Part shown: positions 1 through 39,920 of the stretch, piece after piece
Layout of the letters: every line of letters starts with the position of its first letter
Numbering within the stretch: the first letter of the stretch is position 1
From: Acidilobaceae archaeon
GTDB taxonomy: Archaea; Thermoproteota; Thermoprotei_A; Sulfolobales; Acidilobaceae
NCBI GenBank assembly: GCA_027081695.1
Contig: JALWJI010000153.1
Coordinates: 1 to 39,920 of the forward strand
Length of the DNA stretch: 39,920 nt
Direction: 5' to 3'
Program-made: the position numbers and the translations under genes
Notes under the pieces: model-generated
Databases searched by the model: none
Told to the model about the DNA's origin: nothing
Seen by the model: the letters and a program-made list of their open reading frames with translations, nothing else

Positions 1-1
1 C

Positions 2-793
2 ACAGACCCAGCCTACGAGAGGATAGGACTCATAAGCCACGCCCGCCAAAAATACGAGCCCTATATACAAACAGCCAAACCACTACGAGACACGCCCGAA
101 GCAAGGAAAGCCGCAGAACTAGTAAACGAGTTCACGGAAAAAGCAATAAGGATACTCGACAAACACCCAGTCAACGAGCAACGAAGAAGAAAAGGACTCC
201 TACCAGCAAACGCCGTCCTACTACGAGATGCAGGAGACCGGCCCCCACAAACCGAGCCCTTCCAGGAAAAATACGGGTTCACAATGGCATCCATAGTAGA
301 AATGATAGTCGAAAGAGGAATAGCAAGAGCACTCCAACTCCACGACATACAAGTAAAAGTAGAAGGAAGAACCAAAAAAGAAATACTCATAGAAGAAGCA
401 GAAAAAGCCGCAAAAGCACTAGAAAAATACGCCGGCATATACGTACACCTCAAAGGACCAGACGAGCCAGGACACGACGGCGACCTCCAAGGAAAAATAA
501 AAGCAATAGAAGAAATAGACAAGTACTTCTTCGGAACAATACTAGACCACATAGACAGGAATAACACCGTCATAATAATAACAAGCGACCATGCCACACC
601 ATGGTACATGAAATCACACAGCAGCGACCCCGTACCACTACTAGTATCACATCCAAGCTTCAAAGGACCTGGAAAATTCCACGAACAAGCATGCAGAGAA
701 AACCTAGAACTAGGAATCCTAGAAGGAGGCTACAAAATCCTACCCACAGTAATACAGCTAGTAAGAGAAAAACTAGGCTCCCAAATCAAATAA
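2..793 (+). CDS. apgM: 2,3-bisphosphoglycerate-independent phosphoglycerate mutase, archaeal ApgM type (C-terminal part; 5' end outside window)
   Basis: Frame 2 is open from base 2. Translation reads ...RRRKGLLPANAVLLRDAGDRP...IYVHLKGPDEPGHDGD...IIITSDHATPW..., matching the metal-binding and phosphatase-superfamily motifs of archaeal ApgM. The listed ORF 284..793 is only its Met-initiated tail. Confidence 0.8.
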   Translation, partial: TDPAYERIGLISHARQKYEPYIQTAKPLRDTPEARKAAELVNEFTEKAIRILDKHPVNEQRRRKGLLPANAVLLRDAGDRPPQTEPFQEKYGFTMASIVEMIVERGIARALQLHDIQVKVEGRTKKEILIEEAEKAAKALEKYAGIYVHLKGPDEPGHDGDLQGKIKAIEEIDKYFFGTILDHIDRNNTVIIITSDHATPWYMKSHSSDPVPLLVSHPSFKGPGKFHEQACRENLELGILEGGYKILPTVIQLVREKLGSQIK

Positions 794-805
794 CCACAAA
801 GAAAC

Positions 806-1366
806 TCAACTCTCAACAAACACCCTAACAATATCAGTAGCACCAAGAGACTCAGCCAGCTCCAACACAATCCTCCTCATATTATCACGTATATCACTGA
901 CATCATACCCCAACCTCTCATAATAATAAGCCCTCAAAAGAGTGGCAAGAGACTCAGCCAACCTAGCCACCCGGGCCTCAATACTCGCCCCCTCCTCAAA
1001 CTCCTTAAACAACAACCTAACGCCGTCATGGATCTCCAACAATTCCAAAGCCCTCTCCTCAGCCCTCCTCTTCTCCTCCCTAGAAATACCAGAAGTCTTA
1101 GCAATATCCCCCACGACAACCTCACCAATATCATGAACTAAGGCAATAGCAGCCGCCTTCCAAGGATCAATACTAACACCACGATCACGCAGGCGCAAAG
1201 ACACCTCCAACGCCAACAAGGCCGCAGAAAAACTATGCTCCGCGACAACCTCACCAATACTAGGAGGCACACCCCTAATCATCCAACCAGTCCTAACAAG
1301 AGAAGAAAGACCCACAATAACCTCGTCAAGACCCAGCCTACCACCAGACACCGCTCGCCACCACAC
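806..1366 (-). CDS. HD-domain phosphohydrolase, YfbR-like 5'-deoxynucleotidase family
   Basis: 186-aa ORF with VAEHSFSAA and LVHDIGEVVVGDI (H...HD...D signature). GTG start sits 1 nt downstream of the stop of the preceding gene (1368), suggesting translational coupling. Confidence 0.7.
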   Translation of the reverse strand: MWWRAVSGGRLGLDEVIVGLSSLVRTGWMIRGVPPSIGEVVAEHSFSAALLALEVSLRLRDRGVSIDPWKAAAIALVHDIGEVVVGDIAKTSGISREEKRRAEERALELLEIHDGVRLLFKEFEEGASIEARVARLAESLATLLRAYYYERLGYDVSDIRDNMRRIVLELAESLGATDIVRVFVES

Positions 1367-1367
1367 T

Positions 1368-2120
1368 CTAGTATCCTAATACACCATACTCTAAGCTCTT
1401 AAGACTCGCCGGAACAGGCCTATTATAATATAATGCCTCCTTGATACGAGTATAATCATCCTCGGAAACCATATACACACGGACAAGATAAGCCACACAC
1501 GAAGGAGTAGCACTAGCAGCTATAAGGCCGCCCTCGACCAACAAGTCTAACGCTGACTCAACATCAGGCTTCGACAACCCGCAAGCCTTCTCTGGATGAG
1601 TATGAAGATTCGCAGTAGAAGACACAAAAGGCAACCTAACCCTATACTTTTCCCCCTCGAATAGGGCCACCTCACCCGTCTCAAGATAAATAAACATATA
1701 CTCGATTCCGCTTAAAGAAGTCTCAACCGCCCTACGCCTAAACAGCTCCTTATCAAGCATCAACAATTCAATACTGGCTCGATAAAGGTTCCTAATACTC
1801 GAATCCCCAAACCCAGGCCTCAACACAACATCAAACGAAATACTACCACTCTCATACCTCCTATAAACATCGTCCCCAACATCACTATGATAAAACTCGA
1901 CACGGCCAGACTCCAGTAGACGCTCCGGATAATACAAGACTTCATCCTTTAAACTCCAACTAAAAGTAGCCCTCTCCCAATCGAGTCCCTCATCTTCAAC
2001 CAAGAACTCCAAAGTAGTCAAAGCCCCATAGAGGACTGCGAGAGAAAGCGACGCCCTAGTACGCAAAAGCTTTTGCTCCTTACCACCCATCGTCCACAAC
2101 CCAGGGAACAGCCATACCAT
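1368..2120 (-). CDS. Uncharacterised protein with C-terminal JAMM/MPN+ metalloprotease motif
   Basis: 250-aa ORF. Residues 173-186 read HTHPEKACGLSKPD, which is HxH-x7-S-xx-D. A candidate upstream Glu lies in GIEYMFIYLE. About 120 aa of N-terminal sequence has no motif I recognise. The start could be Met11 (2090). Confidence 0.55.
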   Translation of the reverse strand: MVWLFPGLWTMGGKEQKLLRTRASLSLAVLYGALTTLEFLVEDEGLDWERATFSWSLKDEVLYYPERLLESGRVEFYHSDVGDDVYRRYESGSISFDVVLRPGFGDSSIRNLYRASIELLMLDKELFRRRAVETSLSGIEYMFIYLETGEVALFEGEKYRVRLPFVSSTANLHTHPEKACGLSKPDVESALDLLVEGGLIAASATPSCVAYLVRVYMVSEDDYTRIKEALYYNRPVPASLKSLEYGVLGY

Positions 2121-2205
2121 ACTAACAGGTTCACAATCCTACTATATAATTACCCGGGAATATATTCACACTATCATAGGAGACAAGAGAACAGAGGTTC
2201 CATTC

Positions 2206-2619
2206 ATGAAACAAAGAAAAAAGAAACAAACTATAACAAAGGAATCCATCATCGCGCTAATAGACGAAATAGGAATCATAGTAGCAGCAATCCTAATAGT
2301 CCTCTACATGCTCTACAGAGAAAACCTTCTATCAATAGAAAACCTCCTAATCATAGCGTCGATAACCATACTCGCGTCAATATTCGTCTCCTACAAGATA
2401 ATAGAAACCTATAGAAAACCACCGGCAATAGGAGAAGAGGAACTCATAGGAAAGAAAGGACTAGTAATAGAAGACCTTGATCCAGAAGGAAAAATACTCA
2501 TAGAAGGAGAAATATGGAGGGCAAGATCCATATCAGGCCATATACGAGCAAACAAAGAAGTCATAGTACGAGGAGTAGAGGGCCTAACCCTGATAGTGGA
2601 GGAAATACAAAATGAGTAA
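2206..2619 (+). CDS. NfeD-family membrane protein (short form, C-terminal OB-fold)
   Basis: 137 aa. Two hydrophobic helices (IIALIDEIGIIVAAILIVLYML, LLIIASITILASIFVSY) are followed by GKKGLVIEDLDPEGKILIEGEIWRARS...VIVRGVEGLTLIVEE, typical of the NfeD C-terminal domain. Confidence 0.65.
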   Translation: MKQRKKKQTITKESIIALIDEIGIIVAAILIVLYMLYRENLLSIENLLIIASITILASIFVSYKIIETYRKPPAIGEEELIGKKGLVIEDLDPEGKILIEGEIWRARSISGHIRANKEVIVRGVEGLTLIVEEIQNE

Positions 2620-2983
2620 ATGCCCCTGTAGAAAAGAGACAGATCCATACGATCTACTAATATGTCTCGCACCCCCAGCTGGAGAATACGAGACCGCTAT
2701 ACAGCTAGGCGAGAATCTAAGACTAGTAATCAATAACACAGGATTATACATTAGGAGAATCTCTACAGACGAGTTCCTCCCCTACATCAACACATACGAT
2801 AAAAAGATCGATAAAGAAACCCTCAAGGCCTACAACATCACACAAGAAAAAATCAATACACTAATCTGTAAAAACATACAGAATCTAGAAGACGCAGCAC
2901 TACACGGGTCAACCAAAGCCAAAGACCTATTGGAGACATGTAACCAGCTAATAGAGGAAATACGAGAAAAATATTGTAAATAG
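2612..2983 (+). CDS. Hypothetical protein (123 aa), overlaps the NfeD gene by 8 nt
   Basis: ORF with the same A/C-ending codon style as its neighbours. The ATG overlaps the NfeD stop region. No recognisable motif; not SPFH-like. Confidence 0.5.
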   Translation: MSKCPCRKETDPYDLLICLAPPAGEYETAIQLGENLRLVINNTGLYIRRISTDEFLPYINTYDKKIDKETLKAYNITQEKINTLICKNIQNLEDAALHGSTKAKDLLETCNQLIEEIREKYCK

Positions 2984-3022
2984 TATGGATACCCTACTAG
3001 TCCTCCTCTAAATACAGCGAAT

Positions 3023-4261
3023 TCACTTTATGTATTCCCGTCCAATAACTTCCCTAGCAATAATGTACCTCATAATGTTCTGTGCTCCCTCAGCACCGAC
3101 ATAGTATGATAATGCCCCTATGAAGCTCCTAGCGATATTAGTCTCCTTTACATATGAAGCGGCTCCATACAGGCTCATCGCTAGCGATAGTATCTTGAAT
3201 GACGTCTGTACAGCTTTGAGTTTAGCCGAGGCCGAGAAGAAGTTCAGGTCCTTAGGCTTTAGCCCGGGCTCCTTCTTGATATAGATCCTGTCGGCCATCC
3301 AAGCAGCCTTGTATACGAGAAGTCTCGCGGCTTCTAGCTCCATAGCAGCCTCTGCAATAGGGAAGCTTACACCCTGGAACTTGGTTATCGGGCGCTGATC
3401 CTCGTACATTAATCTACCACGACTCCACTCGATCGCTTGCTCAAGGCCCCATCTAGCCGCTCCAATATTAGCTGCCGCAACCAGTATTCTTGCAAGAGTA
3501 AACCCTTCCATAGCATAGTAGAATCCTCTATTCTCCTCGCCTACAAGCATTGAGGCCGGTATCTCCGCATCCTTAAACGTTAACATGCCGGTGGATATAC
3601 CGTGTCTTCCAATAGTATTCAGAATAGAATACTCTAATCCTCCAAGCTTCTTACCCTTATAGTTTCCTACAAGTGCGAAAGCACTAATACCCTTATGACG
3701 ATCCTCTAACCGCCCAGTTCTCGCGATAAGATACCATCCTCCAAGCTCTAATTGTTCCATGCTCTCCCTTACTCCACTTATGTAGATCTTCTCACCATTC
3801 AGAACGTATTTATCTCCCTTCTTAATAGCCATGGTCCGTGTTCCAGCAACATCGCTACCGCCATGAGGCTCCGTAGAAGCTATACCGAAGAAACCCCTAC
3901 CATTACCTACAAGAGGAAGTATCATCTGCTTAGCCTCATCAGTACCATACAGCGAGAGTATAAATGGCCAGGCATTGTTAAGTAGTGTATACACAGCCAC
4001 TGCAACAGATGGATCATGATAAGCAATTTCTTCTACAGCTATAGCTGCAGAAACAAAATCACCGCCTTGGCCCCCATATTCTTCTGGTACAGGTATTCCG
4101 AAGAACCCTTGTTCACCCATCCTATATATTAGATCAGTAGGTATCCTATGCTCCTCGTCTATCTTGTCCCAAATAGGCGCAAGATGTTTCGCAAGAAACT
4201 CGCGGACCGCCTCCTGGAAAATCTTCTGCTCCTCATTAAACTCAAAGTTTACCAAGTACAA
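3023..4261 (-). CDS. Acyl-CoA dehydrogenase (FAD-dependent)
   Basis: 412 aa with an ACAD-like pattern throughout: FNEEQKIFQEAVREF, GIASTEPHGGSD, GENRGFYYAMEGF, and the C-terminal YVGAEGAQNIMRYIIARE catalytic-Glu region. TTG start. Confidence 0.85.
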   Translation of the reverse strand: MYLVNFEFNEEQKIFQEAVREFLAKHLAPIWDKIDEEHRIPTDLIYRMGEQGFFGIPVPEEYGGQGGDFVSAAIAVEEIAYHDPSVAVAVYTLLNNAWPFILSLYGTDEAKQMILPLVGNGRGFFGIASTEPHGGSDVAGTRTMAIKKGDKYVLNGEKIYISGVRESMEQLELGGWYLIARTGRLEDRHKGISAFALVGNYKGKKLGGLEYSILNTIGRHGISTGMLTFKDAEIPASMLVGEENRGFYYAMEGFTLARILVAAANIGAARWGLEQAIEWSRGRLMYEDQRPITKFQGVSFPIAEAAMELEAARLLVYKAAWMADRIYIKKEPGLKPKDLNFFSASAKLKAVQTSFKILSLAMSLYGAASYVKETNIARSFIGALSYYVGAEGAQNIMRYIIAREVIGREYIK

Positions 4262-4367
4262 TCCCCTCGTTTATGATCCAGAAATATCTCCTAGACGAGG
4301 AAAATAAAATCTATCAATAACTAGTCGATATATAGACATAGAATAGATTGAGGCAAGAGGAAAACCA

Positions 4368-4559
4368 CTACTTGAACTGCTTAGTCTTAAGTTTCTTTAT
4401 CCACGTCAGCTTGTTTGGATTCCTCCTAAGCTTCATGAAGTTCTTATAGCACTTGCTGCTACAGAACCAGAGCACGTCTCCCTTACGTGTCACAAACATT
4501 AACCCTGTCCCCGGCTCTATTACCCTACCACAGTAGTTGCATGTCCTCATCTTCGGCAT
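4368..4559 (-). CDS. rpl24e: 50S ribosomal protein L24e
   Basis: MRTCNYCGRVIEPGTGLMFVTRKGDVLWFCSSKCYKNF is the L24e zinc-ribbon signature. The start may be the second Met (4550). Confidence 0.9.
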   Translation of the reverse strand: MPKMRTCNYCGRVIEPGTGLMFVTRKGDVLWFCSSKCYKNFMKLRRNPNKLTWIKKLKTKQFK

Positions 4560-4652
4560 CTTCCTCTACCTCCCAGACCGGCATGGGCCCTTCTAGGGAT
4601 ATAATAGTTTTAATAGTACACATTCCTATTCTTGGTCAAGGGGAGAAGGAAG

Positions 4653-4889
4653 ATGCCAGAAGACGAGAGCATCATCGAGGAGATCGGATACCCTGCCGAG
4701 GTAATCCAGATAATCGGTAGAACCGGAGTAGCAGGAGAGGTAACACAGGTAAGAGTCAGGATACTAGAAGGGAGAGACAAAGGAAGAATAATAACGAGAA
4801 ACGTGCTCGGAGCCGTCCGTAAAGGAGACATACTAATACTCAGAGAGACAGAAAGAGAAGCAAGAAAACTAAGTAGGAGAAGACGCTAG
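4653..4889 (+). CDS. rps28e: 30S ribosomal protein S28e
   Basis: [68 protein letters not shown] 4653 is preceded by GGGGAGAAGGA (SD-like). The listed ORF begins at an in-frame TTG at 4632. Confidence 0.9.
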
Positions 4890-4892
4890 CAC

Positions 4893-5780
4893 CTAACCCC
4901 TCCTAATTATCCAAGGACTAGCATCTCTATCAACAATTATCATCTTAGTTTTCTCCAACTCTACAAGATAACCAACAAGCGTTCTCAAAGGCATAAACAT
5001 CTGAATGCTCGGACCAAATCCATAAATCTCTCTCATCAACTCATCAAGACTTATTTCGCCACGCTCCGCTACTACTTTTATTATGTCATATACTCTACGA
5101 CACCTAGAGACTACTAGCTCCCGGGCAACTCTATACACTATGTTCCTGTCTAGCGGTCTACCATGACCAGGATACAACGTCCTCCACTCAACCGACAATA
5201 TTTTAAGAATAGAGTCCCTATGGGCCTCAAAATCAATTATCGTCGGTCTACCAGGCTCTAGTACAGTATCACCGGCAAATATACTATCTCCGAGAACATA
5301 GCAAACATGGTCAATACTATGACCATGGCAGGGTACAATATCCACTATACCTTCCCTAACAAGAGGACATTCATCATCTAAATAAACCCGTGCTCGCTCC
5401 AGAGCCTCAGCGACCTTATCATATCTCTCCGAGAACATAGCCTCTACCATTTTTACCGACGGCTCGTCAATATATATGCCACCTGCTCTTAAAACATTTC
5501 TAAATCTTTCAGCGTACCGGCCTTCGGATAGAATACTAAACGTCTTACTACTCATACATATAGGGGAACGTGTTAAAGACACGATCCCCATAATATGATC
5601 CCAATGCCAATGCGTAATTAAAATATAATCGGGTTCCTCTTCTATAGGAGGTCTAGGTTTTGCACCGGTATCAACTAGGATACGTTTGTCCTTTATCTTG
5701 ACCATGTATAGAATAGAGGGATCGGATAGAGGGAATTCTAATGTCTTGTAAGTTTTTACATCTATATCATTACCGCTCAT
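4893..5780 (-). CDS. Metallo-beta-lactamase-fold hydrolase with C-terminal winged-helix-like tail
   Basis: 295 aa. HxHxDH motif in ILITHWHWDHIMG, further His/Asp ligands (PCHGHSIDH, YPGHG), and a C-terminal approx. 70 aa that looks wHTH-like (inference). Confidence 0.75.
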   Translation of the reverse strand: MSGNDIDVKTYKTLEFPLSDPSILYMVKIKDKRILVDTGAKPRPPIEEEPDYILITHWHWDHIMGIVSLTRSPICMSSKTFSILSEGRYAERFRNVLRAGGIYIDEPSVKMVEAMFSERYDKVAEALERARVYLDDECPLVREGIVDIVPCHGHSIDHVCYVLGDSIFAGDTVLEPGRPTIIDFEAHRDSILKILSVEWRTLYPGHGRPLDRNIVYRVARELVVSRCRRVYDIIKVVAERGEISLDELMREIYGFGPSIQMFMPLRTLVGYLVELEKTKMIIVDRDASPWIIRRG

Positions 5781-5913
5781 TATAATCTCGTCCCCCCGAA
5801 TCCATTATTTCGGGTTCCGTGATATAAAACACGTTATCTACTATACGCCTACTACACTGAGACAACTAATATTAATTCGAATAGTCTCCCCACATACTCC
5901 CGAGGTGATATAA

Positions 5914-6342
5914 ATGGCAGTAGAAAAAACCCTAGTCTTAGTAAAACCAGACGGTGTCAAGAGGGGGCTCATAGGAGAAGTAATCTCGAGGTTTGAAAAG
6001 AAAGGACTAAAAATACGAGCTCTCAAAATGATATGGCTAAGCAAAGAAAAAGCACAAGAATTCTATAGTGTTCACAAAGACAAGCCCTTCTTCAATGACC
6101 TCGTAGAATTCATAACGAGTGGTCCAATAGTAGCTATGGTGCTAGAAGGAGACAGCGCTATTAGCGTTGTACGACTAATGATCGGGGCAACAGACGGAAG
6201 AAAAGCAGCTCCAGGCACTATTAGAGGAGACTTCGCATTATCAATCCAAGACAACGTTGTACACGCTAGCGATAGTCCGGAGAGCTTTGAGAGAGAATTC
6301 AAGGTAATATTCACGGAGTCGGAAATAGTGCCCGAGTACTAG
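5914..6342 (+). CDS. ndk: Nucleoside diphosphate kinase
   Basis: 142 aa with [36 protein letters not shown] and NVVHASDS (active-site His region). Confidence 0.95.
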
Positions 6343-6358
6343 ATATAGAGAAACAAGG

Positions 6359-8203
6359 TTATTTTTGCATCTTTAATTTTAATAGAACTCTTTTATAAGC
6401 CACGTCTCCTTGATTCTTCTTTATCTGTGCTATTTCTTTCAGTACCTCTAACTCGTCCTTACTAATAAGATCCTTAAACTCATTCAAGATCCTGAACGCG
6501 TGTTCGCCCGGCACATTAGTATAGAGTATATCGCCCTCATCTACGTGGCGCCCAACAAGTATTCTTCCCTGAATAGATACTGCTACAGCGCTTCCAAGCC
6601 TCGCCTCCGGCAAGCTCCTGTCCCTATCCTTAATAGCCTGTATTCTTCCAAGAGGTCTTCCCTGAGAATCCATAACAGGATAACCAGGCCTTATCACGCC
6701 ACCGAGAACCTCTACACCAACTATAGCAGGGTTGCTTCTCCTAAACACATACCCTGGAATAATCCTGAACTTCCCCGGCCTTACCAGCTGGTTTAGCGCC
6801 TCAATCCTCTCCCTTTGTTTCTCCGCCTTTATCCATTCTTCATACTCTTCTAAGAGCCTATAGATAACATTATTAGCGAATATCTTGACTCCCGCTCTCT
6901 TAGCCTCCTCCTCGGCCTCTGGCAAGATCTTAACATTAAACGCTAGTATAACTCCTAGATACTTGTCATGCTTCTTTGTAATACTCGCGTCTATAACATC
7001 CGTTCTCGATACAGGCCCTATGTCAGCTATCCTAACAGGAATATTCCTCCTCTTCAAAGCCTCAACCAATGCCTCAAGCGTACCTAGCGTATCCGCCTTT
7101 ACAACAACGCCTGTAATATCAGTCCTAATCCTAAGCTCCTCAAGCTCCTTTCTAACACGCTCCTTAAGCTCCTCAAGCTCTTCCTCAGTGCGTGCTACAA
7201 AGAGGGGAGAACCAGCAAGAGCCTCATCTAGCCCGGACGCGGCAATTCTCACACCGGCCGCGGCATAAACTGCATCCACATTCTCGAACTTAACATCCTT
7301 AGACCGTATATCCTGCAACGGTTTAGGCATCAATAACGCTTTCACAGTTGTTACTATAGGCCCGTTCTTACCCCCTACGACAATAGTATCGCCTGTGCGA
7401 ATAACCCCATCATATATAACTGCATCCGCAACTGTACCAAGGCCAGGATACTCTTTGAGCTCCAATATCACGCCCTTGGCAGGGCCTTCAGCGTATCTTA
7501 GACGGTTTCGCAGATACTGCTGTGTTAATCCGGCCAGCACAGTTAATAGATCAGCTATACCCTCACCTGTTCTAGCAGAGACAGGTACTATTGCCGCCGC
7601 TTTAGTGAAGTCTTTAATCCTAGTGAATAGCTCAGCAGGAATACCCTGCTCGTATAGCTTGCCTACAAGCTCATACACTTTCTGTTCTAGTAGGGCCTGG
7701 GCCTGGGGATCTTGCTTCCTATACGATATTATGAATGGGGTGTCTGGATGGCTTTTCCAGCCCGGTATACGATCAATCTTATTAGCTGCTACTAGGAAGG
7801 GTACCCTTCTTTCCTTCAACAATTCAAGCGCCTCATATGTCTGGGGCTGGAAACCCTCCATGATATCAACAACAAGAATCGCGAAATCTGCTACGCTCCC
7901 ACCACGCCTCCTTAGATTAGAGAAGAGTTCGTGGCCAGGAGTATCAATGAACAAGAGGCCGGGGATTATCAATTTAATAGGAATTATCTGCTTAAGAGGC
8001 TCCGCTATCTTCTCGATCACATCGGCAGGAACAAGACTAGCACCTATGTGCTGTGTGATTCCACCAGCCTCCTTCGCTGTTACTGCAGTCTTCCTTATCT
8101 TGTCTAAAAGAGTCGTCTTCCCGTGATCCACGTGGCCAAGTACAACTACTATTGGTTGTCTGAGCCTCTTTTCTTTTTGTACAGCATCTGTCGTGTTACT
8201 CAT
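6359..8203 (-). CDS. infB: Translation initiation factor aIF5B (IF-2 homologue)
   Basis: 614 aa. GTPase G1-G4 motifs GHVDHGKTTLLD, DTPGHE and NKID, followed by the beta-barrel and C-terminal domains typical of aIF5B. No intein. Confidence 0.95.
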   Translation of the reverse strand: MSNTTDAVQKEKRLRQPIVVVLGHVDHGKTTLLDKIRKTAVTAKEAGGITQHIGASLVPADVIEKIAEPLKQIIPIKLIIPGLLFIDTPGHELFSNLRRRGGSVADFAILVVDIMEGFQPQTYEALELLKERRVPFLVAANKIDRIPGWKSHPDTPFIISYRKQDPQAQALLEQKVYELVGKLYEQGIPAELFTRIKDFTKAAAIVPVSARTGEGIADLLTVLAGLTQQYLRNRLRYAEGPAKGVILELKEYPGLGTVADAVIYDGVIRTGDTIVVGGKNGPIVTTVKALLMPKPLQDIRSKDVKFENVDAVYAAAGVRIAASGLDEALAGSPLFVARTEEELEELKERVRKELEELRIRTDITGVVVKADTLGTLEALVEALKRRNIPVRIADIGPVSRTDVIDASITKKHDKYLGVILAFNVKILPEAEEEAKRAGVKIFANNVIYRLLEEYEEWIKAEKQRERIEALNQLVRPGKFRIIPGYVFRRSNPAIVGVEVLGGVIRPGYPVMDSQGRPLGRIQAIKDRDRSLPEARLGSAVAVSIQGRILVGRHVDEGDILYTNVPGEHAFRILNEFKDLISKDELEVLKEIAQIKKNQGDVAYKRVLLKLKMQK

Positions 8204-8289
8204 ATTCTACTCACCCAACTTGCTACAGTGTAGGATAAACATTAATTAGGCGTTTGGACGACTTGAATCACCTTGACTGCACACGATCT

Positions 8290-8314
8290 GGTCGGGGATA
8301 GGAAGGCCCCGACC
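8290..8314 (+). promoter_or_regulatory. GC-rich hairpin in the putative rps6e 5' leader
   Basis: Perfect 8-bp inverted repeat ggtcgggg (8290-8297) / ccccgacc (8307-8314) with a 9-nt loop. It ends 6 nt before the SD-like GAGGTGG and 20 nt before ATG 8335. Confidence 0.3.
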
Positions 8315-8334
8315 GGGATACGAGGTGGAAAGAA

Positions 8335-9042
8335 ATGTCATATGAGGAGAGACCCCCACTTAGAATAGTCATTTCGGATCCAAAGGCCGGAGACAAAGTA
8401 GTAAAGGTAAAGGTAGTAGGAGTAGAGGACATAGAGCTAAAAGACACAATGGTCAAAAGCAAAGATAAAGAAAGAACAGAGCTACCCATAGCAAGAATAA
8501 ATGAAAAACTAGCCGACGAGCTAGGCCTAAAAGAAGTAGGAGTCCTTACACTACGATTCAGGGGAGAAGAAGGAAAACGCACTAATATCAGCTTCAAGGT
8601 AGAGATAAACAACGACGTCCCAGAGAATACAGTACAAGTAAGCATGGAGCTCCTCGGAGAAGTAGCAGGCGATCTAGAAGCAGAGGCTGAAGCCTTCCGG
8701 GCAAAAGCCTGGCAAATCGCTGTGCCCGAAGACGTCGCAATAAAACTTGCAGGGCTACAAATAGGAGAAACCTTCGACGGTAGCTTGATCGGAATGGAAG
8801 GCCTACGCTTCAAAATAAGAGGAGGCTCCGACGCTTCAGGATTCCCAATGCACCCAGGAGTACCGGGAAGCGGAAAGAAGAAAGTACTGCTATCAGGTCC
8901 CCCAGGATACAGGCCGAGGAGAAAAGGAGAGAGAAAGAGAAAAACAGTGAGAGGAAGAGTCATACCAGATCCACGAGGAGAAAGAAGAAAGACCGCTCTA
9001 GCGCAGTTAAACGTAGTGATATACTACGAGAAAGAATCCTAA
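8335..9042 (+). CDS. rps6e: 30S ribosomal protein S6e (long crenarchaeal form)
   Basis: 235 aa with LRIVISDPKAGDK, GGSDASGFPMHPGV and the KKKVLLSGPPGYRPRRKGERKRKTVRG basic tail. SD GAGGTGG lies upstream. Confidence 0.9.
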   Translation: MSYEERPPLRIVISDPKAGDKVVKVKVVGVEDIELKDTMVKSKDKERTELPIARINEKLADELGLKEVGVLTLRFRGEEGKRTNISFKVEINNDVPENTVQVSMELLGEVAGDLEAEAEAFRAKAWQIAVPEDVAIKLAGLQIGETFDGSLIGMEGLRFKIRGGSDASGFPMHPGVPGSGKKKVLLSGPPGYRPRRKGERKRKTVRGRVIPDPRGERRKTALAQLNVVIYYEKES

Positions 9043-9170
9043 TTTTCCTATCAAACTCTGGAACCATGATTTTGACAAGTACAGATCCTTGAAACCCGTA
9101 GCTTTATCTCCAGGAAAACCCTATGATTTAAACTCCTAACACTACCATTTCTCTGGATGGGGTGTAGTAA

Positions 9171-10418
9171 TTGACGACAGGAGAAAAAAGACAGCCAGAA
9201 GTCAACATCGGTGTAGTGGGCCACGTAGACCATGGAAAGACAACGCTTGTTCAAGCACTCACAGGAGTATGGACTATGAGGCACAGCGAGGAGATACGCC
9301 GTGGAATGACTATAAAGCTAGGATATGCCGATGGAGAAGTTTGGGAATGTGAAGGATGCGGTTTTCCAGAACGATTCTCGCCAGAACCAGTGTGCGAGTG
9401 TAACCCCGGTGCCTCTCCTATTCTCAGAAGAAGGATCTCCTACGTAGATGCCCCCGGACACGAAATTCTCATGGCCACAATGCTTTCAGGAGCAGCACTA
9501 ATGGATGGAGCTATACTTGTAATAGCAGCGAACGAGCCTTGTCCACAGCCACAGACCAGAGAACACCTTGTTGCCCTCGAGATAATAGGCGTGGACAAAA
9601 TAATAATAGTACAAAACAAAGTTGACGTTGTCTCACCTGAAAGAGCACGTGAGAGCTATAATGAAATCAAAGAATTCGTGAAAGGAACAATAGCAGAAAA
9701 CGCGCCAATAATACCTGTTAGCGCCCTCAAACGCGCCAACATAGACGCCGTACTTGCCGCAATAGAAGAACTTGTACCTACGCCGGAAAGAGACCTAGAG
9801 AGCCCACCTCTTATGTTTATTGCTCGGAGCTTCGATGTAAACAGGCCCGGCACGCCTCCAGAACGACTAGTCGGAGGAGTTATTGGAGGAGGCATAATAC
9901 ACGGAGTCTTCCGCGTCGGACAAGAAATCGAGATTAGACCCGGGTTAATGACAAGGAAACCAGGAGGAAGAATAGAATACGAACCGATATACACTGAAAT
10001 AAGCAGTCTGCGATTCGGTAACATAGAAGTAGAAGAAGCAAAACCAGGAGGACTCGTCGCAATAGGAACCAAGCTAGATCCCGCACTAACAAAATCAGAC
10101 AACCTAGTAGGCAACGCCGTAGGTCTACCCGGAAAACTTCCTCCTACACTCGACCAGGTAAGAGTAGAATTTAAACTACTCGAGAGAGTCGTTGGACTTA
10201 AAGAAGCCGTAAAAGTAGAACCAATCAAAAAAGGAGAAATGCTAATGCTAACAGTAGGAACCTCTATAACACTAGGAATAACTACCAACGTAGGAAGCGA
10301 CTATTTCGAGGCCAAACTGAGAAGACCTATAGTAGCATGGGACGGAGCCCGCATCGCGATCAGCAGGAGGGTACATGGTAGATGGAGACTAGTAGGATGG
10401 GGACATGTCAGACTATAG
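9171..10418 (+). CDS. eif2g: Translation initiation factor aIF2 gamma subunit
   Basis: 415 aa with GHVDHGKTTL, DAPGHE, NKVD and the Cys-rich knuckle CEGCGF...CEC. TTG start. Confidence 0.95.
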   Translation: MTTGEKRQPEVNIGVVGHVDHGKTTLVQALTGVWTMRHSEEIRRGMTIKLGYADGEVWECEGCGFPERFSPEPVCECNPGASPILRRRISYVDAPGHEILMATMLSGAALMDGAILVIAANEPCPQPQTREHLVALEIIGVDKIIIVQNKVDVVSPERARESYNEIKEFVKGTIAENAPIIPVSALKRANIDAVLAAIEELVPTPERDLESPPLMFIARSFDVNRPGTPPERLVGGVIGGGIIHGVFRVGQEIEIRPGLMTRKPGGRIEYEPIYTEISSLRFGNIEVEEAKPGGLVAIGTKLDPALTKSDNLVGNAVGLPGKLPPTLDQVRVEFKLLERVVGLKEAVKVEPIKKGEMLMLTVGTSITLGITTNVGSDYFEAKLRRPIVAWDGARIAISRRVHGRWRLVGWGHVRL

Positions 10419-10864
10419 AAGAACCTAGAAACCTGCCATCCAATAAACTACTCGTACTCCTCGACACAAATTTCCTAATATACATGGCCAAAGGCCTTAT
10501 CGTGCCATCACAAATCTTAGAAACACTAGACTACGCATATTGCCTTCTAACTATAGCTCCTGTGAAAAAGGAACTCGAGACACTATCCAAATCAAACAAG
10601 CCTAAACTGGCCCGACTTGCGGCAAGAGCCTTAGAACTTCTCAGCCAGCTAAAAATTACGCTTCTAGATCTCCAGCTTAGTCCCGAGATCAAGGCTGACG
10701 ATGCTATCATACTGGCCGCACAACACCTCAAAAAACTTGGTTTCAACACGCTAATAGCAACCTGCGATAAGAGTATGCGTCGCAGAGCCAGAGCATTGGG
10801 AATCCCTACACTATACTATAGAGAATCAGAAGGAATCCTTGAGACTGACTGGGTTCCAATATAG
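10382..10864 (+). CDS. PIN-domain protein, Fcf1/Utp24-like (conserved partner of the aIF2-gamma/Rpo7 cluster)
   Basis: LVLLDTNFLIYM (first acidic PIN residue) and ATCD near the C-terminus. It sits between eif2g and rpo7, as in the conserved archaeal gene string. The start is probably ATG 10397, which gives less overlap with eif2g. Confidence 0.7.
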   Translation: METSRMGTCQTIEEPRNLPSNKLLVLLDTNFLIYMAKGLIVPSQILETLDYAYCLLTIAPVKKELETLSKSNKPKLARLAARALELLSQLKITLLDLQLSPEIKADDAIILAAQHLKKLGFNTLIATCDKSMRRRARALGIPTLYYRESEGILETDWVPI

Positions 10865-10924
10865 TATGCAAGTAAGTAGATAATACATAATTCGATCTAA
10901 AGACTACTTTATCGGAGAAGGGTA

Positions 10925-11713
10925 ATGCAGATGCAACAGGATCCAAAGCCGAGGTTAATTGTACATCCTCTATGCCCCACTAGTAAATCGCTCTTGCTTG
11001 ACCTGTATTCTAATAGCTATTTAGATAGAGTAGATTACGTGTTTCTAGATGATCCAAGATACCTTGACAAAGTAGAAGCATTCCCATGGGCTGTCCCAAT
11101 GCTTATAATCAATGATAACGGGCCTGTCGCAATGGATCCCCTAGATTATGATGAACTCTATGCTATTATAGAAGACTCCTATGACAGAGAAATAAACGAC
11201 GAGGATCAATTCAAAATATCCATACTTTATAGCTCCTATGCTAGTAGCATAAGTCTACTTTATGGTGGCGTAGAACCTCTTATATCGGAGAGTTTCCTAT
11301 ATCCAGCTCTACGTATAAAGATAAGAGACGTAGATTACGACGAGACTGTAAGAAATCTAAAATCCAAGGCGACAAGCATCTATAATAGTTTCAAAGAAAA
11401 AATTGCTCGGGCCCTCGCTATAACAATCGTAAGACACTTCTACTACAGCGGAATAACCGATCCAGACGAGCTGGAAAAATATTCAAAGACCTCTGTAGTT
11501 AATTCAATAATATTCTCTCTAGCTAGTATAGGCCGTGTAAACCTACCGACGCCACCCTATAAACCTGACATGGCTGAATACATCAGCGAGTTTATAGCTA
11601 GAAACCCGAAGGGACTACTAAGGAAAATAGAACGCGAGCACTATTCGATAATCGAGGATAAAGACTACATGAGACTCGTTGAAAAACTCAAGACAAAACA
11701 AAATAAGGAGTAA
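10925..11713 (+). CDS. Hypothetical protein (262 aa) with possible N-terminal thioredoxin-fold (CxxS) domain
   Basis: The N-terminus RLIVHPLCPTSKSLL...WAVPMLIINDNGPV resembles a glutaredoxin/thioredoxin-fold beta-alpha-beta with CPTS in place of CxxC and a cis-Pro-like VP. The remainder is helical with no motif recognised. Confidence 0.55.
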   Translation: MQMQQDPKPRLIVHPLCPTSKSLLLDLYSNSYLDRVDYVFLDDPRYLDKVEAFPWAVPMLIINDNGPVAMDPLDYDELYAIIEDSYDREINDEDQFKISILYSSYASSISLLYGGVEPLISESFLYPALRIKIRDVDYDETVRNLKSKATSIYNSFKEKIARALAITIVRHFYYSGITDPDELEKYSKTSVVNSIIFSLASIGRVNLPTPPYKPDMAEYISEFIARNPKGLLRKIEREHYSIIEDKDYMRLVEKLKTKQNKE

Positions 11714-11765
11714 AACGATACGCTTAATTTCACCTAGAACTCCCTGGTTTGAAAGGGTGGAGCGG

Positions 11766-12320
11766 TTGTACAAACTAGTAGAGATAGAAGAATGGATAGG
11801 AATATTGCCAGGAGCATACGAAGAAAATATTACAAACATCGTGTTAGAGGAACTAAGAAATAGGTTAGAAGGCCTAATCGATCCCGAGCTAGGAGTCATA
11901 CTTGCCGTGACAGAGGCATCCATAGTAAGCGACGGCGTTATACTTCCTGTTCCAGGAGACCCACGCATATTCTATAGAGTTAGATACAAGGTGTTATCAT
12001 TCAAGCCTATTCTGCTAGAAGTAGTAAAGGGCATCGTAAGAGAAGCCCGGCAACCAGGTATATTCATAAGTCTCGGGCCCATAGACGGATTCATCCATAA
12101 GAGCCAGATAATGGATGAGCCAGTAGAATATCTACCTGAGAGAAGAGGCTTCAGAGGCGTTCACTCTGGACGCGTCGTCGAGATAGGAGACCACGTCAGG
12201 GCAAGAATAGTACAAATAAGTAAACCAACTAAGAGGACCTCCGGGCTAAGAGTCGCTCTAACAATGCGCCAGCCATATCTAGGAAAAGAACAATGGGTTC
12301 TATCACAGCTCAAAGCATGA
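11766..12320 (+). CDS. rpo7: DNA-directed RNA polymerase subunit Rpo7 (RpoE')
   Basis: LYKLVEIEEWIGILP... N-terminus is typical of Rpo7. S1/OB domain present (GIFISLGPIDGFIHKSQI...GDHVRARIVQIS). The start is taken at in-frame TTG 11766 (GTG 11757 also possible). The listed ORF start 11679 would overlap the upstream gene. Confidence 0.85.
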   Translation: MYKLVEIEEWIGILPGAYEENITNIVLEELRNRLEGLIDPELGVILAVTEASIVSDGVILPVPGDPRIFYRVRYKVLSFKPILLEVVKGIVREARQPGIFISLGPIDGFIHKSQIMDEPVEYLPERRGFRGVHSGRVVEIGDHVRARIVQISKPTKRTSGLRVALTMRQPYLGKEQWVLSQLKA

Positions 12321-12340
12321 GATCCTAAGAGGTGGAAGAT

Positions 12341-12583
12341 ATGGCACCTGTAAGAAGAGCCCCGACAAGAAGACCCCCACTAAAAGCATGTAGGAGATGT
12401 GGAGGACTCGTTGACAGAGAGACAAGAGTATGCCCATACTGTGGATCAACCGATTTCACTGATAACTGGGAGGGTATGATTGTTGTCCTAGACCCTGAAA
12501 ACTCGCTAATAGCTAAGGAAACGGGAATCAACAAGAAAGGATACTTCGCAATAAAGGTTGCTGGGAGAGTTGTCAAACGATAA
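12341..12583 (+). CDS. spt4: Transcription elongation factor Spt4 (RpoE'')
   Basis: Zinc ribbon CRRCGG...CPYCGS followed by W.GMIVVLDPENSLIAK. ATG 12341 is preceded by GAGGTG. Confidence 0.85.
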   Translation: MAPVRRAPTRRPPLKACRRCGGLVDRETRVCPYCGSTDFTDNWEGMIVVLDPENSLIAKETGINKKGYFAIKVAGRVVKR

Positions 12584-13106
12584 AATACCGGTTTTCCAAC
12601 TACCCTTCGAACAAAGACCTGATTTCGCTAGATCAAGAGGATTACTAGTCACAGGAGATTTTACCAAGTACCTCGATCTGAAAGCTCCTACAATCGTCTG
12701 TGTTGGAGACGTTGTCTCCTCCTATTGTATAAGAATCGCAAAGAAGTACAATGGAAAGCTTATACTACTAGTTGATGGAAAAACTAGGAGAACCCAACAT
12801 CTAGGAATACTTGAAGCAAAAGGGATTAAACGGGTCAAAGTAAAGAACCCGCAGTCAACGATAGCAGTAAACGTATACGATCTATTATGCAGTCTTCTTA
12901 GCACTCATCAAGATGAAAGAGTAATAATAGAAGTTCAAGGAGAGGAAGATATGCTCGCCCTACCAGCAATCGCCTGCAGTCCAACTGGAGGAATAGTTGT
13001 TTATGGTATTCCAGGAAAAGGCGCCACAATTATAAGAGTAAATAAATGGATCTCGTATGAAGCGCGATCCAGGTTTCTTTCACTTGTACCCAAACTTGTT
13101 TCTTAA
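12558..13106 (+). CDS. DUF359 / GTP-dependent dephospho-CoA kinase family protein
   Basis: 182 aa with CVGDVVS and LLVDGKTRR motifs. It occupies the conserved position after spt4 in archaeal gene strings. TTG start overlaps the spt4 3' end. Confidence 0.65.
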   Translation: MLGELSNDKIPVFQLPFEQRPDFARSRGLLVTGDFTKYLDLKAPTIVCVGDVVSSYCIRIAKKYNGKLILLVDGKTRRTQHLGILEAKGIKRVKVKNPQSTIAVNVYDLLCSLLSTHQDERVIIEVQGEEDMLALPAIACSPTGGIVVYGIPGKGATIIRVNKWISYEARSRFLSLVPKLVS

Positions 13107-13174
13107 GGGAAAATGCTTCTCTCCGTGATACTTAATACTAATAACTCTTTTAACCATGCAAAACAGTCTGGGAT

Positions 13175-13543
13175 ATGGGAGGAGGTATGACGGGAATGAG
13201 CACACAAGCAAACATTAAGAGAATCGACTTCGAAGACGGAGTATGGGCAGAAGTAGTCAGAGACTTCTATAATCCTATAATTAAACGACGCGAGCTAACA
13301 CTCATAATCCACCACGTTCTCAAATCAACGCCTATGAGAATTAACCTAAGACTTGGCATCGCCGAAAAACTAGGAGTAGACCTACAAAGAGTTTATGTTA
13401 GGAGAATAGACTCAGAGTACGGAATCGGACGCTCTAAAGCAATAATCCACATATACGATAGCGTTGACAGAGTCAAAAAGTTCGAGCCAGAATACATAAT
13501 TGACAGAAACGGCGGAATAAACCCGTTCGAGGAAGAAGAATAG
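13175..13543 (+). CDS. rps24e: 30S ribosomal protein S24e
   Basis: ...VVRDFYNPIIKRRELTLIIHH...TPMRINLRLGIAEKLGVDLQRVYVRRIDSEYGIGRSKAIIHIYDS. The real start may be ATG 13187 or 13196, after GGAGGAGGT. Confidence 0.9.
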   Translation: MGGGMTGMSTQANIKRIDFEDGVWAEVVRDFYNPIIKRRELTLIIHHVLKSTPMRINLRLGIAEKLGVDLQRVYVRRIDSEYGIGRSKAIIHIYDSVDRVKKFEPEYIIDRNGGINPFEEEE

Positions 13544-13560
13544 CTATGAGGTGAACAGGT

Positions 13561-13743
13561 ATGGGTAAAAAGAAAGTAAAGGCTGCTGTCAGGCTCCTCT
13601 ACGAGATCGATGTAGACAACTGGACAATAAAGAGAAAGAACAAAATATGCCCCAAGTGCGGTAGTTTTATGGCACACCACCTAAAGCCCGTCGAGAGGTG
13701 GCATTGTGGAAAATGCGGCTACACAGAATTCGTCAAGAAATGA
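13561..13743 (+). CDS. rps27ae: 30S ribosomal protein S27ae
   Basis: 60 aa with zinc ribbon CPKCGSFM...[18 protein letters not shown] lies upstream. Confidence 0.9.
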
Positions 13744-14767
13744 TAATGAGATAATCATATTAGGAATAGAGAGTACCGCACACACGTTTGGTGTCGGAAT
13801 AGTATCTTCCTCTAAACCATTTATTCTCGCCGATATAAGAAAACGATATACGCCGGAAAAAGGAGGAATTCTTCCCCGAGAAGTCGCCCAATACTTCTCT
13901 ACTGTAGCTTCAGATGCTATACACGAGGCCTTCAGAGTATCCGGTTTTTCTCCTAAAGATCTAAGCGCTGTAGCCGTCGCCCTAGGACCTGGTATGGGAC
14001 CTGCTCTCAGGGTCGGAGCCACAGTTGCACGCGCACTATCCTCTCACCTCAAAATACCCCTCATAGCAGTAAATCATGCCATTGCACACATTGAAATAGC
14101 GCGTTTTCTCACAGGACTCAAAGACCCAATAGTACTATATGTATCGGGAGGGAACACTACCGTAACGGCATATAATCATGGAACATATCGAGTCTTCGGA
14201 GAAACACTAGATATCGCGTTAGGAAACCTCCAAGATACTTTTGCCCGCGAGGTAGGTCTCGCACCTCCATATATAAGAAATGGAAGACACGTAATTGACC
14301 ACTGCGCAGACAATGGATCCTTCCTAGAAGATCTACCATACGTTGTAAAAGGCCAAGATGTCTCTTTCTCAGGTTTACTCACGGCAGCTGTAAGGAAATA
14401 CGAGAAATCCCCAAATCTCCTGCCCGATATATGCTATACCCTTCGAGAAATAGCGTATTCTAGTGTGGTCGAAGTAACTGAAAGAGGACTTGCACATTTA
14501 GGAAAAAAACAAGTAATAGTAACTGGTGGTGTCGCTGCAAGCGATTTTCTAAACGAAAAAGTTGAGATAATGGCGAAGTCGCATGATGCTAGCTTTATAC
14601 GGATCCCTAAAAAATATGCGGGCGATAATGGTGTTATGATAGCCCTCACAGGCCTATTAATGTATAGGCATGGCATTGGTTTCATTGAACCCTCAAAAGC
14701 ATTCATAAAACAACGGTGGAGACTCGATAAGGTGCCAGTGCCATGGTATCCCGACACCCTTGGCTAG
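13706..14767 (+). CDS. kae1: tRNA N6-adenosine threonylcarbamoyltransferase Kae1
   Basis: [25 protein letters not shown] (metal-binding His pair), VSGGNT, TGGVAAS and [11 protein letters not shown] start overlaps rps27ae by 38 nt. Confidence 0.9.
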
Positions 14768-15450
14768 CCGAAGGAATCCTAGAATACATAAGAAGATACG
14801 AGCTCCTATCTAGAGGCGCAGAGTCGGAACTATATCTAGGATCGTTTCTTGGCCAGAGAGCAGTATTCAAGCTTCGTAGAAGGAAAAAATACATGGATCC
14901 CATGCTAGATAGAAAGATACGTAGAACCAGAACCTTCAAAGAAGCCCGTATAATTCTCCAGGCATACAAAGGAGGAGTCGCCACACCACGATTATTTGGC
15001 TTTTATCCGAGCCTCTATCTTTTAGTCCTCGAATATATTCCAGGGAAACGTATGAAGGATGTAATAGAAGAATCTAGTGATCTCGAATTAATAACACTTC
15101 TCTCAAGAAATGCAGGCTACCAACTAGGACAAGTTCATAGTTCTGGTATCGTACATGGCGACACAACTACGTCCAATTTCATTCTTTACAGGGATCAATT
15201 ATACGTAATAGATTTTGGTTTATCAGATTCCTCGAAAAATGTTGAAGACAGGGCCGTGGATCTTCACTTGTTCAGGAGATCTATAGAGAGTACACACGCT
15301 AAATATTCTGATATTATGTACTCGAGTTTCCTCGAAGGCTATAGGGAGAACATGGGTTCAATAGCAGAAGAAATAATAGAAAAAGCGGAAGAAATCAGGC
15401 TCAGAGGAAGATACATAGAAGAACGCCGTACCGTGTGGAGGGATATATAG
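14743..15450 (+). CDS. bud32: Kae1-associated kinase Bud32
   Basis: 235 aa RIO-like small kinase with SRGAESELY, IVHGDTTTSNFIL and VIDFGLS. Separate from kae1 but overlapping it by 25 nt. Confidence 0.85.
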   Translation: MVSRHPWLAEGILEYIRRYELLSRGAESELYLGSFLGQRAVFKLRRRKKYMDPMLDRKIRRTRTFKEARIILQAYKGGVATPRLFGFYPSLYLLVLEYIPGKRMKDVIEESSDLELITLLSRNAGYQLGQVHSSGIVHGDTTTSNFILYRDQLYVIDFGLSDSSKNVEDRAVDLHLFRRSIESTHAKYSDIMYSSFLEGYRENMGSIAEEIIEKAEEIRLRGRYIEERRTVWRDI

Positions 15451-16050
15451 TTGGAATGCTTGTATCTGGTAACTGGCAATGAAAACAAATACAAGGAGGC
15501 CTCAGAAATTCTCTCCGAGTATGGTATAAAGCTCTGTATGGCCAATATAGACAAATTAGAGATACAGAGTCCTAGACTTGAAGATATAGCACTCTTTGCA
15601 GCACGGATAGCGTTTTCCCAGTTGAAGAAACCATTAATCGTAGATGACTCAGGACTCTTCATTAATTCGCTTAAAGGATTTCCCGGACCCTATAGTAGCT
15701 ATGTTTACAAAACAATAGGATATGAAGGCATTCTAAAACTAATGTCCGATAAAGATAATAGACGTGCATGCTTTAAGACAGTAGCAGTACTTGTCTACCC
15801 GCCAATCGAAAAAATATTCGTCGGAGAAACCTGTGGATTTATAACAAATTCTCCTAGAGGAAGTGGAGGATTCGGTTTCGACCCAATATTTGTACCCGAA
15901 GGATCTAATCAAACCTATGCGGAGATGGGCATAGAAGAGAAAAACACTATATCTCATCGGGGAAAAGCCTTTAGAAAGCTAGGTCACTGGCTTGCCAAGA
16001 ACCTTTTTGGCTTTAAAGGAAATAACCCCGAGAACAACATAACAATATAA
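15451..16050 (+). CDS. Non-canonical purine NTP pyrophosphatase (HAM1/RdgB, ITPase)
   Basis: LVTGNENKYKEA, VDDSGLFI..L.GFPGPYS, GFGFDPIF and ISHRGKAF. TTG start. Confidence 0.85.
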   Translation: MECLYLVTGNENKYKEASEILSEYGIKLCMANIDKLEIQSPRLEDIALFAARIAFSQLKKPLIVDDSGLFINSLKGFPGPYSSYVYKTIGYEGILKLMSDKDNRRACFKTVAVLVYPPIEKIFVGETCGFITNSPRGSGGFGFDPIFVPEGSNQTYAEMGIEEKNTISHRGKAFRKLGHWLAKNLFGFKGNNPENNITI

Positions 16051-16062
16051 TGCATGTCTCGT

Positions 16063-16150
16063 GCGGGGGTGCCCGAGCCAGGGCGAAGGGGGCGGGCTCA
16101 AGACCCGTTGGCGTAGGCCGGCGTGGGTTCAAATCCCACCCCCCGCACCA
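16063..16150 (+). tRNA. tRNA-Leu (anticodon CAA), long variable arm, genomically encoded CCA
   Basis: Hand-folded. Acceptor GCGGGGG/CCCCCGC, anticodon stem gcggg/cccgt with loop cuCAAga, variable arm tggcgtaggccggc, T-arm gtggg-ttcaaat-cccac, discriminator A, then CCA. Confidence 0.9.
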
Positions 16151-16242
16151 TCCTATGCTGGTTCTTTTCTATCACAATCTATGAATCAAGCGACATTGAC
16201 TAATACAGAATGATTCTAGTTAATGAGATAAAAGAGGAATAT

Positions 16243-16319
16243 TGGTGGACCGGCCGGGATTTGAACCCGGGGCCTCCCGGATGCCAACCGGGCGCTCTTC
16301 CAGGCTGAGCTACCGGCCC
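16243..16319 (-). tRNA. tRNA-Ala (anticodon GGC), G3:U70 pair, genomically encoded CCA
   Basis: The reverse complement folds as GGGCCGG-TA-GCTC..GAGC-G-cccgg-ttGGCat-ccggg-aggcc-ccggg-ttcaaat-cccgg-CCGGTCC-A-CCA. Confidence 0.9.
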
Positions 16320-16362
16320 GATCGCGCTAGCTAGCCATAATCATATGTCAATCTCCTTAGAG

Positions 16363-16370
16363 ATATTAAG
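16363..16370 (+). promoter_or_regulatory. Possible TATA-like element for orc1/cdc6 (leaderless or short leader)
   Basis: atattaag followed by a T-run, approx. 20-25 nt upstream of GTG 16388. Weak. Confidence 0.25.
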
Positions 16371-16387
16371 TTTTTCCAAGTTAGAGC

Positions 16388-17692
16388 GTGTCTAATCCCT
16401 TATTACATCTCTTCACTACCACAGTTTCTTCTGGATCAGGTGAAGAAGGCTTGAACTCCCTAGACGAAATATTTGACTCGATAACAGATTCACCCATATT
16501 CAAGGACAGAGAAAAACTACTACCAGACTACATACCTGAGAGACTCGTCCACAGAGAACAAGAGCTAACAAGACTCGCCCAGACCCTAGCCGTAGCACTC
16601 AGAGGAGAGAGACCCAACAACATATTCATATACGGGTTAACTGGTACTGGAAAAACTGCCGCCGTAAAGCTAGTCACGAGAAAACTCTCTGATAGAGCCT
16701 CTACTAGAGGTGTCAGACTCTATCCTGTCTATATTAACGTAAGACAGCGAGATACCCCTTATAGGGTAATGAGCGATATCGCGGAAACTATCGGTCTGAG
16801 AATCCCCTTTACAGGACTAGCAACAAGCGAGGTTTTTAGAAGGTTCATGGCTAAGGCGAAGAGACTCCGCGGAATAATGGTAATTGTACTCGACGAGATA
16901 GATTTCCTCGTCAAGAAACACGGAGACGATATATTGTACAAGCTTCTAAGAGCAAATGAAGAGCTAGAAAACTTCAAGATCTCGATCGTAGGGATAACAA
17001 ACAGTATATCGTTCGTTGAAAACCTTGATCCTCGAGTAAAGAGCAGTCTCGGAGAAGAAGAAATAGTGTTCTCGCCATATAATGCCCAACAACTAAACGA
17101 TATCCTCTCAGAAAGAGCCTCCCTCGCATTCAAAGACGGTGTACTCGACGACGATGTAATACCTCTATGCGCAGCCCTAGCAGCAAGAGAACACGGTGAT
17201 GCGAGAAGAGCTCTCGACCTACTCAGAGTAGCAGGAGAAATTGCCGAGAGACAAGGAGACAGGAAAGTAACCTCACGGCACGTAATGGCTGCTAGAATAG
17301 AAATTGAACGTGATAGGGTAGTAGAAATAGTTAGAACCTTGCCCATGCACGGTAAATTAGTATTAGCTGCTGTGACTGCCATGACGAGAGGAGGCAAAAA
17401 CAAGACGACCACCGGCGAGGTTTACGACTACTATAGAAAATTAGTTGCTCGACTAGGAATCGAAGAAGTAACGTTTAGAAGAGTAAGCGGGATAATTGGA
17501 GAGCTAGATATGCTAGGGATAATTAGGACTCGTACTATTAGTAGGGGGCGGTATGGTAAAACACGATATATAGAGCTGGCCTCGAGCTACAAGCCGATTA
17601 TTGATGTACTCGCTGAAGACTCCTCGTTAGAATATATAGCTAGGAACCTTGAGGAGGTCATAAATGCCTCAGAGAATAGTCGTAGCCTGTGA
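16388..17692 (+). CDS. cdc6: Orc1/Cdc6 replication initiator
   Basis: 434 aa with LLPDYIPERLVHREQEL, Walker A GLTGTGKTA, Walker B VLDEID, sensor regions (GITN, GDARRALDLL) and a C-terminal winged helix. GTG start; a later start is possible. Confidence 0.9.
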   Translation: MSNPLLHLFTTTVSSGSGEEGLNSLDEIFDSITDSPIFKDREKLLPDYIPERLVHREQELTRLAQTLAVALRGERPNNIFIYGLTGTGKTAAVKLVTRKLSDRASTRGVRLYPVYINVRQRDTPYRVMSDIAETIGLRIPFTGLATSEVFRRFMAKAKRLRGIMVIVLDEIDFLVKKHGDDILYKLLRANEELENFKISIVGITNSISFVENLDPRVKSSLGEEEIVFSPYNAQQLNDILSERASLAFKDGVLDDDVIPLCAALAAREHGDARRALDLLRVAGEIAERQGDRKVTSRHVMAARIEIERDRVVEIVRTLPMHGKLVLAAVTAMTRGGKNKTTTGEVYDYYRKLVARLGIEEVTFRRVSGIIGELDMLGIIRTRTISRGRYGKTRYIELASSYKPIIDVLAEDSSLEYIARNLEEVINASENSRSL

Positions 17693-18242
17693 CGATGGAA
17701 TAGTGAATAAGCTAGGAGAAGGCACAACCATAGTAGCATGCACATTATACAACAAAAACCTGGGTCCCATACATGTAGGCTTCCTTCCCGTCAAAATAGA
17801 CGGGCTCGACGCAACTGGACAACTCCTCTATTTAATCAGTACACTAAGCGGCCTTTATTCCGATAACAAGGTTGAAGCCGTATTTTTTGATAGCCTCACA
17901 ATAGCAGGTTTCAACATAATATCTCCTGCCAGTATAAAGAAGCACCTTGGTTTACCTGTCATTGTACTATACAAGAGAAAACCAAACATCGATAAGATCA
18001 CCGATGCTGTTATCAAATACATAAGATATCCTGAAATTAGACTTAGAGTACTACGTCTCCTCGAGAACACTGTTGTACTTGATACAAAACAAGGAAAGCT
18101 CTACTCAATCCTCTACGGAATAGATCCTAAAAAAGCATTGTCAATTATAGAATATTACCAGCTATATTCGAGGATTCCTGAACCACTGAGATTTATAGAC
18201 TATTTTGCTTCCTCTATTTCTCGTTTATTACTCACCATGTAG
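17664..18242 (+). CDS. DUF99 / UPF0215 family protein (endonuclease-V-like fold family)
   Basis: 192 aa with VVACDDG, VKIDGLDAT, FDSLTIAGFNII and LGLPVIVLYKRKP. Overlaps the cdc6 3' end by 29 nt. Confidence 0.6.
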   Translation: MPQRIVVACDDGIVNKLGEGTTIVACTLYNKNLGPIHVGFLPVKIDGLDATGQLLYLISTLSGLYSDNKVEAVFFDSLTIAGFNIISPASIKKHLGLPVIVLYKRKPNIDKITDAVIKYIRYPEIRLRVLRLLENTVVLDTKQGKLYSILYGIDPKKALSIIEYYQLYSRIPEPLRFIDYFASSISRLLLTM

Positions 18243-18302
18243 TTATGCGTATATATTGTTGTTCTCTTCATATACAATTGAAGAAGAACAGAGCGTGATA
18301 AA

Positions 18303-19226
18303 ATGATAACCATTATAGGAGCAGGAAAAGTCGGTACCTCGGCGGCCGCCTTCATGATGATAAAGGAACTCGATGATATCCTTCTAATAGATATAATTGA
18401 AAACAAGCCTCAGGGAGAAGCACTCGATCTAAGCCACGCCGCATCTATTCTCGGCCTAAGTGTATCAATAACCGGATCAAACGACTTCAAGGACATGGCA
18501 GGAAGCGACGTCGTTGTGGTAACAGCAGGCTTCCCAAGAAAGCCAGGTATGACGAGAGAAGAACTCCTAACAAAGAACGCAGGTATTATCGCCGATATCG
18601 CAGAAAAAATAAAAGAATACGCGCCTAACGCTATTGTATTGCTCACAACAAACCCACTAGACGCTATGACCTATGTAATGTACAAGAAACTAGGATTCCC
18701 AAGAGAAAGAGTAATAGGATTCAGCGGCGTACTAGACGCCGGTAGACTAGCATACTATGCGTCAAAGAAGCTCGGTGTAAGCCCTGCATCTATAACACCA
18801 ATAGTCCTTGGCATGCACGGCCAAGCAATGTTCCCAGTCCCAAGGCTCTCGACCGTTATGGGAGCACCACTAACAACACTCCTATCAGAGGAAGAACTAA
18901 AAGAAATAACAGAGGAAACAGTCAAAGCAGGCGCAACAGTAACAAAGCTAAGAGGATACAGTAGCAACTATGGCCCCGGCAGTGGTCTCGCAGTAATGGT
19001 TGAGGCAATAAAGAAAGACCAGCACAAGGCCTTCATCGCTAGCGTATATCTACAGGGAGAATACGGCTACAATGACCTAGTACTCGAGGTCCCAATAATA
19101 CTAGGAAGAAAGGGACTCGAGAGAATAATCGAACTACCACTAACAGAGGAAGAAAAGAAGGGACTCGACGAAAGCGCACAAGCAGTCAAGAACCTAATAG
19201 AAAAACTACCACCCGAATACAAGTAA
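18303..19226 (+). CDS. mdh: Malate dehydrogenase (LDH-like MDH family)
   Basis: MITIIGAGKVGTS Rossmann motif, AGFPRKPGMTREEL (substrate Arg), TNPLD and the GMHG catalytic His region. Confidence 0.9.
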   Translation: MITIIGAGKVGTSAAAFMMIKELDDILLIDIIENKPQGEALDLSHAASILGLSVSITGSNDFKDMAGSDVVVVTAGFPRKPGMTREELLTKNAGIIADIAEKIKEYAPNAIVLLTTNPLDAMTYVMYKKLGFPRERVIGFSGVLDAGRLAYYASKKLGVSPASITPIVLGMHGQAMFPVPRLSTVMGAPLTTLLSEEELKEITEETVKAGATVTKLRGYSSNYGPGSGLAVMVEAIKKDQHKAFIASVYLQGEYGYNDLVLEVPIILGRKGLERIIELPLTEEEKKGLDESAQAVKNLIEKLPPEYK

Positions 19227-19270
19227 CATTAAATTACCAGCTTCTTTCCCTTAACATATTTCTATATAAA

Positions 19271-19555
19271 TTATTCCTCTTTTGGTTCTGCTCCAAGATA
19301 TTTACGGGCTAAATAATCTACGTCTTCTCCTTCGGCTTCTCTAATTCTGGGATGAAGCGTATTGACGAGTTCGAATAGCCTGTCTATTTCCTTTCTTGGC
19401 AGAGGGATAATATACCCGTCATAGTCCTCGAGAAATATCTTGTAGATCTTTCTTCTATAGTCGACGACGAGCCTAAAACATGGATATTCCGGGCATTGAC
19501 TAACCTGCCCCACTCCGCCTTTCGACATGCTTGCTCCACACCCTGCTAATTTCAT
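19271..19555 (-). CDS. Hypothetical small protein (94 aa; possibly 85 aa from the second Met)
   Basis: ORF at the distal end of the minus-strand met operon, overlapping the upstream gene. Contains CPEYPC. No recognisable family. Confidence 0.4.
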   Translation of the reverse strand: MKLAGCGASMSKGGVGQVSQCPEYPCFRLVVDYRRKIYKIFLEDYDGYIIPLPRKEIDRLFELVNTLHPRIREAEGEDVDYLARKYLGAEPKEE

Positions 19556-20570
19556 CTATTGGCGGCTCTACAAATCTCTTTACAGTATCATCCTCAAGCA
19601 CAAGATCCACACCACACTCTTCCGGATTGGAACATTTTCTCATAGCTTTACCTATTATAGACACCTGGAATCCATGTTTTTCAAGAACTTCTATTGCTTC
19701 ATTTATTTTATCCGGTGGAATTCCGGCTAAAAGAGTCCCACTACTTATTAGTTTCAATGGATCGAGTCCTAGGCAACTGCTGAGTTTTCTGACTGCTGAA
19801 TTAACTAGTATTTTGTTCTTGTACACTGTTATGTTTGTTTTAGCGGCTTTCGCCATTTCTACTAATGCCCCTATTATCCCGCCTTCTGTGGCGTCATGCA
19901 TTGATGAGACCAATTGGTTTTCGGCTAGTAGACATGCCGGTTTAACTATGCTCAAGTCCCTGGCATCTATATGCAGATTACTGATTTCGGCTTCTCCTAA
20001 CTCGCATTCTTTTACGAGCGCGGGGAAGTCTGTTATTATTATTGATGCTCCTTCTCGTGCGGCTTCTCCTATTTGTATAATATAGTGGTTCTCGCTAAGA
20101 TTGCTGGTAGGTATACTACATCCCGGACATGTTATTCCTATCATTGTTACTATGAGTGTTGGTTTTGTTATTCCTGGACTGGTCTCTGTATGGCCTCCGA
20201 CAATATCTATATCTAGCATCCTCGATGTTTCTTGTATTTCTTGTATTAGTTGTTTGAGGGATTCTAATTCGTAGCCCTCGGGTAATAATAGTGTTAATAC
20301 AGCGTGTGTGGGACATGCTCCAGAGGCGGCTATATCATTGGATGCTACTATAATTGAGAGTTTGCCGGCGCCTGCGACAGCTTCTGTTATAGGATCCGAG
20401 TGGATTAAGAGATCGCAGCATGAGAGCCTTATGATAGCTGTATCTTCTCCTATCCCGGGACCTATAATGGTGTCTGGAGCAACTGCTCCTCTTATTCTTC
20501 TCAGTACTAGGTTTGAAAGAGTGTTTAATGGTAGTTTGCCTATTGGGAGTTTACCATTTTTCTCTGGCAA
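19500..20570 (-). CDS. AIR-synthase-related protein (PurM/ThiL/HypE/SelD superfamily), specific function unknown
   Basis: 356 aa. N-terminal GIGEDTAII...[15 protein letters not shown] and GGHTE motifs match PurM-superfamily N and C domains. It lacks the HypE C-terminal PRIC motif. Confidence 0.65.
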
Positions 20571-21543
20571 TTTTGGCGGCCTCTACCATATTCTTGAGTT
20601 TTTGTCTAGCGATCTCTCTAGGAAGTCTTTTTAGGCCACAGTCTGGATCTATGTATATCTTTTCGGGCGATAGTATTCCAAGATTCATTATTTTTTCTAT
20701 ATCTTCTACTATCTCGTCCACTGATTCTATCTGTGTTGTGTGTACGTCTATTACACCGTATCCGAGTTCTTTATCGTATCCGTATTCCTTGAGGTATGGT
20801 AATAGTCTGAAATTACTGTTCTTGAACTCTAGGTCGAATTGGTCTACAGGGAATTCTAATATATATGGTAGAATATATTCGATTTTTCCGAAGCATATGT
20901 GTACTATTTTCTTTACATCTAGGCCGTATAGCATTATTTTCAGTGCTTCTTTCACTATGTCTGCTTCTTCTTTCCATGGACGTGTAGAGAGAGCCGGCTC
21001 GTCTATTTGTATGTATTTGGCGCCTGCATTCACGAGTGCTTCTATTTCTTTTCGGAGTTCTTTGGCTAAGTCTATTATTGCTTCTCTCCTATCTCCATAG
21101 TATAGGTCGAAGCTCCATTCTAGCATGGTGTATGGGCCTGTCAGTATTCCTTTTACTGGACGGCCTTCTGCGAAAGATGAGGCAATTTTCCAGTCTTCTA
21201 CTGTTAGCGGTTCAGGCCATTCGACTTTTCCATAGATTATAGGCTTTCTAAAGTAGACGTTGTCAAATATTCGTGTCCATTCACCCGGCATATAGCCATT
21301 CATTCTCTCTGCAAAGTATACTACCATGTCTTCTCTGGTCTGTTCACCATCACTTATTATATCGACTCCCGCCCATAGATGGTCTTCTACTACGCCTCTA
21401 ATCGCTTCGACGAAGAGATCTCTTAGCTCATCTGGAGTTGCTTGTTTTTTACGTATTTTCCTGAGGGCCTGTTTTGCCGGTTCAAGTTTGGGATAGCTAC
21501 CCACGACTGTCGTTGGGAACTTCCTCGGTACTTGGTACTCCAC
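20551..21543 (-). CDS. metE: Cobalamin-independent methionine synthase, catalytic (MetE C-terminal-type) subunit
   Basis: 330 aa with [19 protein letters not shown] and Zn-ligand contexts HICFG and DPDCGL. Confidence 0.85.
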
Positions 21544-21550
21544 TTTCCTT

Positions 21551-22552
21551 TCACCTCCAGAGAATCCTTTTCTCCAAGCCTAGTTTCTCTGAAACTATGT
21601 CTACAAACTTGGAAAGTATCTTAGTCTTCTTGAGAGCATATGTGTATGGTATAAGGTCTAGCCATGTGGTAGTTGTCAACACGATTTCCTGAGATTCTTT
21701 TGAAAGTTTTTTGATCATAGTTAATAGCTCTTCGTCTAGTTTATCTTCGTGGATTCTTCTCGCATCAACTATTCCTAAGACAGGTACATGACCCGGCAAA
21801 CCCGTTTTTCCTAATAATTCAATTGCTCTTCTCTTAGAGTCTATAACATCTACTGATATGTATTTGAACTTAGATTCGAGAACTACGTCGAACACTTCTT
21901 TTTGTGGTACATCGAAGTATATTGCTATTGCAGAGTTTTCACTACTGAGACTTGCTATTTCGTTCCAATAGTCTAGATACTCTTCTACCTCCTCCTTTGA
22001 TAGTCTTCTATCGCCGACAAGAGGTTCGTCTACTTGAATAAACACATTTTCTTCTTTAACTAGCTCTATCTCTGATTTGAGTATTGATGTTATTGCTTCC
22101 GCTAGTTCTGTTTTTGAAAGATCCGATACGTTCTGGCTCAAGTTTACGAATGTAAAGGGTCCCGGTAACACTATTTTCAGGCTCGATGGCTCGGCTAGAT
22201 CCTTGAATTGTCTTATTCTTGGTAACCATACTGGCTCTAAGGGGTCAGGCTCACCCGTGAACACGGGAATCCTATAGAAGAAGTTGTTGTCGAAGTATCG
22301 GAGGAGACCGTTAACGCTTACGTTCTTCCACCTCATTATAAATGGCCTGAATATGTCGTGCCAATCCACCATGCCGTCGACCACTATTGGTAATCCATGC
22401 GCTTTTTGGACTCCGATTATTTCCGAGTGAATAATCAGTAGCCTAGATGTATATTGCGAGAAGTCTAGGGTTCCTCTTTCCCTATCTCTTAGAGTGTATC
22501 TTGCAAGTCTGGACCTTGGATAAGCCCCCAGCACCATGCCCCATACGGTCAC
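21551..22552 (-). CDS. MetE N-terminal-domain-like protein (non-catalytic half of split MetE)
   Basis: 333 aa with the same TIM-barrel-like pattern ([21 protein letters not shown]) but no His/Cys zinc ligands. A 7-nt gap separates it from the catalytic half. Confidence 0.7.
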
Positions 22553-23109
22553 TTCTTTACACCCTTACTGAAATATGCAAGTATAACCTCCTCCATAAGT
22601 TTGTGATGGTATCTTTCCTCGCAGATAATCTCATCTACGATTCTATCAACAATTCTCGCTTGAGGCTCTGGAAACATGTCCTTAATAATGTTAAAGATCA
22701 TTGAATGATAAATCTCCTCACTCATAGAGTTCTCTGCTTTCTTTAACTCTCTTAGTACACGATCTACATTTATTTTGTCTAGCTCCGTCGACTCAATAAA
22801 AGAAACTAGTTTCTCTAGTGACTCATATGTAGAACCTATGAGTTTCTGGCAGTTCTCGGGCTTAAATTGAAGACTTAGAACTTGGCTAACATCTCTTAAT
22901 AACGATGCGTGATTCAGGCTCTCACGTGCTATGTGTTTAAGAGTAAGAGCTTCTGGATACTCTAGTTTATCTGCTAGTTTACTGTAGACTTTTGCAATGT
23001 ATTCTTCCAATTTTATAGAACAACTTATAATTCTAGCAACTAGATCTTCTCCTTCAATCACTGAAATACACCAAGAGAGATTATTAGAGGACGTTGAATA
23101 TAACTTCAC
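22549..23109 (-). CDS. Hypothetical all-helical protein (186 aa), first gene of the met operon
   Basis: GTG start. Its stop overlaps the next gene start by 4 nt. Glu/His-containing helices (ARESLNHASLL, CEERYHHKLMEE) hint weakly at a ferritin-like bundle. Confidence 0.5.
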   Translation of the reverse strand: MKLYSTSSNNLSWCISVIEGEDLVARIISCSIKLEEYIAKVYSKLADKLEYPEALTLKHIARESLNHASLLRDVSQVLSLQFKPENCQKLIGSTYESLEKLVSFIESTELDKINVDRVLRELKKAENSMSEEIYHSMIFNIIKDMFPEPQARIVDRIVDEIICEERYHHKLMEEVILAYFSKGVKK

Positions 23110-23226
23110 CGCGAAGGAGTCTTAAAACCAAGTATATTTCTGTATAGTATTGCTTATCCTATAGTCACATAAACATATACATTTCATCCCAGTATAATTA
23201 CGTTCAAATCTAAAACATATATTACT

Positions 23227-25560
23227 TTGATAAATTATCATATTCTCGATAAATTCGAACCTATCAAAACACCTAGCCCAGGACTGATTAAATTGACACT
23301 ATTTAGAGCCTCATTAAGGATACTTACCAGAAGGAAGATTGAGAGCATAGTTTTCACCACAATTATCCTTCTAGGCGTCCTTGGTATTGCAACAATAAAG
23401 CTTGCGGCCGATTATAGTCTTGAACTTGCCGGCAAAGGATGGAGCGTTGAAGTCGGCAATATCATAATAATAGGAGATATTCCATACAATGTTGCTGAAT
23501 CTCTAACTGGTCTTCCAGATATAGCTGAGCTTAAACTAATTAGAACCAAGACATCCATTGCTTTTCACGATACGGAACCCTTATCTATCACATTTGTTTA
23601 TAATCCTACAAGTTCCCCGCCTATAGGATATCTTATAGATCAAGAGGGCTCAGTTATAATTTATAGCGTGGACGGAAGAGAAGCTGATCTAGAGCCGGGA
23701 GACTCCATAACCATACCGGACTATGGGCCTCTCACAATAGATGGAAACGCGAGTGGCATTGTCACTATAAGTGGAGGAACTGATATAACAATAATTGTCC
23801 CCTTAGATATCTTTAACGAGCTACCTGGAGAAGAAGTTGATATATTGGCTGTAATAGCCTCACCTAGCACGAATGTAACTAATTTAGCGCGTACGTTATA
23901 TCAAAATATAGTCTCAAAAGGTGGAAGTGTTGATTCTATTAATATTCAAACAGAAGAAGATAATCCTGCTGAGGCTCCTATGAAGAGTATGGCGTTAGCT
24001 TTCGAGGTCTTTATCGGAACAGCCTTGATCACCGGAGCTCTACTTATTGCTGGTAGCGAGATGACACTATTAGAAAGGGATCTTAGAGAGTTAGGTGTTC
24101 TGAAGGCTTTGGGAGCCGGAAAGAAAGAGATCGTAGCTTATTACTCAGGCTATAATATTATGCGTGGTGTAATAGGATCCTTGCTCGGTATTATGTTTTC
24201 CATTCCTTTATCTCGTTATCTTGTAATATGGGGATCTAAACAAGCCGGATCCTCTACAATGGAGATACTTATGCAACATTACCCATATACGCCTAGTATG
24301 AGTGTTATAGTTTCAATAGGGCTGTTTTCTGTCGGTATAATTTTATTGTTTTCCATTGTTCCACCTCTAGTTCTCTCCAGAATAAATACTGTTCAAGCGC
24401 TAAGATTTACAGGATTATCTTATCGCTTTAGGACTCTAAAGATAATGTATAGGAGGGTGAGAATTGCCCTTAGCATTCGACGAATCTTCTCTAGGCCTTG
24501 GACTACTATTTTCTTTATACTTATAATAGCCGTCTCGTGGGGAGCCACGGCATCTATACCGATGAGCATTCGAGCCGTGGATAGTATGGGTGATGAGCTA
24601 GAGACTTACGGATATACCGCTGTTATAACGTTGCCTACACAGAACCTCAATTTTTCGGAACTTCTCGAAATAGCAGATAACGTTAATGGTGTTTCAAGAT
24701 CAGAACTGTGGCTGTCGATGTGGAGAGGCGTCGAGATTTTTAACGAAACAGTCTCTACACGTACCTGTCTTTTAGGAGATTGGGCGCTGGGGCCCGGCTT
24801 AATTAATGGCCGTTGGCCTAGTAAGGGCGAGATCGTTGTATCGGAGACTATGGCTAGACTATATGATCTGGGTCTTGGAGATATCGTTTATGTGAAGAAT
24901 TCTAAAGGTCAGATGCTAGAATTACGTATTTCGGGGATCGTGTCTACTCACGAGAATGCTGGAAAAATAGTGTTTTTGAATAAACAGGACTATATCGCTT
25001 TGCTGGGAGAAAGATATCTGTACTTGAGGATCTTGTCAACAGACAGTGGAGATATTGTTGGAGAGAGCGTTGTACAGAGTCTCCTCGAGAATGGTATACC
25101 TGCCAGTCTTGCCTATACAAAGGATGATCTAATAAAGCAACAGGAGCAGGGAACAGTGTTCTTCAGAACATTTTTATCCATAATAAATATCTCGACACTC
25201 ATTACCGGGTTTGCTGGTCTCACCATGCTTTCCTTGGTAGATATGGCGGGGCGTCTTAAAGAAATTGGTGTATTAAGGAGCATAGGATTTACTAATCATG
25301 AGCTATCGGTTGATCTTGTTCTTGGCACTCTTATTGCTATAGTATTCGCGGCGCCAGTATCATATGTCGTGGCCTTGCTCATCTCATCATCTCTATTAAG
25401 GTTAATGGTTGATGCACTCGGTTTTCTCGAACCTATTCCTAGTATAATTGATTTGGCTAACACTGGGTGGGTTATTCTTCTTGCCCTCTTTTTCGTCTAT
25501 CTAATTAGCTTGGTTTATCTGAGAAGGCAGAGAACCTCTGATCTGCTCCGGGTCGAGTAG
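23227..25560 (+). CDS. ABC transporter permease, FtsX/MacB-like with duplicated FtsX domains
   Basis: 777 aa. Two blocks, each a TM helix, a large extracytoplasmic domain and three TM helices (KALGAGKKEIVAYY..., LRSIGFTNHELSVDL...). TTG start; in-frame TTG 23293 is an alternative. Confidence 0.8.
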   Translation: MINYHILDKFEPIKTPSPGLIKLTLFRASLRILTRRKIESIVFTTIILLGVLGIATIKLAADYSLELAGKGWSVEVGNIIIIGDIPYNVAESLTGLPDIAELKLIRTKTSIAFHDTEPLSITFVYNPTSSPPIGYLIDQEGSVIIYSVDGREADLEPGDSITIPDYGPLTIDGNASGIVTISGGTDITIIVPLDIFNELPGEEVDILAVIASPSTNVTNLARTLYQNIVSKGGSVDSINIQTEEDNPAEAPMKSMALAFEVFIGTALITGALLIAGSEMTLLERDLRELGVLKALGAGKKEIVAYYSGYNIMRGVIGSLLGIMFSIPLSRYLVIWGSKQAGSSTMEILMQHYPYTPSMSVIVSIGLFSVGIILLFSIVPPLVLSRINTVQALRFTGLSYRFRTLKIMYRRVRIALSIRRIFSRPWTTIFFILIIAVSWGATASIPMSIRAVDSMGDELETYGYTAVITLPTQNLNFSELLEIADNVNGVSRSELWLSMWRGVEIFNETVSTRTCLLGDWALGPGLINGRWPSKGEIVVSETMARLYDLGLGDIVYVKNSKGQMLELRISGIVSTHENAGKIVFLNKQDYIALLGERYLYLRILSTDSGDIVGESVVQSLLENGIPASLAYTKDDLIKQQEQGTVFFRTFLSIINISTLITGFAGLTMLSLVDMAGRLKEIGVLRSIGFTNHELSVDLVLGTLIAIVFAAPVSYVVALLISSSLLRLMVDALGFLEPIPSIIDLANTGWVILLALFFVYLISLVYLRRQRTSDLLRVE

Positions 25561-25575
25561 TCGAGGTGTAGAGCT

Positions 25576-26271
25576 GTGGCTGAATACTCTATAGTGTTTA
25601 GAGACGTCTGGAAAATCTATCGTGGAAACGGGATCGATTATCCCGCGCTACGAGGAGTCAACTTTGTCGTTGAGAAGGGAGAGCTCGTTGCATTACAGGG
25701 TCCCTCAGGCAGTGGGAAAACTACTGTAATCTATCTTGCCGGCGGCTTGGATACACCTACTAGAGGAGAAGTTATTGTAAATAGTGAGAATCTTAGTAGA
25801 CTCTCCGAAGGAAAACGGGCTAAGTGGAGGAGGAGAAATGTTGGTATAGTGTTTCAATTCTTTCATCTTGTCCCCACCCTAACTGTTCTTGAAAACGTTA
25901 TTCTCCCAATGGAATTAGCAGAATATCCGCCAAAGGAGAAACGATTAGAGAGAGCCGAGGAGCTCTTAGAGATCATAGGTATGAAGAATAAGAGAGAGAA
26001 ATTTCCGAATCAACTAAGCGGCGGCGAGCAGCAGAGAGTAGCAATTGCTCGTGCCCTTGCAGCGGATCCCTATATCATACTTGCTGATGAGCCTACAGCC
26101 AATCTCGATACTAGGAATAAGCTAAAAATAATCGATCTTCTAATAGAAGCTAATCATCTCGGTAAAACAATCCTATATACTACTCATGATCCACAACTGG
26201 CTTCTAAAGCTGATAGAGTATTAAAGATAGAGGATGGAAGAATAGTCCCTTTAAATCTTAGTGGCCTGTAA
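25576..26271 (+). CDS. ABC transporter ATP-binding protein (MacB/LolD-type)
   Basis: Walker A GPSGSGKTT, Q-loop, signature LSGGEQQR, Walker B ILADEPT and H-loop TTHD. GTG start. Confidence 0.9.
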   Translation: MAEYSIVFRDVWKIYRGNGIDYPALRGVNFVVEKGELVALQGPSGSGKTTVIYLAGGLDTPTRGEVIVNSENLSRLSEGKRAKWRRRNVGIVFQFFHLVPTLTVLENVILPMELAEYPPKEKRLERAEELLEIIGMKNKREKFPNQLSGGEQQRVAIARALAADPYIILADEPTANLDTRNKLKIIDLLIEANHLGKTILYTTHDPQLASKADRVLKIEDGRIVPLNLSGL

Positions 26272-26291
26272 AAGGTGCCGAGATTTTTATT

Positions 26292-26369
26292 TGGTGGGCC
26301 CGCGGGGATTTGAACCCCGGACCTCCGCCGTGTCAGGGCGGCGTCCTGACCAGGCTAGACGACGGGCCC
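26292..26369 (-). tRNA. tRNA-Val (anticodon GAC), genomically encoded CCA
   Basis: The reverse complement folds as GGGCCCG-TC-GTCT..AGGAC-G-ccgcc-ctGACac-ggcgg-aggtc-cgggg-ttcaaat-ccccg-CGGGCCC-A-CCA. Confidence 0.9.
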
Positions 26370-26428
26370 CTGGCCCCAGACGCCAATCAAATAGGATAAA
26401 CACATCCAAGTTTAAAAGAATTAGGTGT

Positions 26429-26860
26429 CTAATTGCTTTTACAGTCTGCTTCTACAATTATGTTTACTCCATGGATCCTGAGACCTTTTTCTGATAGTTC
26501 CTGTACTAGTTTGCTCGCATATGTTTTGCTGTCTTCAAGGTCTACGAGTTGACCTGTATCCTTACAATATACGTTTACGTGGTATTCTGGTCTATCGATG
26601 TGTGTTTCACCGTTCCATTCGAAGATTCGTATCACGCCTGCTTTCTCTAGCATCTTCATGGTGTTGAATATTGTGGATATTCCTACGCGGGGTAATTGCT
26701 TCTGAACTATTGAATGTATTTCTTTAAATGATGGATGGTTCTTAACATTGTCTAGTATTATCTTTGTTATAACTATTCGTTGGGGGGTTACTCGTACGCC
26801 GATTTTTGTTAGTATGTCTATTACTTCTTCTATTTTTACTTCGTCTTGCATGGTTGACAC
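26429..26860 (-). CDS. Fur-family transcriptional regulator
   Basis: 143 aa with a winged-helix N-terminal domain (RVTPQRIVITKIIL...FKEIHSIV...GISTIFNTMKMLEKAGVI) and a C-terminal dimerisation domain with His residues. No CxxC pairs. Confidence 0.7.
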   Translation of the reverse strand: MSTMQDEVKIEEVIDILTKIGVRVTPQRIVITKIILDNVKNHPSFKEIHSIVQKQLPRVGISTIFNTMKMLEKAGVIRIFEWNGETHIDRPEYHVNVYCKDTGQLVDLEDSKTYASKLVQELSEKGLRIHGVNIIVEADCKSN

Positions 26861-27045
26861 CTTTACACCTTTTGTTCTCCATATAATGTAGTGTTATCCA
26901 TGTTTATATGTTGTTATATATTCTTCTTGCAAATGGTTTTCACTTTGCTTGTCCTTGAACCTATGTCTAAGTAGAGACATTATTAATTAGATATTCAATA
27001 AAAACTGTAGAGTTTTATAGGGAAAACTAAGTTGGATAAAGAATT

Positions 27046-28203
27046 TTATTCTTTCTTGTTCACCGTTGGAAGTCCAGATTTTACTATTTCTCTTATGCTT
27101 GGGTATCTGTAACAGGATACGTATCTTTCTGGTTTGACTTCAGAGAGTGGAGGCTCTACTACGGGGCATAATTGTTCTAGTTCTTTGTCTGTTTCCTTGT
27201 GTTGTTCATAGTAGATACATCTTGGGTGGAATCTGCATCCTGGCGGAATGAATACAGCGTTTGGCACTTCTCCTTTTATTTTTAGGTCTCTGAATTTTAG
27301 CCTGTTGGCTGGATCGGGATCTGGTATTGCGGCGATTAGTGCTTCCGTGTATGGGTGGAGGGGGTCGGCTATTACTTCTCTTGCGTCTCCCAGCTCTACG
27401 ATCTTTCCTAGATACATGACTGCGATTCTGTCACAGATGTATCTTGCTACTGCTAGGTCGTGTGTTATGAATATGAATGAGACGTCGAGTAGTGTTCTTA
27501 GATTTAAGAGTACTTCGAGGATTTCTGCTCTAATTGAGACGTCGAGCATTGAGACGGGCTCGTCTGCTATAATTAGGGAGGGGTTTCCTATTATTGCACG
27601 TGCTATTGCTACTCTTTGTCTCTGTCCTCCGCTTAACTGGTGTGGGTATCTATCAATGAATTCTTCTACGGGAGTTAGCTTGACCATTTCTAGGGCTTTC
27701 GCGATGATTTCTAGCCTTTCTTCTTTTGTTGATCCTATCTTGTGGACTAATAATACTTCTTCTAGCACGTCTTTAATGCGGAACCTTGGGTTTAGACTAC
27801 CGTATGGATCCTGGTATATCATCTGGATTTCTCTTCTCAAGGGTCTGAATTGTGAATCTTTTAGTCCGAACAGTTCTACGAATCCGTTTTCTGACTTGAC
27901 ACCCATAGCGTCGAGAATTTCAAGTGTCTCCTTACGGGGTTTGAAGAAGGCTTTTCCTGAGTGGACGGGGACTAGTCTTAATAGTGCTTTTCCTGTGGTT
28001 GTTTTTCCACAGCCGCTTTCTCCTACTAGACAAAAGATCTCTCTTTTCCTGATATTGAATGATACTCCGTCTACTGCGTGGACATAGAGTTGTGGTTTAC
28101 GCAATAGTATATCTGATATATCTCTCTTTATGGGGAACCATACCTTGAGATCTTGTACTCGAAGAATCTCTTCTCCGAGTTCTACCCTATACGCATGGCT
28201 CAT
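27046..28203 (-). CDS. Oligopeptide/dipeptide ABC transporter ATP-binding protein (OppF/DppF-type)
   Basis: Walker A GESGCGKTT, LSGGQRQR and IIADEPVS. C-terminal oligopeptide-type extension with HPYT and CRFHPRC. Confidence 0.9.
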   Translation of the reverse strand: MSHAYRVELGEEILRVQDLKVWFPIKRDISDILLRKPQLYVHAVDGVSFNIRKREIFCLVGESGCGKTTTGKALLRLVPVHSGKAFFKPRKETLEILDAMGVKSENGFVELFGLKDSQFRPLRREIQMIYQDPYGSLNPRFRIKDVLEEVLLVHKIGSTKEERLEIIAKALEMVKLTPVEEFIDRYPHQLSGGQRQRVAIARAIIGNPSLIIADEPVSMLDVSIRAEILEVLLNLRTLLDVSFIFITHDLAVARYICDRIAVMYLGKIVELGDAREVIADPLHPYTEALIAAIPDPDPANRLKFRDLKIKGEVPNAVFIPPGCRFHPRCIYYEQHKETDKELEQLCPVVEPPLSEVKPERYVSCYRYPSIREIVKSGLPTVNKKE

Positions 28204-28210
28204 CTATAAT

Positions 28211-29173
28211 TCACCTCTTCGTGTAAAGCCAACAAGCTACGTAGTGTCCTTTTGAATACTCGATTATCGGAGGCTCTTCTTTGTCACATGGCTCAAACCT
28301 TCTCGGACATCTTGGTGCAAATCTGCATCCCGGTGGAGGCGAGCGGAGATCTGGAGGTGTCCCAGGGATGTATTCGAGCTTATGTATGTCTCCTTTGAGC
28401 CTGGGTACTGCCCTAATGAGAGCTTTTGTGTAGGGATGTAGCGGGTTTTCAAATATGTCTTCTGCTCTTCCAAACTCGACAATTTTTCCAGCGTACATTA
28501 CTGCGATTTTCTCTGAGAGCTCTGTTACTACTCCGAGATCGTGGGTGATCAGTATAATGCTCATTTTTTCCTCCTGGTGGAGTTTTTTCATTAGGTTTAG
28601 TATCTGCGCTTGAACAACAACGTCTAGCGCTGTAGTGGGCTCGTCTGCGATTACTATGTCGGGTTTTAATGCTAGTGCCATTGCGATTACTACTCTTTGT
28701 TTTTGTCCTCCGCTTAGCTCGTGGGGATATCTTTCCAATATTGAAGGCGCGAGGCCTACAGCTTCTATAAGTTCTCTAGCACGTTCAAGTGCCTCCTGCT
28801 TGGTCATATTGGTGTGGAGGAGGAGAGGTTCTATGATTTGATCTCCCACGGTATAAACTGGGTTGAGCGCGTTCATAGCGCCTTGAAATATCATGCTGAT
28901 CCGTTTCCACCTTATCTCTCTTCTAACCTCAGACTCGCTCATTCCAACAATATCTTTTCCGTCTATTCTAATCTGTCCACCAACTATTCTTCCAGGAGGA
29001 GGAACTAGTCTTAACAAGCTCCATGCTAGTGTACTTTTTCCACAGCCGCTCTCTCCTACTATTCCCAGGGTTTCTCCCTTTTCTAGTTCAAAGGACACTC
29101 CGTCTACAGCCTTTACTACTCCTCTTAGTGTATAGAAGTATGTTCGTAGATTCTCTACCTCGAGTAGTGCCAT
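28211..29173 (-). CDS. Oligopeptide/dipeptide ABC transporter ATP-binding protein (OppD/DppD-type)
   Basis: Walker A GESGCGKST, LSGGQKQR, VIADEPTT, HPYT and CRFAPRCP. Confidence 0.9.
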   Translation of the reverse strand: MALLEVENLRTYFYTLRGVVKAVDGVSFELEKGETLGIVGESGCGKSTLAWSLLRLVPPPGRIVGGQIRIDGKDIVGMSESEVRREIRWKRISMIFQGAMNALNPVYTVGDQIIEPLLLHTNMTKQEALERARELIEAVGLAPSILERYPHELSGGQKQRVVIAMALALKPDIVIADEPTTALDVVVQAQILNLMKKLHQEEKMSIILITHDLGVVTELSEKIAVMYAGKIVEFGRAEDIFENPLHPYTKALIRAVPRLKGDIHKLEYIPGTPPDLRSPPPGCRFAPRCPRRFEPCDKEEPPIIEYSKGHYVACWLYTKR

Positions 29174-29358
29174 CTGATTTCCCTCATTAGCCCCATTATC
29201 TTTAATTCCTGTGTCCTTTAGGATCTAGCCCCCTTTTTGGGAATATAATTATTTACACGGTTTTATCGTAGATATATAGAATTTACCTTGGAGCAAATAG
29301 ATTAGTAGAAAAATAATGAGTTTTATATTTAGGATTATGAAAAAAGATTATTATTGGG

Positions 29359-31971
29359 TTACTTTCTCATGAAGTAATATGCTGCTGCTATGATGATTAT
29401 TACTACGACTACTGCTGCTATTACGGTTCCTGATATTCCGCCCTCTTCTGGGGCTGCTGTTGTAGTTGTTGTTGTTTGCTCAGGTGGTGGTGTAGTTGTA
29501 GTTGTTGTCTGCTGGGTCTGCTCAGTTGTAGTTGTTGTTGTTCCTGGCTGTGGTGTTACTAGTGTTACTGATACCGACTGCTGTGCTGGGTTGCTGTATC
29601 CTACAGGGTATGCTAGTATTACTATCTGGTAGCTACCCTCTGATACGTTGGTTGGGAGTACTGCTTCGAAGCTTCCGGGCTCCTGGTAGTTTATCGTTAG
29701 GAATGTGGATGCGAAAGTCTCTAGGTTTACAGCGACTGCGTAGATCTTTACGTCTTCGTTGGTTGCTGGTTGGCCGTTGACGCTTACGCTGAGTGTTACT
29801 AGGGCGGTGCCCTCAGTGTTGTAGTTTACTGGATCATAGTTTATCTGTAGGTCTACAGTCTTTGGCTGTAGCTCCTGTGCTATTACTGCTGGGTCTACAG
29901 GGAAGTCTGCTACTCTCTTTACTGTTGCGATGTCGTTCTGTGCATCATAGCTGTCAAGGTAGAATGGACCGTTTGCTACTACCATGTGGTTGTGCTGGTT
30001 GAAGAAGTTTATCAGGTTATCTACTCTCTGCTCCCACTCTGCCTGTGTTAGGAGTCCTAGGTTGATTAGCTGCTGTACCCAGTCTGGTGGTGTTGTCTTA
30101 TACTGTTGTAGTAGGTCGACCATCTGCTGGCCCTGGTAGGTGTCTAGCAGGTGTATTGCTGGGTGGTACTCGTCGCTTGCGTCTAGGCTCCATACATACT
30201 TTGGTGTTACGTTCTCAGGCACATTCTGTATGTCTGGCTGTCCGTACTGCCATAGTAGGTCCATTCCTGCATAGAGTTCTAATGGCCAGCTTGTCCATAT
30301 GCTTGCTACTCCTGCTATAAATCCGGGATCTAGATGATCATAGTTTACATATACCTTGACTGTTGTCTCGTTAATTACCTTTACTGCTACAAACGAGTTG
30401 AGGAACGTGTAGTAGTCTCCTGCTATTGGTCCTTCGAACCTGTTGTCGACTGTTGTGTTGGTGCTGTCATCATATGCATATTCGAATATTACATATAGTG
30501 GTGCTAGTAGGTCTGCTACAGTCTCAGTTGTTCCATCGTGGAACTTGATCTGTCCAAGTAGCTTGTAGTTGATTGTTACTGCATTCTTTGCTGTTGTTAC
30601 GTTTGCTTCTGCTGCCGTTACGAACTGGTGAGCTGCGTGGTCATAAAGTAGTGCGTCGCCGTCAACTGTTACTGGGCCTCTTTCTAGGCTCCACTCTACT
30701 GTGTTTGCAGGGCTCCATCCTGTCTTACCGTCTGTTATTCTGCTTGTTATTCCTGGCCAGGTTATTGCTTCTACTACTGGCCTGCTGTAGAAGTCTTGGA
30801 ATCCGCCTACCGGGTTCCAGGCCCATCCGCTTGCATAAATGTATCTGTTTGTTAGTGTTATTGTGTCTTGTGGGTACTGTAGGTTCATGAACGTGAATGT
30901 GTGCCATGGGCTTGCCTTGGGGCTTGGTAGTATGCCCTGTAGGTCGCTGCTTACTGCGTAGAAGTCATAGGTTGCTGCTATGAATACTCTTACGCTCTCC
31001 CTGATTCCTAGGTCTACTCCCTCGTTTATTAGTTGCCAGAATTCTGTCTCGTTTGCATAGTCACCGTTGTCTAGTTTCTGGGCTATCTCGTCTATTGTAG
31101 CGTTATGATAGTTCCAGTATGTTGGCTCTAGCCATCCTGGCATTGCTCCCCATATGCTGCTGTAGAACCATACGAAGTTACCGTAGTCGTACTGGGTCAT
31201 TCCGGTGATTCCCCAGCCCTCTGTGTAGAGGTGCCACTCACAGGCGCTGGGGTCTCCGCTGTAGACTATCTGGTATGCTGCTGCGAAGTCGTTGTATAGC
31301 CTATCTACTGTTATTCCTACGTCGTTCTCCAGCTTGTTGGCTAGTAGGTCTCCAATGTCTTTCCTCTGGTCCTCGTTTCTTATTACGAACTTGACTGTTA
31401 CAGGGTCGCCGTTTGCCCAGTACCATTTACCGTCTGCTCCCTGTGTTGCTCCGAGTTCTTGTAGTGCTTGCTGGAGGAGCTGGATTCCGTACTGCTCTCC
31501 CTTAGCGTCGATTATTGCCTGCCACTTTAGTGCTGTTCCGACTAGGTATGGATAGTCGGGGTCTAGTGGTGTCCATGGTAGGATTACTGGTATAGCGTAT
31601 CCCTCGTAGATCTGTGATACTATTTCTCCTCTGGGTACTAGGAACTGTAGTGCGAATCTAGCCTTCTGGTTCTGGAATATGTTTATTGATCCGTCTTGGC
31701 AGGTGTCTGTTGGGTTTACGAGGATGTTTGTTAGACCGCTTGCTGCTTTTATCGTCTGGAAGCCTGCTTCTTGGAGCCTATTTACTAGATCTATGCTTCT
31801 TAGTCTGAAGAGTCTACCCTGTGAGTCTCCGAAAAGCAGACTACCGACTGCTGCCTGGTCGTCCTCTATTCTCTGGAATACTATTGTGTTAACATATCCT
31901 GCGTTTGAAACGAGTGCTGCTGCTATTGGGAGAACCATTAGTGCTACAATGAATATAGCTAGCGTTCTCAT
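29359..31971 (-). CDS. ABC transporter substrate-binding protein, family 5 (OppA/DppA-like), C-terminally membrane-anchored
   Basis: 870 aa. N-terminal signal/TM (MRTLAIFIVALMVLPIAAALV), a large SBP_bac_5-like body, a Thr/Pro/Gln linker, then a C-terminal TM helix and basic tail (VIAAVVVVIIIIAAAYYFMRK). Confidence 0.8.
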   Translation of the reverse strand: MRTLAIFIVALMVLPIAAALVSNAGYVNTIVFQRIEDDQAAVGSLLFGDSQGRLFRLRSIDLVNRLQEAGFQTIKAASGLTNILVNPTDTCQDGSINIFQNQKARFALQFLVPRGEIVSQIYEGYAIPVILPWTPLDPDYPYLVGTALKWQAIIDAKGEQYGIQLLQQALQELGATQGADGKWYWANGDPVTVKFVIRNEDQRKDIGDLLANKLENDVGITVDRLYNDFAAAYQIVYSGDPSACEWHLYTEGWGITGMTQYDYGNFVWFYSSIWGAMPGWLEPTYWNYHNATIDEIAQKLDNGDYANETEFWQLINEGVDLGIRESVRVFIAATYDFYAVSSDLQGILPSPKASPWHTFTFMNLQYPQDTITLTNRYIYASGWAWNPVGGFQDFYSRPVVEAITWPGITSRITDGKTGWSPANTVEWSLERGPVTVDGDALLYDHAAHQFVTAAEANVTTAKNAVTINYKLLGQIKFHDGTTETVADLLAPLYVIFEYAYDDSTNTTVDNRFEGPIAGDYYTFLNSFVAVKVINETTVKVYVNYDHLDPGFIAGVASIWTSWPLELYAGMDLLWQYGQPDIQNVPENVTPKYVWSLDASDEYHPAIHLLDTYQGQQMVDLLQQYKTTPPDWVQQLINLGLLTQAEWEQRVDNLINFFNQHNHMVVANGPFYLDSYDAQNDIATVKRVADFPVDPAVIAQELQPKTVDLQINYDPVNYNTEGTALVTLSVSVNGQPATNEDVKIYAVAVNLETFASTFLTINYQEPGSFEAVLPTNVSEGSYQIVILAYPVGYSNPAQQSVSVTLVTPQPGTTTTTTEQTQQTTTTTTPPPEQTTTTTTAAPEEGGISGTVIAAVVVVIIIIAAAYYFMRK
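29437..29556 (-). repeat. Low-complexity coding repeat (three Thr6 runs) in the SBP linker
   Basis: The 18-mer gttgtagttgttgttgtt occurs identically at 29459-29476 and 29525-29542, with a close variant at approx. 29493-29509. It encodes TTTTTT blocks separated by EQTQQ / PPPEQ. Confidence 0.8.
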
Positions 31972-32094
31972 GTCATATTCACCCGTTGGGCGTCATAAAC
32001 TGTATATGAAGGAGGATATTTAAATAGCTTGTCGTTAAAAACACGTATAAATTTAAGAAGATTTTTGATAAGTTATAAATAAAAATTATTTTTA

Positions 32095-33726
32095 TTACTT
32101 TACGAGCTTGGGTGCGACTATCGGCTCTAATGCTCTACCCAACAGTAGGAATGTCGCCGAGAATATCACTAACGCTAAGCCTGGGAAGAGGTATAGCCAC
32201 CAGTAACCAGCGTTGACTGCTCCTACATCATACGCTAGCTGGAGCATTTTACCCCAGGTTGGAGCGGCGGGATCACCGAATCCTAGTAGCGAGAGACTTG
32301 CCTCCGCCACTATAACTCCTGGGATAGATAGAACCGCTATAGCCATTGTATATGGGAAGATCTGTGGGAACATGTGTTTGAATAATATTCTCCTCGTAGA
32401 TGCACCAACAGCTCTAGCAGCCTCAACATATATTTGCTCACTTATCTGGAGAGCCATACTTCTTACAACTATGACTGGTCCCGCCCAGAACAATATGATC
32501 ATTAGGCCTGCGAGCACAGGCAGTGTTATTGCTGATCTGAACGCTACAGATAGCGCTATTAGTATTGGTAAGAACGGGAGAGAGTTAACGATGTCGACTA
32601 CTCTCATCATTATTTCTCCTTTTATATCTTTCCAGTAGCCTGCTGCTGTTCCATAGAAGGCTCCTATGAATGTTGATATGAATGTTACACTGAATCCAAG
32701 GATAAATGCATACGGGAGACCGAATAATAGTCCTAGTCCTATGGGCCTGCTCTTTGTATCTGTTCCGAAGAAACCATAGCAGTTTGGCTTTACCTCGAAT
32801 ACATATACTGTTGGTTCAACAAATGCGTCATTCTGCTTTGCTAGATTTGGATCAAACTGTCCATTGTTTAATACCAAGTCTCTATCCACGAAGTAGCCTA
32901 TCTTGAGAACAACTTTGTATTCTCCATTAAGCGGTACAACTTGGCCTTGCTCGTTAACTGTCGCCATTATTATCTGGCCTTGCTGTAGACCAGGTATCCC
33001 TTCAGGATAGCCGAGATACTCTTCTAGCTGTTTTATACTACTGGTGAAGTATTGTTCTATTAGGGCTCCTTGATATATCTTGTTGAGACTGTATGGTTTT
33101 ATGAACGTTATGTTTTCTCCTCCTTCTGTTATGTTTGCGACTTGGCCATAGAGGAACACTGTTCCAGACTCGCCTACCGGGAGCTTACCATCATAGAAGT
33201 ATACTTTTAGCCCGTCGGGCCTTTCTACATATGCCTCGAGTATGATAATGTCAGTTGTCGTTGTCTGCAGGTTCACAGTAGCATTTTTGCCTACCTCGAC
33301 GATTAATGCTAATGCAGTGTCGCTTGGGAATTCTTCTGCTTCGTAATTGAAGGATCCCTCATATACCGTTTCAACGTATACCGCGTTGAAATAGTCTATA
33401 AGCAATTGCTGCTTGGGATCGGCTACTTGGAAGCTCGCTTCTGGCCCTGTTACCTGCATGTCTTCTAGCGATACCTTTGCAGGTGGGGCTTTATCTGTTG
33501 CCCAGCATGGAGGAGCACTTTGTGGATATAGGTATGACCACTTGTTGCTTTGTGTGTACTCTTTAAGGCCTGTTTCTCCATAGGCAGCTACAACATAAAT
33601 TGCTAGTAACAGTTGTATTATTAGGAGTGCCATTCCTATTTTGCCACTCCAGGTTCTAAGTAGAAGTGACCAGTTGGAGAGTTGTTTTTTGCCTGTTTTC
33701 TTCTTCCTCTTAAACATCGCGGTCAC
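32095..33726 (-). CDS. Oligopeptide ABC transporter permease (OppC/DppC-type) with approx. 300-aa extracytoplasmic insert after TM1
   Basis: 543 aa. The C-terminal approx. 220 aa carry the BPD-transporter/EAA-loop core (YVEAARAVGASTRRILFKHMFP). The region after the first TM helix is a large soluble-looking domain. Confidence 0.8.
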   Translation of the reverse strand: MTAMFKRKKKTGKKQLSNWSLLLRTWSGKIGMALLIIQLLLAIYVVAAYGETGLKEYTQSNKWSYLYPQSAPPCWATDKAPPAKVSLEDMQVTGPEASFQVADPKQQLLIDYFNAVYVETVYEGSFNYEAEEFPSDTALALIVEVGKNATVNLQTTTTDIIILEAYVERPDGLKVYFYDGKLPVGESGTVFLYGQVANITEGGENITFIKPYSLNKIYQGALIEQYFTSSIKQLEEYLGYPEGIPGLQQGQIIMATVNEQGQVVPLNGEYKVVLKIGYFVDRDLVLNNGQFDPNLAKQNDAFVEPTVYVFEVKPNCYGFFGTDTKSRPIGLGLLFGLPYAFILGFSVTFISTFIGAFYGTAAGYWKDIKGEIMMRVVDIVNSLPFLPILIALSVAFRSAITLPVLAGLMIILFWAGPVIVVRSMALQISEQIYVEAARAVGASTRRILFKHMFPQIFPYTMAIAVLSIPGVIVAEASLSLLGFGDPAAPTWGKMLQLAYDVGAVNAGYWWLYLFPGLALVIFSATFLLLGRALEPIVAPKLVK

Positions 33727-33730
33727 CTCA

Positions 33731-35092
33731 TTATGCTCTCCTTATTCTCGGATCAAGTACTGTGTAGAGTATGTCTAGAATGAACCTAATGACCAAGTAT
33801 AATAGTGTAGTAATGTATGTTAGCTCTACTATAACCGGTATATCGTTTGCAACAATCGCATCCCAATATAGTCTCCCGAGACCAAACCAGTTGAATATGA
33901 GTTCAGTAATTATAGCTCCACTAAACACGCTGAGGACTATTGAGAAAAGCACTATTGTGACTAGAGGTGGTGCCGCTGCTCTTATCACGTGCTTTCTTAA
34001 CACCATAGATTCGGGTAATCCCTTCGCCCTGGCCACCGTGACGAAGTCCTCGTTGAATACGTCGAGGAGAATGTTTCTTATTCTATACGCGGTATCTCCT
34101 ATGCTAAGTATCGTGACTGTAAACACTGGAAGTGCCGCCATGCTTAGAATAGATGTTATACTTGTCCAGTCTATTCCCCCAGGCTTGTATGGTGATGGGA
34201 AGATCTCGTACTTTACAGTGAACAAGTAGATGAATACCATTGCCAGCCACCACCACGGCATGCTAACGCTGAATACGCTCCATGCAGTTATTGTTGAGTC
34301 AACTGTTTTCCCTGGCCTCCGCGCAGCGTATAGTGCTAGTGGAAGTGCAAATGCTAGTGTTAGGATTGATGATGTTGTGAATAGTAGAACTGAGTAGGGT
34401 ATCCTTTCCATGATTATGTGAAGGGCGTTTCTGTCGCCCTGGTAGGGCCAATACTGTGTTGTCAGGACAGTAGAGTAGAGTGGCTGGAATGTAATGAGCG
34501 TCTTAGTATACCTAACTGCTAACACATACCAGGGCTGGTCCAGTCCCTTCCTAACAATCTGTAGGTTTATCTCATCCTGAATGATTTTCTTTTTACACTC
34601 CTCTGAGAGCTTTGCTGAAACATCATCTATGAACGTTCTGAGTTCTGTCTGTGAAACGTTTATACCTTGCTCTTGGAGTGCTGCATATGCCTTAGCCGTG
34701 GTATAGTTTAGGAATTCATCATGTGTAACAATTGTCTTGTTATTGACTGCATCTACAATAACCGTCTGGAGAACTTCTTCGAGAACCGCGATTTGATCCT
34801 GGGAGAGTTGCTGTGGCAACGTCGTATTGCCACTTTCTATGACAGATTGTACAGATGTGTTTATCGCATCGATTAATCCCTGTTCTCCTATGTTGGGTCT
34901 TAACGCACATGACCTCGCTATAGCGACAGGTGGCTGGTTCTGGAATAAGACTCTTGCTTGCTGACGGACTGTCTGTGCAATGTTCTGCTTCTCACGTTCT
35001 GCTAATGGGCCCGTGAATATGGCTGCTACGATGAATGTTACAATTATTAATACTATTATAAGATTCAATATCTTTATCAGCACCCATTTCAA
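33731..35092 (-). CDS. Oligopeptide ABC transporter permease (OppB/DppB-type) with approx. 170-aa insert after TM1
   Basis: 453 aa with EAA-like FVTVARAKGLPESMVLRKHVIRAA and six TM segments. The stretch between TM1 and TM2 is extended. Confidence 0.8.
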   Translation of the reverse strand: MKWVLIKILNLIIVLIIVTFIVAAIFTGPLAEREKQNIAQTVRQQARVLFQNQPPVAIARSCALRPNIGEQGLIDAINTSVQSVIESGNTTLPQQLSQDQIAVLEEVLQTVIVDAVNNKTIVTHDEFLNYTTAKAYAALQEQGINVSQTELRTFIDDVSAKLSEECKKKIIQDEINLQIVRKGLDQPWYVLAVRYTKTLITFQPLYSTVLTTQYWPYQGDRNALHIIMERIPYSVLLFTTSSILTLAFALPLALYAARRPGKTVDSTITAWSVFSVSMPWWWLAMVFIYLFTVKYEIFPSPYKPGGIDWTSITSILSMAALPVFTVTILSIGDTAYRIRNILLDVFNEDFVTVARAKGLPESMVLRKHVIRAAAPPLVTIVLFSIVLSVFSGAIITELIFNWFGLGRLYWDAIVANDIPVIVELTYITTLLYLVIRFILDILYTVLDPRIRRA

Positions 35093-35243
35093 CGCCTACA
35101 CCTGTCCTATCCATTTAACACGTGAGGTCTACCAACTGTTTTAGAGAATCCTCTTATCCTTAAAAGTATGTAATACGGAACACGTAATACGACGGGTTAA
35201 TCCTCTGATATTCCTGGAGACACACTACTCGAGGTACTATGAG

Positions 35244-35873
35244 ATGCAGGCTGGAGAGAAGATAGTCTCAATACCATATTACCAGTTGAAAATATGGGAG
35301 ACCGGGGTCAGCTACAGATATGTGTATGGCGAGGCATATCTTTTCAAGGCAATACCCGAGGTTAAAGCCCTCGCACTCGTATCTCCAAGCGATCAGGGAC
35401 TCTATCCACATCCCTATCCTAACTCGATCAAGTTTAAGCCACTTGGCAAAGAAGAATACGTTGAAAGATTGAGGCAGGCGATAAAAAATATCCTCGAGGT
35501 AGCCGAGGAGGAGCCTAAGCCTGTCTTCGACGTCGGAGGCTTCAAGGGCTTGATAAAGATGGTTCTCTCCAACCTCTTTGGGGGATCGAAGGCTAGGGCA
35601 AAGCCTAGGGCAACACCTTATCTCGAGAGGCGCCTTGCCCTAGGATACCTGGTTGATGTCCTAGAGATAACTGATCCTGACGTGAGGATTACTGTTGAGA
35701 AGACTTATTGGAGACCATTAAGAATTATATTCAGAGATAGAGAAGGAGAGCAAATAGTGTCATCTGTAGAATATCTTGTCGATAACAGGTGGATCGAGGA
35801 TAGGGTTATCTACAAGATTCTACGAGATAATAGGGATGCTCTTAACATGTTATTAGAGGACTTAACAATGTAG
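35244..35873 (+). CDS. Hypothetical protein (209 aa)
   Basis: Clean ORF divergent from oppB. No motif recognised. Confidence 0.5.
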   Translation: MQAGEKIVSIPYYQLKIWETGVSYRYVYGEAYLFKAIPEVKALALVSPSDQGLYPHPYPNSIKFKPLGKEEYVERLRQAIKNILEVAEEEPKPVFDVGGFKGLIKMVLSNLFGGSKARAKPRATPYLERRLALGYLVDVLEITDPDVRITVEKTYWRPLRIIFRDREGEQIVSSVEYLVDNRWIEDRVIYKILRDNRDALNMLLEDLTM

Positions 35874-35977
35874 TCTAACCCTTACACGTGTATCATGTAA
35901 TTATAATTGTTTAGATACAGTTAGTGGAGGTTCACATTTTAATAGTCTCAGCATACTATCATTAATATAATGGCCCA

Positions 35978-35984
35978 TTTATAA
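35978..35984 (+). promoter_or_regulatory. TATA box for the RAM-domain gene (leaderless spacing)
   Basis: tttataa begins 24 nt upstream of ATG 36002, and no SD sequence lies between them. Confidence 0.4.
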
Positions 35985-36001
35985 CGGGCGGTGAACGTGG
36001 A

Positions 36002-36244
36002 ATGGCTCGTGCAATTGTCATGATAAACACGGATGTAGGAAAGGAAAATGAAATCTTCGAGAAAGTCCTCGAGATCCCAGAGGTCAAAGAGGTATACATG
36101 GTATATGGTATACACGACCTAATAGTAATCATCGAAGCAGACACCATGGAGAAGCTGCGGAACCTCATAACAGAGAATATCCGCCGTATGGACGGTGTTA
36201 AGAGCACGCTGACAAGCATCGTAGTAATGCATAAGACAAAGTAA
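36002..36244 (+). CDS. Stand-alone Lrp/AsnC ligand-binding (RAM) domain protein, no HTH
   Basis: 80 aa. AIVMINTDVGKENEIFEKVLEIPEVKEVYMVYGIHDLIVIIEADTMEKLRNLITENIRRMDGVKSTLTSIVV matches the beta-alpha-beta-beta-alpha-beta AsnC-type RAM pattern. Confidence 0.8.
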   Translation: MARAIVMINTDVGKENEIFEKVLEIPEVKEVYMVYGIHDLIVIIEADTMEKLRNLITENIRRMDGVKSTLTSIVVMHKTK

Positions 36245-36298
36245 GCTTGATCACTCTTTCCCACCAATTATCCATGTAATCCTCCGAGAAGGGGATCC

Positions 36299-37720
36299 AT
36301 GATACCTAACGTGTTCTTTCCCCAAAACAAGCCTCCTGGAGAAGACTGGATTCCCTTTACACTTGCACTAGACGACATAGACAGTCCTGGAGGCGGGTGC
36401 ACGACTCATCTAACTGGTCTCCTACTCTACGAGCTCCGAGACAAGCTACTGCTTGCAGACTATCCCCTCCTAGTAAGGCTTGCCCCGGGCGTTCCATGGA
36501 AGACACGGGGCAACGCCGCGACAGTCATAAGGGGATGGATCCAGGGATTCGGCTATGAGGAGCTCTTAGAGCGCGCGAGATTACTCGCCGTAGAGTATAG
36601 TAGTGGGAGGGTAAATGAGCCGGGGAAGGCTCCTGGGATAGCATTATATAAGGGTACTGCTCCGTGGAGAGACCGTGTCCTACGCCGGCTCTATCTGCGA
36701 GGCGTTTCCGAACTCGTATACGGCGAGTACATAGTTGAGACTGCGATATCGAGAGGCGTCATGCTCTGGGGAGGTCGTGGACGCGTCGGCGCAGTCCTAG
36801 CTCTTGCATCACTATCCCCGGAGGACCCGTATACATATGAGTTAATCGCGTATAGATACCCCGAGAACTGGGGGCGTCCCAGATGCGTTGATCATGATCC
36901 CGTAAAAGAATCCTGTATCCCTGCATGTGCTTCCAATAACTATGATCTATCAACTGGTAAACTCGCCGCGGCCCCGAATGGTCCTGACCCTATACTCGCA
37001 GGATTCCGCGGCGTCTGTATAGGAGGCCTTGGATGCTATGCCTCTATTCTGTGCGAGGAGCCTCATTTCTGGGTGCTTTACCGGAGTAATCAGCATACGG
37101 ATATCCACTATGGATCAATGTTAACCCCCCGGTTAACACCCTACAAGAGCATAAGAATAACCATAACCATCCTAGACAAGGAAAAACTACCGGGATCCCA
37201 TATACTTTTGCAGGGGCTCCATCCAGACCTCGGGAAAATCATTGTAGCCGTATACCGTGAAACGGGGCCTATGAGGAGACTAGCCGAGAACCTTGTAAGA
37301 GGAGACCTAGTAGAGATTATGGGCACCGTGAGGCCCTACCCTGGACTAGACGAGGGATACACTCTTGCAGCCGAGAAACTTAGAATAATCAAGCTCGAAG
37401 AGGAGAATCTGCAGGTCGCACCTAGATGTCCACGATGCGGTAAGCGTATGAAGTCCATGGGTAGAGGCCAAGGATACCGGTGTCCACGATGCGGTTACCG
37501 GGATCCCGAGGCCCATCCAATAATGATACATGGTATCAGGAGAATCGTTCCATCAATCGTTACACCAACGCCTAGTAACCTCAGGCACCTTGTTAAACCA
37601 CCATGGCTTGGCTCCGGCCCTGTTACACCTATCCCTCATAGATTATTGAAGGTTAACGAGGTCTTCTCTATAAAAGTCCCTTCTCCTGCCACATTAGAGC
37701 TCTGTAGTGATTGTATGTGA
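36299..37720 (+). CDS. tiaS: tRNA(Ile2) 2-agmatinylcytidine synthetase TiaS
   Basis: 473 aa. N-terminal LDDIDSPGGGCTTHL (kinase-domain signature), an OB-like middle region and the C-terminal zinc ribbon CPRCGKRM...YRCPRCGY. Confidence 0.85.
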   Translation: MIPNVFFPQNKPPGEDWIPFTLALDDIDSPGGGCTTHLTGLLLYELRDKLLLADYPLLVRLAPGVPWKTRGNAATVIRGWIQGFGYEELLERARLLAVEYSSGRVNEPGKAPGIALYKGTAPWRDRVLRRLYLRGVSELVYGEYIVETAISRGVMLWGGRGRVGAVLALASLSPEDPYTYELIAYRYPENWGRPRCVDHDPVKESCIPACASNNYDLSTGKLAAAPNGPDPILAGFRGVCIGGLGCYASILCEEPHFWVLYRSNQHTDIHYGSMLTPRLTPYKSIRITITILDKEKLPGSHILLQGLHPDLGKIIVAVYRETGPMRRLAENLVRGDLVEIMGTVRPYPGLDEGYTLAAEKLRIIKLEEENLQVAPRCPRCGKRMKSMGRGQGYRCPRCGYRDPEAHPIMIHGIRRIVPSIVTPTPSNLRHLVKPPWLGSGPVTPIPHRLLKVNEVFSIKVPSPATLELCSDCM

Positions 37721-37754
37721 TCGCTATAATACAATGTTAACTCCCCGGTTAACA

Positions 37755-37777
37755 ACCCCCCAGTTTCCAATGGAAAC
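37755..37777 (-). repeat. ORB-like element 1
   Basis: aaccccccagTTTCCAATGGAAAC. C-run, 2-nt spacer, then a perfect 7-bp dyad gtttcca-a-tggaaac. On the minus strand it reads GTTTCCATTGGAAACTGGGGGGTT. Confidence 0.7.
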
Positions 37778-37800
37778 ACATACCAATACCCGGAGCCAGG

Positions 37801-37821
37801 GACCCCCTCGTTTCCTATGCA
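37801..37821 (-). repeat. ORB-like element 2
   Basis: gaccccctcgtttcctatgca. Shares a perfect 20-mer (37800-37819) with ORB4 (38025-38044). Confidence 0.75.
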
Positions 37822-37936
37822 CTTATCTTAAACTAGAACTCCTGTATAACGTTTCACTTGGATATAATTGGTTTGCATAATGATTATATCTAAATATATA
37901 TAATTAAAAATATATTAATATAACATAATTTAAATC

Positions 37937-37950
37937 TTCCATAGAGAAAG
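37937..37950 (+). repeat. mini-ORB-like element (dyad without G-string)
   Basis: ttccatagagaaag, in the same orientation as ORB3 and 27 nt upstream of it. Confidence 0.4.
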
Positions 37951-37963
37951 ATCCGATATACTA

Positions 37964-37986
37964 GTTCCATAGGAAATAGGGGGGTC
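37964..37986 (+). repeat. ORB-like element 3 (inverted relative to ORB1/2/4)
   Basis: gTTCCATAGGAAAtaggggggtc. Dyad plus a 6-G string read on the plus strand. Confidence 0.75.
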
Positions 37987-38025
37987 TGGGACCTCCTTCG
38001 TTGTATGTTTCTGGGGTTTATAAAG

Positions 38026-38048
38026 GACCCCCTCGTTTCCTATGGAGC
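38026..38048 (-). repeat. ORB-like element 4
   Basis: gaccccctcgtttcctatggagc. On the minus strand it reads GCTCCATAGGAAACGAGGGGGTC. Confidence 0.75.
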
Positions 38049-38349
38049 AGATATAAGGATATAATGTAACATAATAAATTAAATTTTTAATTTATTTTAA
38101 TTATTAATATGTTATAATATATACATAGTGATTCAGAAAATTTAAATTGTTACCGTTTTTGATTGTAAAAGGGAGATGTCGATAATTATTTATATATATT
38201 ACCTAAATTATTGTGTATATATTTAATATTATGTACCGGAAAAAATCTCGAGTATTATTAATTGAATATGCGGCTAGGCGAAGGGTAGCGGATCGCAAAG
38301 CCTCACTTCCATAACATGGGGCTTACCCCTAATGTAGAAGTATTTCCGG

Positions 38350-38357
38350 TATATAAA
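38350..38357 (+). promoter_or_regulatory. TATA box for the origin-proximal ORF (leaderless spacing)
   Basis: tatataaa begins 24 nt upstream of ATG 38374. This argues for ATG 38374 rather than GTG 38365 as the start. Confidence 0.45.
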
Positions 38358-38373
38358 TGTTTGGGTGTGGTGT

Positions 38374-38814
38374 ATGAGTGTTGCGGTGGTTGGCCCGGGT
38401 ATTACTCCTGGGCAACGGTTAGAGATACTCGAGCGGACTATTGTTAGGTATGCTGTGGCTCTTGCTACGGTCGAGGAATTCATTGATGCCGGTGAGAGAG
38501 GTACGACGCTTCTAGTGGATCCTAGCTATGTCGCGATGAAGATCCTAGAGAGAGCATGGGATATTCTAGGCATGCTGGGCATACAGCTTACACTTCATGA
38601 GTATCAGTACCTTATTGGGTTTAGGCAGAATGCTAAGATCGCGGCAGAGGACGTAATTAGATATGCCTTACCCGTCCTTAAACAAGTATGTGGTAGGGAG
38701 AAACTTATCCGCATAATTAAAGGGTTTAGACTGGAGGACTTAACTAGAGATAAAGAGTCGATGAATAAGTTTAAAGAATGCAGAGAGGCTCTTAGGAAAA
38801 AACTCTTCAACTAA
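38374..38814 (+). CDS. Hypothetical protein (146 aa), origin-proximal
   Basis: Clean ORF with a predicted helical composition and no recognisable motif. The listed ORF starts at GTG 38365. Confidence 0.55.
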   Translation: MSVAVVGPGITPGQRLEILERTIVRYAVALATVEEFIDAGERGTTLLVDPSYVAMKILERAWDILGMLGIQLTLHEYQYLIGFRQNAKIAAEDVIRYALPVLKQVCGREKLIRIIKGFRLEDLTRDKESMNKFKECREALRKKLFN

Positions 38815-38974
38815 ACTAGAGGATGTGGTCAAAGACATATTTCCGATGGTATAAGAGCTAGGAGGCCTCTGTTCTTATAAAAGTACTTGTGTTCATCACT
38901 CGGTTTGTACTTAATGTCTAGTTTATTCTATGTGATCTAGTAGGGACAATCATTAAGGGCCATATAAACTACCT

Positions 38975-39706
38975 ATGCAAGCGGGGATATCGATGTGCGA
39001 TCCTAAGGAAGCAGCTGCTAGAGGAGCTCTAAGCATTCTGTCAGAGTTGGAGGAGCCTATACGTGTCATGGGGGTTGGTACGGGATCGACCGTTGATAGG
39101 TTCATCTCGTTGCTTGCTGGATCAGAGATATCAGATGGTATTGAGGGATATGTTCCTACAAGTATCGATACGAGTCTAAAACTCTACAGTCGTGGTCTTA
39201 GAAGAGTATTGGATAGTATTCCGGTATCCGATAAGATAGACGTCTACGTTGATGGAGCCGACGAGGTGGATCCTTCAGGAAACCTGATAAAGGGTAGGGG
39301 AGGGGCTCTTCTCGGCGAGAAGATATTAGCGTACTCGAGCAGGCTCAATATTATAATAGTTGACGAGTCCAAGCTTGTAGAGACGCTGGGAGAAAAGAAG
39401 CCCGTTCCAGTAGAGGTTGTTCCCAGAGCCCTCGGATACGTCTATCGGGTTCTGAAGTCAATGGGGCTAAACCCGAGGCATAGATCATGTAATTGTAAGG
39501 ATGGGCCAGCAGTATCCGATAATGGAGGAATACTCCTTGACCTATATACAGGTCCTATAAAGGATCCCCGACGGCTAGACATGGAGCTCCACATGATACC
39601 GGGGATCGTTGAGACCGGACTATTCCTAGGGCTAACCGACATAGTCGTCGTTGGGTCTAGGGACTGTTCTTGGAGGATGCTTAGATTTGACCGGGGAAGA
39701 AGATGA
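38975..39706 (+). CDS. rpiA: Ribose-5-phosphate isomerase A
   Basis: GVGTGSTV, DGADEVD, LIKGRGGALLGEKIL and VETGLF motifs. The start may be the second Met (38993). Confidence 0.9.
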   Translation: MQAGISMCDPKEAAARGALSILSELEEPIRVMGVGTGSTVDRFISLLAGSEISDGIEGYVPTSIDTSLKLYSRGLRRVLDSIPVSDKIDVYVDGADEVDPSGNLIKGRGGALLGEKILAYSSRLNIIIVDESKLVETLGEKKPVPVEVVPRALGYVYRVLKSMGLNPRHRSCNCKDGPAVSDNGGILLDLYTGPIKDPRRLDMELHMIPGIVETGLFLGLTDIVVVGSRDCSWRMLRFDRGRR

Positions 39707-39920
39707 GAAAATACTAGACCTAGACGTGGAAGAGGAACTCTCCAAAGGACCGCCTCCTGAGCTAGAGCAGAGGATTCAATATGCAGCTAATAGTGGTAGA
39801 TTTGTCCTCTTGTGGCGTGATCCACTGATACTCGTATATTTGGGGGAGAACGGGGACTATGTGGTTGTCGACGGGGTTTATTGTAGCTGTGAGGGTTTTG
39901 CTAGGAGGGTTTCCCGCAGA
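39687..39920 (+). CDS. Partial ORF (runs off the window), possible SWIM-type zinc-finger protein
   Basis: The frame is open from in-frame TTG 39687 / GTG 39726 to the window end. Translation ...RFVLLWRDPLILVYLGENGDYVVVDGVYCSCEGFARRVSR... contains a CxC followed by an aromatic residue, as at the start of SWIM fingers. The start is uncertain. Confidence 0.35.
   Translation, partial: MTGEEDEKILDLDVEEELSKGPPPELEQRIQYAANSGRFVLLWRDPLILVYLGENGDYVVVDGVYCSCEGFARRVSRR

Follow-up and report, generated by a model that had tools for sequence, protein, structure and literature searches.

A probable Orc1-1-dependent, oriC1-type replication origin linked to AsnC-TiaS rather than to its initiator gene in an uncultured Acidilobaceae archaeon

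Among archaeal replication origins built on origin recognition boxes (ORBs), oriC1 of Sulfolobus carries three ORBs and is immediately adjoined by orc1-1. A 181-bp fragment of S. islandicus oriC1 is printed in the supplement of PMC12141716. At that origin, ORB2 and ORB3 are each needed for firing, and the unwinding element tolerates most mutations except in the ucm, which is bound by the nucleoid protein UBP (PMC12141716). The same paper gives Orc1-1 as the oriC1-specific initiator in Sulfolobus (PMC12141716). Marker-frequency analysis of A. pernix showed two active origins, including an Orc1-1-type oriC1 (PMC10769869), and neither cdc6 gene adjoins an origin (PMC5333045); the ucm is reported from both A. 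pernix origins (PMC12141716). The oriC of H. butylicus is also described as being without an adjoining initiator gene (bioRxiv 10.64898/2026.08.15.744077). For P. furiosus, oligonucleotides representing ORB1 and ORB2 are printed in PMC1904270.

Here we analysed a 39,920-nt stretch of DNA (the window) from an uncultured Acidilobaceae (Desulfurococcales-grade) archaeon. With a probability of roughly 0.86, we read the locus directly downstream of tiaS as an Orc1-1-dependent, oriC1-type chromosomal origin; judged by its sequence, it would correspond to Sulfolobus oriC1. The original prediction had placed an ORB-type, Orc1/Cdc6-dependent origin here, with ORBs flanking an unwinding element, and this was strongly supported by a syntenic architecture common to ten genomes, by the match to S. 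islandicus oriC1 and by an Orc1-1 orthologue encoded in the window. The locus contains multiple TCCAnnGGAAA dyads accompanied by a G-string (four sites), two oppositely oriented ORBs on either side of an AT-rich unwinding element, and a ucm within that element, and the cognate Orc1-1 is encoded in the genome. Missing is an initiator gene adjoining the origin, a typical feature of such loci with known exceptions.

The locus lies in a 653-bp gap, which is, as predicted, the longest non-coding stretch of the window, because the one other region of similar length without a listed ORF (4262-4892) turned out to code for the ribosomal proteins L24e and S28e. Pfam identified an AsnC-type gene (36002-36244, + strand) and tiaS (36299-37720, + strand) on its upstream side, which together mark the syntenic position of the origin throughout the Acidilobaceae, and rpiA (38975-39706) further downstream, beyond an ORFan. 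Rfam detected three tRNAs only over the entire window. A non-coding RNA in the gap was considered and rejected, as no match there reached the gathering score; the only one with an E value of <1 was AfaR, whose 25.8 bits fall short of the gathering threshold of 100. Skew analysis of the 40-kb window showed no convincing turning point, which says little, as the chromosome is probably multi-origin; the sign of the skew changes locally near 37.9 kb.

To locate ORBs, the pattern TCCAWWGGAAANNNGGGGG was searched with up to 2 mismatches over 39.9 kb. The output was four matches spanning 291 bp, compared to a chance expectation of 0.02 on average, and none of 100 dinucleotide-preserving shuffles reached four. 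No ORB copy was found outside the gap in the 39.9-kb window, and the regions flanking the related loci yielded none either. The four elements have the form TCCAnnGGAAAnnnGGGG. ORB1 (37754-37777, − strand; core 37756-37774, TCCATTGGAAACTGGGGGG) and ORB2 (37800-37821, − strand; core 37803-37821, TGCATAGGAAACGAGGGGG) are followed by ORB3 (37964-37986, + strand; core 37966-37984, TCCATAGGAAATAGGGGGG), which is inverted relative to ORB2, and by ORB4 (38025-38048, − strand; core 38028-38046, TCCATAGGAAACGAGGGGG); ORB2 and ORB3 both turn their dyads towards the unwinding element. Sequences and coordinates agreed with those proposed earlier, except that ORB1 begins one base further upstream, at 37754. 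The perfect 20-mer said to be common to ORB2 and ORB4 was verified (37800-37819 = 38025-38044). In relatives, ORB4 and ORB2 differ at 3 positions, and the 20-mer identity is therefore a local change in the window lineage. Two dyad-only elements fared less well. The mini-ORB proposed at 37937-37950 is changed even in the closest relatives, from TTCCATAG to TTTATAG or TTCATAA, and the possible one at 38307-38321 fails the ORB pattern and sits in DNA missing from relatives.

The inverted ORB2(−) and ORB3(+) enclose the putative duplex unwinding element (37822-37965; 144 bp, 22% G+C), whose core at 37858-37936 has a G+C content of 12.7%, against 43.7% on average over the window and 24.7% in the 150-nt stretch ranking next in AT-richness. 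Within this element, TTTGCATAATG (37872-37882, + strand) differs by 1 mismatch from the S. islandicus oriC1 ucm core TTTGTATAATG. In S. islandicus, our pattern recovered ORB3 with 0 mismatches and ORB2 with 1 mismatch. These two boxes lie 96 bp apart and are inverted, with dyads inward and G-strings outward, the same polarity as ORB2 and ORB3 of the window; accordingly, window ORB2 is oriented towards the unwinding element as is the left ORB of S. islandicus oriC1. The two origins nonetheless differ in several respects: the unwinding element is longer in the window (144 bp) than in S. islandicus (96 bp); the ucm core TTTGTATAAT(G) occurs there twice, inverted, whereas the window has one clear copy; and the three ORBs of Sulfolobus oriC1 with orc1-1 immediately adjoining compare with four ORBs and orc1-1 20 kb off here.

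The ORBs of A. pernix oriC1 are of the dyad plus G-string type, as in the window. Aeropyrum presumably belongs to the same GTDB family as the window organism, and in the 2006 work of Grainge et al., A. pernix oriC1 reportedly had two pairs of ORBs, four boxes in all, separated by an AT-rich region. Judging from the shared family, the similarity of the ORBs and published work, the window locus probably corresponds to A. pernix oriC1; Aeropyrum proteins were not among the matches listed in the TiaS protein searches. Relative to A. pernix, the window adds a lineage-specific AT-rich tract and an ORFan insertion after ORB4, and the two have in common that the initiator gene lies apart from the origin (PMC5333045). 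The main oriC of H. butylicus, a member of another family, resembles the window by its description, having the order ORB(−), unwinding element, ORB(+) and no adjoining initiator gene (bioRxiv 10.64898/2026.08.15.744077). Pyrococcus oriC also resembles it in combining a TTCCAnTGGAA dyad with a C/G-string; however, the G-string there stands about 10 nt from the dyad, compared to 3-4 nt in the window, and Pyrococcus, unlike the window, has many mini-ORBs and an adjoining cdc6.

To assess conservation, one genome per species was scanned with the TiaS protein. This yielded L001-L003, closely related MAGs of Acidilobaceae or Desulfurococcales (TiaS identity of 90-94%), and, at 47-49% identity, L004-L007, which are Acidilobaceae at a greater distance. 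Protein look-ups added an Acidilobus MAG (L082), Stetteria hydrogenophila (L080) and Caldisphaera lagunensis (L081), the last as a complete genome (CP003378) with its gap downstream of tiaS near 549 kb. The lowest TiaS identity among the compared genomes was about 40%. The ten loci considered below are those of the window, L001-L006, Stetteria, Caldisphaera and Acidilobus. In every locus extending past tiaS, four ORBs were present directly 3' of this gene in the same order and orientation: ORB(−), ORB(−), an interval of 96-183 bp with a ucm-like motif, ORB(+), a spacer of 30-85 bp, and ORB(−). ORB1 thus has an orthologous box in 10/10 loci, as does ORB4, which is present also where the second AT-rich tract discussed below is absent. 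The consensus of the 40 ORBs is TCCAnnGGAAac.ggGGGGTc. Compared to L001-L003, the core from ORB1 to ORB4 is 81-87% identical, a high value for non-coding DNA; tiaS itself is 88-94% identical, and the ORB2-ORB3 interval 78-87%. The upstream AsnC-TiaS pair is conserved, while the gene downstream of the origin varies: it is rpiA in L002, L003 and L006, and encodes pyruvate:ferredoxin oxidoreductase in Stetteria, Caldisphaera and Acidilobus; the window and L001 have the ORFan there.

The length of the ORB2-ORB3 interval fell within 96-183 bp in 10/10 loci. The ucm core matched exactly in L001, L003, Caldisphaera and Acidilobus, and in all ten loci it was found with 0-3 mismatches, on the same strand and within this interval. 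Per-locus shuffles gave P values from 0.0005 to 0.2, and the match in the window taken alone was not significant; the assignment as a ucm thus becomes convincing only through recurrence across loci. Two further short elements border the ORBs. The conserved box GTTAAC-TCCCCG-GTTAAC (37736-37753) forms an additional C/G-string on the outer side of ORB1, at a distance of about one helical turn; it is near-identical in Caldisphaera lagunensis (GTTAACTCCCCAGTTAAC), reads AACCCCCCGGT in L004, L005, L006 and L082, and may be an extension of ORB1. A palindromic TATA-like box, TTTATAAA (38017-38024), abuts ORB4 and is kept in L001-L003, with counterparts CTTATAAGG in L006 and CTTTTAAGG in L082.

The original prediction counted two AT-rich unwinding tracts. 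The first, at 37858-37936, stands, lying within the conserved ORB-flanked interval; the second, at 38051-38270 (17.3% G+C), is lineage-specific and hypervariable, absent from relatives and without a second flanking ORB. One explanation would be a functional origin with two unwinding zones, in which ORB4 and 38051-38270 form a second initiation module. The second tract does contain the most AT-rich 150 nt of the window (15% G+C), the polarity of ORB4 towards it equals that of ORB2 towards the first tract, L001 is likewise AT-rich at this position with a different sequence, and unwinding elements tolerate sequence change (PMC12141716). Nonetheless, both the tract and the ORFan are gone in L002 and L003, and the tract is also absent from L006, Stetteria, Caldisphaera and Acidilobus, with ORB4 kept in all of these loci. 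No inverted ORB was found beyond the far side of the tract, where the 38307 element fails the pattern and sits in non-conserved DNA, and no ucm-like motif was found within the tract, whereas firing in S. islandicus needs both inverted ORBs (PMC12141716). We therefore consider a second initiation module very unlikely. Descent of the tract by duplication of ORB2 plus the first tract was also rejected: outside the shared 20-mer, the two regions aligned with a local score of 56.5, no better than shuffled sequence (50 ± 6.4), and 47/300 shuffles reached that score.

The layout of the relatives suggests how the second tract arose. In L002 and L003, rpiA starts about 95 nt after ORB4, and the tract, the ORFan and a 160-bp spacer are all missing; in L006, ORB4 leads straight to rpiA. 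From these three loci, the order ORB4 then rpiA is probably ancestral, and the additional ~0.9 kb in the window and L001 would be an insertion. Between these two genomes, the ORFan is 97% identical in nucleotide sequence and rpiA 95%; the second tracts are not alignable and differ in length, whereas their flanks are 94-97% identical. We note separately that the tract next to ORB4 thus differs completely between two genomes otherwise 94-97% identical. From this comparison, we conclude that the second tract arrived with the ~0.9-kb ORFan insertion and lies outside the conserved origin. It might still have an accessory role, since what matters in an unwinding element is its composition and not its exact sequence.

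The ORFan (38374-38814, + strand; 146 aa), which is part of the insertion, was correctly described as an orphan: it has no Pfam family, nor did it match any NCBIfam or PHROG entry, and a search of 1.84 billion representative proteins returned only itself. A single-sequence AlphaFold model (pLDDT of 73) predicted an all-helical fold with no structural match at E < 0.001 in the PDB, and no viral relative was found. A hidden initiator, a winged-helix protein or a WhiP-like protein was rejected on these grounds (no family, an all-helical model, no structural match and no viral relative). A TATA box at 38350-38357 precedes the ORFan ATG by about 20 nt, a spacing that fits a leaderless mRNA. WhiP-dependent origins are adjoined by a whiP (cdt1-like) gene and have an IR/ucm/IR layout without ORBs. 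An origin of that type, as in Sulfolobus oriC3 or A. pernix oriC2, was rejected for this locus, given that its neighbours are AsnC, TiaS, the all-helical ORFan and RpiA and that canonical ORBs are present.

The position of the initiator gene was evaluated next to that of the origin. As predicted, the sole initiator gene of the window lies about 20 kb away: Pfam identified Orc1/Cdc6 at 16388-17692 (orc1-1, or cdc6-1; + strand, 434 aa, with Cdc6_lid, Cdc6_C and AAA domains), the presumed trans-acting initiator, which is located upstream and ends 20 kb from the ORBs. The best PDB match of its product was 2V1U, A. pernix ORC1 in the ORC1-ORB complex (E = 3e-145), followed by 2QBY_A, the S. solfataricus Cdc6-1 (E = 6.7e-130), which is the cognate Orc1-1 initiator of Saccharolobus solfataricus/Sulfolobus oriC1; Cdc6-3 and ORC2 paralogues scored far lower. 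Moreover, its wing motif, RGRYGKTR, is identical in A. pernix ORC1. Together, the PDB ranking and the wing motif identify the product as an orthologue of A. pernix ORC1, that is, as Orc1-1. The pattern scan of the window detected no ORB near orc1-1.

The original prediction was right that no initiator gene adjoins the locus by Pfam, but wrong to call this unusual, since it is documented for A. pernix and H. butylicus and recurs family-wide here. In Stetteria, orc1-1 and tiaS lie on one contig about 49 kb apart, with the same relative orientation; in one genome closely related to that of the window, the distance is about 20 kb; and the cluster of orc1-1 with the genes for endonuclease dU and malate dehydrogenase is conserved. 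Non-adjacency of the initiator gene is thus, by the gene order compared, a family-wide trait in the Acidilobaceae. It departs from the textbook arrangement, yet is already on record. The ORB/oriC1 type is known and the initiator distance is documented for such archaea, so the locus adds an instance to this type and does not define another.

We also scanned metagenomes, in which many unrelated archaea were sampled, with the ORB pattern. At least 120 stretches matched, and 80 were examined. Two or more ORBs within 400 bp were present on 38/80 contigs; in 12 of these, orc1 lay within 250 bp, and in 3 it was 3-4 kb off. Of 17 testable clusters, at least 5, each with ≥2.5 kb of flank on both sides, had no orc1 nearby. 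The ORB motif nearly always forms local clusters in this sample, which cannot speak to dispersal within the window genome.

A second explanation is that the locus is an array of Orc1-1 sites that does not fire, a dormant or relic origin mainly regulating neighbouring promoters such as the TATA-like box at ORB4. The initiator gene does not adjoin the locus, the TATA-like palindrome stands directly against ORB4, and dormant origins are known in archaea (PMC4595724). On the other hand, the four ORBs, their polarity and spacing and the ucm are kept across genera whose TiaS proteins are only ~40-50% identical, and a relic would not be so maintained. In addition, the Orc1-1-type origin of A. pernix, likewise without an adjoining initiator gene, is active (PMC5333045, PMC10769869). 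A dormant or relic origin is therefore improbable, to about the same degree as a second initiation module.

The elements might instead belong to a MITE-like or other dispersed repeat family with four copies here by chance, given the perfect 20-mer in ORB2 and ORB4 and a copy count that covers 40 kb of the genome, but this is extremely improbable, as no copies occur elsewhere in the window, ten genomes have the same syntenic position, order and orientation, the elements are 19-24-nt motifs resembling protein sites, inspection of the sequence showed neither terminal inverted repeats nor target-site duplications nor internal sequence, and the perfect 20-mer arose locally in the window lineage. 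In agreement, the tiaS loci of other lineages, namely Bathyarchaeia, Desulfurococcaceae, Methanoperedens and Thermoplasmata (558 kb in total), contained 8 isolated pattern matches and 0 clusters. Thus, the ORB cluster is non-random and linked to tiaS specifically in the Acidilobaceae, which counts against a dispersed repeat.

For the preferred reading, an Orc1-1-dependent oriC1-type origin, the analysis directly shows the elements, their non-random clustering, their conservation and synteny, their agreement with Sulfolobus elements defined by experiment, and which gene encodes the initiator. A mechanism can be proposed by analogy with S. islandicus oriC1 (PMC12141716). Orc1-1 monomers, expressed from the gene at 16388-17692, would bind the four ORBs with defined polarity, the dyads of the inverted ORB2(−) and ORB3(+) facing the 144-bp AT-rich element at 37822-37965. 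The ucm-like site (37872-37882) may be bound by a UBP-like nucleoid protein, and ATP-bound Orc1-1 would load MCM at the unwinding element, from which replication would proceed bidirectionally if, as we infer, the origin fires in the window organism. ORB1 and ORB4 would serve as outer, auxiliary initiator sites, and the second tract and the ORFan would constitute a lineage-specific insertion between ORB4 and rpiA with no role in the origin. More speculatively, the DNA just outside ORB4 could be a hotspot for the capture of foreign DNA, with the tract acting as an accessory unwinding or initiation zone or the TATA-like palindrome coupling Orc1-1 occupancy to transcription into the tract; separately, the AsnC-TiaS-oriC1 linkage, with orc1-1 displaced by 20-50 kb, could mean that replicator and initiator gene were uncoupled in an ancestor of the whole family. 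We regard these ideas as unlikely, though somewhat less so than either a second initiation module or a relic origin.

The locus leaves the current understanding of archaeal replication initiation unchanged, and its value lies mainly in annotation, as it allows the origin of an uncultured Acidilobaceae lineage to be annotated with confidence. From Caldisphaera to Stetteria, the arrangement of four ORBs and a ucm is kept. Altogether, oriC1 of the Acidilobaceae is anchored to AsnC-TiaS and not to orc1-1, so tools that look for origins beside initiator genes would overlook it.

The AT-rich DNA running from ORB4 (38025-38048), the last of the four predicted origin recognition boxes, to the promoter of the family-less 146-aa ORF (ORFan; 38374-38814) is a local hypervariable spot adjoining the origin. 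Compared with the tiaS-origin locus of the close relative L001, this DNA differs completely in both sequence and length (window positions 38051-38340 versus L001 positions 5745-5880), and the genes flanking it are 94 to 97% identical between the two. ORB4 itself also varies among close relatives. Three consecutive positions (TCA to CTC) within 38025-38044 separate it from the ORB4 of L001 to L003, and it is because of this change that ORB4 is identical to ORB2 (37800-37821) over 20 nt in the window. Such a substitution hints at gene conversion of a short patch inside the origin, or at a paired indel there. Directly abutting ORB4 is a TATA-like palindrome, TTTATAAA (38017-38024), which is kept in L001 to L003 and has similar counterparts in L006, a more distant member of the Acidilobaceae, and L082, an Acidilobus MAG; it might serve as a promoter that Orc1-1 blocks when bound, or as a site where the DNA bends easily.

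At the opposite end of the cluster, a GTTAAC-TCCCCG-GTTAAC box (37736-37753) lies immediately outside ORB1 (37754-37777), adding another C-string at a distance of about 10 bp from the one in ORB1 itself. Caldisphaera lagunensis carries a near-identical counterpart, and the box is still recognizable, as AACCCCCCGGT, in L082 and in the more distant Acidilobaceae loci L004, L005 and L006. This box may represent an extended ORB1 footprint. The spacer that separates the ORFan from rpiA contains GGTTTGTACTTAATG (38902-38916), a second string resembling ucm, the UBP-binding motif of Sulfolobus oriC1, as well as a dyad-like TTTCCGATGG at 38840-38849. RpiA probably starts at the ATG at 38993 (MCDPKEAA...) rather than at 38975, since the corresponding Met is the start in the relatives (in L002, MTCDPKEA), and the TATA-like CATATAAA (38960-38967) is too close to 38975.

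Elsewhere in the window, tRNA-Leu and tRNA-Ala genes lie just upstream of orc1-1, the presumed initiator gene (16388-17692). In one close relative (L085, positions 1-2739), an integrase gene (Phage_integr_3) and six small ORFs are found upstream of orc1-1, in what looks like an integrated element adjoining that gene; the window (13706-16319) and L086 instead carry tsaD, a RIO-type kinase gene, and a Ham1-like gene. An apparent ORF-free gap of 631 bp, seen only when the listing is limited to ORFs of at least 100 aa, is occupied by small genes for ribosomal proteins L24e (4368-4559, minus strand) and S28e (4632-4889, plus strand), recognized by eye from their translations.

Finally, a distant TiaS homologue (approximately 31% identity) adjoins a cluster of four ORB-like sites on metagenome contig Ga0256833_1023971 (L130, positions 1193-3301). 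Thus, the tiaS-origin linkage may extend outside the Acidilobaceae loci examined.
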